Virus record (IMG/VR): IMGVR_UViG_2703718871_000027
Length of the DNA: 4,278 nucleotides
Direction: 5' to 3' (one strand)
Source: a virus
Lineage: Duplodnaviria > Heunggongvirae > Uroviricota > Caudoviricetes
The notes beneath the pieces were generated by a model. The model was not told where the DNA came from. It saw only the letters and a program-made list of their open reading frames with translations, and did not search any database. This document shows positions 1 through 4,278 of the stretch, piece by piece; positions within the stretch are counted from its first letter, which is position 1; the number at the start of each line of letters is the position of its first letter. The position numbers and the translations under genes were made by a program.

Positions 1-1230
1 ATGAGCAGAGCACTTAACAAACTGAGCGATACACAGCTGAGGAAAATCAACGGCACACCCGCCCAAAAAACAGCCTTTCTTAATGACGGTGGAAACCTGA
101 GCGTCAGGCATTCAACCAGTGGCCTTTTAACCTGGTATTTCACTTACAGGGCCGGAACGGGAAGGGGGGCACCACCGGAACGCATTAAGCTGGGAAATTA
201 TCCTGATCTGAGCCTGAAATCAGCCAGGGAAAAAGCCGCCCAGTGTCGCGCATGGCTGGCAGAGGGGAAAAATCCACGTCATGAAATGAATTACACCGTA
301 CAGGAAGCGTTAAAGCCGGTAACGGTTGGCGATGCGCTCACCTACTGGCTTGAGTCGTACGCAAAGGAAAACCGTGTGGATTATGACCCACTGAAAAAGC
401 GGCTAAATAATCACGTAATACAGCACATTGGCCCTATGCCGCTGGATAAATGCGAGCTACGGCACTGGCTGGCCTGTTTTGATCGGGTGGCAAAGAAAGC
501 CCCTGTTTCCGCCGGGTTCCTGCTACAGACATGCAAGCAGGCGCTTAAGTTCTGCAGGAAGCGGCGCTATGCAATCAGCAACGTTCTTGATGATATGAGT
601 GTGGCGGACGTTGGGAAAAAACCGGATATAAGTGAGCGTGTCTTAAGTAACAAAGAACTTGGCGAATTATTGCAGGCACTGGACAAAAAAATATTTTCCC
701 CTTACTACGTCGCACTAATCCGCCTCCTGATTGTTTTCGGATGCCGGACAGTAGAACTGAGGTTATCGGAGATCGGCGAGTGGGATTTTACCGAAATGCT
801 CTGGACCGTTCCGAAGGAGCACAGCAAAACGAAGGTAGCCATATTCCGGCCCATACCGGAAGCGATACTGCCGTTCGTCACGCAGCTGGTGGAGCAGAAC
901 AGGCACACGGGCTTATTGCTGGGGGAAGTGAAACAGGAAACCAGCGTATCGCAGTACGGCAGATTGGTGCACAGGAGGCTTAAACACCCTCACTGGTCAC
1001 TGCATGACATCCGGCGCACCTTTACAACCATGCTGAACGATTTAGGCGTTGATCCTCACGTCGTGGAGCAGCTTACAGGCCACCAGATGCCAGGAATGCA
1101 ACGCGTGTACAACCATTCCCGCTATATTGATGCGAAACGCAATGCGCTTGATATGTGGGTGGAGCGGTTGGAGATACTGGCGGGAACACATGAAAACGTA
1201 ACCACGCTACCAGTAACCAGAATAAAATAA
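1..1230 (+). CDS. int: Tyrosine recombinase, P4-type integrase family (N-terminal arm-binding domain plus C-terminal catalytic domain)
   Basis: 409-aa ORF from ATG at 1 to TAA at 1228-1230. N-terminus (LSDTQLRK...LNDGGNLSVRHSTSGLLTWYFTYR) fits the P4-integrase arm-binding domain pattern. C-terminal half has the tyrosine-recombinase catalytic residues in order: GCRTVELRLSE (Arg), HDIRRTF (His-x-x-Arg), GHQMPGMQRVYNHSRY (His and Tyr nucleophile). Window starts at the ATG, so an upstream extension cannot be excluded. Confidence 0.9.
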   Translation: MSRALNKLSDTQLRKINGTPAQKTAFLNDGGNLSVRHSTSGLLTWYFTYRAGTGRGAPPERIKLGNYPDLSLKSAREKAAQCRAWLAEGKNPRHEMNYTVQEALKPVTVGDALTYWLESYAKENRVDYDPLKKRLNNHVIQHIGPMPLDKCELRHWLACFDRVAKKAPVSAGFLLQTCKQALKFCRKRRYAISNVLDDMSVADVGKKPDISERVLSNKELGELLQALDKKIFSPYYVALIRLLIVFGCRTVELRLSEIGEWDFTEMLWTVPKEHSKTKVAIFRPIPEAILPFVTQLVEQNRHTGLLLGEVKQETSVSQYGRLVHRRLKHPHWSLHDIRRTFTTMLNDLGVDPHVVEQLTGHQMPGMQRVYNHSRYIDAKRNALDMWVERLEILAGTHENVTTLPVTRIK

Positions 1231-1280
1231 TTTTTTTCGTGTTTTTTCAGTATGCGCATACTGGATAAGTGCACAGATAC

Positions 1281-1315
1281 AACGTGAAACAATGTGCAAT
1301 AACGTGACACAATCA
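1281..1315. repeat. Two tandem copies (20-bp period) of AACGTGA(A/C)ACAAT in the int-alpA intergenic region; candidate protein-binding sites
   Basis: aacgtgaaacaatg at 1281-1294 and aacgtgacacaatc at 1301-1314. The core TGACACAATCA (1305-1315) recurs at 1535-1545. Function is inferred only. Confidence 0.3.
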
Positions 1316-1413
1316 CGAACAAGAGGCCAAAAAGAATACAGATTTATAAGTTACTGATTTTTAATGCTCAGCTGGTTTTTTATACATTAGTGAATTACGC
1401 GTTAAAGCGTGCG

Positions 1414-1450
1414 AAAAAAGGCATAAAACAAGATTTTATGCCTTTGTATT
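1414..1450. terminator. Candidate bidirectional intrinsic terminator downstream of int
   Basis: 10-bp stem aggcataaaa (1419-1428) pairs with ttttatgcct (1434-1443), loop caaga. Flanked by an A-run (1414-1418) upstream and TTGTATT (1444-1450) downstream. Stem is AT-rich, so predicted strength is modest. Confidence 0.4.
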
Positions 1451-1534
1451 AACATGAATTTAAATGATTTTATCCTGATTATTCCTCTTTCTGTAAACCA
1501 TGCGACACCAACATTTGCCAACTCTGAATCATCC

Positions 1535-1545
1535 TGACACAATCA
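1535..1545. repeat. Third copy of the TGACACAATCA motif, about 60 bp upstream of the alpA start
   Basis: Exact 11-mer shared with 1305-1315. Its position just upstream of alpA suggests a regulatory site. Confidence 0.3.
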
Positions 1546-1604
1546 GACACATCCCAACGCAATAGAACACGAAATAACTCTTTAAGAAACGAAAGGGGGC
1601 AATA

Positions 1605-1793
1605 GTGTTAAGCACTGATCGGTTTATACGTGAAAAAGAATGCGAAAAGCTAACAGGCCTTAGCCGCTCATGCCGCTACCGCCTGGAAAAGGCCGGACAA
1701 TTCCCATCACGTCGTAAACTTGGCGGGCGTTCTGTTGGCTGGTCTTTATCTGAGGTTTTGGCCTGGAAGGATAGCTGCAAGGCAGTTCACTAA
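1605..1793 (+). CDS. alpA: AlpA/Vis-family (MerR-like HTH) prophage transcriptional regulator
   Basis: 62-aa ORF with GTG start at 1605, preceded by SD AGGGGG (1594-1599, 5-nt spacer). The segment FPSRRKLGGRSVGWSLSEVLAWK matches the conserved AlpA-family signature (FP..R.LG.[KR]SVGW...E...W). Sits immediately downstream of the integrase, as in CP4-57-type elements. Confidence 0.85.
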   Translation: MLSTDRFIREKECEKLTGLSRSCRYRLEKAGQFPSRRKLGGRSVGWSLSEVLAWKDSCKAVH

Positions 1794-1833
1794 AAAGACT
1801 GGCGGCACACAGCCACCACCAATCCATTATTGA

Positions 1834-1857
1834 CCGATACCGGGATCTCGGTATCGG
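1834..1857. repeat. Perfect 9-bp inverted repeat CCGATACCG-N6-CGGTATCGG downstream of alpA
   Basis: ccgataccg (1834-1842) and cggtatcgg (1849-1857) are exact reverse complements. No U-tract follows on either strand, so a protein-binding palindrome or RNA hairpin is more likely than a canonical terminator. Confidence 0.5.
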
Positions 1858-1973
1858 GAATAAACGCCATAATACTGAGGTATAACCATGATGAAATATA
1901 CGCCCGTACAGGGGCGGGGATTCGTTCGCCCTGGTGAATCTGAAAAGCCATGCTATAGGGTATTTTCAGGCAT

Positions 1974-2001
1974 AAAAAAAGCGGTCCCGATATGGAACCG
2001 C
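1974..2001 (-). terminator. Rho-independent terminator for the leftward A1-B1 operon (weaker in the + direction)
   Basis: GC-rich hairpin gcggtcc...ggaaccgc (1981-2001). On the minus strand it is followed directly by U7 (complement of the A7 run at 1974-1980). On the + strand it is followed by CTTTCT. Lies about 70 nt downstream of the B1 stop. Confidence 0.55.
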
Positions 2002-2069
2002 CTTTCTGAACAATTAACCCGCTGCGCCGTATGTGTCAACAATCATAAGCCCGAACATGATAACCGTGA

Positions 2070-2273
2070 TCAGGCTGGTGGGCAATTACCTTGCTTGTTG
2101 GGGCCGTATTGTGCTGCCATTTTCATCCGTTCAGAACGTGAATATTTTTTTAGAAACTCATCAAGGACAAAAGCGCATGGAGCGAATCTTTCTGATTCAT
2201 GCTCGAGCGCCATATTTTCGTGCTCTCTGTTCGTTTTTTGCGATGGTGTATTGGTTGATTCTTTATTGGTCAT
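2070..2273 (-). CDS. Hypothetical small protein B1 (67 aa), second gene of leftward cassette-1 operon
   Basis: ORF from ATG (complement of 2271-2273) to TGA (complement of 2070-2072), with a weak SD (AGGT) 7 nt upstream. Paralogous to B2: shared MTN N-terminus, F[AV]L[ED][DE]F..KY.R block and PP[AG] C-terminus. Same 57-nt spacing after the A gene in both cassettes. No recognisable domain. Confidence 0.4.
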   Translation of the reverse strand: MTNKESTNTPSQKTNREHENMALEHESERFAPCAFVLDEFLKKYSRSERMKMAAQYGPNKQGNCPPA

Positions 2274-2294
2274 TGTGTGTACCTGTAAAGCAAT

Positions 2295-2321
2295 GCGCCG
2301 TAGTACCTCACGCCACGGCGC
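2295..2321 (-). other. Conserved hairpin between A1 and B1 (possible partial terminator or RNA processing site)
   Basis: Stem gcgccgt (2295-2301) pairs with acggcgc (2315-2321), 13-nt loop. On the minus strand it is followed by AUUGCUUUA. Nearly identical to the copy at 3036-3062 (one loop difference). Confidence 0.4.
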
Positions 2322-2330
2322 TGATAGTAA

Positions 2331-2510
2331 TTATTCTGATTCTTTGGCCTTGCGGCGCTGGCGGCGTTTGATCTCGCCTTTTGCTGCCGTAACTAGAAAT
2401 CCGGCGGTACTTTCGCCAGGTTCTTTAAGTTGCTCAATATCGGTCATTACCTCATGCGGGATTCTGACCGTTGTCATTTGTGATTTTGCGTTCTTTGCAC
2501 CTGTTGCCAT
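2331..2510 (-). CDS. Ribbon-helix-helix (Arc/MetJ-like) DNA-binding protein A1, 59 aa; putative cassette-1 repressor
   Basis: ATG at complement of 2508-2510, preceded by SD AGGAGA (7-nt spacer); stop TAA at complement of 2331-2333. Sequence MATGAKNAKSQMTTVRIPHEVMTDIEQLKEPGESTAGFLVTAAKGEIKRRQRRKAKESE has the RHH layout: beta-strand (TTVRIP), helix A (HEVMTDIEQL), G-x-S turn (PGES), helix B, basic tail. 63 percent identical to A2 with no gaps. The longer 134-aa track ORF (2331..2735) is rejected because it would cross the promoter/operator region. Confidence 0.65.
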   Translation of the reverse strand: MATGAKNAKSQMTTVRIPHEVMTDIEQLKEPGESTAGFLVTAAKGEIKRRQRRKAKESE

Positions 2511-2530
2511 TTCTGGTTCTCCTGATAATC

Positions 2531-2623
2531 GGTGTATTTCAGTATACGCAAAAAAAAAGATAAAAAAAGTCTTGCGGTGTATTTCACCTGAATGTAGATT
2601 TAAAAATGAAGGTGAAATACACC
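2531..2623. promoter_or_regulatory. Cassette-1 divergent promoter/operator region with three GGTGTATTTCACC-type sites
   Basis: Sites at 2531-2542 (ggtgtatttcag), 2576-2588 (ggtgtatttcacc) and, inverted, 2611-2623 (ggtgaaatacacc). Candidate rightward promoter: -35 TTGCGG (2572-2577), 17-bp spacer, -10 TAGATT (2595-2600). Candidate leftward -10 TATACT (complement of 2541-2546), overlapping the first site. Operators overlap promoter elements as expected for repression and autoregulation. Confidence 0.5.
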
Positions 2624-2634
2624 CAAAACAACAA

Positions 2635-2666
2635 CGCCCCGCAGTGATGGGAACACATACGGGGCG
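2635..2666 (+). other. Cassette-1 rightward leader hairpin (7-bp GC stem) ahead of a conserved RBS and ORF start
   Basis: cgccccg (2635-2641) pairs with cggggcg (2660-2666), 18-nt loop. Followed by TCTAACCAA, SD GAGG (2686-2689) and ATG 2698. The same order of elements occurs in cassette 2 (hairpin 3385-3411, TCTAACCAA, GAGGAG, ATG 3444). Confidence 0.4.
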
Positions 2667-2747
2667 TCTAACCAAACCATTAATTGAGGTAACGATTATG
2701 GCTATAAAAGAGCATAGCTTACTCTTTATACACACACAAACGCCCCG

Positions 2748-2767
2748 GAAACGGAATAATCCGTTTC
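2748..2767 (-). terminator. Weak hairpin at the 3' end of the cassette-2 leftward operon (downstream of B2)
   Basis: gaaacgg (2748-2754) pairs with ccgtttc (2761-2767), loop aataat. On the minus strand it is followed by a G/U-rich stretch (CGGGGCGUUUGUGUGUGU), not a clean U-tract. On the + strand a displaced T-run (2777-2780) follows. Confidence 0.3.
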
Positions 2768-2786
2768 ATAGTTCGGTTTTGTGCAC

Positions 2787-3014
2787 TCATCCTGGCGGTC
2801 GGTTTTTGCCGGATTTAAGCCGCCGTGGGTATTTATCGACAAAATCTTCAAGGGCAAATTTTTCTGGTGGCACTAAGCGCGGCGCTGGTGGTGGTATTTT
2901 TGTTCTGGTTAGTTCTTCCTCAACTCTGGCGCAGGCTTCTGACTGCCTTTGCCGGATGATTTCATCATCTTGCGTTTGCGTGTCTTGTATTGGTGATAGT
3001 GTGTTGTTGGTCAT
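2787..3014 (-). CDS. Hypothetical small protein B2 (75 aa, Pro/charge-rich), second gene of leftward cassette-2 operon
   Basis: ATG at complement of 3012-3014 with SD AGGG 7 nt upstream; stop TGA at complement of 2787-2789. Paralog of B1 with the same gene order and 57-nt spacing after the A gene. No recognisable domain. Confidence 0.4.
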   Translation of the reverse strand: MTNNTLSPIQDTQTQDDEIIRQRQSEACARVEEELTRTKIPPPAPRLVPPEKFALEDFVDKYPRRLKSGKNRPPG

Positions 3015-3035
3015 GATACTGCCCTGTAAAGCAAT

Positions 3036-3062
3036 GCGCCGTAGTACCTCACACCACGGCGC
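3036..3062 (-). other. Conserved hairpin between A2 and B2 (copy of 2295-2321)
   Basis: Stem gcgccgt (3036-3042) pairs with acggcgc (3056-3062). Identical stem and near-identical loop to the cassette-1 copy. Confidence 0.4.
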
Positions 3063-3071
3063 TGATAGTGA

Positions 3072-3251
3072 TTATTCTGATTCTTTGGCCTTGCGACGCT
3101 GGCGGTATTCAACTTCCCGCTTTAATGCAGCTGTAACAAACTGCCCTGTACTTTCGCCGGGCATTTTTACCGCCTCAACATTGTTCATAACTTCATGTGG
3201 AACCCTTGCCGCAACTGTTTGTGATTTTGCGTTTACTGCTTTTGTCGCCAT
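3072..3251 (-). CDS. Ribbon-helix-helix (Arc/MetJ-like) DNA-binding protein A2, 59 aa; putative cassette-2 repressor
   Basis: ATG at complement of 3249-3251 with SD GAGGGG 8 nt upstream (an in-frame GTG 9 nt further upstream is possible but has no SD); stop TAA at complement of 3072-3074. Sequence MATKAVNAKSQTVAARVPHEVMNNVEAVKMPGESTGQFVTAALKREVEYRQRRKAKESE aligns with the Arc repressor fold pattern (beta-strand, P-x-E-V helix A, G-x-S turn, helix B). Paralog of A1. Confidence 0.65.
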   Translation of the reverse strand: MATKAVNAKSQTVAARVPHEVMNNVEAVKMPGESTGQFVTAALKREVEYRQRRKAKESE

Positions 3252-3280
3252 GTTGAGCACCCCTCATAAAAAACAAATGC

Positions 3281-3354
3281 AGTATGCAGGAAAAAAAACA
3301 AGTGTTCAACACTTGACGTGTTTAACACCTCGATTTAAATTGGTGTTCAACACC
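3281..3354. promoter_or_regulatory. Cassette-2 divergent promoter/operator region with three GTGTT-N-AACAC palindromes
   Basis: Palindromes at 3302-3312 (gtgttcaacac), 3318-3328 (gtgtttaacac) and 3342-3354 (ggtgttcaacacc). Rightward promoter: -35 TTGACG (3313-3318), 17-bp spacer, -10 TAAATT (3336-3341); the sites sit upstream of -35, in the spacer, and over the predicted start site. Leftward promoter: -35 TTGAAC (complement of 3304-3309, inside the first site), 17-bp spacer, -10 CATACT (complement of 3281-3286). Confidence 0.55.
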
Positions 3355-3384
3355 TTATTTAGGCAAGGTGTAGAAACGACGAAA

Positions 3385-3411
3385 CCCCGCACTGTAGGAG
3401 CAGTAACGGGG
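3385..3411 (+). other. Cassette-2 rightward leader hairpin (counterpart of 2635-2666)
   Basis: Outer stem ccccg (3385-3389) pairs with cgggg (3407-3411); inner stem actg (3391-3394) pairs with cagt (3401-3404); loop taggag. Followed by TCTAACCAA, SD GAGGAG (3433-3438) and ATG 3444. Confidence 0.4.
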
Positions 3412-3443
3412 CTTCTAACCAACAACGTAAACGAGGAGCCGTT

Positions 3444-3638
3444 ATGGTTGCCGTAAATCATATACCACACCTTGTACACACACAAACGGCCTTTGTGTGG
3501 CGTTTTCTGGCACTGAGTGCCGGAGAATCTCAAATAATCCACGTAACCGCCTGGACGGAACGCGAAGCACGTAACCGTTGCCCGTCAGGTTGTGTTGCTG
3601 TATTCGCCGCCCGTATTCGCCAGGGGGTAGGCTTATGA
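3444..3638 (+). CDS. Hypothetical protein (64 aa), first gene of rightward operon
   Basis: Strong SD GAGGAG with 5-nt spacer to ATG 3444. N-terminus M-[AV]-[IV]-x-x-H-x-x-x-[FL]-[IV]-H-T-Q-T is shared with the cassette-1 start at 2698. Stop TGA (3636-3638) overlaps the next ATG (ATGA), indicating translational coupling. Caveat: hairpins lie inside codons 12-27, so the 5' part may act as RNA. Confidence 0.45.
   Translation: MVAVNHIPHLVHTQTAFVWRFLALSAGESQIIHVTAWTEREARNRCPSGCVAVFAARIRQGVGL
3479..3508 (+). terminator. Terminator/attenuator-like hairpin inside the 5' end of ORF 3444-3638
   Basis: cacacaaa (3479-3486) pairs with tttgtgtg (3492-3499), loop cggcc, followed by GCGTTTTCT (3500-3508). 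A second hairpin follows immediately: ctggcac-tga-gtgccgg (3507-3523). Confidence 0.3.
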
Positions 3639-3871
3639 ACAATAACATCCGTCCGGACGCAGCCGCCGAAGCCATCATAACGCTAATGCATGCGCTGATT
3701 GATATTTCTGTTATTGCTGACAAGGCGCATAAGCACGCCACCAGTGAAACAGAATATGCAGGGGCTTTCGTTCCTCATTCGCTGGCGGTTATGCAACTTA
3801 GTGCTGATATGGCGCTGAATGAGGCAGGCAAAATTCTTACCGCAGATATTCAAGGGGCGCACCATGCATGA
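3635..3871 (+). CDS. Hypothetical protein (78 aa), translationally coupled
   Basis: ATG 3635 preceded by SD AGGGGG (3622-3627, 7-nt spacer); the start overlaps the stop of the upstream ORF. The track ORF starting at 3578 has no SD, so the internal start is preferred. No recognisable motif. Confidence 0.5.
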   Translation: MNNNIRPDAAAEAIITLMHALIDISVIADKAHKHATSETEYAGAFVPHSLAVMQLSADMALNEAGKILTADIQGAHHA

Positions 3872-4079
3872 TGACCGTTATTTTAAATTAATGAGCCATG
3901 CAGAAAACGCACTGACTAACAGTGAATGCTTGCGGAAAATATTGCTTATCTGGCTTGATGGTTTAAGTGATGCGCCGGAAGGTGAACGTGAATCTAATCT
4001 TGCTGGTGCGTTTATTTCATTACTCGATACGGTAATCACCGAATTAAATAAAGCGATCGAAATTCACGATAAAAAATAA
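3864..4079 (+). CDS. Hypothetical acidic protein (71 aa), translationally coupled
   Basis: ATG 3864 preceded by SD AAGGGG (3852-3857, 6-nt spacer); overlaps the upstream stop (ATGCATGA, 3864-3871). The alternative ATG at 3819 lacks an SD. Stop TAA at 4077-4079. Confidence 0.5.
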   Translation: MHDDRYFKLMSHAENALTNSECLRKILLIWLDGLSDAPEGERESNLAGAFISLLDTVITELNKAIEIHDKK

Positions 4080-4095
4080 ACGCGGAATAAAAACC

Positions 4096-4278
4096 ATGAA
4101 AAAGAAAATTTCTGGCTTAACTGCTAGTGGCAACACTCACCCTAAATTTACGCGCGGCGATATTTACCGCGACCAGTACGGCGGCACGGTAACGATTAAA
4201 GGTGTAGAAGAGCGACGCATTACCTACCGCCGTGAAGGCTACGAATATGACTGCGTGATGCCTGTTTATCAGTTCCGG
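4096..4278 (+). CDS. Small prophage protein, 3'-truncated by the window end; resembles the DUF4222-type small proteins of enterobacterial P4-like islands (from memory, not searched)
   Basis: ATG 4096, open to the window end (61 codons). Motif YRDQYGGTVTIKGVEERRITYRREGYEYDCVMPVYQF matches my recollection of the DUF4222 pattern (Y.D..G..V.......V.F.R.GY...C..P...F). Weak SD. Confidence 0.5.
   Translation, partial: MKKKISGLTASGNTHPKFTRGDIYRDQYGGTVTIKGVEERRITYRREGYEYDCVMPVYQFR

Follow-up and report, generated by a model that had tools for sequence, protein, structure and literature searches.

Gram-negative PICIs and cf-PICIs are major gene-transfer vehicles, and how they are silenced and switched on by helpers is known only as "AlpA is required". 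Gram-negative PICIs have been described as AlpA-activated, with no known repressor (PMC6092414); published work credits induction to AlpA, with no need for a repressor. The 2018 founding paper on Gram-negative PICIs left the existence of a repressor open, and a 2025 paper describes the region downstream of alpA as variable and of unassigned function. We analyzed a 4,278-nt stretch of DNA (hereafter, the window) in which this region contains two similar units side by side. What does each unit do, and what does the distal one contribute?

Anatomy of the tandem cassettes

The window, which runs from int to DUF4222, is most likely the left end of a cf-PICI of E. coli. Islands of this kind (EcCIEDL933 type) were recognized by int-alpA, a replication module and their own capsid, protease, portal, head-tail connector, HNH, TerS and TerL genes in ~15 kb. 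The full gene set was seen in loci 97-99% identical to the window (L001, L002); these closest relatives encode RepA, SSB, PerC, capsid, protease, portal, HNH, TerS and TerL. The tyrosine integrase of the island (1-1230, + strand; Pfam Arm-DNA-bind_3 and Phage_integrase) is 100% identical to that of cf-PICIs at the roxA site (L001, L004). Compared with an O157:H7 EDL933-type island (L006), int is 95%, alpA 98% and icd 98% identical. The alpA gene (1605-1793, + strand; Pfam Phage_AlpA, 5e-18) encodes the activator required for PICI induction (PMC6092414; 10.1101/2022.09.08.507074). Beyond it are two leftward intrinsic terminators. In the main terminator of the leftward operon (1974-2008, - strand), the minus-strand fold (-21.2 kcal/mol, z -3.7) precedes a U7 tract; the plus-strand fold has a broken stem (-12.5 kcal/mol). 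The other (1796-1825, - strand; minus-strand fold -17.0 kcal/mol, z -3.0, then UCUUUUU) is weak on the + strand, where the fold reaches only -8.5 kcal/mol.

Tandem units had been noted at 2070-3510, and they are real: two units of ~0.74 kb share one architecture, with 76% column identity in a whole-unit alignment. Each consists of a B gene, a conserved hairpin, an RHH gene (A) and a pair of predicted divergent promoters with three 13-bp putative operators; a leader hairpin comes next, then TCTAACCAA and the first codons of an icd-like ORF. All four leftward ORFs reported in the initial annotation, B1 (2070-2273), A1 (2331-2510), B2 (2787-3014) and A2 (3072-3251), are present on the - strand in one common frame. 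The 741-bp core offset given for the units holds for a direct repeat (2263-2387 and 3004-3128) but not for the leader repeat (2650-2675 and 3397-3422), where it is 747. An 86-nt core repeat (2282-2367 and 3023-3108; 83/86 identical) takes in the region around the B start, the hairpin and the 12 codons at the 3′ end of A (ending RRKAKESE). The hairpin (GCGCCGT..ACGGCGC at 2295-2321 in copy 1; 3036-3062 in copy 2) was found in every E. coli cassette; in one locus (L049) a C-G pair is replaced by U-A, a compensatory change.

The intact icd/kil-like gene (3444-3638, + strand; NF033153, 5e-18) is the first gene of the rightward (replication) operon. It scored 64.9 bits on NF033153, the NCBIfam model for Icd/Kil-like proteins (curated cut-off 25 bits), and P4 Kil scored 76.1 bits (1.6e-21). 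The start of a rightward ORF that had been assigned to unit 1 is also present, but is really the first 15 icd-like codons (ATG 2698 to ACG 2740-2742) fused to the B2 3′ flank. This remnant (2698-2742, + strand; MAIKEHSLLFIHTQT) runs in frame into the open + frame of unit 2. Both units have SD/ATG (at 2698 and 3444) and TACACACACAAACG (at 2729 and 3475). With a probe for the junction, most E. coli relatives matched only to ~2745, then ran into an intact icd-like gene. The junction and B2 3′ flank (2743-2786) contain a hairpin, GAAACGGA-ATAA-TCCGTTTC (2748-2767), that is not strong as a terminator on either strand.

Protein A, its putative operators and the antisense open frame

A1 and A2, which are 61% identical, belong to the YlcI/YnfO family. 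Their scores on the NCBIfam model NF041551 were 62.1 bits (3.8e-17) and 59.7 bits, respectively, above the curated cut-off of 30 bits. We found no description of the function of this family in the literature; the EDL933-type allele of the cassette matches the PHROG "Arc-like repressor" family. The AlphaFold model of A (pLDDT 86.5) has strand-helix-helix topology, and by this model A is a member of the ribbon-helix-helix (RHH; Arc/MetJ/CopG) superfamily, with its ~45-residue fold of beta-strand, helix and helix. Comparison of A with A1-type orthologues revealed 23-35 nucleotide differences per 156, with 18-29 at third codon positions of A and only 2-6 of 52 residues changed. Judged by these substitutions, purifying selection operates in the A1 frame.

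Two sets of 13-mers mark the control regions. GGTGTATTTCACC-type sequences occur in the window only at 2531, 2576 and 2611, and GGTGTTCAACACC-type sequences only at 3301, 3317 and 3342; chance expectation is ~0.1 for each type, and 0/200 shuffles gave counts as high as observed. The unit-1 control region (2531-2623) thus has putative operators at 2531-2543, 2576-2588 and 2611-2623, and the unit-2 region (3281-3354) at 3301-3313, 3317-3329 and 3342-3354. Promoters predicted from sequence are, for unit 1, a leftward -10 (AGTATA, 2541-2546) and a rightward TTGCGG (2572-2577)/TAGATT (2595-2600), and for unit 2, a rightward TTGACG (3313-3318)/TAAATT (3336-3341) and a leftward -10 (AGTATG, 3281-3286). 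The third unit-2 operator is just upstream of the -35, not over the leftward -10. In a promoter scan, sites were no more frequent than chance and only the unit-2 rightward promoter scored. The architecture of the control region is kept across ~30 loci. Since the unit-1 -35 (TTGCGG) departs from those of single cassettes of the A1 type (TTGAAG or TTGACG), the distal rightward promoter may be weakened.

Protein and operator change together. Among ~30 cassettes representing ~20 genera or lineages, a new operator N5 core is seen only together with a new A beta-strand, in the pairs SQMTTVRIPH-TATTT (A1), SQTVAARVPH-TTCAA (A2), SKKLEARVPH-GCTGA and SQSVTARIAH-TAAGA. This co-variation among alleles makes it very probable that A is a repressor with sequence specificity. 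RHH dimers read palindromic or repeated operators through their paired beta-strands, and A may do so too; on this point the evidence of co-variation is indirect. The A beta-strand and the operator cores are also where the two units of the window are least alike, and these differences support the earlier suggestion of regulatory cassettes with different DNA specificity. The leader hairpins (2635-2666, followed by TCTAACCAA at 2667-2675, and 3385-3411, followed by TCTAACCAA at 3414-3422; both + strand) covary as well: 89% of cells were paired, 9/11 pairs had compensatory changes and 0/500 shuffles reached the observed value.

The B proteins are small orphans. B1 (67 aa) belongs to phrog_21027, which has no assigned function, and is WP_000182306 in relatives. 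B2 (75 aa) has homologues only in E. coli and no Pfam domain; its C-terminus is conserved (KFALEDFVxKYPRRLKSGKNRPPG). No function could be detected for B, which is confined to E. coli. The two are ~38% identical, with an N-terminal MTN... and an F.L..F..KY.R motif in common.

A stop-free + frame of 525 codons (1879-3456; SD GAGG 1876, ATG 1888) runs antisense to B1, A1, B2 and A2, crosses both regulatory regions and ends 12 nt past the icd ATG, out of frame. The common frame of the four leftward genes accompanies it over both units. In the non-coding parts of the window, this frame is open with P ~1e-7 by shuffling. The matching relative frame was open in 24/24 cassettes examined, and the same-sense frame was open in 16/16 intergenic regions between A and icd (P 0.006-0.09 each). 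It is in register to the icd stop in single cassettes L006, L052 and L053, in tandem L005 and in most loci from other species. One + frame covers both units in only 4 tandem loci, plus L002 (there without an early start codon), and is split in two in 5 others. Its translation is not conserved outside antisense-A, and within 1888-2040 the three + codon positions have taken up similar numbers of substitutions (8/9/10, 9/13/9 and 9/9/7). From these patterns, the + frame seems to be kept open rather than kept coding. Annotation errors conceal the system: the leftward RHH gene goes uncalled in O157:H7, and fragments of the open frame are listed as pseudogenes.

Could the real gene be this long ORF downstream of alpA (an Eta-like protein), with leftward A and B as antisense artefacts? 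A frame open far beyond chance would fit, as would the long calls of this kind in PGAP and PHROG 29966 and published maps on which all genes are drawn in one direction. However, the + frame has accumulated 2-3 times more amino-acid changes than the A frame, the RHH model of A is confident and A matches a family HMM of its own, so that together with the unconserved translation and even substitutions we regard this reading as highly improbable. It is just as hard to believe that A and B are a cargo module, either a type II toxin-antitoxin pair or an anti-phage defence pair, that was duplicated here. A type II antitoxin gene would be expected always to accompany a conserved toxin gene, and B was absent beside A in all 38 loci from other species, where a terminator comes after A. 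B matched no toxin family, PADLOC gave no significant hit to either protein, the putative operators lie over the predicted promoter that leads into the replication operon, and the cassette sits at the place of the P4 immunity region.

Origin and fate of the tandem

A survey of loci from E. coli and other Enterobacterales revealed both single- and double-cassette versions at this locus, as the initial annotation had envisaged. The single cassette is the norm, found in 38/38 loci from other Enterobacterales (single A) and in most E. coli loci. The tandem junction (>=80% of the junction probe) occurs in ~121/5426 E. coli genomes, which is ~2% of genomes and ~9% of those with this leader. Single cassettes of the A1 type (85-93% amino acid identity, same operators) are found in Yersinia, Hafnia, Enterobacter, Pectobacterium and Xenorhabdus, and also in classical E. 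coli PICIs at the cspD site (L052) and of the AntA/B type (L053), where A is 97% identical to A1. A2-type singles are present in Edwardsiella (L011; 100% over 57 aa, same operators) and Pectobacterium. The view of the units as diverged paralogues does not survive this comparison, as A1 and A2 are each closer to A proteins of single cassettes than to each other. Because both types occur singly in other genera, we conclude from the sequences that A1 and A2 are old, pre-existing alleles united by recombination, not products of divergence after duplication.

The junctions and mosaics suggest how this happened. One illegitimate junction, cutting icd after codon 15, joined the alleles, and homologous recombination in the 86-bp core repeat later reshuffled or deleted cassettes. 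Recombination products were recovered: single-cassette L003 equals tandem L007 minus one unit, with the crossover inside the core repeat. L007 is 98-100% identical to the window up to ~3105, 53-60% across 3105-3400 and 91-96% beyond, and the mosaic breakpoints flank exactly the A head plus operators. The tandems comprise at least six allele combinations, at least three att sites and three replication modules, and a second, different tandem junction is present in L050.

A candidate silencing switch and its relatives

A model that accommodates these data, and that we consider probable, is that Gram-negative PICIs and cf-PICIs have a protein-based immunity switch, that each unit is one such switch and that the window has two pre-existing alleles of it in series. 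From the sequences, we infer A binding, repression, promoter activity and any read-through as follows. A would be transcribed leftward, in this lineage along with B, and would bind three 13-bp GTG-N5-CAC operators that overlap both the promoter of A and, in the rightward promoter, the -35 and +1 regions. The rightward promoter would drive the structured leader and the icd/kil-like gene, with replication and packaging genes following; with A bound there, the island would stay silent. If the analogy with P4 vis-eta/kil holds, transcripts that start at the helper-activated alpA promoter would still be under translation as they cross the switch and would thereby reach the operon. In the window, A1 with TATTT operators and A2 with TTCAA operators would act in series, with icd codon 15 fused to the B2 3′ flank, and the tandem would be kept, reshuffled or lost through homologous recombination in the conserved core and leader blocks. 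The proximal switch (A2) would gate the operon directly. The distal switch (A1) would still repress its own promoter pair, and its rightward transcript would be translated from the icd remnant, in frame across unit 2 to the icd start. Our preferred reading is thus that the distal switch serves as a second, independently repressed input into the same operon, and would also be a source of A1 in trans.

The distal cassette might instead be a passenger, the scar of one illegitimate join between two satellites, intact only through recency and without effect on the island. The rarity of the junction, the reduction of the unit-1 rightward gene to a 15-codon remnant, the degraded -35 and the ease of loss through the direct core repeat (L003 resembles such a loss) all fit, and unit 1 is 100% identical in L001, L002, L007, L008 and the window, so spread of the tandem could be recent and neutral. 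Against this, 11/11 tandem loci examined have an intact distal A ORF with all three of its operators, and the variety of allele combinations, seen in islands that differ in integrase and replication module, together with the separate L050 junction, points to persistence or recurrence; moreover, an RHH protein that is expressed and has its operators intact would autoregulate at the very least, and would affect A1-type PICIs in trans. We consider the passenger explanation unlikely, though a serious contender. Both switches may be maintained, as had been suggested: the distal cassette is intact throughout, but the tandem is rare and easily lost via the core repeats. Distinctly unlikely, in our estimate, is that the distal cassette serves satellite-versus-satellite immunity, with A1 silencing or co-regulating co-resident PICIs that have A1 operators and playing no part in its own island's induction. 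The A proteins of L052 and L053 are 2 residues from A1 with identical operator cores, an E. coli genome has up to 6 related places, and neither unit contains operators of the other's type. This reading could hold alongside the second-input one.

A bolder proposal, which we put forward as speculation, is that the YlcI/YnfO RHH protein with its three-operator cassette is the missing master repressor of Gram-negative PICIs and cf-PICIs, that its allele sets the inducing helper or signal, and that the tandem is a two-input OR gate. Such a gate is possible because the icd remnant is in frame and the antisense frame stop-free: loss of either repressor, or alpA-driven read-through, would send translated, termination-resistant transcripts into the icd-replication-packaging operon. 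If true, the island would have a wider helper range and its fate would be tied to other PICIs with an A1 switch. The cassette is a good candidate for the missing silencing system of Gram-negative PICIs. The region downstream of alpA now has an anatomy: an RHH protein, allele-specific putative operators, a covarying leader hairpin and a P4-like open frame. The tandem, as a natural experiment with two specificities in series, could reveal whether the switch allele sets helper range or satellite-satellite immunity. We found no description of the cassette switch in the searchable literature, nor of the tandem arrangement, which the initial annotation had also not recognized.

The closest parallel is the P4 immunity region (its logic as summarised in PMC10111431). 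Both have int, an AlpA-family gene (vis in P4), an immunity determinant (here a putative one) with an internal promoter, an Icd/Kil-like gene and replication genes, and the cassette occupies the slot of PLE-seqA-cI. Each also has a long frame that starts at the alpA/vis stop or close to it and crosses the determinant without interruption, in many loci in frame with kil/icd; in P4 itself, the kil frame can be followed upstream without a stop codon through cI, seqA and PLE and past the vis stop. P4 immunity, however, is an RNA (CI, Rfam C4) acting on seqA (isrK), whereas the window has an RHH protein on the opposite strand with putative DNA operators, and two copies of the determinant versus one. 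C4 (RF01695), isrK (RF01394) and c4-a1b1 (RF03163) gave no match in the whole window at E up to 1 or in 2500-3560 at E up to 10; the identical search recovered all three families in P4. P1 immI (c4 RNA-icd-ant) likewise has a regulatory leader directly before an icd-family gene heading an operon, but the leader here is a single ~30-nt hairpin, then TCTAACCA, without a C4-type RNA.

Among protein-based systems, P22 immI (Arc and Mnt at divergent Pant/Pmnt) has, like the switch proposed here, small RHH repressors, short palindromic operators over divergent promoters, autoregulation and gating of a lytic-function operon. It differs in that the cassette has a YlcI/YnfO-family protein, three operators of one kind, a structured leader and icd-like gene downstream, and a position within an antisense open frame, and in that two tandem units replace two different repressors sharing one region. 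Stl (Rpr)-Str of Gram-positive SaPIs/PICIs resembles the cassette in having a leftward repressor divergent from a rightward excision-replication-packaging operon, with many alleles thought to set helper specificity. Stl proteins, however, are large HTH repressors relieved by binding helper proteins, and we know of no anti-repressor for A. As in the hetero-immune imm alleles of lambdoid phages, repressor head and operators are swapped as one block between conserved flanks, giving an allelic series across genera; but lambdoid phages have one immunity region per locus, whereas here two alleles stand in tandem in one slot.

A probable repressor cassette beside int and alpA

The window begins with a tyrosine integrase gene (1-1230) and encodes an AlpA-family regulator (1605-1793), downstream of which lie four small leftward ORFs and then a rightward run extending from an Icd-like gene (3444-3638) to a DUF4222 protein. 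Two E. coli chromosomes match it closely: NZ_CP023165 with 97.8% identity over 1-3527 and NZ_CP146507 with 99.2% identity over 1600-3628. Beyond the matching DNA, these chromosomes encode RepA helicase, SSB, PerC, major capsid, prohead protease and portal proteins, together with head closure, connector, HNH, TerS and TerL proteins, and the whole element resides between roxA and phoQ or within tqsA. Since such a gene set is that of an EcCIEDL933-type capsid-forming PICI (cf-PICI), a phage satellite (10.1101/2022.09.08.507074), we conclude that the window is the left end of an island of this type.

Two features lie between int and alpA. A perfect 16-bp palindrome, CAGTATGCGCATACTG, sits directly downstream of int (1248-1263, +) and has CAGTAT(G/A)C in common with a conserved block over the inferred leftward -10 of each cassette (2540-2547 and 3280-3287); AlpA, Int or some other factor may act there. 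A stretch of the int-alpA spacer (1381-1462, +), which contains a terminator-looking hairpin, GGCATAAAACAAGATTTTATGCC, followed by TTTG, gave a weak Rfam match to the Brucella sRNA BSnc120 (27 bits versus a gathering score of 114, E 0.003) that is most likely due to chance.

The leftward ORFs form two units, each encoding a ribbon-helix-helix (RHH) protein, A, and a small orphan protein, B. In unit 1, the distal one, the B1 gene (2070-2273, −), a core hairpin (2295-2321) and the A1 gene (2331-2510, −) precede candidate operators at 2531, 2576 and 2611, a leader hairpin (2635-2666), TCTAACCAA (2667-2675), an ATG (2698) and TACACACACAAACG (2729). The same elements in unit 2, the proximal one, are at 2787-3014 (B2, −), 3036-3062, 3072-3251 (A2, −), 3301, 3317 and 3342, 3385-3411, 3414-3422, 3444 and 3475.

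Scanning one genome per species outside E. coli yielded 38 loci, from genera that include Xenorhabdus, Yersinia, Pectobacterium, Hafnia, Enterobacter, Klebsiella, Kosakonia, Cedecea and Edwardsiella, each with one A gene. Where the flanks were covered, int and alpA were upstream in most loci, and an icd-like gene was also downstream in several. Thus single- and double-cassette versions, both envisaged in the initial annotation, exist: the cassette is single in 38/38 loci of other species, and the tandem junction is found in E. coli. Comparison of these loci indicates that the single cassette is the norm and that it is an operator-repressor module.

Aligned side by side, the regions have a single common architecture, read rightward from the A start. 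Site 1 (GGTG-N5-CA), ~20 nt from the A start, overlaps CAGTATAC (TATACT on the A strand) and is followed by an A-tract. Next is site 2, cTTGAcGTG-N5-CAC(C), in which a -35 is fused to the second site, with a -10 ~17 nt beyond it; beyond site 3 (GGTG-N5-CACC) lie a GC-rich hairpin, TCTAACCA and an SD, after which the icd-like gene starts at its ATG. Among the cassettes compared, the N5 operator core changes only with a change in the A beta-strand. SQMTTVRIPH accompanies TATTT in unit 1 of the window, in Yersinia, Hafnia, Enterobacter, Pectobacterium and Xenorhabdus, and in the classical E. coli PICIs L052 and L053, while SQTVAARVPH accompanies TTCAA in unit 2, Edwardsiella and Pectobacterium. 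Other alleles pair SKKLEARVPH with GCTGA, SQSVTARIAH with TAAGA and SQKLQARAPH with GGAATCC. Within the window, each operator type is confined to its own unit (expected 0.1; the observed counts were reached in 0/200 shuffles).

Exchange of this segment is also evident. The prototype EDL933-type island (L006) has an unrelated Arc-like RHH protein with GGTAATTACC sites and retains the same core hairpin and leader. Another tandem island, L007, is 98-100% identical to the window to ~3105, 53-60% identical over 3105-3400 and 91-96% identical from the leader on, so that the mosaic breakpoints enclose exactly the head of A plus the operators. By these comparisons, the pattern is that of an immunity region with hetero-immune alleles, and there is strong comparative evidence that A binds the operator sites. 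At a locus of Edwardsiella hoshinae NBRC 105699 (L011, 4001-4340), the A protein is 100% identical to A2 over 57 residues and has the same three TTCAA operators, in an island that differs from that of the window (its Int is only 22% identical); different genera can thus have a switch allele in common even though the remainder of the element is not shared.

A1 and A2 are 61% identical and belong to the YlcI/YnfO family NF041551, for which a literature search found no functional paper. A1 differs from A1-type orthologues at 23-35 nt, 18-29 of them A third codon positions, with 2-6/52 residues changed; on this pattern of substitution, purifying selection acts on A in its own frame. B1 and B2 are ~38% identical; in their small family, seen only in E. 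coli, the N-terminal half varies and the C-terminus, KFALEDFVxKYPRRLKSGKNRPPG, is conserved. At non-E. coli loci, B is absent and a terminator directly follows A. A Pfam search gave no significant match for A or B, and PADLOC assigned neither to a defence family, a B1-Cas8g match being far below any cut-off. As for possible A-like decoys in helper phages, 50,697 phage records searched by tblastn with A1 gave no match at 1e-3; a search of the region's DNA against phages returned only an irrelevant 79-bp match. In a 101-aa YlcI/YnfO variant (L005, 3026-3331, −), an insertion of 42 residues separates the RHH domain from the conserved RRKAKESE at the C-terminus; this variant is the distal copy of another tandem, on an island that carries a BRO-N gene.

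Origin and fate of the tandem

The tandem repeat reported in the initial annotation is real. A repeat search paired 2263-2387 with 3004-3128 (offset 741) and 2650-2675 with 3397-3422 (offset 747); the proposed 741-bp offset therefore holds for the first pair but not for the leader. The shared architecture was borne out, with full units aligning at 76% column identity, as was the common frame of all four leftward genes. An 86-nt core, which takes in the B start region, the hairpin and the final 12 A codons, is identical at 83/86 positions between units. The core A-B hairpin is thermodynamically unexceptional (z -1.1), and its variation is too low for a covariation test. In a P4-like or AntA/B-type island (L049, 3211-3237), the core hairpin carries a compensatory change (GCGCTGT...ACAGCGC) and accompanies a B-like gene; no A gene adjoins them, and 'ash'/icd genes come next; the core hairpin and B can thus exist without an RHH protein.

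The units had been described as diverged paralogues. However, A1 and A2 are each nearer to single-cassette proteins of other genera than to one another, and are thus old alleles rather than products of divergence in place. A rightward ORF start had also been assigned to unit 1: its ATG and TACACACACAAACG are present, but they belong to a remnant of an icd-like gene. With 2625-2860 as a probe, most E. coli relatives match to ~2745 only and then enter an intact icd-like gene. At the junction (~2743-2750), icd codon 15 is fused to the 3′ flank of B2 with no homology at the joint, indicating that the founding event was illegitimate. A hairpin with a perfect 8-bp stem, GAAACGGA-ATAA-TCCGTTTC, lies at the junction (2748-2767) and is a possible original terminator of B2.

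At least 80% of the junction probe is present in ~121/5426 complete E. coli genomes, and the entire 1600-3640 stretch is covered to at least 80% in 38 E. coli genomes. The tandem loci that we fetched, read as distal | proximal, gave the combinations A1 with A2, A1 with either of the further proximal alleles A2′ and A2′′, EDL-like with A2′, EDL-like with A2′′, and the 101-aa YlcI with another A. These loci are at roxA, tqsA and other sites, with RepA, primase or DUF927 as replication genes. In one tandem, L050, the junction differs, with 15 extra nt of icd and another flank; this alternative junction is without the 2748-2767 hairpin and retains the native icd hairpin CACACAAACGGCCTTTGTGTG. L003, an island with a single cassette, matches the tandem L007 with one unit removed; the crossover point falls within the core repeat. 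The allele combinations and the second junction argue that tandems persist or recur. Homologous recombination between conserved blocks reshuffles them, and a tandem can also be reduced to one cassette.

A frame kept open across the cassette

One + frame is stop-free from 1879 to 3456 (525 codons), antisense through all four leftward genes and through both control regions. Because the unit length is 741 (3 x 247), this frame is continuous across the units. The same relative frame, whose third codon positions coincide with those of A, is open in 24/24 cassettes examined, extending beyond the A gene by a median of 322 nt on one side and 370 nt on the other, compared with 13-40 nt for the other two + frames. 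Openness within the genes is unsurprising (P 0.3-0.7 per gene with random synonymous codons); for the non-coding parts of the window, shuffling gave P ~1e-7. The A-to-icd intergenic region is open in 16/16 loci (P 0.006-0.09 each). In L006 (2695-3696), L052 (2312-3241), L053, L005 (2511-4472) and most loci of other species, the open frame runs from at or near the alpA stop, in frame to the stop of the icd-like gene. In several E. coli islands, it ends at a TAA within TCTAACCAA.

With an SD at 1876 and an ATG at 1888, this frame could be taken for a protein-coding gene, a reading that we rejected: its translation is unconserved, and substitutions in 1888-2040 are even across codon positions. 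Over the A gene, the differences alter 2-3 times more residues when read in the + frame than in that of A. What is maintained appears to be the openness of the frame, not a coding function. In E. coli O157:H7 EC4115, RefSeq/PGAP annotates the antisense open frame of L006 as an 'Icd-like pseudogene' and leaves the Arc-like RHH gene (3195-3368, −) and a B-like gene (2964-3152, −) uncalled; pieces of the frame in other loci are annotated as 'ash family protein' pseudogenes.

A similar arrangement occurs in P4, where the kil frame stays free of stops upstream across cI, seqA and PLE, reaching past the vis stop (217 codons). Much like P4 eta/kil, the account of which reportedly goes back to Forti and colleagues (J Bacteriol, 1999), the open frame crosses the cassette and is often in frame with the icd-like ORF. 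P4 Kil and the Icd-like protein of the window belong to the same family; the link is a shared family HMM, as BLASTP of the window protein against P4 Kil gave no match. By analogy, we read the cassette as filling the P4 immunity slot, a protein repressor replacing the CI RNA. In the P4 record (NC_001609, 8168-8584, −), an old CDS called 'cI gene product / transcriptional repressor' is out of frame with kil and overlaps the CI RNA gene, which is probably why the Icd-matching phrog_1743 and phrog_6196 are labelled 'transcriptional repressor'.

Two leftward intrinsic terminators lie between the cassette and alpA, at 2008-1974 (−; -21.2 kcal/mol, U7) and 1825-1796 (−; -17 kcal/mol). Both are strong on the minus strand only and weak on the plus strand, because G-U pairs on the minus strand become C-A mismatches. 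This strand bias agrees with the placing of the cassette in a P4-like immunity slot and makes rightward read-through from alpA plausible; the terminators would plausibly halt leftward A-B transcripts and pass rightward alpA transcripts.

The leader hairpin is conserved in structure. Across 33 distinct leaders, 89% of cells in its 11 pairs are paired (0/500 shuffles match the observed values; slid controls, 31-46%), nine pairs have compensatory changes, and TCTAACCA follows in nearly all. We counted this hand-drawn structure because RNAalifold on a MAFFT alignment found 6 pairs only, owing to register shifts in the alignment. The leader matched no Rfam family, including the P4/P1 immunity RNAs C4 and isrK, which are readily detected in P4 itself; scanning the window (E up to 1) and 2500-3560 (E up to 10) gave only sub-threshold chance matches (BSnc120, InvR and CRISPR-DR3). 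A nut-like (boxB-boxA) reading of the hairpin and GC(U/G)UCUAACCAA was set aside, as only ~8/13 positions fit rrn boxA and the loop is unconserved.

Proposed working of the tandem and known systems

In the working that we infer to be most likely, A2 would gate the operon at the proximal promoter and A1 would repress its own promoter pair. Translation of the unit-1 rightward transcript would start at the icd remnant, which is in frame with the unit-2 open frame at both junction types; by P4-like logic, the translated transcript would then reach the icd operon, running antisense to A2. The outcome would be a second, A1-controlled input to the operon, and A1-type PICIs present in E. coli could be further targets of A1 in trans. 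Since there is no strong terminator between the units, leftward transcripts may span A2-B2-A1-B1. Weighing against a role for the distal unit are the rarity of the tandem, the identity of this unit in several loci and its -35, TTGCGG, which is weaker than the TTGAAG or TTGACG of single cassettes.

By itself, the tandem is a modest curiosity. The cassette that it exposes, however, allows a direct test of what silences Gram-negative PICIs and of what determines helper specificity. A 2025 cf-PICI paper treats the gene that follows alpA as a variable region with no known function, and a 2023 survey lists Bro-N proteins and P4-like immunity RNAs in this zone, leaving RHH proteins unmentioned. We found no description of the cassette or its tandem form in the searchable literature, that is, outside subscription papers. 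Like P22 immI, the cassette places an RHH repressor at divergent promoters. The switch is thus a known type of device, in an undescribed combination with a P4-like nested frame, of which the tandem is a new variant.

Follow-up and report, generated by a model that had tools for sequence, protein, structure and literature searches.

A fast-diverging family of small proteins encoded behind ribbon-helix-helix regulator genes in the regulatory region of Escherichia coli PICI satellites

Small modulators of phage repressors include the co-repressor Lxc (82 aa) and Coi (69 aa) of P1, RstC (74 aa) of RS1, epsilon of P4 and the P22 arc-ant operon. The immunity of P4 itself is mediated by an RNA (CI), and nothing is known to be encoded antisense inside the P4 gene eta. 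Genes expressed together with a prophage repressor are frequently exclusion genes, as exemplified by lambda rexAB, and the DNA-binding domains of antitoxins are known to be swapped in toxin-antitoxin systems. Lambda N and HK022 Nun are arginine-rich peptides acting on an RNA hairpin that is encoded just upstream. PICIs are defined by a P4-type integrase, alpA and a replication module, to which the capsid-forming PICIs (cf-PICIs) add their own capsid, protease, portal, connector, HNH and terminase genes, being devoid of tail and lysis genes (cf-PICI preprint). The nested genes eta and kil, located behind vis in P4, provide a precedent for part of the arrangement described below (PMC10111431).

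The stretch of DNA analysed here (4,278 nt, IMG/VR record IMGVR_UViG_2703718871_000027; hereafter the window) represents the left end of a cf-PICI satellite from E. coli, in which int and alpA are followed by a duplicated leftward module. Within the window the assignment is based on int and alpA; for the remainder it draws on E. coli loci that are 96–98% identical and carry on with genes for RepA helicase, ssb, perC, capsid, protease, portal, head closure, connector, HNH, TerS and TerL. The module, present twice in tandem, consists of a gene for a ribbon-helix-helix (RHH) protein (A1 or A2), a hairpin and a small gene (B1 or B2). It lies in the leftward operon, divergent from the icd/replication operon and positioned behind module-specific operator repeats (Table 1); it is likely that the RHH gene is autoregulated via these nearby repeats. 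The hairpin was also considered as the operator of A and was rejected, the promoter regions bearing other, module-specific repeats. Comparison of the whole window with Rfam gave no match to C4/CI or isrK, the sole match being a Brucella sRNA model at 1381–1462, far below threshold.

Table 1. Positions of the features of the duplicated module and of the long frame on the opposite strand; coordinates are those of the window.
Feature	Position	Strand	Description	Basis
Long frame	1888..3456	+	Stop-free, 522 codons; GAGG before ATG at 1888; ends 12 nt into icd	
B1 gene	2070..2273	-	67 aa; B1-type subfamily; matches phrog_21027	ORF, PHROG match, homologues
B1 conserved core	2136..2186	-	Residues 30-46, FAPCAFVLDEFLKKYSR	hhalign match to B2-type core
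A1-B1 spacer	2274..2330	-	57 nt: 9 nt, hairpin, AUUGCUUUAC, AGG, ATG; in frame with A1, stop-free	
Hairpin 1	2295..2321	-	GCGCCGUGG-CGUGAGGUA-CUACGGCGC	Exact match; surrounding 81 nt -21.8 kcal/mol, z -2.6
A1 gene	2331..2510	-	YlcI/YnfO-type RHH regulator, 59 aa	
Module-1 operator-like repeats	2531..2623	.	GGTGTATTTCA(CC)	Direct x2 (2531, 2576), inverted x1 (2610-2623)
Truncated icd-like start	2699..2770	+	Remnant of the tandem duplication of the module	Module alignment, sequence reading
B2 gene	2787..3014	-	75 aa; B2-type subfamily	ORF, homologues
B2 conserved core	2820..2870	-	Residues 49-65, PPEKFALEDFVDKYPRR	Profile comparison; AF2 short helix 54-61
A2-B2 spacer	3015..3071	-	57 nt, same layout as A1-B1 spacer; AGGG 3022-3025	
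Hairpin 2	3036..3062	-	GCGCCGUGG-UGUGAGGUA-CUACGGCGC	Terminator-like per scan; surrounding 81 nt -24.3 kcal/mol, z -2.8
A2 gene	3072..3251	-	YlcI/YnfO-type RHH regulator, 59 aa	
Module-2 operator-like palindromes	3302..3355	.	GTGTT(C/T)AACAC, n=3	

Both A1 and A2 belong to the YlcI/YnfO family (NF041551/DUF3950), with scores of 62.1 and 59.7 bits against an NCBIfam curated cut-off of 30, and are named likewise in RefSeq. Their fold is that of RHH proteins: the N-terminal strand and two helices superpose on solved structures, the top match being the DNA-binding domain of the antitoxin CopA_SO, with several more RHH antitoxins next. Some A genes possess C-terminal extensions of ∼45 residues. The ylcI gene of K-12, located in the DLP12 prophage, stands alone, divergent from nohD and without a B-like neighbour. 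In the literature on YlcI/YnfO, DUF3950, cf-PICI repressors and ribbon-helix-helix proteins of PICIs no function was found for A or B.

As originally predicted, B1 and B2 each begin exactly 57 nt past their RHH gene and have a weak Shine-Dalgarno sequence of their own (AGG at 2282–2284, 8 nt ahead of the B1 ATG, and AGGG, 7 nt ahead of the B2 ATG). In RefSeq, B1 is WP_000182306.1, a 'hypothetical protein', and B2 is WP_012601535.1 in one record and unannotated in another. The resemblance that had been perceived between them, consisting of the initial MTN and a core (SERFAPCAFVLDEFLKKYSRSERM versus APRLVPPEKFALEDFVDKYPRRLKS), is marginal in BLASTP (E 0.005, N-terminus only) and is recovered upon comparison of the subfamily profiles (hhalign probability 91%, E 1e-6). 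The common core of the two profiles comprises 24 residues with the pattern P-x-x-F-A-L-E-x-F-L-x-K-Y-x-R. B2 is indeed Pro-rich (KIPPPAPRLVPP). The proposed PP[AG] C-terminus (NCPPA in B1) is confined to the B1 subtype of the window and is not a feature of the family, other B1-type members ending differently; in the island of O157:H7 EC4115, the DNA of the B1 C-terminus (ATTGCCCACCAGCCTGA) sits past an earlier B stop codon. Family members range from 49 to 92 aa. Their N-terminal half is fast-evolving, hypervariable and mosaic, and both the N- and C-terminal parts are of low complexity and quickly changing. An Arg-rich stretch, ARKRRRRKIEHESER, is present in the B1-type members, many of which show a Trp between basic residues near the C-terminus.

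Several observations indicate that B is a genuine protein-coding family. Frameshifts or stops in homologous loci had been named as the sign of a non-coding spacer; at 91 of the 91 usable hairpin sites in IMG/VR the B ORF is retained together with its core, in a scan that was seeded on the hairpin and is therefore blind to islands lacking the cassette. These sites yielded 40 distinct B proteins, one of them C-terminally frameshifted (45 distinct proteins over all loci). All indels in B are multiples of three, and the codons for FAPCAF (B1) and KFALEDF vary at third positions across variants, those for FAPCAF at third positions only. Values of dN/dS lie between 0.14 and 0.86; since B and the antisense open frame described below share third codon positions, dN/dS alone was dropped as proof of coding, and the conservativeness of substitutions was used in its place, with gene A as a positive control. 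The mean BLOSUM62 score of the substitutions is −0.41 in the B frame, the most conservative of the six, versus −0.64 to −1.16 in the other five; for A the same test gives +0.13 in frame versus −0.97. B1 and B2 are thus, as had been suggested, true and homologous genes for small, rapidly diverging proteins, located in every case behind the gene of an RHH regulator.

The suspicion that B represents something new is upheld as far as described families are concerned. Searches of Pfam, NCBIfam, PADLOC and PHROGs with B1, B2 and a 23-member alignment returned a single family, phrog_21027, the remaining matches being at chance level. B1 matches it over residues 1–48 (E 2e-12), and six of the 23 B family members do so, with a best E of 1e-32; B2 does not, so that membership is limited to the B1 subtype. 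As phrog_21027 carries no functional annotation in PHROGs, it provides B1 with a name and no function. No match was obtained for B in a profile search of PDB sequences or for the B2 model in Foldseek. In that model (AF2, mean pLDDT 75) a helix spanning residues 9–38 is followed by a linker and a second helix at 54–61, and B is predicted to be a non-globular helix-linker-helix protein. It is hydrophilic and has no hydrophobic segment.

The region between A and B has a conserved layout. A UAA is followed by 9 nt, a terminator-like hairpin rich in GC, AGG and ATG, and in YlcI-type A genes the final ∼12 codons are part of the same conserved cassette. Of 108 stop codons ahead of the hairpin, 107 are UAA, for the most part as UAAU or UAAA; the distance to the hairpin is 9 nt in 102 of the 108 and that to the ATG 57 nt in 84 of 89, and the AGG occupies a constant place in all 15 spacer variants. 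Folding of the 81-nt stretch produces the hairpin stem, at −19.5 to −24.3 kcal/mol, in the four loci whose hairpin is canonical. Among the substitutions in the 3' arm, three of four types retain pairing as G-U, which is possible only in RNA of the A/B sense. A scan of the spacer for a promoter of B did not find one.

The hairpin-B unit is found behind two unrelated families of regulators, namely YlcI/YnfO-type genes (59, 65 and 89–107 aa) and Arc/CopG-like RHH genes; the latter include that of the O157:H7 EC4115 island, which is taken to be of the EcCIEDL933 type. The module is present in the EcCIEDL933-type island and, as judged by family membership, in strain ED1a. B is present irrespective of the integrase or replicase of the island, and the DNA of the spacer and B1 matches 1592 of 5426 complete E. 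coli genomes. All B family members with an organism name come from E. coli or Shigella. When B1, B2, A2 and a 27-residue core were compared by tblastn with 50,697 phage records, no match was obtained; hits of the core to mycobacteriophage reductase genes (E 3–9) were dismissed as chance. Plasmid records yielded B in just three E. coli 'plasmids' of very large size (41% identity), which are taken to be chromosomal pieces. An RHH gene precedes B in every case, and B was never found outside the PICI regulatory position. The converse expectation, that B is kept wherever A is, failed: in ∼50 loci of other Enterobacterales A lacks B and is usually followed directly by a hairpin, and A is alone in Salmonella too. 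In Klebsiella, Kosakonia and Raoultella, unrelated small genes occupy the slot behind A.

Our tentative suggestion is that B is a low-level trans-acting modulator of the off/on switch of the satellite. From the layout of the cassette we infer that B would be expressed from the transcript of the RHH gene ahead of it, through polymerase read-through of the GC-rich hairpin, and translated from its own weak AGG-N7/8-AUG start. The hairpin, followed by AUUGCUUUAC, may be a leaky terminator or attenuator and could sense the ribosome at the stop codon of the regulator. With a leaky hairpin and a weak start, B would therefore be present at a low level, alongside the regulator, in the quiescent island. 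The protein would consist of a long variable N-terminal helix, a linker that contains Pro, and a single short amphipathic helix, its only conserved part, which may dock on a partner shared by the PICIs of E. coli. Since the types of A and B combine freely, the DNA-binding domain of A, which is variable, is presumably not this partner; candidates are the basic tail of A, which is conserved, AlpA as the activator and a host transcription factor. Via such a partner B might tune the switch, for instance by imposing a threshold on spontaneous induction through AlpA. The role of B in the switch is a guess in which our confidence is limited. Close A homologues occur without B in the PICIs of sister genera, so that this component of the switch would be dispensable there. 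The hairpin could also be a full terminator, in which case B would be barely expressed. An anti-repressor or effector role, as first entertained, is possible; that of the helper de-repressor is unlikely, because related Salmonella islands already have an epsilon-like 'Derepression' gene (PF25738) in their rightward operon.

Alternatively, B may be an accessory ('moron'-type) cargo gene that is expressed in the quiescent state and acts outside the island, on the exclusion of a superinfecting phage or rival satellite, on the helper or on a host process. We consider this possible, albeit doubtful. The slot behind A is empty in most genera, and the unrelated small genes found there in the three genera mentioned make it resemble a site for cargo rather than for a core regulator; the restriction of named B members to E. 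coli or Shigella and the precedent of exclusion genes co-expressed with prophage repressors point the same way. The hypervariable, mosaic N-terminal half would fit an arms-race interface, and a target in a phage or competitor is as plausible as housekeeping regulation. On the other hand, the PADLOC defence models give B only chance-level matches, and accessory genes are usually patchy, whereas B is intact at every hairpin site in the hairpin-seeded scan. Moreover, the expression cassette with which B moves is conserved and is found behind regulators of two unrelated families, and the conserved 24-residue helix of B suggests a single constant target. Even if B turns out to be ordinary cargo, a false toxin-antitoxin lead has been removed.

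The strand opposite to the modules, that of alpA and icd, carries a long stop-free frame that runs antisense to B1, A1, B2, A2 and both promoter regions (Table 1), a position of B1 and B2 that the original prediction did not mention. In the window it is open over 1879–3453, and it is likewise open in each of the 14 related E. coli loci tested, at 87 of 89 IMG/VR sites and in 32 of 33 loci from other genera, the open stretch reaching from the alpA/vis homologue as far as the kil/icd-like gene. For its non-coding parts this lack of stops departs from expectation (P 0.002 and 0.02). Any mutagenesis of B must keep this frame open, and naive knock-outs are likely to be confounded. The annotation of the region can be corrected as well, the RefSeq record of O157:H7 EC4115 having it as an Icd-like pseudogene on the wrong strand.

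Such an arrangement could mean that the B frame acts mainly in cis, its translation shielding the leftward transcript from Rho and so providing ∼250 nt of longer antisense RNA or of colliding polymerase against the alpA read-through frame, with the peptide being largely incidental. That B lies wholly antisense to the long frame would be expected in this case, as would its variable length and fast-evolving, low-complexity termini; a terminator-like hairpin of the leftward strand at 1901–1916 lies over the start region of the long frame, and genera without B usually have a hairpin directly after A. Nevertheless, the core of B is conserved in amino acids, with conservative exchanges (L/I, F/Y, D/E, V/L) and synonymous changes, and substitutions are clearly more conservative in B than in the antisense frame. 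An incidental peptide would lack such amino-acid conservation, which makes a cis-acting role quite improbable.

The original prediction had noted that the layout is that of a type II toxin-antitoxin pair, while citing the long gap and the short, low-complexity proteins against this reading. In such a pair A would be the RHH antitoxin and autorepressor and B a new small toxin, held in check by the C-terminal tail of A. The order of the genes, with the RHH gene first and the small gene second, agrees with this, as do the constant position of B behind an RHH gene, the structural proximity of A to CopA_SO and other RHH antitoxins, and the inclusion of the last codons of YlcI-type A genes in the cassette, and the swapping of DNA-binding domains known from antitoxins. 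In spite of this, the toxin reading is very unlikely. B matches no toxin or defence family and no solved structure; it is hydrophilic and predicted to be non-globular. The pair is obligate only from the side of B, A being solitary in the ∼50 loci of other genera and in Salmonella. Tight coupling and co-evolution are likewise lacking: the genes neither overlap nor abut, being separated by a 57-nt spacer with a strong hairpin, and they are freely assorted, with 61 distinct pairs over two RHH families. Finally, B was found only in the PICI regulatory position, and not on phages or on what are taken to be true plasmids.

A fusion of A, linker and B by stop codon read-through would be suggested by B being in frame with A at spacer lengths of 57, 54 and 39 nt, by the absence of stops from 14 of 15 spacer variants, by the hairpin at +9 nt, a spacing typical of recoding stimulators, and by the C-terminal extensions of some A genes, but is hardly credible given the nearly invariant UAA, mostly in the contexts UAAU and UAAA that are the strongest terminators in E. 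coli, an in-frame UAG in one spacer variant, the lack of codon-level constraint in the spacer, the conserved AGG-ATG start of B itself and the absence of any such fusion from the two clusters of unusual length that were inspected among 74 A-family clusters.

The modulator reading can be extended into a more speculative and decidedly unlikely picture, in which E. coli PICIs possess an undescribed two-strand overlapping switch. An eta-like frame driven by AlpA would have to stay translatable from alpA to icd and would enclose, in antisense, a protein immunity operon of RHH repressor and B, the latter being a young, perhaps de novo-born, protein whose helix binds AlpA (or Rho or RNA polymerase) and sets the induction threshold; the UAA, the 9 nt, the hairpin and the in-frame spacer might also serve as a recoding or translation-sensing device. 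If true, this switch would fill the place of the 'missing repressor' in Gram-negative PICIs. The question bears on how these elements stay silent and fire, and the locus offers testable parts, namely the 24-residue docking helix, the hairpin 9 nt past the UAA and the operator repeats of each module.

Compared with the RHH toxin-antitoxin operons (ParD/ParE, CopA_SO/ParE_SO, RelBE, TacAT), the module shares an RHH gene followed by a small gene and likely autoregulation. It differs in that A is usually solitary and does not co-vary with B, that the intergenic region is long and structured, that B has no toxin fold, and that the module is fixed at one position of the satellite, where it also represents the regulator divergent from the early operon. 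With lambda N and Nun, B has in common a small, basic and largely unstructured or helical protein, a conserved RNA hairpin immediately upstream and, in the B1 type, an Arg-rich stretch; however, the B2 type and other subtypes have no Arg-rich motif and retain the hairpin, so the motif is not family-wide, the hairpin does not co-vary with the N-terminus of B, and no boxA- or boxB-like features were found. The small modulators resemble B in being tiny proteins of mobile elements encoded in or near the immunity region; they bind a regulator rather than DNA, and the P22 operon places its partner gene ant behind the RHH gene arc. No sequence or structural similarity to them was detected for B. As to the opposite strand, the long frame resembles P4 eta, and its translation might prevent termination of transcription. 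In P4, as here, an alpA/vis homologue is followed by a long frame that must stay open and by a gene for an Icd/Kil-like protein of 64–65 aa. The locus differs from P4 in that a protein regulator gene together with B is embedded antisense, with no C4/CI-like RNA according to Rfam. In O157:H7 EC4115 the gene for the Icd-like protein (65 aa) forms the terminal part, in frame, of the long frame, just as kil does of eta.

E. coli chromosomes match the window at 96–98% identity, and the neighbours annotated further on are DUF4222, RepA helicase, SSB, PerC, major capsid, protease, portal, head-closure, connector, HNH, TerS and TerL genes. The island belongs to the capsid-forming PICIs (definition in bioRxiv 10.1101/2022.09.08.507074) and is of the EcCIEDL933 kind. 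A tandem duplication (2040–2790 versus 2760–3500, minus strand) covers the segment made up of B, A, promoter region and 5′ end of icd, A being the RHH genes (62.1 and 59.7 bits against the NCBIfam YlcI/YnfO model; cut-off 30) and B the small ORFs downstream of them. The same doubling is seen in seven listed IMG/VR hairpin loci, with hairpins 573–741 nt apart. The A proteins and operator repeats differ between the two duplicated modules, and a separate repeat set in each promoter region fits two regulators with different DNA specificity. These module-specific repeats are likely the operators of A1 and A2, which we infer to be repressors, with different specificities, i.e. different satellite 'immunities'.

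Features of the satellite left end and genes occupying the position of B in other loci
Feature	Coordinates	Strand	Remarks
int	1–1230	+	
alpA	1605–1793	+	
Long ORF	1888–3456	+	522 codons; GAGG before ATG (good SD)
B1	2070–2273	-	67 aa ORF
A1	2331–2510	-	59 aa
Module-1 repeats, GGTGTATTTCA(CC) x3	2531–2623		A/icd intergenic region
Truncated icd start	2699–2770		All that module 1 retains of icd; from module alignment
B2	2787–3014	-	75 aa ORF
A2	3072–3251	-	59 aa
Module-2 repeats, GTGTT(C/T)AACAC x3	3302–3355		A/icd intergenic region
Icd-like gene	3444–3638	+	Replication operon also on + strand
Unrelated slot genes	L170 3192–3446; L007 and L044 directly after A stop		

Directly 5′ of the icd-like start, both modules carry a conserved CCCCGC...GCGGGG hairpin followed by TCTAACCAA (~2636–2666 and ~3385–3412, plus strand). 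It could be a P4 CI/seqA-like RNA element; Rfam returned no C4 or isrK match. The Rfam model of the Brucella sRNA BSnc120 weakly matched 1381–1462 (plus strand), with an AT-rich hairpin of the int–alpA interval at the centre of the hit. This match scores 27 bits (gathering score 114) and is almost certainly due to chance.

Both B ORFs lie where they had been placed by the original prediction, each starting exactly 57 nt past its 59-aa A gene. BLASTP similarity between B1 and B2 is marginal, and the proposed common core is borne out by the match between the two subfamily profiles (hhalign probability 91%, E 1e-6, 24 columns), which gives the motif P-x-x-F-A-L-E-x-F-L-x-K-Y-x-R; the 'PP[AG]' C-terminus, also put forward as a shared trait, is not family-wide. 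In word-indexed searches B1 retrieved 15 clusters and B2 retrieved 17, with organism names all E. coli; a profile search run exhaustively over 1.84 billion representatives gave 21 proteins of 41–100 aa. All members with an organism name come from E. coli or Shigella, one of them from strain ED1a. Conservation of the ORF in homologous loci, proposed earlier as a check, was found throughout a scan of IMG/VR that was seeded on the hairpin itself and therefore under-samples diverged or missing cassettes: a B ORF with the core motif follows at all 91 usable sites, amounting to 40 distinct proteins of 49–75 aa, one of them C-terminally frameshifted.

Every gap in the DNA alignments of B is a multiple of three nucleotides long, codons of the FAPCAF and KFALEDF segments show third-position differences only, and dN/dS is 0.14–0.86. 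The codon-position and dN/dS tests are weakened by an opposite-strand frame that shares the third codon positions of B, and the conservativeness of substitutions was therefore compared across all six frames. The B frame scored best (57.7% identical, mean BLOSUM62 −0.41) against 56.6% and −1.16 for the open antisense frame, with a small bias favouring the former because the B protein served as the guide in aligning the sequences. In the control, ungapped A genes of 32 loci, which represent a known family, gave +0.13 versus −0.97. The six-frame test thus shows selection on the A and B proteins and not on the antisense product. B is a real, maintained family of small proteins.

The conserved entity is the hairpin–B cassette and not 'A plus B'. 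The cassette runs from the last codons of the upstream gene through UAA, 9 nt, a hairpin (GCGCCGUGG-N9-CUNCGGCGC), AUUGCUUUAC, AGG and 7–8 nt to the AUG of B, and ~83 nt are nearly identical between modules 1 and 2 (3 mismatches), with far more diverged flanks. Across loci, UAA serves as the stop before the hairpin in 107 of 108 cases, with the hairpin starting 9 nt further on in 102/108; of 89 cases, 84 have 57 nt between stop and ATG, and four have 54 nt. An 81-nt stretch from four canonical-hairpin loci folds with the hairpin stem at −19.5 to −24.3 kcal/mol; the L059 variant (39-nt spacer) shows no significant folding. The module-2 copy is terminator-like by scan. Three of the four types of 3′-arm substitution retain pairing via G-U, possible only in RNA of the A/B sense, and a pair is lost in one common variant (A to C), but the covariation evidence is weak since the 5′ arm was fixed by the search pattern.

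The cassette occurs behind two unrelated RHH families, namely YlcI/YnfO types of 59, 65 and 89–107 aa ending in ...RRQRRKAKE(S/Q)E, and Arc/CopG-like genes of 43–57 aa ending in ...ELQQRGIEPKG. The latter include the O157:H7 EC4115 island, which we take to be of EcCIEDL933 type. A and B types combine freely (61 distinct pairs). The loci compared show that the fixed cassette places B behind the satellite's putative leftward RHH regulator, independently of regulator family. For 3334–3738 of the O157:H7 EC4115 locus (L076), RefSeq lists an opposite-strand 'Icd-like' pseudogene and leaves out both the 57-aa Arc-like RHH gene and the B gene (57–62 aa); B2 also goes unannotated in NZ_CP023165, despite 97.8% DNA identity to the window.

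Of 5426 complete E. coli genomes, 1592 contain a match to spacer plus B1 DNA, and the B-carrying islands vary in integrase, AlpA variant and replicase (AAA_25 RepA, D5_N primase, DUF927). B was found neither in 50,697 phage records nor on true plasmids. As to whether B is present wherever A is, a check proposed earlier, no B-like ORF lies behind A homologues in 52 loci of other Enterobacterales species, where a hairpin usually follows A, often terminator-like by eye. Salmonella islands carry A alone, and in Klebsiella, Kosakonia and Raoultella unrelated genes of 79–87 aa, matching no known family (Pfam and PADLOC included), stand behind A, their ATG overlapping the A stop (ATGA). B could accordingly be an accessory gene, carried as cargo in a variable slot and serving exclusion or modulation of the host, a reading we consider possible if somewhat unlikely. 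The rightward operon of a related PICI, Salmonella island L168, contains a PF25738 'Derepression' gene (2064–2294) whose name hints at a possible relation to P4 epsilon; its presence makes a helper-derepressor role of B less likely.

On the alpA/icd strand one frame is stop-free over 1879–3453, and the long ORF within it begins just after alpA, crosses B1, A1, B2 and A2 together with the two promoter regions, and ends 12 nt into icd. All 14 related E. coli loci tested keep this relative frame open (867–1572 nt; the other two frames have 3–16 stops), as do 87 of 89 IMG/VR sites and, among A loci of other genera, 32 of 33. In synonymous shuffles its openness inside A and B was unremarkable (P 0.37–0.62 each); its non-coding parts are open beyond expectation (P 0.002 and 0.02). 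The amino-acid sequence of the frame shows no conservation beyond that imposed by A and B. In O157:H7 EC4115 the frame has 314 codons and continues in frame into a 65-aa Icd-like gene, the same layout as that of eta/kil behind vis in P4, where translation of eta stops late-promoter transcripts from terminating (PMC10111431). We conclude that A and B are embedded antisense in an eta-like frame that presumably has to stay translatable. That translation of B itself acts mainly in cis, extending the antisense transcript, seems improbable.

The 5′ stretch of the long frame that is free of overlap (1888–2069, plus strand; MMKYTPVQGRGFVRPGESEKP...RLSEQLTRCAVCV) had no Pfam match and, judged by eye only, is clearly like its O157:H7 EC4115 counterpart; it may represent a genuine N-terminal domain. 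Read antisense, its conserved QAGGQ corresponds to the B1 tail 'NCPPA'. A terminator-like hairpin of the leftward strand (CGCCCCTGTACGGGCG then TATATTTCAT; 1901–1916, minus strand) lies ~155 nt past the B1 stop, over codons 5–10 of the long frame, and may be the end of a putative A1–B1 transcript.

The AF2 model of B, built from a 19-sequence alignment, consists of a helix (9–38), a Pro-rich linker, a short helix at the core (54–61) and a basic tail, and its mean pLDDT of 75 and pTM of 0.34 indicate that this is not a compact fold. GRAVY ranges from −1.8 to −0.5 and pI from 5.4 to 10.8 among 45 distinct B proteins, none of which has a hydrophobic segment. Searches of Pfam, NCBIfam, PADLOC and PDB gave no match; the sole family match was to phrog_21027 (function unknown), for the B1 type only. 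The original prediction regarded B1 and B2 as candidate effectors, toxins or anti-repressors. The type II toxin–antitoxin reading did not hold up, as three of its four defining features failed on testing and B is without toxin features; B as the toxin of such a pair is very improbable. An A–B read-through fusion, across the stop codon preceding the hairpin, is hardly credible.

We tentatively favour the reading that B tunes the satellite's off/on switch via a partner bound by its conserved helix, after low-level expression by read-through. The leaky hairpin would be read through to yield low levels of B, and could respond to the presence of a ribosome on the stop codon. The one conserved amphipathic helix of B would then bind a partner that E. 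coli PICIs have in common (at a guess, AlpA, the tail of A or a transcription factor), and this binding would allow B to tune the switch.

As far as the searched literature shows, the B family, the hairpin cassette and the antisense embedding in an eta-like frame are undescribed. No homology was found that would place B among either of the nearest kinds, which are the small repressor-associated modulators, such as Lxc and Coi of P1, arc-ant of P22 and RstC of RS1, and the repressor-linked cargo genes, such as rexAB of lambda.

Follow-up and report, generated by a model that had tools for sequence, protein, structure and literature searches.

A conserved hairpin-bearing joint between the two genes of small repressor-like cassettes in an Escherichia coli satellite

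Introduction

When two copies of a small operon have drifted so far apart that one of their genes can hardly be aligned, what keeps the short and largely non-coding segment between the genes almost unchanged? This question is raised by a 4,278-nucleotide stretch of viral DNA (hereafter the window) from the Caudoviricetes record IMGVR_UViG_2703718871_000027. The minus strand of the window holds two tandem operons, or cassettes, each consisting of a gene A followed by a gene B; cassette 1 adjoins the Icd-like gene icd and cassette 2 is promoter-distal (Table 1). A preliminary description of this DNA had pointed out that the end of A, the intergenic hairpin and the ribosome-binding region of B are nearly identical between the cassettes, and had proposed that this reflects either recent gene conversion or constraint on an RNA or DNA element, for example a partial terminator or a processing or binding site.

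The DNA of the window belongs to a capsid-forming PICI/P4-like satellite of E. coli, of which it forms the left end. A near copy at 99.5% identity in E. coli strain 10 has tqsA on one side and capsid, protease, portal and terminase genes on the other, and its genes run from integrase and an AlpA-type regulator through two opposite-strand pairs of small genes to an Icd-like gene, RepA helicase, SSB, PerC and the head genes, the same layout as that reported for a capsid-forming PICI (bioRxiv 10.1101/2022.09.08.507074). In Gram-negative PICIs AlpA is known as an activator, whereas a global repressor is called 'unclear' and none has been identified (PMC6092414). A literature search on YlcI/YnfO proteins and PICI repressors turned up no study of what A, B or the hairpin does.

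Results

The junction between A and B is nearly identical in two diverged cassettes

Read along the minus strand, the block comprises the codons for RRQRRKAKESE, TAA, 9 nt, GCGCCGT-N13-ACGGCGC, AUUGCUUUAC and AGG, followed by N8 and the ATG of B, so that its content (A tail, stop, hairpin and ribosome-binding region of B) is as first described. An ungapped minus-strand comparison of the two copies found 80 of 85 bases identical (94%). The three mismatches and the identity of about 96% given in the preliminary description hold for the core, 2282-2364 versus 3023-3105, in which 80 of 83 bases agree and the differences lie at 2355, 2329 and 2312; two further mismatches at the far A-side end (2365, 2366) bring the total for the whole block to five. 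This near-identity lies far above that of the flanks: the A coding sequence over the 144 nt upstream of the block matches at 62%, the spacer from the AGG to the ATG of B at 1 of 8 bases and the first 90 nt of B, which is hardly alignable, at 38% without gaps. Given the 62% background, the probability of at least 80 matches in 85 is 7e-12.

The hairpin alone is not statistically striking, and its significance lies in its conservation. Chance would supply a few 7-bp stems per 4 kb, the RNA-folding z-scores are -2.8 for the cassette 1 hairpin and a modest -1.2 for that of cassette 2, and the 76-nt hairpin segments have minimum free energies of -24.3 and -16.9 kcal/mol, respectively. An Rfam cmscan of the whole window at E <= 1 returned nothing at the block, and only a sub-threshold BSnc120 hit at 1381-1462.

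Table 1. Positions in the window of the two cassettes, their joints and neighbouring features.
Feature	Position	Strand	Description
A1	3072..3251	-	59 aa, YlcI/YnfO family; 61% identical to A2, tail as in A2
B1	2787..3014	-	75 aa, second B subfamily (..KFALEDFVDKYPRRLK..NRPPG)
A2	2331..2510	-	59 aa, YlcI/YnfO family; basic tail RRQRRKAKESE
B2	2070..2273	-	67 aa, motif ..ERFAPCAFVLDEFLKKY..; phrog_21027
Conserved block, cassette 1	3023..3107	-	anatomy as in cassette 2
Conserved block, cassette 2	2282..2366	-	last 11 codons of A2, TAA, 9-nt spacer, hairpin, U-rich tract, AGG of the B2 ribosome-binding site
Hairpin, cassette 1	3036..3062	-	GCGCCGU GGUGUGAGGUACU ACGGCGC; folds to 11 pairs including G.U, 5-nt apical loop UGAGG
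Hairpin, cassette 2	2295..2321	-	GCGCCGU GGCGUGAGGUACU ACGGCGC; folds to 9 pairs, 9-nt loop
Intrinsic terminator closing the A-B operon	1975..2008	-	canonical; 8-bp core stem, then UUUUUUU
Second terminator	1796-1825		past B2
Three GTGTTNAACAC palindromes	3302..3353		A1-icd gap, around a promoter-like site (3313-3341, +); candidate A1-specific operators
Inverted pair GGTGTATTTCACCT / AGGTGAAATACACC	2576..2623		upstream of A2; candidate A2-specific operator
Stop-free frame of 522 codons	1888..3456	+	antisense to both cassettes; begins 95 nt past alpA
Icd-like (Kil-like) gene	3444..3638	+	opens the rightward replication/packaging operon

The block accompanies gene B throughout the E. coli islands

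Relatives were gathered without the hairpin as bait, in an A-anchored sample of 33 loci in genomes of GTDB species and 80 on viral contigs and a B-anchored sample of 113 viral-contig loci, to which several annotated E. coli regions were added. Every one of the 113 B loci fetched through protein B possesses the 54-nt leader with zero indels, and among the 46 distinct leader variants there is neither an insertion nor a deletion. The gene upstream of the leader differs from island to island and may be a 59-aa YlcI/YnfO gene (six types), a longer form or a non-homologous Arc-like gene. In EC4115 (O157:H7), an Arc-like protein without sequence similarity to A fills the A slot, and homology begins immediately 3' of its stop codon. 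In 200 of 202 instances, and behind 51 of 52 distinct upstream proteins, the stem begins 9 nt after the stop codon. Islands that retain the A tail unchanged and have no B are also without the hairpin. Together, these observations show that the association of the block with B is strict.

The element is widespread in one species. Of 5426 complete E. coli genomes, 1613 (~30%) carry it, at up to six places per genome, and the block was not found in a phage collection. The YlcI/YnfO genes of Xenorhabdus, Serratia, Pectobacterium, Klebsiella and further genera do not have it, and a covariance model built from the 46 variants (R1) found no match in the 33 loci of other genera; the only diverged copy that it turned up is at L038:1679-1735 (41 bits). 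At the same place these genes usually have unrelated stable hairpins, many of them canonical terminators, and 19 of 41 distinct downstream regions have z below -2. Homologues lacking the hairpin, which the preliminary description would have counted against a constrained element, thus exist in islands without B and behind the YlcI/YnfO genes of other genera, but each B that we examined has it.

Within the family, the conservation has the shape of an element. Mean pairwise identity, computed over 37 unique sequences, reaches 1.0 at the AGG and at the start codon (ATG) of B, 0.955 in the 5' arm of the stem and 0.855 in its 3' arm; it falls to 0.52 in the 8-nt spacer that separates AGG from ATG and to 0.62 at the third codon positions of A. 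In the A tail, codon positions 1 and 2 are at 0.91. We thus show that the conservation is position-specific and does not form a uniform patch of recent homology. The block is real and kept by selection, and the proposed constraint on an RNA or DNA element is supported by this family-wide pattern, by the absence of indels and by the fixed 9-nt spacing.

These data also bear on the other proposal, recent gene conversion, taken here as an exchange between the cassettes of this one genome that gave rise to the near-identity of a segment which is itself functionless. The copies differ by 3-5 bases between flanks that are about 40-62% identical, and recombination within the block does occur among these cassettes. 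However, the same sequence stands in single-cassette islands and behind unrelated A genes, and the two hairpin variants recur with their own B types: that of cassette 2 (GGCGUGAGGUACUAC) goes with B2-type genes elsewhere and that of cassette 1 with B1-type genes, behind other A genes. Moreover, the differences between the copies are identical in eight two-cassette genomes, and there is therefore no sign of ongoing homogenisation. Since the spacer beside the block is almost wholly different, the boundary of a converted tract would have to coincide exactly with the functional signals. Recent gene conversion is not needed to account for the block, and as a local event between these cassettes it is largely refuted; we regard it as hardly credible.

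Crossovers at the block are nonetheless part of the history of these islands. A and B types reassort, A type 0 being found with eight B types and B type 2 with three A types, and recombinants with the crossover inside the loop or stem are represented by the L090-type and by the middle cassette of L123. One of the three cassettes of strain UC4224 links the cassette-2 A to a B1-type gene through a crossover inside the block. This free reassortment, and the restriction of the element to E. coli-type islands, in which it may be young, would fit a block that is only a recombination linker or mosaic boundary, or a hitch-hiker, with no RNA role beyond the ribosome-binding site of B. We consider this rather unlikely, as the arms of the stem are far better conserved than the spacer 20 nt away or the third codon positions of A, the surviving substitutions favour pairing on one strand (see below), and the 9-nt and 54-nt spacings persist without indels in 46 variants.

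The hairpin is more stable on the A/B-sense strand

In about 90% of alignment cells the bases of the basal stem are paired, and the changes that occur are one-sided, mostly to G.U. A pair changed on both sides was seen in 1 of 460 cells of the 46-variant alignment and, by RNAalifold, in none of nine hairpin pairs. The observed covariation score was reached by 280 of 500 shuffles in one test and by 499 of 500 in another, and none of three tests found significant compensatory covariation. The alignment of homologues that had been recommended as a check upheld the conservation of the hairpin but yielded no significant compensatory changes. The lowest-identity E. coli matches were variants that had already been sampled, and the diversity within E. 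coli appears saturated.

The one-sided changes do distinguish the strands. Over the seven basal pairs, 19 variant cells can pair only on the A/B-sense strand, through G.U, versus 3 that can pair only on the opposite strand, and the sense hairpin is the more stable in 43 of 46 variants (mean -15.1 versus -11.1 kcal/mol). This bias is suggestive of an element that acts in the A/B mRNA. It has to be weighed against the reading that the element acts as a DNA palindrome, in the late eta-like transcript of the plus strand or as the terminator of an antisense sRNA over the ribosome-binding site of B. Such roles would suit the perfect 7-bp inverted repeat and a plus strand that is transcribed, and apparently translated, across the block in the induced state; in addition, the succession of a small ribbon-helix-helix (RHH) gene, an intercistronic element and a second gene is like that of P22 arc-ant. 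Yet the stem variants give A.C mismatches on the plus strand, a translated ORF would melt the hairpin, there is no proximal plus-strand U-tract, and the palindromes that the A types seem to use lie elsewhere and differ from allele to allele. Nor are there plus-strand promoter-like sites near 2230-2300 or 2970-3040, in what is a weak test with the sigma-70 consensus only. On balance, we find an action through DNA or the other strand quite improbable.

On the transcribed strand, the joint has the GC-rich stem and short loop expected of an intrinsic terminator, and a consensus scan flagged the cassette 1 hairpin as terminator-like on the minus strand, with the tail ATTGCTTTAC. The tract 3' of the stem in the window, AUUGCUUUAC, has 5 U in 8, and family variants such as AUUGCUAUGC and ACAGGGUUAC have 4 U or fewer; the U-tract is imperfect and not conserved, and some variants would therefore be poor intrinsic terminators. 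In addition, 17 of 46 variants have U-C in place of the top pair of the stem, and the loop (G)UGAGG is kept beyond what a plain terminator needs, which hints at sequence-specific recognition. The unconserved U-tract, the over-conserved loop and the frequently open top pair together disfavour a simple terminator.

The same loop is the main attraction of a further alternative, in which the hairpin is an RNA operator bound by a protein (the arginine-rich tail of A, B itself or a host factor) that controls the translation of B or the fate of the mRNA. Conservation of the apical loop (G)UGAGG and of the extended stem comes close to that of the basal stem, a Shine-Dalgarno-like GAGG is displayed in the loop, and at least three A bodies that differ from one another have inherited the arginine-rich RRQRRKAKE together with the hairpin. 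Against this, Arc-like A genes without the basic tail retain an identical hairpin, and the GGA of CsrA targets is absent from both window copies (GAGGUAC in the loop; Shine-Dalgarno CAGGU and CAGGG). We judge a protein-bound operator unlikely. A CsrA leader in particular was rejected, GGA occurring only in some variants of the family.

A and B form an operon that encodes a candidate repressor

Both A proteins are members of the NCBIfam family NF041551 (YlcI/YnfO), with 59.7 bits for A1 and 62.1 bits for A2 at a cut-off of 30, and the naming of A by PGAP agrees. In an AlphaFold model of A (pLDDT 83), the N-terminus is extended and residues 19-28 and 35-58 form helices. The best Foldseek matches of this model include the RHH antitoxin 7b22 (ParD2) and 1xrx_A, a 35-residue DNA-binding protein, all with E > 1, so the predicted fold is compatible with RHH but its likeness to solved RHH proteins is not significant. 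Sequence searches of the PDB with A and with B gave no match. We regard A as a candidate small RHH-type repressor. B, which ranges from 57 to 75 aa in the islands, has a weak coding signature, and the homologues found for it are E. coli hypothetical proteins only.

A canonical terminator 3' of B2 (-23.7 kcal/mol, z -3.4), whose stem folds to 14 pairs through flanking runs of A and U, implies that A and B form one operon, and with a real operon terminator in that position the two genes will be co-transcribed unless the joint halts transcription. B lies in frame with A across a 57-nt gap, and the hairpin stands 9 nt past the stop codon, as recoding signals do.

Several other accounts of the A-B junction were tried and rejected. 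A fusion of A and B by read-through or frameshifting is contradicted by in-frame stops in the gap of 11 of 46 variants and by a stop codon that varies between TAA, TAG and TGA; the same variation, with no constant UGA, led us to reject a SECIS-like element. A mini-ORF of seven codons (TTG..TGA) overlaps the ATG of B in both window copies, but its TTG is lost in several variants, for example those with CACAGGG. Finally, B is unlikely to be a spurious frame opposite a real Bro-N/Ant-type protein of the plus strand, since the eta-like ORFs contain no Pfam domain and the AGG-N8-ATG of B is invariant; the sole Bro-N signal is a remnant with E = 0.07 in one relative.

The regions upstream of A differ between A types. 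Three copies of GTGTTNAACAC are present in 31 of 31 upstream regions of type 0 A genes, and the GGTGAAATACACC pair occurs with type 1 A only. That each A type has its own upstream palindrome suggests allele-specific operators, and hence that the cassettes may be stacked, immunity-like modules.

Both cassettes lie antisense to an open plus-strand frame

The long plus-strand frame that runs opposite both cassettes ends 10 nt after the ATG of icd, out of frame with icd, and the remaining two plus frames over that stretch contain 27 and 47 stops. In ~140 distinct island contexts, the plus frame is open in almost all, over about 190-765 codons and whatever the A and B alleles, and it also crosses the A promoter region. 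It is in phase with, and ends in, the Icd-like gene in ~70% of distinct contexts, and most of the remaining contexts have its stop no more than ~30 nt from the icd ATG. Its translation has no domain and is not protein-like. As derived from the coordinates, A, B and the plus frame have coincident third codon positions, so keeping the plus frame open should cost mostly synonymous choices.

An overlap of this kind could in principle account for the block by dual coding, with the A tail on one strand and an eta-like frame that is kept open on the other. The plus frame is without stops across the block in every island examined, and the A tail is constrained at the amino-acid level (0.91 at codon positions 1 and 2, as given above). 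However, stop avoidance removes few options and applies no less to the flanks, where conservation is poor. Of the 85 bases, 57 lie outside coding sequence on the minus strand, and the eta-like translation is not conserved as a protein and has no Pfam domain. Dual coding is therefore a very improbable cause of the identity.

A comparable frame is known from P4. P4p10 (the 'cI' ORF/eta, 137 aa) carries the NCBIfam domain NF033153 C-terminally, at residues 85-132, and a 314-aa ORF of EC4115 carries it at 266-309. BLASTP of P4 eta against the window Icd gave no match, and both match the same NCBIfam domain; when the phage collection was searched at the protein level for the Icd-like gene, a single distant match came up and P4 was not recovered. 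In P4, translation of eta from an upstream late promoter is what prevents premature termination (PMC10111431). The plus frame of the window would correspond to the N-terminal extension of P4 eta, so that the repressor cassettes of the PICI would lie antisense inside an eta-like translated leader.

Discussion

We believe that the joint is best read as an attenuator or 3'-end stabiliser between A and B that would also act as a recombination joint, a tentative reading to which we assign a probability of about 0.4. An attenuator is favoured because the hairpin lies inside the operon, is GC-rich and is followed by a U-rich, if imperfect, tract, and because the cassette 1 copy was flagged as terminator-like. 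The partial terminator setting the A:B ratio that the preliminary description gave as an example remains the most plausible, if hypothetical, mechanism.

Under this attenuator or stabiliser reading, transcription would proceed on the minus strand from a promoter through A and B to the strong terminator. Between the genes it would pass the basic C-terminal tail of A, the stop, the fixed 9-nt spacer and the GC-rich hairpin, with its 7-bp basal stem, up to four more pairs and the apical loop UGAGG, and past the hairpin a U-rich 10-nt tract, the Shine-Dalgarno AGG of B, the free 8-nt spacer and the ATG. In the A/B-sense mRNA the hairpin may be a weak intrinsic terminator, a stem that protects the 3' end, or both, possibly with cleavage in the AU-rich tract before the 3' end is protected. 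If most A messages were ended or stabilised there, A would be made in excess of B. Read-through may in turn depend on a ribosome at the stop codon of A, 9 nt upstream, which could hinder formation of the stem. We infer each of these steps, that is termination or stabilisation, coupling to the ribosome and a large excess of A over B. Moreover, a joint that is conserved between diverged modules could also serve as a crossover point for the reshuffling of A and B alleles, and in that role it would explain why two cassettes with ~60%-identical genes have their joint almost unchanged.

A broader picture can be drawn, which we consider improbable as a whole. The A-hairpin-B cassettes might be exchangeable protein-repressor immunity modules of Gram-negative PICIs, each A with its own operators, placed antisense in an eta-like leader that is translated without being protein-like. 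The joint would then attenuate expression from A to B on the repressor mRNA, would on the late transcript be passed only by ribosome-covered RNA, and would allow satellites to stack or swap specificities (two here, three in UC4224).

Among the non-coding elements of this small repressor-like operon, which ~30% of complete E. coli genomes contain, the joint is the best conserved. Should it set the A:B ratio or the stability of the A mRNA, it would be part of the switch that silences the satellites, and as it marks a recombination point of immunity-like modules it offers a handy tag for finding and typing cassettes. The finding refines annotation and overturns nothing, and its interest comes mainly from the regulatory context.

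Finally, several known systems share features with the joint or its surroundings. The likeness to P4 eta and kil concerns the context and not the hairpin, in that a long ORF follows the alpA/vis homologue and ends in an Icd-like/Kil domain. It differs in length (an extension of ~84 codons in P4 and of 200-550 in the islands), in being overlapped antisense by one to three repressor cassettes and, in the window, in not being fused to icd. As for the CI-RNA leader of P4, the window has no Rfam match to CI/C4 RNA. In the immI region of P22, the RHH repressor gene arc is followed by an intercistronic region and by ant, with the antisense sar RNA. Here too, a tiny gene for an RHH-type candidate repressor comes first, some islands have a true Arc-like protein, a short conserved intercistronic element includes the ribosome-binding site of the second gene, and the genes are probably co-transcribed. 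However, B is unrelated to Ant, the consensus scan found no antisense promoter and the pairing bias is towards the sense strand. Mosaic lambdoid phages have conserved boundary or linker sequences at module junctions, and like these the joint is a short conserved stretch between diverged, reassorting modules with crossovers inside it, but it is conserved as an RNA hairpin with translation signals and not as a uniform patch.

The nearest parallels in kind are the intercistronic weak terminators and 3'-stabilising stem-loops of bacterial operons, such as the rpsU-dnaG terminator and the REP stem after malE. As in these, a GC-rich stem-loop lies between co-transcribed genes, with a U-rich tract after the stem and a true terminator downstream, and an excess of the upstream product is to be expected. 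The joint differs from them in being satellite-specific and without an Rfam match, and in its variable U-tract, conserved loop and fixed 9-nt distance from the stop codon. In kind, the joint is thus an ordinary intercistronic stem-loop with translation signals that doubles as a module junction.

Operator candidates and a second shared patch

We found that each allele of A, the 59-aa YlcI/YnfO-family gene opening a cassette, is preceded by palindromes particular to that allele (see table). The GTGTTNAACAC set occurs in all 31 regions carrying the type-0 allele of A and in none of those with other A types, and we regard the upstream palindromes as candidate allele-specific operators. If they do act in this way, the satellite would carry two tandem immunity-like modules that differ in specificity. 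The cassettes also have in common a second conserved patch, in which a + strand hairpin comes first and the Icd-like gene then begins (..HTQT..); the icd copy of cassette 2 is a 5' fragment only and runs into the antisense B1, the small-protein gene of cassette 1. Judged by its position, this second patch may correspond to the CI-RNA/leader region of P4, and a search of Rfam returned no match.

Features of the window and of a related island (L002)
Feature	Location	Strand	Context
Terminator-like hairpin	window 1796-1825	-	directly past alpA stop
Perfect 9-bp palindrome, CCGATACCG-GGATCT-CGGTATCGG	window 1844-1866		between alpA and start of long + frame
Stop-free frame, 522 codons	window 1888-3456	+	antisense to the two A-B cassettes, promoters included
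GGTGTATTTCACCT/AGGTGAAATACACC pair	window 2576-2623		palindrome before A2
Hairpin CCCCGC..N..GCGGGG/ACGGGGC, then UCUAACCAA	window 2637-2750 and 3385-3490	+	second conserved patch
Three GTGTTNAACAC sites	window 3302-3353		before A1; flank a promoter-like site
Corresponding stop-free frame	L002 2006-2950	-	open-frame comparison
Arc-like repressor ORF, 57 aa, unannotated	L002 2334-2507	+	phrog_228, E = 1.5e-6

Cassette variation among related loci

In the EcCIEDL933-type island of E. coli O157:H7 EC4115 (L002), A is replaced at its usual position by the Arc-like ORF, which is followed by the same hairpin as in the window and then by B, and at which PGAP instead calls an 'Icd-like pseudogene' on the opposite strand. 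Three serial cassettes are present in E. coli UC4224 (NZ_CP104472.1, 4893380-4897774): the first pairs an Arc-like gene with a B2-type gene, the second, about 1.4 kb away, is a recombinant of a cassette-2 A with a B1-type gene whose crossover lies in the conserved A-B block, and the third consists of A1 and B1. Another locus, L038 (1480-2120, + strand), holds a hairpin leader that has diverged from the others (41 bits) and lies 5' of another small ORF; in its upper stem, one G-C pair has become A-U by a double change. It also has two more B-like ORFs in series (motifs ..FPLEDFI.. and ..FPLERFI..), an arrangement suggesting that genes of the B-like kind can increase in number. In Edwardsiella hoshinae NBRC 105699, the A protein is the same as A1 across residues 1-57 and differs in its tail (..KAKEQPK), and neither hairpin nor B was found downstream of its gene; the occurrence of such an A1-like protein in Edwardsiella fits reports that these islands spread across genera.

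Flanks of alpA and the antisense frame

The hairpin past the alpA stop would shield this regulator gene against leftward A-B transcripts. In the AT-rich int-alpA spacer, Rfam gave a sub-threshold match to the Brucella sRNA BSnc120 (1381-1462, + strand; 27 bits vs a gathering score of 114, E = 0.003), which is probably a mere terminator-like hairpin.

Finally, almost all related islands (about 140 other loci) keep the frame antisense to the cassettes open, over a length of about 190-765 codons, and in about 70% of them it continues in phase into the Icd-like gene as a fusion. Its translation does not look protein-like, and no domain was detected in it. The arrangement matches that of P4 eta/kil, in which translation of the leader keeps transcription from ending prematurely (PMC10111431).

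Follow-up and report, generated by a model that had tools for sequence, protein, structure and literature searches.

Which protein keeps a Gram-negative PICI silent is the question raised by the window, the whole stretch of 4,278 nucleotides analyzed here and the control region of a capsid-forming PICI (phage-satellite island). The global repressor in Gram-negative PICIs was called “unclear” in a 2018 PICI paper, which described AlpA as an activator (PMC6092414); AlpA, which is not a repressor, is experimentally required for induction and transfer (PMC6092414). The window contains two similar genes for small proteins, A1 and A2, each part of a cassette with a predicted operator set of its own. 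They probably encode operator-matched immunity repressors of the YlcI/YnfO family of ribbon-helix-helix (RHH) proteins in enterobacterial PICIs, with the tandem being a rare recombinant. The same module is found in the prototype island EcCICFT073, and an A-type gene is present there and in capsid-forming PICIs crossing genera. A search of 50,697 phage records with tblastn gave no homologue of A2 in phages. The features outside of the operators and promoters are as follows.

1888..3456, plus strand: 522-codon stop-free frame, with a Shine-Dalgarno sequence and ATG 95 nt after alpA, ending 12 nt past the ATG of the Icd-like gene
2070..2273, minus strand: orf67, a small hydrophilic ORF 3' of A1, PHROG 21027 (unknown function)
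2295..2321, minus strand: hairpin GCGCCGTGGCGTGAGGTACTACGGCGC between the A1 stop and orf67, in the block 2286-2368, which is 94% identical to the block 3' of A2
2331..2510, minus strand: A1, a 59-aa YlcI/YnfO-family ribbon-helix-helix protein with the strand motif Q11-M-T-T-V15, followed by R16
2626..2655, plus strand: leader hairpin of cassette 1, then GTCTAACCA (2656-2664)
2698..2745, plus strand: Icd-like stump of cassette 1 with a Shine-Dalgarno sequence, ATG, and about 15 codons; the homology to the intact A1-type cassette stops near 2716
2787..3014, minus strand: orf75, a small ORF 3' of A2, which shares with orf67 only the motif F-x-L-x-x-F-x-x-K-Y
3036..3062, minus strand: hairpin between the A2 stop and orf75 with 12 pairs and a weak T tail
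3072..3251, minus strand: A2, a 59-aa YlcI/YnfO-family ribbon-helix-helix protein with the strand motif Q11-T-V-A-A15, followed by R16
3385..3411, plus strand: leader hairpin of cassette 2, then TTCTAACCA (3413-3421)
3444..3638, plus strand: Icd-like gene, the first of the rightward operon (NF033153, 64.9 bits)

The Shine-Dalgarno sequences of A1 and A2 (AGGAG and GAGGGG) are positioned 7 to 8 nt 5' of the ATG in both cases, and the leader hairpin of cassette 2 shows compensatory changes at 9 of 10 pairs across 26 loci.

Both proteins belong to the YlcI/YnfO family NF041551 of NCBIfam, with 62.1 and 59.7 bits for A1 and A2, respectively, at a cutoff of 30. PHROG 949 matches both end to end, and RefSeq proteins identical to A1 and A2 are labeled as YlcI/YnfO family. 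The names of this family (NF041551; PHROG 949 and 6522) come from E. coli K-12 prophage genes, and papers mentioning the family give only “prophage-associated protein.” A search of the literature open without subscription returned no functional study of YlcI, YnfO, DUF3950, or a PICI ribbon-helix-helix protein. The family carries no function label; fold, operators, and role are proposals of the present analysis.

A ribbon-helix-helix fold had been predicted in the initial annotation, and the AlphaFold models point the same way, since the solved structures that match the models of A1 and A2 are almost exclusively ribbon-helix-helix proteins. The AF2 monomer models have pLDDT values of 86 and 92. 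DSSP assigned no strand in them, the ribbon of the dimer not being represented in monomers. The predicted order of β-strand, helix A, and helix B within about 45 to 55 residues is the RHH topology. RHH proteins have a G-x-S/T/N motif at the turn between helices A and B, and G32, E33, and S34, which are located between the two predicted helices, were invariant in 45 homologues. A local alignment to Arc, with the shared R-[VW]-P-x-E-V at the junction from the strand to helix A, places M12, T14, and R16 of A1 opposite Q9, N11, and R13, reportedly the base-contacting residues in the Arc-operator crystal structure of Raumann et al. 1994. Sequence searches count against this assignment: a Pfam scan of A1 and A2 gave nothing above noise and no match to an RHH model, Pfam RHH_1 was reached by only 2 of 55 family members with a best E-value of 4.5e-4, and profile searches against PDB sequences returned RHH chains only at nonsignificant E-values of about 0.7 to 0.8. 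The best phmmer match among PDB sequences was the helix-hairpin-helix motif in the 8-kDa domain of DNA polymerase beta (E = 0.15). This fold was rejected for A1 and A2 on the ground that the AF2 model of each resembles RHH structures rather than polymerase beta.

A1 and A2 align without gaps over 59 aa, as had been noted before, and their identity, given then as about 63%, is 36 of 59 positions or 61% according to BLASTP (E = 4e-25). The earlier description also holds in that PHEVM (18-22), PGEST (31-35), and RQRRKAKESE (50-59) do not differ and that residues 12-17, MTTVRI in A1 versus TVAARV in A2, differ at five of six positions. That the two proteins differ mainly in this strand was overstated, however, because 18 of the 23 differences are located in the helices and the N-terminal arm (six at 23-30, two at 36-37, eight at 39-49, and two in the arm) and only five at 12-17. 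Two other stretches of six residues, beginning at 23 and 36, diverge to the same degree, with five of six positions each, and the enrichment of differences in 12-17 has an uncorrected Fisher p of 0.03 for a region picked post hoc. The strand is notable because of the covariation across the family and not because of the comparison of A1 with A2 alone.

Beside each cassette is a triple operator of its own, GTGTATTTCAC for A1 and GTGTTCAACAC for A2, and these differ between the cassettes as the initial annotation had indicated. Operators are listed without strand; the offsets are counted from the start codon of the A gene.

2532..2542: A1 operator O1 (GTGTATTTCAG), one mismatch to GTGTATTTCAC, abutting the −10 box of the putative A1 promoter
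2541-2546, minus strand: −10 box TATACT of the putative A1 promoter, read by eye
2571..2599, plus strand: P_R1, putative rightward promoter TTGCGG-17 nt-TAGATT, read from the sequence
2577..2587: A1 operator O2 (GTGTATTTCAC) within the P_R1 spacer, at a family-conserved offset of 66 nt
2612..2622: A1 operator O3 (GTGAAATACAC, inverted copy), an inverted repeat immediately 3' of the P_R1 −10 box
3302..3312: A2 operator (GTGTTCAACAC) upstream of the P_R2 −35 box, at an offset of 50 in QT[VIL]AA-type loci
3313..3341, plus strand: P_R2, rightward promoter TTGACG-17 nt-TAAATT, from the promoter scan with a 9/12 match
3318..3328: A2 operator (GTGTTTAACAC), one mismatch to GTGTTCAACAC, in the P_R2 spacer
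3343..3353: A2 operator (GTGTTCAACAC), immediately 3' of the P_R2 −10 box

In shuffled sequences, 0.07 to 0.09 site matches were expected versus three per cassette, and the observed count was reached in 0 of 200 shuffles. Site offsets of 21, 66, and 88 to 92 nt from the A start codon recurred in about 20 strand-motif types from Escherichia, Salmonella, Klebsiella, Pectobacterium, Serratia, Xenorhabdus, Proteus, and other genera. The offset of 21 nt for O1 was the same in nearly all homologous loci, although O1 is degenerate in the A2 cassette, and O2 is positioned immediately 3' of a −35 box TTGAC. The operator at 3302..3312 includes, on the minus strand, TTGAAC (3304-3309) as the −35 box of a putative A2 promoter with CATACT (3281-3286) as its −10 box. 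P_R2 is the promoter for the Icd-like gene and the replication and packaging operon downstream of it. P_R1, which was below the threshold of the promoter scan, now drives only the Icd-like stump and runs antisense into orf75 and A2. At the homologous position of a stand-alone A1-type cassette, L198, TTGAAG...TAAATT precedes an intact Icd-like gene, and O3 is kept there despite diverged flanking bases. An 11-bp sequence is a long site for one RHH ribbon, which, like the degenerate O1 of the A2 cassette, counts against the repressor model.

That the strand tracks the operator had been proposed from the two cassettes, and this relation extends beyond them. A sample of 198 loci yielded 64 distinct homologues with readable operators, and in these proteins columns 14 and 12 were the top predictors of operator class and residues 14 and 12 the best predictors of the central operator bases. 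Column 14 held 1.88 of 2.00 bits of information on operator class and column 12 held 1.28 bits, the two highest values of all columns, and the identity at column 14 between operator classes was 0.00. Single-linkage operator classes at one mismatch were over-merged, a problem from which a pairwise analysis is free: pairs of proteins alike at 12 and 14 had operators 0 or 1 base apart in 338 of 346 cases, and pairs unlike at these positions had operators at least 2 bases apart in 1,632 of 1,670 cases. Arg16 was invariant and the outer GTG/CAC of the operators constant. As in RHH proteins, alternate strand residues would face the DNA and set base specificity, for which columns 12 and 14, the invariant R16, and natural swaps of the strand are indirect evidence. 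The type of the neighboring Icd-like gene was uncoupled from the operator class. Shared descent among homologous modules inflates the covariation, and the natural chimeras described below lessen this problem but do not abolish it.

According to these comparisons, A1 (M12, T14) would be matched to its GTGTATTTCAC sites and A2 (T12, A14) to its GTGTTCAACAC sites, and the family appears to contain at least ten specificity types. Since A1 and A2 would represent two of these types, no cross-reaction between them is predicted. We infer that both proteins dimerize, bind DNA, repress, and do not cross-react. The dimers presumably bind the 11-bp palindromes or pseudopalindromes GTGnn-N-nnCAC, with the outer GTG/CAC being read by the invariant Arg16, probably aided by the conserved N-terminal arm, and the variable central bases by the outward-facing strand residues 12 and 14. 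Because the three sites per cassette are distributed over the P_R spacer, the start region, and the gene's own leftward promoter, the repressor would silence the operon with the Icd-like, replication, and packaging genes, and its own gene would come under its control as well. The A gene is divergent from and beside the replication and packaging operon, with sites on the promoter of this operon, which is the layout of a PICI master repressor.

Specificity might alternatively be set mainly outside of residues 12 and 14, in the N-terminal arm at 4-6 or in the helices, with the strand differences as hitchhikers. Columns 4-6, 17, 36, and 39 also hold 0.6 to 0.9 bits on operator class, and the 18 differences between A1 and A2 outside of the strand would agree with this, but natural chimeras make it unlikely. 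Residues 1-10 are the same in L004 and L091, as are 30 of the 33 residues in 18-50 (91%), but the two proteins share no residue in 11-15 and have different operators; P0027 combines the helix B of A2 with a QSVTA strand, yet its operators are of the QSVTA type. The QT[VIL]AA class, in turn, has one common operator despite only 48 to 52% identity in 18-50. Judged from the sequences, specificity is mapped by the two chimeras to residues 11-15.

The experimental requirement for AlpA, which is not a repressor, counts against the repressor model. A1 and A2 may bind the sites as activators or as architectural, replication-origin, or excision cofactors instead of as master repressors. This has a low probability, because P_R has sites in its −35/−10 spacer and start region and the gene's own promoter has one as well, a textbook arrangement for repression with autoregulation, and because the PICI replication origin has been located farther downstream, together with the genes for primase and SSB (PMC10111431). 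A1/orf67 and A2/orf75 could also be regarded as type II toxin-antitoxin pairs, in which a small toxin comes after an RHH antitoxin. A homologue of orf67 is found 3' of the A gene in EcCICFT073, as is the same hairpin; orf67 is absent from most other genera. The A gene is monocistronic in most genera, with a terminator-like hairpin behind it. Moreover, orf67 and orf75 are hydrophilic and, except for one short motif, mutually unrelated, and the operators occupy the promoter from which the replication operon is divergently transcribed and not merely the gene's own promoter. With no match of orf67 or orf75 to a toxin family in Pfam, NCBIfam, or PADLOC and the downstream ORFs absent in most genera, no cognate toxin was found, and this explanation, being highly improbable, was rejected.

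The origin of the tandem bears on the status of A1. The label “paralogs” in the initial annotation is doubtful: the genes are 68% identical at the DNA level, yet the 83-nt 3' block with its hairpin is 94% identical, and single cassettes of the A1 type and of the A2 type were both found in other genomes. The tandem appears to have arisen when recombination brought two immunity types together, and not by divergence of a duplication in place. It would be a rare recombinant with an A1-type cassette, its rightward gene truncated, upstream of a complete A2-type cassette. Since the rightward promoter of A1 is without an intact gene, A1 may be idle in the present island. It is possible, although less likely than not, that only A2 is functional and the A1 cassette a recombination relic, an intact gene on a decapitated rightward unit with no role. 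The loss of the Icd-like gene after about 15 codons, the existence of both types as single cassettes, and the rarity of the tandem (4 of about 98 QTVAA-type A genes across loci, including the one in the window and those in a pair of near-identical E. coli records, and about 21 to 25 of 5,426 E. coli genomes) fit such a relic. Against it, A1 is intact, as are its Shine-Dalgarno sequence, P_R1, and the three operators, and P_R1 without repression would transcribe antisense into A2. The tandem occurs at at least two chromosomal sites with different integrases, roxA/pepT (L001) and pntB/tqsA (L002). The repeat period of 741 nt is exactly 247 codons, so that the long rightward frame is open through both cassettes. 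In support of the repressor model, a comparison of A1 with the stand-alone copy in L198 gave 13 synonymous and 2 nonsynonymous codon changes, as under selection, and the operators were conserved in a diverged spacer.

Compared with Arc and Mnt of the phage P22 immI region (Arc/MetJ/CopG), A1 and A2 are likewise small β-α-α proteins of about 55 aa with a G-x-S turn between the helices and promoter-overlapping operators, and in both systems related proteins with different strands read, or here would read, different operators. Unlike Arc and Mnt, they lack significant profile matches among Pfam RHH families and PDB chains, they possess a long near-invariant N-terminal arm (MATxxxNAKS) and a long basic tail of helix B, they have three dispersed 11-bp sites instead of one 21-bp operator bound by a tetramer, and their genes belong to a phage satellite and not to a phage. 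The family may be used as a natural specificity series, with one scaffold, constant predicted Arg16-GTG/CAC contacts, and two variable residues that follow the central bases in at least ten combinations, for the study and engineering of ribbon-helix-helix recognition and of orthogonal repressor-operator pairs. It also obtains a proposed function in place of a label made of two K-12 y-gene names.

As with Stl and Rpr of the Gram-positive PICIs (SaPIs), the A gene is situated near int and oriented divergently to the replication and packaging operon, its product is predicted to silence the island, and the family would have many specificity types (PMC6092414). In contrast to Stl and Rpr, the A protein is far smaller, no homology was found outside of YlcI/YnfO, alpA is located between int and the repressor, and AlpA is a required activator in the Gram-negative PICIs (PMC6092414). 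A conserved, operator-matched predicted repressor beside alpA is a concrete candidate in the question of the Gram-negative PICI repressor, and with proteins matched to their own operators by two strand residues, the YlcI/YnfO family is the best candidate for this role.

The frame at 1888..3456 is antisense to both cassettes, conserved, and the counterpart of the long eta-type ORF of P4. The P4 immunity region comprises a vis/alpA homologue and, after it, eta with the nested kil, the internal promoter P_LE, CI RNA, and seqA, and the window resembles it in that a long ORF starts right after an alpA-type gene, contains a promoter of constitutive type, and has a short in-frame gene, here the Icd-like gene, at its end. 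A tblastn search with the Icd-like protein matched only one 16.5-kb “phage” record and not P4, and so gave no evidence of homology to P4 kil. Family scans of the long ORF gave no match over the part overlapping the A genes and operators, so that no functional protein domain is claimed for this part; the Phage_ASH, PHROG 29966, and Icd-like matches all begin after the leader. Immunity in P4 is an RNA, whereas here it would be a predicted protein repressor encoded on the opposite strand within the long ORF, and no Rfam match to the C4, CI, or isrK immunity RNAs was obtained anywhere in the window at E-values up to 1. The only Rfam match, below threshold, was a Brucella sRNA between int and alpA (27 bits versus a gathering score of 114), which was taken as chance.

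P4 immunity is overridden when the long ORF is translated from an upstream promoter (PMC10111431). A tentative extension of the model is that the master repressor of Gram-negative PICIs, the prototypes included, is a YlcI/YnfO protein, that induction proceeds without removal of the repressor, and that the operator types are immunity groups. Induction would result from AlpA-driven read-through from upstream, translated across the repressor gene and its operators, much as immunity in P4 is overridden by the late transcript. The read-through would clash with repressor expression and extend into the replication operon. Such repressors may have been overlooked because the gene is antisense within a long eta-like ORF in the rightward direction, and earlier annotation may have recorded that ORF instead of the gene. 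The operator types, at least ten, could allow several satellites per cell, and an island with a tandem such as the present one would possess two immunities or a two-key lock.

The proteins A1 and A2 are encoded by two 59-codon ORFs, each accompanied by its own putative operators. The initial annotation had noted different operator palindromes in the two cassettes, and different repeated 11-mers were located in the two intergenic regions, with fewer than 0.1 matches expected in shuffles. The elements of both cassettes were:

2331-2510, minus strand, A1, good ribosome-binding site
3072-3251, minus strand, A2, good ribosome-binding site
2532-2542 (one mismatch), 2577-2587 and 2612-2622 (inverted), putative A1 operators, GTGTATTTCAC
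3302-3312, 3318-3328 (one mismatch) and 3343-3353, putative A2 operators, GTGTTCAACAC
2571-2599, plus strand, putative rightward promoter P_R1 of the A1 cassette, TTGCGG-17-TAGATT
3313-3341, plus strand, putative rightward promoter P_R2 of the A2 cassette, TTGACG-17-TAAATT

P_R1 and P_R2 each contained one operator in the spacer and one at the start region. The third A1 site adjoined the −10 box of A1's own putative promoter, and the extra site of the A2 cassette at 3302-3312 included TTGAAC, the putative −35 box of A2. The layout of the sites was strikingly constant across 198 related loci gathered from genomes, viral contigs and metagenomes. Site 1 was located 21 nt from the start codon of the A gene, beside a −10-like TATACT or CATACT on the strand of this gene, site 2 at 66 nt, immediately past TTGAC, the −35 box for rightward transcription, and site 3 at 88 to 92 nt, past the −10 box of the same rightward promoter. 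Operators in the P_R spacer, at the start region and at the protein's own promoter form the layout of a self-regulating repressor. We infer that each A protein would silence the rightward operon of its own cassette and regulate its own gene, and that cross-recognition would be blocked by the four central bases in which the A1 and A2 operators differ.

The pattern GTGnn-N-nnCAC fitted all sites, with constant outer triplets and a center that varied with residues 11 to 15 of the protein.

Residues 11 to 15 of the A-type proteins and the operators of their loci
QT[VIL]AA: GTGTTCAACAC
QMTTV: GTGTATTTCAC
QSVTA: GTGTAAGACAC
[KR]KLEA: GTGGCTGACAC
QK[LVI]Q[AT]: GTGGA-n-TCCAC
Q[AS]LK[AS]: GTGG[GA]CCACAC
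QKMSA: GTGGGTGCCAC
KR[FI]D[AV]: GTGTC[CG][GC]ACAC
KKIDV: GTGTC[AT]GACAC
QK[TI]SV: GTGTCCG[TA]CAC

That the predicted DNA-reading strand tracks with the operator, as initially proposed, was borne out by these loci. Among 64 distinct proteins, with statistics inflated by shared descent, column 14 and then column 12 were most informative on operator class, and Arg16 was invariant. Identity of the operator was far better predicted by identity at positions 12 and 14 than over residues 18 to 50. The strand of RHH proteins faces the DNA with alternate positions such as 12, 14, and 16, and a local alignment to Arc placed these three opposite Q9, N11, and R13, which are reportedly the base-contacting residues in the Arc crystal structure. 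Because shared descent inflates such covariation, natural chimeras carry the most weight. The proteins of loci L004 and L091 were identical in residues 1 to 10 and the same at 30 of 33 positions in residues 18 to 50, had no residue in common in 11 to 15, and differed in their operators. Another protein, P0027, combined helix B of A2 with a QSVTA strand, and its operators were of the QSVTA type. The QT[VIL]AA class retained a single operator at only about 50% helix identity, and the types of the neighboring Icd-like gene, the first of the rightward operon, assorted independently of operator class. Comparative evidence that is independent of the A1/A2 pair supports the initial interpretation well.

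The underlying observation on A1 and A2 was largely right. Their alignment is gapless, with 36 of 59 residues identical (61% instead of about 63%); there is no difference in PHEVM, in PGEST or in the ten C-terminal residues, and five of the six residues 12 to 17 differ. To say that the proteins differ mainly in the strand was an overstatement, since 18 of the 23 differences are outside it; two further six-residue windows are as divergent as residues 12 to 17. A Pfam scan of both proteins gave no match. NCBIfam placed both firmly into the YlcI/YnfO family, an assignment already made by NCBI without a function, and PHROGs into a family without known function. The YlcI/YnfO family is small and for the most part enterobacterial (84 clusters when 1.84 billion representative proteins were searched with a profile), and no paper characterizing it was found in the searchable literature. 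AlphaFold2 predicted one confident topology for the A1 and A2 monomers, in agreement with the suggested RHH fold: an N-terminal extended segment, a helix 19-28, the PGEST turn, and a helix 35-58. G32-E33-S34, invariant in the homologue alignment, is located at the turn between the helices, where RHH proteins have G-x-S/T/N. Fold and logic of A1 and A2 are predicted to be of the same sort as those of Arc/Mnt-type repressors. The repressor role would be a new functional assignment for YlcI/YnfO, and the switch, although of a well-known kind, would be new in its architecture. The models did not bear out a weak resemblance in sequence to the DNA polymerase beta helix-hairpin-helix.

The tandem may have arisen by duplication in place and divergence or by recombination of existing types. 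Except at their 3' ends, the A1 and A2 genes have about 61% DNA identity. The A2-type cassette is common on its own, with 487 of 5426 E. coli genomes covering at least 80% of it. The exact A1 cassette, present in 21 of these genomes, is rare. A stand-alone A1-type cassette, 87% identical and with an intact Icd-like gene, was present in a classical PICI (L198), with 13 synonymous and 2 non-synonymous codon changes between its A gene and A1 of the window, and with the operators kept. In the window, the Icd-like gene of cassette 1 is truncated after about 15 codons. An 83-nt block (2286-2368 and 3027-3109), 94% identical between the cassettes, comprises 38 nt at the 3' end of the A gene and a downstream GC-rich hairpin (GCGCCGTGG...CTACGGCGC); it is also located 3' of the A gene in EcCICFT073 of E. 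coli CFT073 (L201 8416-8480) and is likely a recombination backbone and a partial terminator before the small downstream ORF. With these stand-alone types, the truncated gene and the conserved block, the tandem looks like two immunity alleles recombined at a conserved backbone rather than an in-place diverged duplication. A1 could repress P_R1 in this island, which would otherwise transcribe antisense into A2, could provide immunity against A1-type satellites, or could be idle.

The small downstream ORFs are:

2070-2273, minus strand, orf67, 67 aa, hydrophilic, downstream of A1
2787-3014, minus strand, orf75, 75 aa, hydrophilic, downstream of A2

They have only an F-x-L-x-x-F-x-x-K-Y motif in common and are missing from most other genera; EcCICFT073 has a 57-aa orf67 homologue.

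Upstream of and across the cassettes, the plus strand contains:

1-1230, plus strand, tyrosine integrase gene, opening the window
1605-1793, plus strand, AlpA-family gene (alpA)
1888-3456, plus strand, 522-codon stop-free frame, with Shine-Dalgarno sequence and ATG just past alpA

The long frame crosses the two cassettes in antisense and stops 12 nt beyond the Icd-like start; equivalent frames run in phase into the Icd-like gene in EcCICFT073 (L201 7767-9053) and L198 (3177-4184). The operator-leader region was stop-free in this frame in 29 of 42 sequence clusters, whereas the two remaining frames were open in 3 and 1; shuffles give an expectation of 2%. Family scans of the antisense part gave no protein family match. 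Because the tandem has a period of 741 nt, exactly 247 codons, the frame survives it. In P4, the long ORF eta follows the alpA homologue, contains an internal promoter and a nested kil, and overrides immunity when translated from an upstream promoter (PMC10111431). The frame in the window has a parallel layout, from alpA to the Icd-like gene, and AlpA-driven translated read-through might, with low confidence, bypass the repressed promoters. In the rightward leader, a conserved hairpin with a nearly invariant CTnACC(A) behind it (2626-2664 and 3385-3421, plus strand) is located past the last operator and ahead of the ribosome-binding site of the Icd-like gene. The hairpin showed compensatory changes in 9 of 10 pairs across 26 diverse loci and no Rfam match, and could be an element of the P4 seqA/CI or of the antitermination type.

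In near-identical E. coli chromosomal regions, the rightward order continues with DUF4222, RepA helicase, SSB and PerC, followed by major capsid protein, prohead protease, portal, head-closure and connector proteins, HNH, and the small and large terminase subunits. By this gene set, which is that of an EcCIEDL933-type cf-PICI (bioRxiv 10.1101/2022.09.08.507074), the island is a capsid-forming PICI, and the cassettes occupy its control region from alpA to the replication genes. When Gram-negative PICIs were described in 2018, AlpA was called an activator and a global repressor was called unclear (PMC6092414), an open question on which the present finding bears directly. EcCICFT073, the prototype of the Gram-negative PICIs, has a YlcI/YnfO member of QALKA type (L201 8474-8653, C_RS30120), divergent from the Icd-like gene and with matching GTGGGCCACAC sites. 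This gene and its small downstream ORF have high-numbered locus tags, which suggests late entry into the annotation; earlier PICI maps may have shown the overlapping rightward ORF of 428 aa at this place. An A2-type repressor identical over residues 1 to 57, with the same three operators, occurs in Edwardsiella hoshinae (NZ_BAUC01000010.1), another genus, in agreement with published near-identical cf-PICIs across species and genera.

A near-perfect palindrome of 24 nt, CCGATACCGGGATCTCGGTATCGG (1834-1857, plus strand), follows the alpA stop and precedes the long ORF. It is without a T-run and therefore could bind a protein or act as a factor-dependent terminator. The region 1381-1462 matched a Brucella sRNA in Rfam below threshold (27 bits versus 114) and is probably a terminator hairpin. 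In the int-alpA spacer (1262-1320 and 1520-1575, plus strand), short ACAATGTG / GACACAAT-type repeats form clusters that may bind the integrase, as arm-type sites, or AlpA.

Follow-up and report, generated by a model that had tools for sequence, protein, structure and literature searches.

The three repeats at positions 2531-2623 of the 4,278-nucleotide stretch of viral DNA analyzed here (hereafter, the window) are very probably DNA sites for a YlcI/YnfO-family repressor that would silence a phage-parasitic island. We consider it likely that these sites are the operators of the adjacent repressor gene A1, through which its product would block a rightward promoter and autoregulate its own synthesis, and that A1 and its sites constitute an exchangeable immunity module, the protein counterpart of the RNA immunity of satellite P4. 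The original prediction, in which these repeats were described as repressor operators that shut the rightward promoter and mediate autoregulation by A1, is supported by comparative evidence of several kinds, namely the predicted ribbon-helix-helix (RHH) fold of A1, the fixed offsets of the sites, their conservation, the concerted change of their cores, and natural swaps of the module. From these sequence patterns we infer the binding, repression, autoregulation and stoichiometry of A1 at the sites.

On its gene content, the window is read as the left end of a capsid-forming PICI of E. coli. It spans the left 4.3 kb of the element, and the remaining part was taken from its two closest relatives among complete E. 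coli genomes (L001 and L002), which are 96-98% identical to the window over the left end. Past the left end, these relatives contain genes for a RepA-type helicase, SSB, PerC, capsid, protease, portal, HNH and terminase proteins. Both thereby possess the set of features by which capsid-forming PICIs are recognized, including int, alpA, replication genes, their own capsid, portal, protease and terminase genes, a length of ~15 kb and a fixed att site. Phage records gave no match to the window. The window itself starts with a tyrosine integrase gene (1-1230, + strand), found by the ORF listing and family scans, and continues with a gene for AlpA, a homologue of P4 Vis (1605-1793, + strand; Pfam Phage_AlpA, E = 5e-18), which is an activator of PICI induction (PMC6092414). 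Next in the ORF listing and family scans are two cassettes in tandem, and after these come small ORFs and a DUF4222 gene.

Each cassette opens with two - strand genes, a small ORF and then a YlcI/YnfO-family gene of 59 aa, which are followed by an intergenic region of ~190 bp and an icd-like start. The family gene of the first cassette, A1 (2331-2510, - strand), encodes a predicted RHH repressor of 59 aa, and the second YlcI/YnfO repressor, A2 (3072-3251, - strand), is 61% identical to A1. Downstream of A1 in the leftward operon lies a small ORF of 67 aa (2070-2273, - strand), which matches phrog_21027 (labelled 'unknown function') and is annotated as WP_000182306 in relatives. On the rightward side, the second icd-like gene is the sole complete one: the Icd-like (P4 Kil-like) gene at 3444-3638 (+ strand), the first of the rightward operon, provides the only full match to NF033153 (64.9 bits). 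The cassette-1 intergenic region is followed by an icd-like 5' stub (MAIKEHSLLFIHTQT..., 2698-2745, + strand), which starts in the same way as the gene at 3444 and those in other loci, and which appears to be the remnant of the gene first driven by the cassette-1 rightward promoter.

Direct reading of the sequence and a repeat search bore out the expected arrangement of two direct copies and one inverted copy. The left operator O_L (GGTGTATTTCAGT, 2531-2543, + strand, core 2532-2542), detected by repeat and pattern searches, is the proposed autoregulatory site. The operator O_R1 (GGTGTATTTCACC, 2576-2588, + strand, core 2577-2587) is located between the rightward -35 and -10 elements, and O_R2 (GGTGTATTTCACC, 2611-2623, - strand, core 2612-2622) covers approximately +4 to +17 of the rightward transcript. 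The + strand at 2611-2623 reads GGTGAAATACACC, the exact reverse complement of GGTGTATTTCACC, and the perfect 13-bp inverted repeat claimed for the two right-hand copies is indeed present; the repeat search reports it as a 14-nt pair (2576-2589 / 2610-2623) that is 100% complementary with arms 20 nt apart, together with an 11-nt pair at 2531-2541 / 2613-2623. The left site agrees with GGTGTATTTCACC at 11 of 13 positions and exactly over GGTGTATTTCA. The description of all three sites as GGTG-N5-CACC holds for the two right-hand sites but not for the left one, which ends with CAGT because its last bases also serve the leftward -10 element (TATACT, the reverse complement of 2541-2546). The unit conserved across relatives is the 11-mer GTG-N5-CAC, not the 13-mer. 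These sites are pseudo-palindromes, in which the outer three pairs are always symmetric and the inner pairs are weakly symmetric (0.86 of 2 pairs vs 0.5 by chance). A pattern search allowing up to 3 mismatches produced 7 matches vs 1.23 expected (with both-strand matches of palindromic sites counted), a number reached in none of the 200 dinucleotide-preserving shuffles. Within the 14.7-kb island of the close relative L002, the site matches are confined to the counterpart of this intergenic region.

The cassette-1 promoters were read by eye and then checked by conservation. The candidate rightward -35 element TTGCGG (2572-2577, + strand) is found at the constant offset of 64 with an invariant TTG, and the candidate -10 element TAGATT (2595-2600, + strand) is located 17 nt from it. 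With a score of 7/12 this promoter is under the threshold of the consensus scan, and its -35 element differs from the TTGAAG, TTGAGG or TTGACG of relatives. In the window, where it faces the icd-like stub, it may be partly vestigial. The TTG and TAnnnT of the rightward promoter are kept in 14 A1-type relatives, in which the remaining spacer is 0.70 identical. The candidate leftward -10 element of A1, TATACT (2541-2546, - strand), has an identity of 0.99 in A1-type loci and takes the form of TATACT, TATAAT, TATGCT, TATAGT or TATTCT across loci; no recognizable -35 element was found for the leftward promoter. As predicted for the left copy, O_L abuts or overlaps this -10 element, and it spans from the edge of the element across the inferred leftward start. 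A ribosome site (AGGAG) is located between O_L and the ATG of A1.

A1 and A2 belong to the YlcI/YnfO family NF041551 of NCBIfam, with scores of 62.1 and 59.7 bits, respectively, vs a curated cutoff of 30, and to the PHROG phrog_949, labelled 'unknown function'. The AlphaFold (AF2) model of the A1 monomer, built with 19 homologues, has a pLDDT of 87 and a beta-alpha-alpha layout that comprises an extended segment (residues 11-18) and two helices, residues 19-28 and the long second one of residues 35-58, with a G-E-S turn between them. The turn G32-E33-S34 precedes helix 2, and all 19 diverse homologues keep its E33 and S34 unchanged. A1 in this model has the two hallmarks of RHH proteins, a beta-helix-helix fold of ~45 residues and a G-x-S/T/N turn that opens helix 2. 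Pfam searches of A1 and A2 gave chance-level matches only, with none of the curated RHH families (such as RHH_1, Arc, CopG and MetJ) at E <= 0.1; a sequence profile search of the PDB with A1 likewise returned chance matches and no relative, and Foldseek with the A1 model gave no informative match. A1 is predicted to belong to the RHH proteins at the level of fold only. RHH dimers insert a two-stranded sheet into the major groove at repeated short sites; repeated, short pseudo-palindromic sites are present in the window. The basic N-terminal arm of A1, MATGxKNxKS, is conserved, and variation in this arm is paralleled by the outer bases of the site. Our literature search found no functional study of the YlcI/YnfO family or of the repressor-site module. 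The E. coli K-12 protein YlcI from prophage DLP12 was rejected as a guide to the switch: it is only distantly related, lies in a different context without a comparable site triplet upstream, and is therefore uninformative on the PICI switch.

Using a profile of the YlcI/YnfO family, we identified 66 loci in species-representative genomes from many enterobacterial genera, and the layout described above is kept in these loci from Escherichia, Yersinia, Pectobacterium, Xenorhabdus, Serratia, Proteus and others. Relative to the repressor start codon, O_L is found at offset 24, the -35 element (TTGAnG) at 64, O_R1 at 69, and O_R2 at 91-94 or 104 in 60+ loci; for L026, L027, L028, L029, L035 and L068, to which automatic -35 anchoring was unsuited, the offsets were set by eye. 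In these loci, O_L is fused to a TAnnnT that resembles a -10 element of the opposite strand. Past O_R2 there is a conserved hairpin and then the icd-like ATG at an offset of ~190-196. The exceptions are L048, which has an unrelated upstream region, and L046, which lacks the third site. The prototype island EcCICFT073, an experimentally studied Gram-negative PICI, has a repressor starting with MATGTTNAKSQALKARVPHE and the sites GTGGGCCACAC at the standard offsets. Among the 14 A1-type loci, the identity per column is 0.96 for O_L, 0.95 for O_R1 and 0.97 for O_R2, vs 0.70-0.82 for the spacers, and 10 of the 13 positions of O_L are invariant.

Over all loci there are 23 distinct O_R2 11-mers and about 20 core types, and the cores change in concert within each locus: the N5 cores differ by 0.52 of 5 mismatches within a locus vs 3.43 between types, the latter being near random. 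The beta-strand sequence of the repressor corresponds one-to-one to the core, as illustrated by QMTTVRIPH with GTGTATTTCAC, KKLEARVPH with GTGGCTGACAC, QQLNARFPH with GTGCGATTCAC, and QTVAARVPH (A2) with GTGTTCAACAC. In L021, which has the strand QLFTVRVPH, the same A-to-G change is present at all three sites. In addition, repressors with an MTRDH or MASDS arm instead of MATGxKN have sites that end with CTG..CAG instead of GTG..CAC. Since the repressor gene adjoins its sites, part of this co-variation is linkage. The concerted change within a locus and the boundaries of natural swaps are the arguments that go beyond linkage.

Natural swaps of the module have their breakpoints at the equivalents of 2326 and 2624, and the exchangeable unit is therefore exactly the repressor gene with its operators. 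In many E. coli genomes, a 99.5% match to the window begins only at 2624. In one of them, L071, the equivalent of 2326-2624 is replaced by a gene for an Arc-like RHH protein, assigned to phrog_228, and its own palindrome TGTGTATATACACA, with both flanks near-identical to those of the window. In E. coli O157:H7 EC4115 (L070), whose capsid-forming island we take to be of the EcCIEDL933 type, the repressor slot holds an unannotated 57-aa Arc-like gene (3272-3445, - strand) with two CATGGTAATTACC palindromes, where RefSeq has, on the opposite strand, an 'incomplete Icd-like' pseudogene instead. The replicases encoded downstream of the module are either P4 alpha-type primase-helicases or RepA-type AAA proteins, and this mixture of types indicates that the module serves several satellite families.

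The second cassette of the window has its own set of sites, GTGTTCAACAC, GTGTTTAACAC and GTGTTCAACAC, identified by the repeat search at 3302-3312, 3318-3328 and 3343-3353 (+ strand). Their consensus, GTGTT(C/T)AACAC, is found nowhere else in the island. The consensus scan placed the cassette-2 rightward promoter at TTGACG (3313-3318) and TAAATT (3336-3341, + strand), separated by 17 nt. The layout of this cassette differs from that of the first one: the site at 3302-3312 is just upstream of the -35 element, where it overlaps a possible leftward -35 element (TTGAAC) and lies away from the leftward start, and the standard O_L position has no site. Similarity to cassette 1 or cassette 2 is found in about one quarter to one third of complete E. 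coli genomes. In the window, the cassette-1 rightward promoter faces the icd-like stub and then the convergent A2 operon. If not vestigial, it might interfere with A2 and supply transcripts to the operon downstream.

Both cassettes are embedded in a long open frame of 522 codons on the + strand (1888-3456), revealed by the ORF listing, that looks like a counterpart of the eta ORF of P4 (8168-8812). On the strand opposite the repressor genes, it spans the two cassettes with their operator regions and stops 13 nt into icd. Neither Pfam nor PHROGs yielded a match to this ORF. From the repressor stop codon to the icd ATG, the icd frame is stop-free in 30 of 42 loci; the other two frames have on average 8 stops. 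One antisense frame is stop-free in all 53 distinct repressor genes, vs 22.6 +/- 3.1 expected from synonymous-codon randomization (500 trials, maximum 31). Its coordinates show that this frame shares wobble positions with the repressor frame, and it clearly exemplifies selection acting on a single DNA stretch through both of its strands. In NCBI annotations around the YlcI gene, pieces of the frame appear as a BRO-N fragment and as an N-terminally extended Icd-like protein. Residues 54-93 of the eta-like product of EcCICFT073 (L074, 5752-7053, + strand) weakly resemble Ant/Bro anti-repressors (E = 6.5e-5), in agreement with the 'Bro zone' described in the literature for this region of PICIs.

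In P4-type immunity regions, a Rho-dependent terminator is suppressed by translation of eta. The gene order in P4 is vis (the alpA homologue), eta and kil, with the isrK, C4 and a1b1 RNAs situated between vis and kil, inside eta; the latter holds a constitutive early promoter along with the immunity RNAs, and the Icd-like kil is in frame at its end. As summarized in PMC10111431 (citing Forti et al. 1999), early transcripts are terminated under immunity, and late ones, initiated upstream, are translated over eta and read through. The gene order and logic are alike in the PICI, with the upstream AlpA/Vis homologue, the long frame that holds an internal early promoter and an immunity determinant, the Kil/Icd-like gene (after cassette 1, only the icd stub) and then the replication genes, and the replicases downstream of YlcI/YnfO modules include those of the P4 alpha type. 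The immunity determinant itself is different. In P4 it is an RNA (C4/CI with isrK/seqA targets, acting by premature termination), whereas an Rfam search of the window at E <= 1, which finds C4, isrK and a1b1 in P4, detected none of the three and nothing but a sub-threshold BSnc120 match at 1381-1462. In place of such an RNA, the window contains an antisense gene for a protein repressor inside the eta-like frame and three DNA operators. A further difference is that the frame ends 13 nt inside icd in the window, whereas P4 eta is fused to kil. In our reading, the YlcI/YnfO module does with a protein what the immunity region of satellite P4 does with an RNA.

The assignment of the sites to A1 has to be weighed against other potential binders, such as a nucleoid protein of the host, a factor from a helper phage, AlpA, the Icd-like protein or the small ORF product. 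The alpA gene, 800 bp away, encodes a DNA-binding activator (PMC6092414), and PHROGs labels the Icd-like families as 'transcriptional repressor'. Nevertheless, identical copies of AlpA, the Icd-like protein and the small ORF product occur beside entirely different site sets: AlpA WP_000953271 and the small ORF product WP_000182306 accompany either the A1 module or an Arc-like module, and the Icd-like protein WP_000226782 accompanies either the A2 or the Arc-like module. None of the three tracks the sites, and only the RHH gene changes together with them; for a host factor, ~20 different cores would be needless. We regard binding by any of these factors as highly improbable. Even less credible is that the inverted repeat 2576-2589 / 2610-2623 acts as a structure, be it a cruciform, an RNA hairpin or a terminator. 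Its arms are perfectly complementary, and the scan flags 2624-2610 (- strand) as a weak terminator-like hairpin, but the left arm is upstream of the inferred rightward start and therefore absent from the rightward RNA, and the third copy at 2531 has no partner. Furthermore, the right-hand site is direct in some lineages and lies between 22 and 35 bp from O_R1, and it is the identity of the 11-mer, not the pairing, that is kept. The flips in orientation of O_R2 and the differing O_R1-O_R2 distance between lineages of one type argue for independent protein sites and against a structural inverted repeat.

The strongest competing explanation accepts the sites as real but considers cassette 1 a recombination relic, with A2 and its own sites in cassette 2 as the working switch. 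The ORF that follows cassette 1 is icd-like for ~16 codons only and then joins the 3' flank of cassette 2, the -35 element TTGCGG departs from the TTGAAG or TTGACG of relatives, and tandem cassettes are limited to one E. coli lineage (~14 records), being found in none of the 66 diverse loci. On the other hand, A1 is an intact gene, both of its right-hand sites are perfect copies, the eta-like frame is open through both cassettes over its 522 codons, and intact alternative modules fill the same slot in other strains, which suggests that this first slot is in use. Transcripts running rightward from cassette 1 would be antisense to A2 and continue to icd, and could still matter. Taken with this evidence, a relic appears unlikely, and we favor the reading of the three sites as functional operators of A1.

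On this operator reading, dimers or higher oligomers of A1 would bind the 11-bp pseudo-palindrome GTG-TATTT-CAC. Occupation of O_R1, between the -35 and -10 elements, and of O_R2, at +4 to +17, would block the rightward early promoter, which is expected to drive the Icd/Kil-like and replication genes of a PICI, capsid-forming PICI or P4-like element. Occupation of the presumably weaker O_L over the leftward -10 element and start would limit A1 synthesis. The A1 gene and its three sites (2326-2624) would thus form a self-contained immunity module that exists in ~20 specificities and is recombined between satellites. The eta-like region would give a second, probably repressor-insensitive, expression route from the alpA promoter; we infer that transcripts from this promoter bypass the repressor, as late P4 transcripts bypass immunity, and collide with repressor transcription.

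A broader proposal is possible but tentative, and we lean slightly against it in its entirety. In Gram-negative PICIs, capsid-forming PICIs and many P4-like satellites, the missing master repressor may be encoded by YlcI/YnfO-type and Arc-type RHH modules, which would replace the RNA immunity of P4. The repressor gene would lie antisense in a selected stop-free eta-like frame, and AlpA-driven transcripts translated through this frame would evade repression and collide head-on with the repressor gene, which would explain why AlpA alone induces these islands. In the window, two specificities would act in series, and either release could open the replication operon.

The mechanism proposed for A1 is ordinary, an RHH repressor acting at divergent promoters; its role and arrangement are unreported. 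In the immI region of phage P22, the small RHH repressors Arc and Mnt act at the divergent promoters Pant and Pmnt through short symmetric operators, and one of these promoters makes the repressor. The window resembles immI in having a small, predicted RHH repressor and short symmetric operators over back-to-back divergent promoters, and Arc-like proteins fill the same slot in sister islands. However, A1 has no detectable sequence relationship to Arc or Mnt (the Pfam family Arc is unmatched), there are three sites per switch, the controlled gene is Icd/Kil-like and not an antirepressor, and the element is a satellite and not a phage. In lambdoid phages, the repressor and its operators move as an exchangeable cassette with sharp boundaries, giving rise to many immunity types; in contrast to these, the repressor of the window is of the RHH and not the HTH type, the module is only ~300 bp long, and its repressor gene shares its DNA with a reading frame of the opposite strand. 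The RHH copy-number and partition repressors of plasmids (CopG, omega and ParD-type antitoxins) offer a parallel in their cooperative binding to repeated direct or inverted short sites and in their autoregulation, and differ in genetic context and controlled functions; A1 also has the conserved basic N-terminal arm. In the Gram-positive PICIs (SaPIs), a divergent master repressor, Stl/Rpr, between the integrase and replication sides keeps the island silent (PMC6092414), but Stl proteins are larger, have another fold, and are inactivated by binding helper-phage proteins.

Published work on Gram-negative PICIs names AlpA as the activator and says that a repressor has yet to be identified, and no repressor is mentioned in the capsid-forming PICI preprint. 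The YlcI/YnfO module is a candidate for the missing repressor of Gram-negative PICIs, and provides a concrete suggestion for what keeps these islands silent. The uncharacterized YlcI/YnfO family thereby gains a putative function. The collection of ~20 natural repressor-operator pairs can be used in studies of RHH specificity or as orthogonal genetic parts. More generally, the layout of P4 immunity can apparently run on protein instead of RNA.

The 5' leader of the rightward transcript contains a conserved hairpin (2634-2667, + strand), followed by TCTAACCA (2667-2674), which is near-invariant across loci. Its counterpart in cassette 2 is the hairpin at 3382-3414 with a tail to 3421 (+ strand), likewise between the operators and the icd-like start. 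In 57 sequences, compensatory changes were observed in 9 of the 12 pairs; 89% of the cells are paired vs 28-46% with the partner slid, and none of the 500 shuffles reached the observed values. The folding z-score is -3.26. This test was based on a hand-written structure, as RNAalifold on a MAFFT alignment recovered only 4 pairs because of register errors in the leader alignment. No Rfam family matches the hairpin, and it is not a C4/CI RNA. Candidate roles include transcript stability, processing, and Rho loading on the C-rich tail. Immediately downstream, at 2675-2700 and also in L003-L068, a short stem GTTA-N7-TAAC noticed by eye encloses the icd-like Shine-Dalgarno sequence and changes in a compensatory way between loci (GTAA/TTAC, ATTA/TAAT).

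Several minor features were observed elsewhere in the window. The small ORFs at 2070-2273 and 2787-3014 (- strand; 67 and 75 aa) are each co-transcribed with the repressor of their cassette, share a C-terminal motif (ERFAPCAF..EFLKKY / EKFALEDFVDKY), and show no co-variation with the sites. Between each repressor gene and its downstream small ORF there is a conserved hairpin with a 12-bp stem (GCGCCGTGG..CTACGGCGC; 2295-2321 and 3036-3062, - strand), which is terminator-like by the scan but without a T run, and which belongs to an 82%-identical repeat (2263-2387 / 3004-3128). Finally, a perfect 12-bp hairpin formed by AAAGGCATAAAA and TTTTATGCCTTT (1417-1445, + strand) is located between int and alpA, inside the sub-threshold BSnc120 match mentioned above (27 bits vs a gathering score of 114), and may be the int terminator.

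Follow-up and report, generated by a model that had tools for sequence, protein, structure and literature searches.

Gene content of the window

The DNA analysed here (the window) is a stretch of 4,278 nucleotides, and is the left end of an E. coli cf-PICI (capsid-forming PICI). From left to right it contains int, alpA, two diverged tandem cassettes (B1-A1 and B2-A2) and an Icd/Kil-like gene. The tyrosine integrase gene at the left island end (1–1230, plus strand) is an open reading frame whose counterparts in near-identical E. coli elements carry an integrase annotation, and alpA (1605–1793, plus strand) matches the Pfam family Phage_AlpA with E = 5e-18. AlpA is a regulator, and alpA is described in the literature as essential for cf-PICI induction. 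The window ends before the packaging genes, which are present in the elements L001 and L002 (96–98% identical to the window). A cf-PICI is identified by int and alpA at the left end of an island of ~15 kb that has its own capsid, portal, protease, head-completion and terminase genes; int and alpA are present in the window, and the packaging genes in L001 and L002. Genes for RepA helicase, SSB, PerC, capsid, protease, portal and terminase are carried by the near-identical elements. Of 5426 complete E. coli genomes, 119 have double-cassette islands, as counted by the cassette junction, and most of these are Shiga-toxin producers; E. coli O111:H- 11128 (NC_013364.1) and STEC2017-197 (NZ_CP075663.1) are examples of strains with the double cassette. 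The match in EDL933 (L046) was ruled out as a cf-PICI and is a remnant, while the region taken for EcCICFT073 in CFT073 is a lambdoid prophage; the experimentally studied islands are thus outside the comparison.

Cassette 1 (approximately 2070–2745) and cassette 2 (approximately 2787–3495) align with a mean column identity of 75%, and have in common a near-identical core at 2263–2387 and 3004–3128. In each, a small ribbon-helix-helix (RHH) gene, A, and a B gene are accompanied by a structured leader and by a divergent promoter region that has its own set of three operator repeats. A1 (2331–2510, minus strand; NCBIfam NF041551, E = 3.8e-17) and A2 (3072–3251, minus strand) belong to the YlcI/YnfO family, are paralogues with 61% identity, and are the presumed repressors of cassettes 1 and 2, respectively. 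Their predicted fold is the β-strand, helix, helix arrangement of RHH proteins (Arc/MetJ/CopG), the assignment of A1 being based on a model of A2. The inter-helix turn G-x-S/T is present as G32-E33-S34, which is invariant in 34 homologues. Sequence searches of the PDB with A2, with a profile of A and with an alternative RHH protein returned only noise, and Pfam gave no match for A, B, Icd or the long open reading frames. B1 (2070–2273, minus strand) is an open reading frame for a small protein of PHROG 21027, of unknown function, and is 36% identical to B2 (2787–3014, minus strand).

The operator repeats of cassette 1, GGTGTATTTCACC, are at 2531–2543, 2576–2588 and 2611–2623 (the last inverted), which is three sites against 0.10 expected, and they flank or overlap the PL1 −10 (AGTATA, 2541–2546) and PR1. 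Those of cassette 2, GTGTTCAACAC, lie around PR2 within 3302–3353 (at 3302, 3318 and 3343). The operators are cognate, with three sites per cassette and no cross sites, and the repeats are conserved across genera together with the type of A. The repeats are far above chance, and the A proteins are presumed to repress at their own predicted operators. This small RHH family, listed as 'unknown function' in PHROGs, is with its cognate predicted operators a concrete part that can be tested.

The sequence-only reading had given cassette 1 a full set of rightward elements (promoter-like site, leader hairpin, ribosome binding site and ATG), all of which we find where it placed them. The promoter-like site PR1 (2572–2600, plus strand) consists of TTGCGG (2572–2577), a 17-nt spacer and TAGATT (2595–2600). 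It has 7 of the 12 consensus positions and was missed by a consensus scan, which flagged PR2 (TTGACG-17-TAAATT, 3313–3341, plus strand). One position in the PR1 −35 that is A in 14 orthologous single-cassette regions is C in the cassette type of the window. A second cassette-1 type (L051/L056) likewise has a weakened −35. This degradation in two types is an observation against PR1 being needed. Several cassette-1 types have near-consensus rightward promoters of the form TTGACA-16/17-TATAAT, TATGAT or TACTAT, and three types retain a strong consensus.

The leader hairpin of cassette 1 (2634–2667, plus strand) is followed by the conserved sequence TCTAACCAA, and that of cassette 2 is at 3383–3413 (plus strand). 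The leader is found in about 1468 E. coli genomes. Across 24 distinct homologous leaders, paired cells make up 90.7% and six pairs change on both sides, as counted on a hand-drawn structure (RNAalifold alone recovered six pairs, because of register shifts). This pairing support was equalled by none of 500 shuffles. A search of the window against Rfam at E ≤ 1 gave only a sub-threshold match to BSnc120 at 1381–1462, with none for the leader hairpins. The conserved structured leader is a further regulatory part that is open to testing.

The leftward A1-B1 unit ends in a strong intrinsic terminator (1975–2007, minus strand) with a 14-bp stem and a U7 tail (−23.7 kcal/mol, z = −2.83). An 11-bp GC-rich hairpin lies between A2 and B2 (3036–3062, minus strand) within the near-identical core, and has a counterpart between A1 and B1 at 2295–2321. 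Between the cassettes there is only the junction hairpin GAAACGGA/UCCGUUUC (2748–2767, plus strand), which had earlier been described as weak. It has an 8-bp stem, the tail AUAGUUCG and z = −0.95; it is unconvincing as a terminator on either strand and on these features is a poor intrinsic terminator. It was also rejected as the normal terminator of B2, since the single-cassette loci diverge at the B2 stop codon and have their terminator 70–200 nt beyond it. B2 in the window has no terminator of its own. Because B2 has lost its terminator, leftward transcription from PL2 should cross PR1 into A1-B1. PR1 and PL2 are face to face, about 690 nt apart, with two genes and no convincing terminator between them, so that the earlier view that a rightward start in cassette 1 meets no effective terminator before the A2-B2 operon holds. 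The composition of C versus G, used as a proxy for Rho loading, gave no clear rut-like signal except antisense to A2.

A stop-free frame antisense to the repressor genes

A frame of 522 codons without a stop runs from ATG 1888 to 3456 on the plus strand, with GAGG 7 nt upstream of the ATG. It starts 95 nt past the alpA stop and passes antisense through B1, A1, B2 and A2 as well as both intergenic regions, which hold the promoters and operators. It ends 12 nt after the ATG of the Icd/Kil-like gene that opens the rightward operon (icd, 3444–3638, plus strand; NCBIfam phage_ICD_like, E = 5e-18), and this real icd is in another frame. The non-coding part of the open frame (taken as 1879–3456) amounts to 783 nt with no stops, while the other two plus-strand frames have 19 and 32 stops in total. 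The product of the probabilities that the non-coding parts would be free of stops after shuffling is about 2e-7. A further factor of about 0.007 comes from recoding the four antisense genes with synonymous codons (0.13–0.60 per gene), and the combined chance of the open frame in the window is about 1e-9. The open frame is therefore far from chance.

The same frame was followed in relatives; since the loci share ancestry and have recombined, the counts that follow overstate their independence. The antisense frame is free of stops in all 64 unique A genes. In this frame the first stop is met after a median of 319 nt across 76 unique intergenic regions, whereas the medians for the two other frames are 18 and 29 nt; the open pattern is seen in 78% of these regions compared with 0–1% for control frames. 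The frame reaches the ATG of the first rightward gene in 39 of 51 unique regulatory regions, and in 25 of the 51 it is the same as, and continuous with, the frame of that gene; about a quarter of the unique regulatory regions have no full open frame. In the 22 double-cassette loci examined, which represent about 12 A2 types and two B2 alleles, it crosses cassette 2 without a stop in every case, and it is also open in single-cassette relatives from other genera.

In relatives the frame usually starts with a Shine-Dalgarno sequence and an ATG that either overlaps the stop codon of alpA (or of the next gene) or lies within 0–40 nt of it. A start near alpA is not universal: in L002 the equivalent of ATG 1888 is off the open frame by a difference of 1 nt. 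Variants in the length of an A run (A8 vs A9; L049, L073 and L032) break the intergenic part of the frame, and in RHHb-type elements the frame from upstream ends 11 nt short of a second ATG, that of icd′.

The gene icd′ is a truncated Icd/Kil-like gene in cassette 1 (2686–2745, plus strand), with a ribosome binding site GAGG at 2686–2689, an ATG at 2698 and the first 16 or so codons. It shares its frame with the 1888–3456 open reading frame. Icd-like homology stops near 2745, and there is no C-terminal domain. The fusion point is exactly the B2 stop codon, joined in frame, and this is also precisely where the homology of B2 to single-cassette elements ends. Cassette 1 is thus an old in-frame fusion, in which a leader and about 16 icd/kil codons were joined to the open frame of a B2-type element. 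The description of its rightward start as a decaying remnant is right in that the Icd-like gene is truncated, but the icd′ start and frame have been kept. The earlier statement that the cassette-1 frame lacks a stop and runs antisense through B2 and A2 is also correct: from ATG 2698 it is open for 252 codons, up to 3456. The open frame is not a trait of cassette 1, since it begins just past alpA, at ATG 1888, and is found in single-cassette elements and in P4 as well.

Because the same frame is stop-free in single-cassette relatives and in P4, read-through across A2-B2 appears from the sequences to be a conserved design and not an accident of duplication. The conserved feature would then be a read-through path linked to alpA, rather than the cassette-1 promoter specifically.

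Proposed read-through into the rightward operon

We propose, with a probability of roughly 0.55, that the stop-free frame lets induced transcription pass the repressors into the replication genes, in the manner of eta/kil. A helper phage would switch on alpA, and the transcript would continue rightward. Translation of the stop-free frame would protect this transcript from termination (by Rho in P4), and it would cross the repressor genes into the replication and packaging operon regardless of A1 and A2, colliding en route with leftward transcription of A. The icd′ ATG may serve as a relay, or as a start codon at which ribosomes enter the part of the frame that crosses B2-A2. We infer the path, its promoters and operators, its translation and its Rho sensitivity from the sequence. 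The proposal predicts that one stop codon in 'non-coding' DNA would block induction, and would do so in a Rho-dependent way. Several points weigh against the proposal. The long frame in the window differs from that of the real icd, a start near alpA is not universal, some unique regulatory regions have no full open frame, and AlpA acting as a processive antiterminator, as in P. aeruginosa, could make translation unnecessary.

Less securely, PR1 may form a second entry to this path, gated by A1. Both repressors would then be needed to keep the island quiet, and transcription from PL2 would cross PR1 in quiescence. A double-cassette island would in this way impose immunity on both types of cassette and escape that of either single type. 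More doubtful again is a two-input gate, in which A1 would control PR1 and A2 would control PR2, and both promoters would feed the rightward operon along a single path of translated read-through, transcripts from PR1 being translated from the icd′ ATG and running through and opposing the A2-B2 operon. If this were true, a double-cassette satellite would stay silent as long as both repressors were present and no longer; it would repress either type of satellite on arrival and evade the immunity conferred by residents of a single type. Such a gate would account for the retention of the junction amid the shuffling of the two immunity modules, of which there are at least five cassette-1 types and about 12 cassette-2 types. 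The megablast count of cassette-1 types is confounded by the presence of the RHH-b module in single cassettes too. Double-cassette islands offer a natural system for the study of stacked immunity and competition between satellites.

A rather unlikely alternative is that the rightward elements of cassette 1 are functionless leftovers, that A1 (with or without B1) and its autoregulatory operators were selected as a second immunity repressor, and that the frame stays open solely for alpA-driven read-through. This agrees with the weakening of the −35 in L051/L056 and in the type of the window, as well as with the loss of the C-terminal domain from icd′. B1 is missing or frameshifted in some double-cassette loci, which points the same way, and the junction region is so alike among most loci that it cannot reveal selection on the ribosome binding site or ATG. 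However, three cassette-1 types retain strong consensus promoters, and the fusion at the junction is in frame. The RHHb-type elements are a further difficulty: their upstream frame stops before the icd′ ATG, so that the icd′ start is needed at least as a relay.

The sequence-only reading had suggested a hierarchical switch, in which PR1 chiefly lowers A2 by convergent transcription or antisense RNA, and loss of A1 derepresses cassette 2 indirectly. A hierarchical switch is possible. The convergent arrangement of PR1 and PL2 without a convincing terminator fits it, the icd′ frame is open over B2-A2 in all 22 double-cassette loci, and several cassette-1 types keep near-consensus rightward promoters. 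A reduction of A2 would nevertheless be dispensable: a transcript over A2 enters the operon directly, and read-through would bring RNA polymerase there by itself, leaving the indirect route needless. The same open frame is present without an upstream PR1 in single-cassette elements and in P4, the −35 of PR1 is weakened in two types, and read-through from PL2 should occlude PR1. We regard lowering of A2 as the main role of PR1 as improbable.

It is very improbable that the product of the long open frame is a functional protein with an amino-acid sequence that is important. It does have a Shine-Dalgarno sequence and an ATG, N-termini of the form M[PST]xKTKA recur in several genera, and PGAP annotates part of it as a hypothetical protein in one genome. 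Against this, it has no Pfam or NCBIfam domain apart from the Icd-like end, its composition is rich in Cys, Ser and Phe as antisense translation predicts, and its sequence is wholly replaced when immunity modules are swapped. Finally, the codons of the frame and those of A and B have their wobble positions in common, which is the arrangement where shadow open reading frames are commonest, and synonymous recoding leaves single genes open with the probabilities of 0.13–0.60 given above, but an origin by chance or as a shadow of the antisense genes is rejected on the stop-free non-coding sequence and the recurrence across intergenic regions described above.

Comparison with known systems

The closest likeness to the read-through path proposed here is in satellite P4. 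The eta frame of P4 runs for 217 codons without a stop, from an ATG that overlaps the stop codon of vis. P4 Eta consists of Phage_ASH and phage_ICD_like domains, and phage_ICD_like matches both the C-terminus of P4 Eta/Kil and the icd of the window. Translation of eta is reported to prevent termination in P4, and transcription from upstream thereby ignores immunity. In the P4 left operon (vis to eta/kil, with an internal PLE and an upstream late PLL), as in the window, an alpA/vis homologue precedes a long open reading frame within which lie the immunity determinant and an internal promoter. The long frame of P4 ends in an Icd/Kil-like domain, with the short Kil/Icd gene nested at its 3′ end; such in-frame nesting is found for icd′ and for 25 of the 51 unique relatives, but not for the real icd of the window, which is in a different frame from the long one. 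In contrast to the P4 CI RNA, the immunity factor in the window is a small RHH protein encoded antisense within the long frame, with divergent promoters and predicted protein operators. The long frame of the window lacks an Ash domain, and its immunity cassette is duplicated in tandem. The Rfam families C4 and isrK, corresponding to the CI RNA and seqA of P4, were searched for at the gathering threshold in ten related sources and turned up in the P4 control only; neither occurs in the window or in nine related loci. Avoidance of stops is what is seen in the window; that translation suppresses termination there, as eta does, is carried over from P4.

The immI region of phage P1 (c4 RNA, icd, ant) also has an operon that opens with a small Icd-type gene, but the controlling antisense RNA there is a processing product of the operon's own transcript, whereas the window has no C4-family RNA. 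Riedel, Heinrich and Schuster reportedly found in 1993 that P1 icd has to be translated if transcription is to reach the genes downstream. The immI region of P22 has the RHH repressors Arc and Mnt, divergent promoters and the sar antisense RNA; it is not known to have a long translated read-through frame like that proposed for the window, or a tandem heteroimmune duplication. The 186 pR/pL and P2 Pe/Pc switches work by interference between convergent promoters which are tens of base pairs apart. They resemble the window in that promoters of the lytic and repressor units are face to face with no terminator between; PR1 and PL2, promoter-like sites with putative interference, differ in their much wider spacing, with two genes between.

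EcCICFT073 and EcCIEDL933, in which regulation by AlpA has been described, belong to the same family of elements and have int and alpA co-oriented at the left end. Descriptions of the regulation of Gram-negative PICIs and cf-PICIs do not include the RHH cassette or the frame that spans it in antisense, and no global repressor was identified for Gram-negative PICIs in the founding paper. AlpA of P. aeruginosa is a processive antiterminator. The present analysis ties the induction of Gram-negative PICIs to the eta/kil logic of P4. Together with the read-through proposal, and at the same level of confidence, we suggest that the PICI immunity region is built like vis-eta/kil of P4, except that a protein repressor takes the role of the CI RNA.

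Element identity and the two repressor cassettes

The window begins with a tyrosine integrase ORF (1-1230), followed by an AlpA-family gene (1605-1793; Pfam Phage_AlpA, E = 5e-18). E. coli elements that are 96-98% identical continue downstream with several small ORFs, a RepA helicase, SSB and PerC, and further on carry the major capsid protein, prohead protease, portal and head completion proteins; an HNH endonuclease and both terminase subunits also follow PerC. Judged by gene content, this is a capsid-forming PICI (cf-PICI) of the EcCIEDL933 type, for whose induction alpA is essential.

The interval between int and alpA contains a + strand hairpin (GGCATAAAA/TTTTATGCC, then TTTGTATT; 1381-1462), which has a sub-threshold Rfam match to BSnc120 (27 bits against 114) and looks like a terminator upstream of alpA. 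It also contains a perfect 16-bp palindrome (CAGTATGCGCATACTG, 1248-1263), which has in common with the −10 region of PL1 (2540-2550), the leftward promoter-like site of cassette 1, the sequence CAGTATRCNCA after a T- or A-run; CAGTATAC is kept in nearly all of 76 intergenic regions. The motif in common may mark one type of promoter, or a site bound by the same protein, AlpA for example. At the alpA start codon (1605-1615), GTGTTAAGCAC matches the cassette-2 operator with two mismatches (1.3 expected at that stringency), probably by chance.

Two cassettes separate alpA from the rightward operon, each pairing a small ORF (B) with a small ribbon-helix-helix (RHH) gene (A), both leftward: B1 (2070-2273) with A1 (2331-2510), and B2 (2787-3014) with A2 (3072-3251). 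Their alignment, which starts at the 3' end of B and ends roughly 16 codons inside the first rightward ORF, has 75% mean column identity, with flanks about 60-70% identical around a near-identical core of about 85 nt (2284-2368 and 3025-3110). Within the core are the C-terminus of A (RRQRRKAKESE) and, in the gap between the two genes, a hairpin of 11 bp with the tail AUUGCUUUAC. This stretch may act as an attenuator, record gene conversion, or be the point at which modules cross over and are swapped. Chi (GCTGGTGG) occurs three times, always on the + strand, at 885-892, 2074-2081 (the 3' end of B1) and 2884-2891 (within B2), where shuffles expect 0.12, and in single-cassette B2 loci Chi lies immediately beside the B2 stop. 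They may protect concatemers from RecBCD, or be hot spots of module exchange.

A1 and A2 are 61% identical and both match NCBIfam YlcI_YnfO_N; the PHROGs entry for the family reads "unknown function". The AlphaFold model of A2 (pLDDT 86.6) has an extended N-terminal segment followed by two helices, joined by an invariant G-E-S turn. The two intergenic regions carry different triple repeats, neither of which recurs in the other cassette: GGTGTATTTCACC at 2531, 2576 and 2611 in cassette 1 (0.10 expected), and GTGTTCAACAC at 3302, 3318 and 3343 in cassette 2. We infer that A1 and A2 are putative heteroimmune, autoregulating repressors. An A2 protein that is 100% identical over 57 residues, with an identical operator sequence, occurs outside this genus, in a single-cassette element whose integrase differs (L007, Edwardsiella hoshinae, 4001-4171). 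This fits published reports that cf-PICIs spread across genera.

Rightward elements of cassette 1

The sequence-only reading had listed a promoter-like site, leader hairpin, RBS, ATG, open frame and weak hairpin in cassette 1, and all are present where it placed them. The promoter-like site PR1 (TTGCGG, 2572-2577; 17 nt; TAGATT, 2595-2600) matches 7 of 12 consensus positions. A consensus promoter scan left it unflagged, and flagged its cassette-2 counterpart PR2 (TTGACG-17-TAAATT, 3313-3341). The −35 element of PR1 in this cassette type has C where 14 orthologous single-cassette regions have A. Another cassette type has TTTACC or TTTGCC in its cassette-1 copies, as against TTGACC in the cassette-2 copy, while three Arc-like cassette-1 types retain TTGACA and good −10 elements.

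The leader hairpin (2634-2667) is well founded: pairing is kept in 90.7% of cells across 24 distinct homologous leaders, 6 of the 10 pairs vary on both sides, and none of 500 shuffles is as good, every slid register being less than 50% paired. It is followed by an RBS (GAGG, 2686-2689) and the ATG at 2698 of icd', a truncated Icd/Kil-like start, whose similarity to the Icd-like gene runs out near 2745, and whose frame has no stop until 3456. The hairpin at 2748-2767 (8-bp stem, tail AUAGUUCG, z = -0.95) is indeed weak, and a poor terminator on both strands. Its equivalent in cassette 2 is a different, terminator-like hairpin (CACACAAACGGCCTTTGTGTG plus GCGTTTTCTG, 3479-3509), made up of the codons for HTQT and FVWRF, some 12 codons inside the Icd-like ORF, and folding no better than shuffles (z = +0.59); the original stem is retained in two related loci, L047 and L048.

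Immediately 3' of the leader hairpin is a nearly invariant single-stranded sequence, YTCTWACCA (2668-2676, 3414-3422, and the leaders of the related loci L009, L026 and L031). We take its CCTCTTACCAC variants to resemble lambda/rrn boxA (GCTCTTTA / CGCTCTTA). The order in rrn is hairpin, then boxA. From its sequence, the motif may be a NusB/NusE site.

The stop-free frame and its distribution

The open frame downstream of PR1 belongs to a 522-codon ORF (1888-3456), which starts 95 nt past the alpA stop at an ATG with GAGG 7 nt upstream, and runs antisense across B1, A1, B2, A2 and all the intervening non-coding stretches. On synonymous recoding of the four antisense genes the frame stays open with probability 0.60, 0.37, 0.13 and 0.23. 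Stops are also missing from this frame throughout the five non-coding stretches (783 nt), where the other two + frames have totals of 19 and 32; the product of the shuffle probabilities is about 2e-7.

The icd' frame is open for 205-429 codons in all 22 double-cassette loci, always beyond the A2 start codon. Among 64 unique A genes, including those of single-cassette elements of Xenorhabdus, Yersinia, Pectobacterium, Kosakonia and Klebsiella, not one has a stop in the equivalent antisense frame. Because the loci share ancestry and recombine, these and the following locus counts are not statistically independent. Measured rightward from the A start codon, the first stop in 76 unique intergenic regions occurs at a median of 319 nt, compared with 18 and 29 nt in the other frames, and at least 150 nt is open in 78% of the regions, compared with 0% and 1%. 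Of 51 unique regulatory regions, 39 have a frame that extends to the first rightward gene; this gene is in the same frame in 28 (17 expected) and continuous with it in 25, and in the remaining regions the stop is mostly within about 30 nt of its ATG. The frame usually starts with a good SD and an ATG at or beside the stop of alpA or of the gene after it. In L003, a single-cassette relative, an AntA/AntB-type antirepressor gene (1303-2103) lies between alpA and the open frame, whose ATG, with GGAGG upstream, is 8 nt before the antirepressor stop.

The predicted translation is rich in Cys, Ser and Phe, and a domain search of it found no domain apart from the Icd-like end. These comparisons indicate that the conserved property is stop avoidance, rather than protein sequence. 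About a quarter of regulatory regions lack the full open frame. In the window it stops 12 nt past the icd ATG, in a different frame from icd, and in the related locus L002 the start codon near alpA does not share the frame of the open stretch. A run of nine A (2550-2558) lies inside the frame in the divergent promoter region; variants with eight (L049, L073, L032) have the frame shifted and closed 52-64 nt past the A start codon, which may reflect true phase variation or errors in sequencing the homopolymer.

Of 5426 complete E. coli genomes, 119 have the junction between the cassettes (2690-2830); most of these belong to Shiga-toxin-producing strains, and 21 of the 119 have the window's cassette-1 type. 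None of 39 species-representative loci of other genera has two A genes. In IMG/VR, B2 loci form two classes, single-cassette (alpA or int directly after B2) and double-cassette. The latter are mosaics, with no fewer than five repressor/operator types in cassette 1 (two YlcI-type, three Arc-like), about twelve types in cassette 2, and varying integrase and replication modules. Almost no variation is seen from TCTAACCAA, which closely follows the leader hairpin on its 3' side, to the B2 stop codon; L047 and L048 have a 75%-diverged yet collinear version of the junction. Given this conservation, and that single-cassette B2 elements part from the window sequence exactly at the B2 stop, it is concluded from sequence comparison that the junction is old, and was kept while both immunity modules were swapped around it.

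Proposed read-through from alpA and comparison with P4

Our preferred explanation, to which we give a probability of about 0.55, is translated read-through from alpA across both repressor cassettes. By analogy with the satellite phage P4, helper-induced alpA transcription would continue rightward, translation of the stop-free frame would shield the transcript from termination, and polymerase would traverse both cassettes, meet leftward transcription head-on, and enter the operon regardless of the state of A1 and A2. The AlpA of P. aeruginosa is a processive antiterminator; PICI AlpA, if it acts likewise, could supplement or replace translational protection. The cassette-1 fusion is in frame, joining the icd' N-terminus to the antisense-B2 translation 'PGGRFLPDLS...', which single-cassette B2 elements also have within their open frame. 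Where cassette 1 is of an Arc-like type, a stop closes the upstream frame 11 nt ahead of the icd' ATG and the open path carries on in the icd' frame, so that the icd' start would be needed at least as a relay. PR1 would then be a second, PLE-like internal promoter, held by A1, with transcripts fitted for the same path; that it is a functional input seems doubtful.

The sequence-only reading had proposed a hierarchical switch, in which transcription from PR1 lowers A2. Its observation is confirmed, more strongly than that reading could show, and its interpretation is supported in part. The lack of a stop in the cassette-1 frame proved the most telling feature, but what is conserved is the alpA-linked path, which exists without PR1 in single-cassette elements and in P4, and so is not specific to PR1. 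Nor would a drop in A2 be required, given that a transcript crossing A2 also enters the operon. B1 is followed by a strong leftward terminator (1975-2007, z = -2.8), while none was found for B2 in the window (single-cassette B2 loci have one 70-200 nt beyond the B2 stop), and transcripts from PL2, the leftward site of cassette 2, should therefore cross PR1 into A1-B1, contrary to the order of control that had been proposed.

In architecture the region matches the P4 left operon. P4 has a frame of 217 open codons after its alpA homologue vis; it starts at an ATG that overlaps the vis stop, and encodes Eta, a Phage_ASH domain with a C-terminal phage_ICD_like domain; the same NCBIfam model matches the first rightward gene of the window. 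[quoted passage not shown] The Rfam families C4 and isrK are found in P4 and are absent from the window and nine related loci. The P4 terminator concerned is Rho-dependent, as Forti and colleagues are said to have found in 1999. The two systems differ in the immunity factor, which is the C4/isrK RNA in P4 and an antisense RHH gene with putative protein operators in the window. Overall, the region would be a variant of the P4 eta/kil read-through design, in which the antisense strand of the long frame encodes a protein repressor, here duplicated into two heteroimmune cassettes.

Follow-up and report, generated by a model that had tools for sequence, protein, structure and literature searches.

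Gene content of the window and the predicted fold of A2

The window, by which we mean the whole 4,278-base stretch of DNA analysed, carries int, alpA, two minus-strand cassettes (B1-A1 and B2-A2) and an icd-like gene with replication genes, in this order; on the plus strand, the Icd-like gene is followed by two small proteins and a DUF4222 protein (Table 1). The closest relatives in E. coli are two islands of about 15 kb, L001 (97.8% identical over positions 1-3527) and L002 (95.8% identical over 94% of the window); a further locus, L003, shares 88% DNA identity with the window. L001 and L002 continue with genes for RepA helicase, SSB, PerC, HK97 capsid, protease, portal, connectors, HNH and terminase. 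Both possess int, alpA, replication genes and a capsid/terminase set of their own and are devoid of tail and lysis genes, a layout described for capsid-forming PICIs (cf-PICIs) in bioRxiv 2022.09.08.507074. Judged from its sequence, the window is the left end (4.3 kb) of a capsid-forming PICI-like satellite.

Table 1. Coordinates of genes, sites and promoter candidates in the window
Feature	Coordinates	Strand	Description
Tyrosine integrase	1-1230
AlpA regulator	1605-1793
B1	2070-2273	-
A1	2331-2510	-	YlcI/YnfO family
A1 sites, GGTG-N5-CACC frame	2531-2623		GGTGTATTTCA at 2531-2541; GGTGTATTTCACC at 2576-2588; GGTGAAATACACC at 2611-2623 (inverted)
B2	2787-3014	-	75 aa; predicted to be co-transcribed with A2; variable cargo-like gene; no family match
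A2	3072-3251	-	59 aa; YlcI/YnfO family; predicted RHH protein and proposed repressor (family model, structure model)
Ribosome-binding site of A2, GAGGGG	3265-3260	-	between leftward promoter candidate and A2 start codon
Leftward promoter candidate for A2-B2	3281-3309	-	TTGAAC (3309-3304) -17- CATACT (3286-3281); 8/12
A-tract	3291-3298	none	possible UP element upstream of rightward -35
Site a, GTGTTCAACAC	3302-3312	none	abuts rightward -35; holds -35 of candidate leftward promoter
Rightward promoter candidate	3313-3341	+	TTGACG (3313-3318) -17- TAAATT (3336-3341); consensus match
Site b (general O2), GTGTTTAACAC	3318-3328	none	first base is last base of -35; fills spacer
Site c (general O3)	3342-3354	none	GTGTTCAACAC at 3343-3353, 13-bp form GGTGTTCAACACC; over expected transcription start
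Leader hairpin and conserved UCUAACCA	3385-3421	+	hairpin 3385-3411, UCUAACCA 3414-3421; on rightward transcript, in exchanged block
Icd-like gene	3444-3638	+	first gene of rightward operon; NF033153, 64.9 bits

Two further elements were noted between int and alpA. The repeat TGACACAATCA occurs exactly at 1305-1315 and 1535-1545 (two copies in 3 of 200 shuffles) and could represent arm sites of the integrase or sites for AlpA. The hairpin GGCATAAAACAAGATTTTATGCC, followed by T-rich sequence (1381-1462), may be a terminator; searched against Rfam, it yielded a chance-like match to a Brucella sRNA (BSnc120) of 27 bits at a gathering score of 114.

A1 and A2 were assigned to the YlcI/YnfO family with the NCBIfam model NF041551, which gave 62.1 and 59.7 bits, respectively, at a cut-off of 30 and was fully covered (model positions 1-42). 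Pfam provided no family for A1 or A2, and a PADLOC search gave no match. The AlphaFold2 monomer model of A2, computed with 38 homologues, has a mean pLDDT of 86.7 and consists of an extended segment (residues 10-17) followed by two helices (19-28 and 35-58), so A2 is predicted to adopt the ribbon-helix-helix (RHH) DNA-binding fold. Besides this order of an N-terminal β-strand and two helices, it shows the interhelix turn G-x-S/T/N with which RHH proteins, through its backbone and the beginning of helix 2, contact phosphates; G32, E33 and S34 are invariant and T35 nearly so in the 38 homologues. In the strand of the A proteins, the hydrophobic residues 13, 15 and 17 alternate with the variable polar residues 12, 14 and 16, an alternation that fits the antiparallel two-stranded sheet which an RHH homodimer would place in the major groove. 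Past helix 2 there is a short, basic tail without a toxin-binding extension.

Homologues of A2 were found in Salmonella, Klebsiella, Pectobacterium, Serratia, Proteus, Xenorhabdus and other Enterobacterales. A phage genome collection gave neither a DNA nor a protein match to the A2 region, and the module is therefore not shared with sequenced phages. The namesakes of NF041551, YlcI (DLP12) and YnfO (Qin) of E. coli K-12, have the same β-α-α pattern as A1 and A2; a literature search found no functional study of either protein. YlcI adjoins cos/nohD in a lambdoid prophage, unlike A2 with its place in a satellite regulatory region. K-12 YlcI was considered as a parallel case and set aside: it is 22% identical to A2, and by eye no obvious GTG-N5-CAC repeats lie upstream of its gene. 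In lambdoid prophages of EDL933 (L057, 8983-9168) and K-12 (L056, 6252-6446), YlcI/YnfO-family genes are divergent from HNH/terminase or cos-nohD, a placement that hints at a separate role near packaging genes.

Neither B1 nor B2 matched any toxin or defence family. A small B-type family, with the motif KFALD-FV-KYPRRLK-N-NRPPG, occurs in E. coli only, and elsewhere the gene is unrelated or missing. We regard B as a variable passenger of the putative repressor operon, unnecessary for explaining the sites.

Palindromic sites, candidate promoters and leader between A2 and the Icd-like gene

The sequence GTGTTNAACAC is matched exactly three times in the window, at 3302-3312, 3318-3328 and 3343-3353 (centres 3307, 3323 and 3348; sites a, b and c), and there is no other copy. 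The expected count is 0.01 per window; three or more copies were obtained in 0 of 200 dinucleotide-preserving shuffles, and three same-arm 5-N-5 palindromes within 60 bp in 0 of 1,000 first-order Markov simulations of the window. These copies, far above chance, are the three palindromes claimed in a preliminary description of this DNA. The extension of one of them to 13 bp was also confirmed, for site c (3342-3354), and, beyond that claim, site a proved to be the core of a 17-bp perfect palindrome, CAAGTGTTCAACACTTG (3299-3315).

In two 27-kb stretches, each with a whole island, the motif is confined to these three places. Other E. coli islands of the A2 class have all three sites unchanged, the substitutions falling between them, and across the five genera compared the sites and the promoter block are the most conserved part of the intergenic region. 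Site a is exact in the E. coli, Edwardsiella, Salmonella and Kosakonia relatives and degenerate (GTTGTAAACAC) in Pectobacterium; its position is filled in the A2 class only. A fourth, weak match over the A2 start codon (ATGTTGAGCAC, 3250-3260) was dropped, as it is not conserved in close relatives. Counted from centre to centre, the sites are 16 and 25 bp apart, which does not correspond to whole helical turns, so that a geometry for cooperative binding is not obvious.

A scan of the intergenic region returned TTGACG-17-TAAATT as the sole 9-of-12 match to a sigma-70 promoter. Transcription from this candidate would run through the leader into the icd-like gene and the operon for replication and packaging. 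It is treated as a consensus match only, because sigma-70 matches across the whole window are no more frequent than in shuffles; TTGAC itself recurs at the same offset in nearly all loci compared below. The sites lie at its -35, in its spacer and at its start, with site c beginning one base past the -10 in its 13-bp form (3342) and two in its 11-bp form (3343), and the earlier statement that they bracket the best promoter of the region thus stands. The same is true of the -35 of a candidate leftward promoter, placed within the first palindrome: TTGAAC (3309-3304) does lie inside site a, in a promoter match that is weak and, at 8 of 12, under the scan threshold. An AGTAT(A/G) element is kept across classes, and every class has an A-rich stretch at the position of the A-tract.

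CACCTT, the right arm of site c, can pair with AAGGTG (3365-3370) to give a small hairpin (window 3350-3370), which would sit at the extreme 5' end of the predicted transcript; by eye, similar CCTTGA...TCAAGG pairs are found downstream of the third site in other classes.

The larger leader hairpin, of which a second copy lies at 2637-2675, has compensatory changes in 9 of its 10 base pairs among 28 loci, a number reached in 0 of 500 shuffles. The same hairpin sequence occurs with different A classes, and the hairpin is therefore not tied to the class. Rfam searches with the whole window and with the leader alone gave chance-level matches only (the BSnc120 match of 27 versus 114 bits, and a CRISPR repeat at E 2.5), and the leader alone did not match the C4 and IsrK covariance models even at E up to 10; accordingly, the leader is not a known C4, IsrK or CI RNA. 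A role of the hairpin in RNA processing, RNA stability or immunity is conceivable.

Cassette 1 (2070-2775) consists of B1, A1 and three GGTGTATTTCA-type sites, followed by a leader hairpin of its own and a 25-codon icd-like remnant (2698-2775). Its sites lie at 21, 66 and 105 nt from the A start, the last one inverted, and so follow the general pattern described below. In cassette 2 they lie at 51, 67 and 92 nt, with none at 22 and an extra one at 51, a layout also seen in the Salmonella and Edwardsiella relatives. The architecture, which had been called the same in both cassettes, is similar, but in cassette 2 the start-proximal site is absent and a -35-adjacent site is added. The operators of cassette 1 had further been called unrelated in sequence; this was not borne out, because the frame GGTG-N5-CACC is common to both cassettes: of its only three occurrences in the window, two belong to cassette 1 and the other is site c.

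Cassette 1 runs head-on into B2-A2, so that its promoter would yield RNA antisense to B2-A2. A duplication is marked by a 125-nt direct repeat (2263-2387 and 3004-3128, 82% identical). In the island L039 (E. coli RM10466, CP028381), the A1 slot (3185-3364) is occupied by the gene for an unrelated 59-residue Arc-like protein (VSTHKNERRGNPPFQFRLDP...) with TGTGTATATACACA palindromes of its own, ahead of the leader and icd remnant that cassette 1 also has; different small putative repressors are thus accepted in this slot.

Covariation of strand and site core in related loci

The upstream 230 nt of each A gene were compared in 36 loci from species-representative genomes, 15 loci with chosen alleles, two more E. 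coli islands and 42 contigs of the viral collection. About 90 related loci from at least 15 genera keep one layout to the base pair. A first site about 22 nt from the A start is followed by AGTATA (its complement, TATACT, being -10-like for A) and an A-rich stretch; then comes TTGAC at 60-62 nt (mostly 61) from the A start, fused to the second site (about 67), an arrangement present in 34 of 34 anchored loci among 35 examined. A -10-like hexamer and the third site (about 90-92 nt, 90-105 across classes) follow, and downstream of this the motif TCTAACCA lies between a hairpin and a ribosome-binding site, ahead of an icd-like or ash-like gene.

All sites share the frame GTG-N5-CAC, while the 5-bp core differs with residues 11-15 of the A β-strand, giving about 13 classes (Table 2); in most of these the sites are direct, non-palindromic repeats. 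Whether the palindromes are conserved beside A2 homologues, as the preliminary description implied they should be, could be answered in the affirmative: every A2-type strand is accompanied by GTGTT-N-AACAC at the same offsets. The A proteins with an A2-type strand are 60-85% identical and also occur in other E. coli islands.

Table 2. β-strand sequences of A proteins and the sites found beside their genes
A strand	Site	Loci
SQT[V/I/L]AAR	GTGTT-N-AACAC	window cassette 2, Edwardsiella, Salmonella, Kosakonia, Pectobacterium, contig with Klebsiella-type allele
SQMTTVR (A1)	GTGTATTTCAC	window cassette 1
SQSLKSR	GTGG[G/A]CCACAC	Dryocola, Yokenella
S[K/R]KLEAR	GTGGCTGACAC	E. coli, many Xenorhabdus, Pectobacterium, Salmonella
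SKRFDVR	GTGTC[C/G]GACAC	Leclercia, Pectobacterium, Salmonella
SKKIDVR	GTGTCTGACAC	metagenome-assembled contigs (L050, L051)
SQKLQ[A/T]R	GTGGAGTCCAC	L013, L029
SQKMSAR	TGGGTGCCAG	Xenorhabdus, Proteus
SQSVTAR	GTGTAAGACAC	E. coli
SQALRAR	GTGTAGACCAC	Salmonella (L044)

In IMG/VR, a 27-mer spanning sites a and b retrieved 42 contigs, mostly satellite-sized. An SQT[V/I]AAR gene lies beside it in all 42, three of which show changes of 1-2 nt in A-tract length, and site c is found exactly 25 nt downstream of site b in 42 of 42, its centre base being C, T or A and its arms fixed. The A2-type block is present at a coverage of at least 80% in 487 of 5,426 complete E. coli genomes.

As linkage alone could produce part of the covariation, loci were compared in pairs matched for protein divergence (55-75% identity outside the strand). 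Operator-core identity is 91% for pairs of one strand class (n = 22) and 33% for pairs of different classes (n = 391), while the adjacent A-rich spacer is equally diverged in both sets (46% and 50%, respectively). A plain Mantel correlation did not separate the strand from the rest of the protein (r = 0.52 versus 0.51), and co-inheritance does contribute to the covariation, because no more than 100 bp separate A from its sites; this concern is lessened, though not eliminated, by the spacer control and the exchange in L039.

In L039, the A allele has the strand SKKLEAR and the sites read GTGGCTGACAC, while AlpA (62/62 residues), the Icd-like protein (63/64) and B2 (73/75) are identical or nearly so to those of the window. 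The two islands are 97-100% identical up to position 3105 and from position 3407 onwards, with 3105-3406 as the only divergent block; what has been exchanged is therefore codons 1-48 of A, the operators and the leader hairpin. In other islands the A2 module occurs with other integrases, other alpA alleles and other or no B genes, and the same sites are found beside RepA-helicase, DUF927 or D5-primase replication modules. In the Salmonella loci L046 and L047, an SKRFDVR allele and three sites face a KilA-N operon, without the leader.

Proposed repression by A2, its alternatives and related systems

The conservation of the sites, the covariation of their cores, the exchange in L039 and the predicted RHH fold support the earlier proposal that the palindromes are operators of A2, and it is from these that we infer binding. 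That A2 is the protein which reads the sites appears very likely. We further consider it likely that the three palindromes are A2 operators serving to repress the rightward operon, within an exchangeable immunity cassette, and reasonably probable that the outcome is repression of this operon together with autoregulation.

In the proposed mechanism, A2 dimers would insert their paired N-terminal β-strands into the major groove of the GTG-N5-CAC sites. The GTG/CAC arms, constant among sites, would be read by the equally constant N-terminal arm and Arg16, and the 5-bp core (TT-N-AA in the A2 class) by the variable strand residues 11-15, of which 12 and 14 would face it. Bound to site b in the spacer and to site c at the start point, A2 would exclude RNA polymerase from the rightward promoter, and occupancy of site a (in most other classes, of the start-proximal site) would limit the promoter of A itself and thus A2-B2. 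A, the operators and the leader hairpin would together form an exchangeable immunity cassette, with at least about 13 specificities in satellites of Enterobacterales.

Four other readings of the sites were weighed. If A2 and B2 were a type II toxin-antitoxin pair, the sites of the RHH antitoxin would serve autoregulation only, and it would be by accident that they overlap the rightward promoter. This is very unlikely, because B is variable, unrelated or missing: the gene downstream of A encodes 57-248 aa, comes from unrelated families or is absent (L043, L052, L055, L004, L023, L030), and no conserved cognate toxin was found in the A operon among the relatives. In addition, B1 and B2 are without matches to toxin or defence families, the A proteins have only the short basic tail past helix 2 in place of a toxin-binding extension, and in every class two sites occupy the spacer and the start of the rightward promoter. 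Operators in these two positions are typical of repression by steric exclusion, and this bears on the second reading, to which we assign a very low probability, namely that A2 binds but mainly activates or switches, as lambda CI does at PRM, instead of simply repressing. Some regulators activate from a position directly upstream of the -35, which is where site a lies on the rightward promoter, and site a overlaps the leftward -35 as well; however, it is restricted to the A2 class, whereas the sites common to all classes are those in the spacer and at the start point.

A third reading, that the palindromes are read not by A2 but by AlpA, the Icd-like protein, B2 or a host or helper-phage protein, could appeal to the known role of AlpA as activator of Gram-negative PICIs (PMC6092414) and to the match of the Icd-like protein to PHROGs labelled transcriptional repressor. 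We consider it highly improbable. AlpA, the Icd-like protein and B2 are excluded as determinants of specificity by their identity or near-identity in L039, where the sites are different; together with a replication initiator or a host factor they are also disfavoured because the A2 module persists amid differing neighbours, the sites being retained with other alpA alleles, without the Icd-like gene and without B, and a host factor would not need about 13 cores at one fixed position. That the repeats are structural, as hairpins, a terminator (minus-strand stem 3315-3299 plus T8) or replication-origin iterons, is extremely improbable: a scan does flag the stem and T-run as terminator-like, and PICI replication origins do contain repeats (PMC6092414), but hairpin formation is not conserved, most classes having direct non-palindromic repeats, the sites are unchanged across RepA-helicase, DUF927 and D5-primase modules, and the T-run is the A-tract of all classes, with or without the 51-nt site, so that the terminator-like appearance of 3299-3315 on the minus strand is probably coincidence.

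With A2 as the proposed repressor, the protein and its sites belong to the known RHH repressor-operator kind and not to a new one. Closest in mechanism is Arc/Mnt of P22 (immI), with no similarity to A2 detectable at the sequence level. Two Arc dimers bind a single 21-bp operator; the A2 system differs in having three separate 11-13-bp GTG-N5-CAC sites and many interchangeable specificities, and in belonging to a satellite rather than a phage. Among other RHH proteins, omega (pSM19035) reads 7-bp heptads and CopG (pMV158) binds, as a tetramer, a pseudo-symmetric element of 13 bp; a search for sequence homology between A2 and CopG, omega or CopA-type RHH regulators found none.

Lambdoid immunity consists of CI/Cro and the three operators OR1-OR3 between divergent promoters, with rexAB co-transcribed with the repressor. 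The A2 system resembles it in having three operators between divergent promoters and in the exchange of repressor and operators as a cassette, giving heteroimmune types, and the B genes are comparable to rexAB as cargo that would be co-transcribed with the repressor. It differs in that A2 is a predicted RHH and not a helix-turn-helix protein, in sites of 11-13 bp instead of 17 bp, in the absence of a Cro-like counterpart, and in showing no sign of RecA-dependent cleavage. As with Stl/Rpr of Gram-positive PICIs (PMC6092414), the gene is divergent from the main satellite operon and A2 would keep the island silent; its fold and size are unrelated to those of Stl/Rpr. In some Gram-negative PICIs, P4 immunity (CI RNA, seqA/seqC) and C4/IsrK RNAs have been reported (PMC10111431). 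The A2 locus is like these in the leader of an operon starting with an icd-like gene and in a conserved structured hairpin, and unlike them in having no Rfam C4/IsrK match and in that the proposed control is by protein on DNA.

Gram-negative phage-inducible islands are switched on by AlpA, and whether they possess any global repressor is described as unclear (PMC6092414); the variable gene region downstream of alpA in cf-PICIs is listed as being of unknown function (bioRxiv 2025.02.11.637232). The reported repressor of EcCIMP1 was considered as a counterpart of A2 and rejected, being PerC/ANR-like and unrelated. The prototype cf-PICI EcCIEDL933 (E. coli EDL933, CP008957) is without an RHH cassette and has a 247-residue plus-strand gene (L057, 42170-42913) between alpA and the icd-like gene; according to published work it is induced by AlpA overexpression alone. 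These satellites therefore do not all require A, and, as the 247-residue gene takes the place of the RHH cassettes, induction results from EcCIEDL933 may not transfer to islands of the window type.

As a tentative extension, which we regard as possible but rather doubtful, RHH proteins of the YlcI/YnfO family with GTG-N5-CAC operators might supply a large share of the Gram-negative PICIs, cf-PICIs and P4-like satellites with the missing master-repressor or immunity module, in at least a dozen swappable specificities and with a readable code from strand to core. Helper induction might then proceed via inactivation of the repressor, as for Stl, or via AlpA-driven read-through of the convergent A-B cassette, and tandem cassettes such as the two of the window might serve as a double lock or switch A2 through antisense.

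The matched set of strands and cores represents a natural series for working out the RHH recognition code, and the classes of A proteins and sites could provide small orthogonal repressor-operator pairs for synthetic biology. For YlcI/YnfO, an uncharacterised family, a likely function is gained. Modules of the A2 type are frequent, not universal, in complete E. coli genomes, with related modules in at least 15 genera, and A2 with its sites is a concrete, testable candidate repressor for the silencing of Gram-negative PICIs.

Follow-up and report, generated by a model that had tools for sequence, protein, structure and literature searches.

The two hairpins at the start of the Icd-like gene that heads a rightward operon in a phage satellite do not look like intrinsic terminators when folded and scored, and we give an even chance to the explanation that they are incidental structures of the coding sequence, located at a conserved and recombination-prone gene start. 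The DNA analysed here, which we refer to as the window, is the 4278-bp left end of the satellite. It contains genes for a tyrosine integrase and AlpA and, downstream of alpA, two tandem cassettes. Each cassette consists of a small hypothetical gene and a YlcI/YnfO-family gene in the leftward direction, a leader and a gene start in the rightward direction, and a divergent operator/promoter region. The cassettes correspond to a tandem duplication (2331-2760 and 3072-3527), and the full rightward open reading frame is reached only in cassette 2 (3444-3638). The genes that identify the island are the following:

1-1230: tyrosine integrase, from profile and open reading frame analysis of the window
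1605-1793: AlpA (PF05930)
2331-2510, leftward: YlcI/YnfO-family paralogue of cassette 1 (NF041551)
3072-3260, minus strand: YlcI/YnfO-family gene of cassette 2 (NF041551; the two paralogues match at E = 2e-16 and 4e-17)

The island is an EcCIEDL933-type capsid-forming PICI of the 15-kb class. Integrase and alpA lie in the window, and the remaining genes expected of this class are found in the closest full-length relatives (loci L001 and L002), where int and alpA are followed by replication and capsid/packaging genes. The order onward in the closest complete relatives is DUF4222, RepA helicase, SSB, PerC, major capsid, protease, portal, connectors, HNH and terminase. EcCIEDL933, the prototype of the capsid-forming PICI family (10.1101/2022.09.08.507074), shares the arrangement of int, alpA, an early operon that includes RepA helicase, SSB and PerC, and then the capsid, portal and terminase genes, and it differs in that the tandem duplication of the YlcI/YnfO-operator-leader cassette belongs to this window. 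Strains of O157 carry the same Icd-like gene (96.8% identity) adjoining roxA/pepT, and the gene is present in 826 of 5426 complete E. coli genomes (~15%), O157:H7 included. Elsewhere in the window, two hairpins lie 3' of the integrase gene (1381-1462, plus strand; the second is AAAGGCAUAAAA...UUUUAUGCCUUU), and this site is probably the int terminator; an Rfam match to BSnc120 at the same place (27 bits, gathering cutoff 114) and a match to CRISPR-DR3 in the window were both dismissed as chance. Just 5' of alpA, the stretch 1481-1558 (plus strand) has 27 C against 7 G in 78 nt, the highest C/G ratio of the window, and may be a Rho-loading stretch or some other unusual leader.

The Icd-like protein of 64 amino acids matches the NCBIfam model NF033153 ('host cell division inhibitor Icd-like') over residues 17-60 with 64.9 bits (cutoff 25, E = 5e-18), and 112 homologues bear an Icd-like name. 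In a tblastn search of the protein against phage records there was one distant match and none to P1 at E <= 0.01. We found no published work on the regulation of the Icd-like gene when searching for Icd-like together with PICI, EcCIEDL933, or c4, icd and Rho, and the paper describing EcCIEDL933 (10.1101/2022.09.08.507074) is silent on the subject. The elements leading up to the gene are:

3302-3312, 3318-3328 and 3343-3353: three operator-like palindromes GTGTTYAACAC that bracket the rightward promoter
3313-3341, plus strand: sigma-70-like promoter TTGACG-17-TAAATT of the rightward operon, from a consensus match only
3382-3421, plus strand: leader hairpin (3382-3414, -14.2 kcal/mol) and invariant CUAACCA (3415-3421)
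2634-2674, plus strand: cassette-1 copy of the leader hairpin and CUAACCA, from fold and comparison
3433-3438, plus strand: Shine-Dalgarno GAGGAG, 5 nt ahead of the ATG at 3444, read from the sequence
3444-3638, plus strand: Icd-like open reading frame, first gene of the rightward operon, from the reading frame call, NF033153 and the RefSeq annotation of relatives

The palindrome GTGTTYAACAC has three exact copies where 0.17 are expected. Cassette 1 has different operators (GGTGTATTTCACC/GGTGAAATACACC), and the YlcI/YnfO proteins of the two cassettes have also diverged, which suggests that the YlcI/YnfO gene at 3072-3260 is a candidate for the cognate repressor. At the other end of the gene, the stop codon overlaps the next start as ATGA (3635-3638), and a further overlap of 8 nt between successive rightward frames occurs at 3864-3871; both are consistent with translational coupling along the operon. 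The segment 3410-3487 is rich in C and poor in G (C/G 1.69, 96th percentile of the window; the cassette-1 copy is similar), which is compatible with a modest Rho loading site.

Both hairpins fall within codons 12-29 of the Icd-like reading frame:

3479-3499, plus strand: hairpin 1, 8 bp, with arms CACACAAA (3479-3486) and UUUGUGUG (3492-3499) and loop CGGCC, from folding
3500-3508, plus strand: tail GCGUUUUCU 3' of hairpin 1, in which the U-run 3503-3506 doubles as the 5' side of the extended hairpin 2
3502-3528, plus strand: hairpin 2, 12 bp including G-U pairs, with tri-loop UGA and a 7-bp core at 3507-3523, codons R20-E28, from folding

The earlier note had placed an 8-bp hairpin with its tail directly after the HTQT codons. 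The hairpin and the tail are real, but the 5' arm is made of the H12-T13-Q14 codons themselves: it runs from the third base of His12 through Thr13 and Gln14 to the first base of Thr15, and the 3' arm runs from Phe17 through Val18 to the second base of Trp19. On the incidental reading, hairpin 1 exists because the conserved peptide H-T-Q ... F-V-W is nearly self-complementary at the codon level. Three synonymous choices (ACA, TTT and GTG) suffice for the helix, 8-9% of the synonymous recodings of the same peptide match hairpin 1, and the full 8-bp helix appears in 8.4% of the recodings of HTQTAFVW. The stability of hairpin 1 is -8.6 kcal/mol in context and -7.0 kcal/mol alone (z = -1.1), and 21 of 200 dinucleotide shuffles are equally stable. 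The second hairpin, reported as 7 bp with a tri-loop at 3507-3523, is confirmed and extends to 12 bp, so that the U-run following hairpin 1 is base-paired. Hairpin 2 is unusual (z = -4.5; no shuffle in 200 and only 0.4-0.8% of recodings are its equal) and the two hairpins jointly are matched by ~1% of recodings, but these p-values overstate significance because the region was chosen for having hairpins. The gap between the two helices is 0-2 nt. The Icd-like reading frame as a whole is not more structured than its own synonymous recodings. A reading of hairpin 2 as a sigma-54 promoter (TGGCAC...) was rejected since the GG-to-GC spacing is off by 2 nt.

An intrinsic terminator is expected to have a stable G+C-rich stem followed immediately by a U-tract. 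The stem of hairpin 1 is AU-rich, with 3 G-C pairs in 8 bp, and GCG stands between the stem and UUUUCU, giving a tail score nT of 0.75 versus 4.95 for a sister island's isrK terminator. With the d'Aubenton-Carafa score, for which the threshold is d > 0, hairpin 1 reaches -71, hairpin 2 -51 and the best natural variant -19, compared to +19 for that isrK terminator. A permissive scan for terminator-like structures does include hairpin 1 among its 17 matches in the window (5.1 expected). An immediate U-tract is found only in relatives with the GCG codon for Ala11: in 28 loci with this codon hairpin 1 grows to 12 bp and -14.3 kcal/mol, with UUUCU immediately behind it (recoding p = 0.002). The GUA variant of the window is missing the extension. 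Neither the minimum free energy (MFE) nor the centroid structure of 3346-3560 contains a mutually exclusive antiterminator fold; in each of them the leader hairpin, a fold that sequesters Shine-Dalgarno and ATG, and the two coding hairpins are present together. The likeness to the leader-peptide attenuators of trp and his and to Rho-independent terminators consists of a hairpin followed by a U-run within a translated leader region, and the differences are the AU-rich stem, the 3-nt GC spacer, the lack of a competing antiterminator and the negative score. The proposal of the earlier note that a terminator-like hairpin controls the operon by attenuation or antitermination is not supported for the window, given three G-C pairs, the GCG spacer, a U-run that is itself paired, no antiterminator and a low score.

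Relatives were collected by protein alignment from IMG/VR and metagenomes (160 loci) and with a degenerate DNA pattern encoding HTQTAFVWRF (a further 96 loci); a scan of genome contigs with the single protein gave 2 loci, and the scans of IMG/VR and metagenomes were used. The Icd-like genes begin with one of four start types, namely type A, M..H.P.L.HTQTAFVWRF (the window), type B, MATTPTLVHSQTAFIWRF, type C, ..HNLNKYIWRF, and type D, MAVSARPYFVWRF. Types A and B share the motif H[ST]Q[TN]AF[IVL]WRF. Type B, which stands behind C4, keeps H[ST]Q..F[IV]W in the form CAT TCT CAA ACN GCC TTT ATC TGG, where hairpin 1 is impossible, and because the motif is kept there without the hairpin, protein-level constraint accounts for the conservation of H-T-Q and F-V-W. 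Types C and D keep only the core [FY][IV]WRF, and hairpin 1 is again impossible. Type C, directly behind the leader hairpin, has an early hairpin of its own (CCCGCAAGGGCGGG, p = 0.046); type B has no early hairpin, and the folding energies of types B and D are no more than ordinary.

The type-A block is bounded by mosaic joints on either side. On the left, the loci differ in N-terminal/Shine-Dalgarno variant (at least five), leader-loop type (several) and operator/promoter module (more than 10); on the right, the block continues into one of three gene bodies, FLALSAGES, FIAVGASD or FIALSTAQ, of which FIAVGASD and FIALSTAQ have no hairpin 2. The start module including hairpin 1 is kept where isrK/C4 rather than the gene body comes downstream. 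Hairpin 2 is missing from type-A genes whose body is FVWRFIAVGASD or FVWRFIALSTAQ and is altered in loci of the L002 type, and a change A3512C, present in 29 of 119 loci, breaks its central pair at a cost of 4 kcal/mol with no compensation. The hairpin-1 arms are identical in 128 type-A loci save one G-to-A singleton, and in 96 of the 96 IMG/VR matches. Across ~130 type-A loci the stems show near-invariant hairpin-1 arms, one uncompensated change in hairpin 2 and variable loops, and since the hairpin-1 arms never vary there is no covariation to use.

The earlier note had also argued for constraint at the RNA level. Among the 119 type-A genes with the same body, 1 of 13 synonymous third positions in the stems is polymorphic, compared to 3 of 3 in the loops (3488 is G/T/C, 3491 varies once in IMG/VR, and 3515 is G/A) and 8 of 24 third positions in codons 30-53. 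Fisher tests on these sites give p = 0.017-0.064 and a test of events in loops gives ~0.005, and the pattern is suggestive only, as the numbers are low and the loci are linked by descent and recombination. This part of the argument stands in modest form, as weak hints from sequence comparison that the RNA fold may be under selection; since the synonymous sites of the stems are almost invariant, a translation-sensitive pause or attenuator role is conceivable. The other part, which relied on the block shared by the two cassettes, is better explained by a truncated copy. The block TACACACACAAACG is present, as reported, at both 2729-2742 and 3475-3488. In cassette 1 it belongs to the following feature:

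2698-2742, plus strand: remnant Icd-like start (MAIKEHSLLFIHTQT; intact in P0037)

The remnant is cut at 2742/2743, a point equivalent to the middle of the hairpin-1 loop, and joined there to the 3' flank of the leftward genes of cassette 2. It has no 3' arm and is therefore uninformative with respect to an RNA hairpin. All of the ~12 remnant copies among the fetched loci are alike in junction and flank, which fits a single ancestral event. A side observation is that the rightward promoter and start of cassette 1 (2698-3456, plus strand) now face the leftward genes of cassette 2, with a frame open for 253 codons antisense to these genes; RefSeq annotates a partial Icd-like pseudogene here in O157. 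Transcripts from cassette 1 would be antisense to the candidate repressor gene of cassette 2, unless they stop at a hairpin at 2749-2768.

The leader hairpin (GCCCC..loop..GGGGC) covaries: among 24 variants 92.7% of the cells are paired, three pairs have compensatory changes, and none of 500 shuffles is its equal. It is located between the promoter and the Shine-Dalgarno of the type-A and type-C Icd-like starts (also in L003-L160), is found behind more than 10 different operator modules, and has loops that fall into discrete types. It matches no Rfam family and is unannotated. Its 3' flank GCUUCUAACCAAC has a faint likeness to the rrn boxA. The loop of the window's leader hairpin, ACUGUAGGAGC (3391-3401), is an exact 11-nt match to a site in the Shine-Dalgarno region that is targeted in other islands by C4 RNAs with a' = UUCCUACAGUG, which could be a trans-immunity site or a coincidence, the latter because other loop types show no such match. 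As a general rule, leader loops as targets of C4 a' were rejected: only the window type among the 24 reaches 11 nt (p ~0.02), which fails multiple testing.

Sister loci place an antisense immunity module, C4/isrK, at exactly the position of the start module, and their C4 scores 69-82 bits. L002 is the same as the window through ~3527 and then continues with isrK (RF01394, 61.8 bits), C4 (RF01695, 75.4 bits) and a type-B Icd-like start, so that the order in L002, L126-L131 and others is leader, reading frame start, isrK, C4 and Icd-like. Other islands have c4-a1b1 and C4 downstream of the type-A Icd-like gene and before a second WRF gene, and some have both arrangements. In Rfam searches, C4 (RF01695) was absent from the window (E <= 1) and from 3250-3660 (E <= 10), and neither stretch gave isrK, another credible family or, near the ribosome-binding site, the a/b target motifs (RF03163, RF01394); C4, isrK and c4-a1b1 were also sought in the window and in L001, the closest full relative, and not found. 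The window and L001 are without elements that their sisters carry, so the window is a C4-less member of the regulatory zone resembling P1 immI and P4. The HTQT block is not complementary to the a' or b' loops of C4. As a C4 target the HTQT block or hairpin 2 was rejected, the duplex energies being not clearly above shuffles (p ~0.05), and a 7-nt match of CACUGAG to the a2 site is within chance.

Several observations on the sister islands were made in passing. In L002 a single open frame of 187 codons, an 'ash family protein' (11444-12004), runs from the type-A start through isrK and C4 into the type-B Icd-like gene, and the estimated chance of no stop over ~123 codons of it is ~0.003. In many sister islands (L035, L055, L057, L065, L077 and L096, in these six at ~1729-1933, and L124, L125, L129 and L130), c4-a1b1 and C4 lie downstream of the Icd-like gene and control a second gene starting with MAVSARPYFVWRFMQC. 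A few of the loci go further: two C4 modules that differ in their a' loops occur in some islands, and ~20 plausible a' loop types were seen.

In P1, c4 reportedly blocks icd translation and through this, via Rho, the transcription of ant, which is itself said to need icd translation. The likeness of the window to the P1/P7 immI region (c4, icd, ant) is that a small Icd-type reading frame heads an operon of overlapping genes, and that sister islands hold C4, isrK and c4-a1b1 at this place. The differences are that the window has no C4 or a/b motifs, that the protein likeness is only to the NCBIfam 'Icd-like' domain, and that control in P1 is by Rho together with C4 RNA and involves no intrinsic hairpin. 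Likewise, P4-type RNA immunity (CI RNA with seqA/seqC) and the isrK-C4 modules occupy the same genomic zone in PICIs, but the window is C4-less and its leader is joined straight to the Icd-like gene. Rfam profiles of C4 and isrK match several GN-PICIs and HE-PICIs and detect relatives of P4 CI and seqA (PMC10111431), and in Gifsy-1 the translation of a small reading frame downstream of isrK gates anrP (PMC4825925). As a general idea, gating of downstream transcription by translation of the leading reading frame has good precedent, though in systems without a hairpin like hairpin 1.

Four other explanations of the hairpins have to be weighed against incidental structure. The one we consider fairly unlikely is a hairpin-stabilised pause combined with Rho polarity of the kind known from P1 icd-ant and P4 t_imm. 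In this model RNA polymerase would halt in the GCGUUUUCUGG tract behind hairpin 1 until the first ribosome catches up, and if the Icd-like reading frame were left untranslated, Rho would load on 3410-3487 and end transcription of the operon. The stem-versus-loop polymorphism, the C/G ratio of 1.69, the overlapping reading frames and the precedent of P1 icd translation all agree with this. The consensus of the elemental pause is G-10 Y-1 G+1, which G3499...U3508 G3509 fits, but so weak a match is expected about once per 32 nt, that is, at chance level; the rut-like signal is no more than modest, hairpin 1 is missing from start types B, C and D, and no regulator of Icd-like translation can be identified in the C4-less island. 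Related to this is a translation-sensitive intrinsic attenuator, in which hairpin 1 and the U-run terminate transcripts with an untranslated leader and a translating ribosome melts the hairpin and permits read-through. Hairpin 1 passes the permissive terminator scan, the relatives with GCG at Ala11 have their 12-bp stem abutting UUUCU, and the synonymous sites of the stem are invariant; however, the GUA variant in the window is without the extension, the stem is AU-rich and followed by the GCG spacer, d is -71 (-19 for the best variant) versus +19 for the isrK terminator, the hairpin is not kept in the paralogous start types, and there is no antiterminator fold, all of which makes this reading quite doubtful.

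The near-coaxial arrangement of the hairpins could also mark a post-transcriptional element, either a site of mRNA stability or processing (for example by RNase III or RNase E) or a binding site through which an RNA-binding protein of the island or the host tunes the expression of a toxic division inhibitor. Hairpin 2 is far more stable than chance, the helices abut within 0-2 nt, and stems vary less than loops, but hairpin 2 is polymorphic and lost in mosaic relatives, no candidate binding protein is evident, and there is no covariation, so that we regard such an element as unlikely. A very improbable alternative concerns the DNA itself, where the palindrome would be a recombination joint or a protein-binding site kept by module exchange between islands. 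While mosaic breakpoints flank the block on either side and the truncation of cassette 1 falls exactly at the palindrome centre, the cassette-1 junction is identical in all copies and has no sign of recurrence, and ordinary homology at the conserved WRF and HTQ codons explains the crossovers. As an operator, the hairpin-1 palindrome was rejected since its half-sites are related neither to GTGTTYAACAC nor to the repeats of cassette 1.

Under incidental coding-sequence structure, then, the Icd-like gene would head the early rightward operon of an EcCIEDL933-type PICI without a C4/isrK module, and the invariant block would lie between mosaic recombination joints, with the cassette-1 copy being a truncated gene start. 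Neither hairpin would then act as an intrinsic terminator in the window. Control of the operon would be exerted at the operator-flanked promoter (3302-3353), to which translation-coupled polarity through the tightly overlapping reading frames may add, by analogy with P1 and P4. The share of the hairpins in this control would be minor modulation, such as pausing or mRNA stability. We also considered whether the start module of C4-less capsid-forming PICIs may be a portable, self-contained translation-sensing device for pausing or attenuation that gates the whole early operon and functionally replaces the C4/isrK module, which seems to us a distinctly long shot. On this reading, and with equal reserve, the device would begin with the covarying leader hairpin and CUAACCA, continue through a CA-rich linker to the Shine-Dalgarno and ATG, and end in the double hairpin of the early coding sequence, U-run included.

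Both the satellite family and the kind of regulatory zone are known, and the locus is a new, C4-less member. Should the hairpins be incidental, as is most likely, the picture stays that of an ordinary Icd-like gene of this family. If, on the other hand, the structural constraint suggested by the polymorphism of stems and loops is real, it would explain how C4-less capsid-forming PICIs silence an operon encoding a potentially toxic division inhibitor and replication functions, and it would provide a compact, testable case of translation-coupled transcription control in satellites. Possibly more useful than the hairpins are the map of start types, the alternative positions of C4/isrK and the unannotated covarying leader hairpin.
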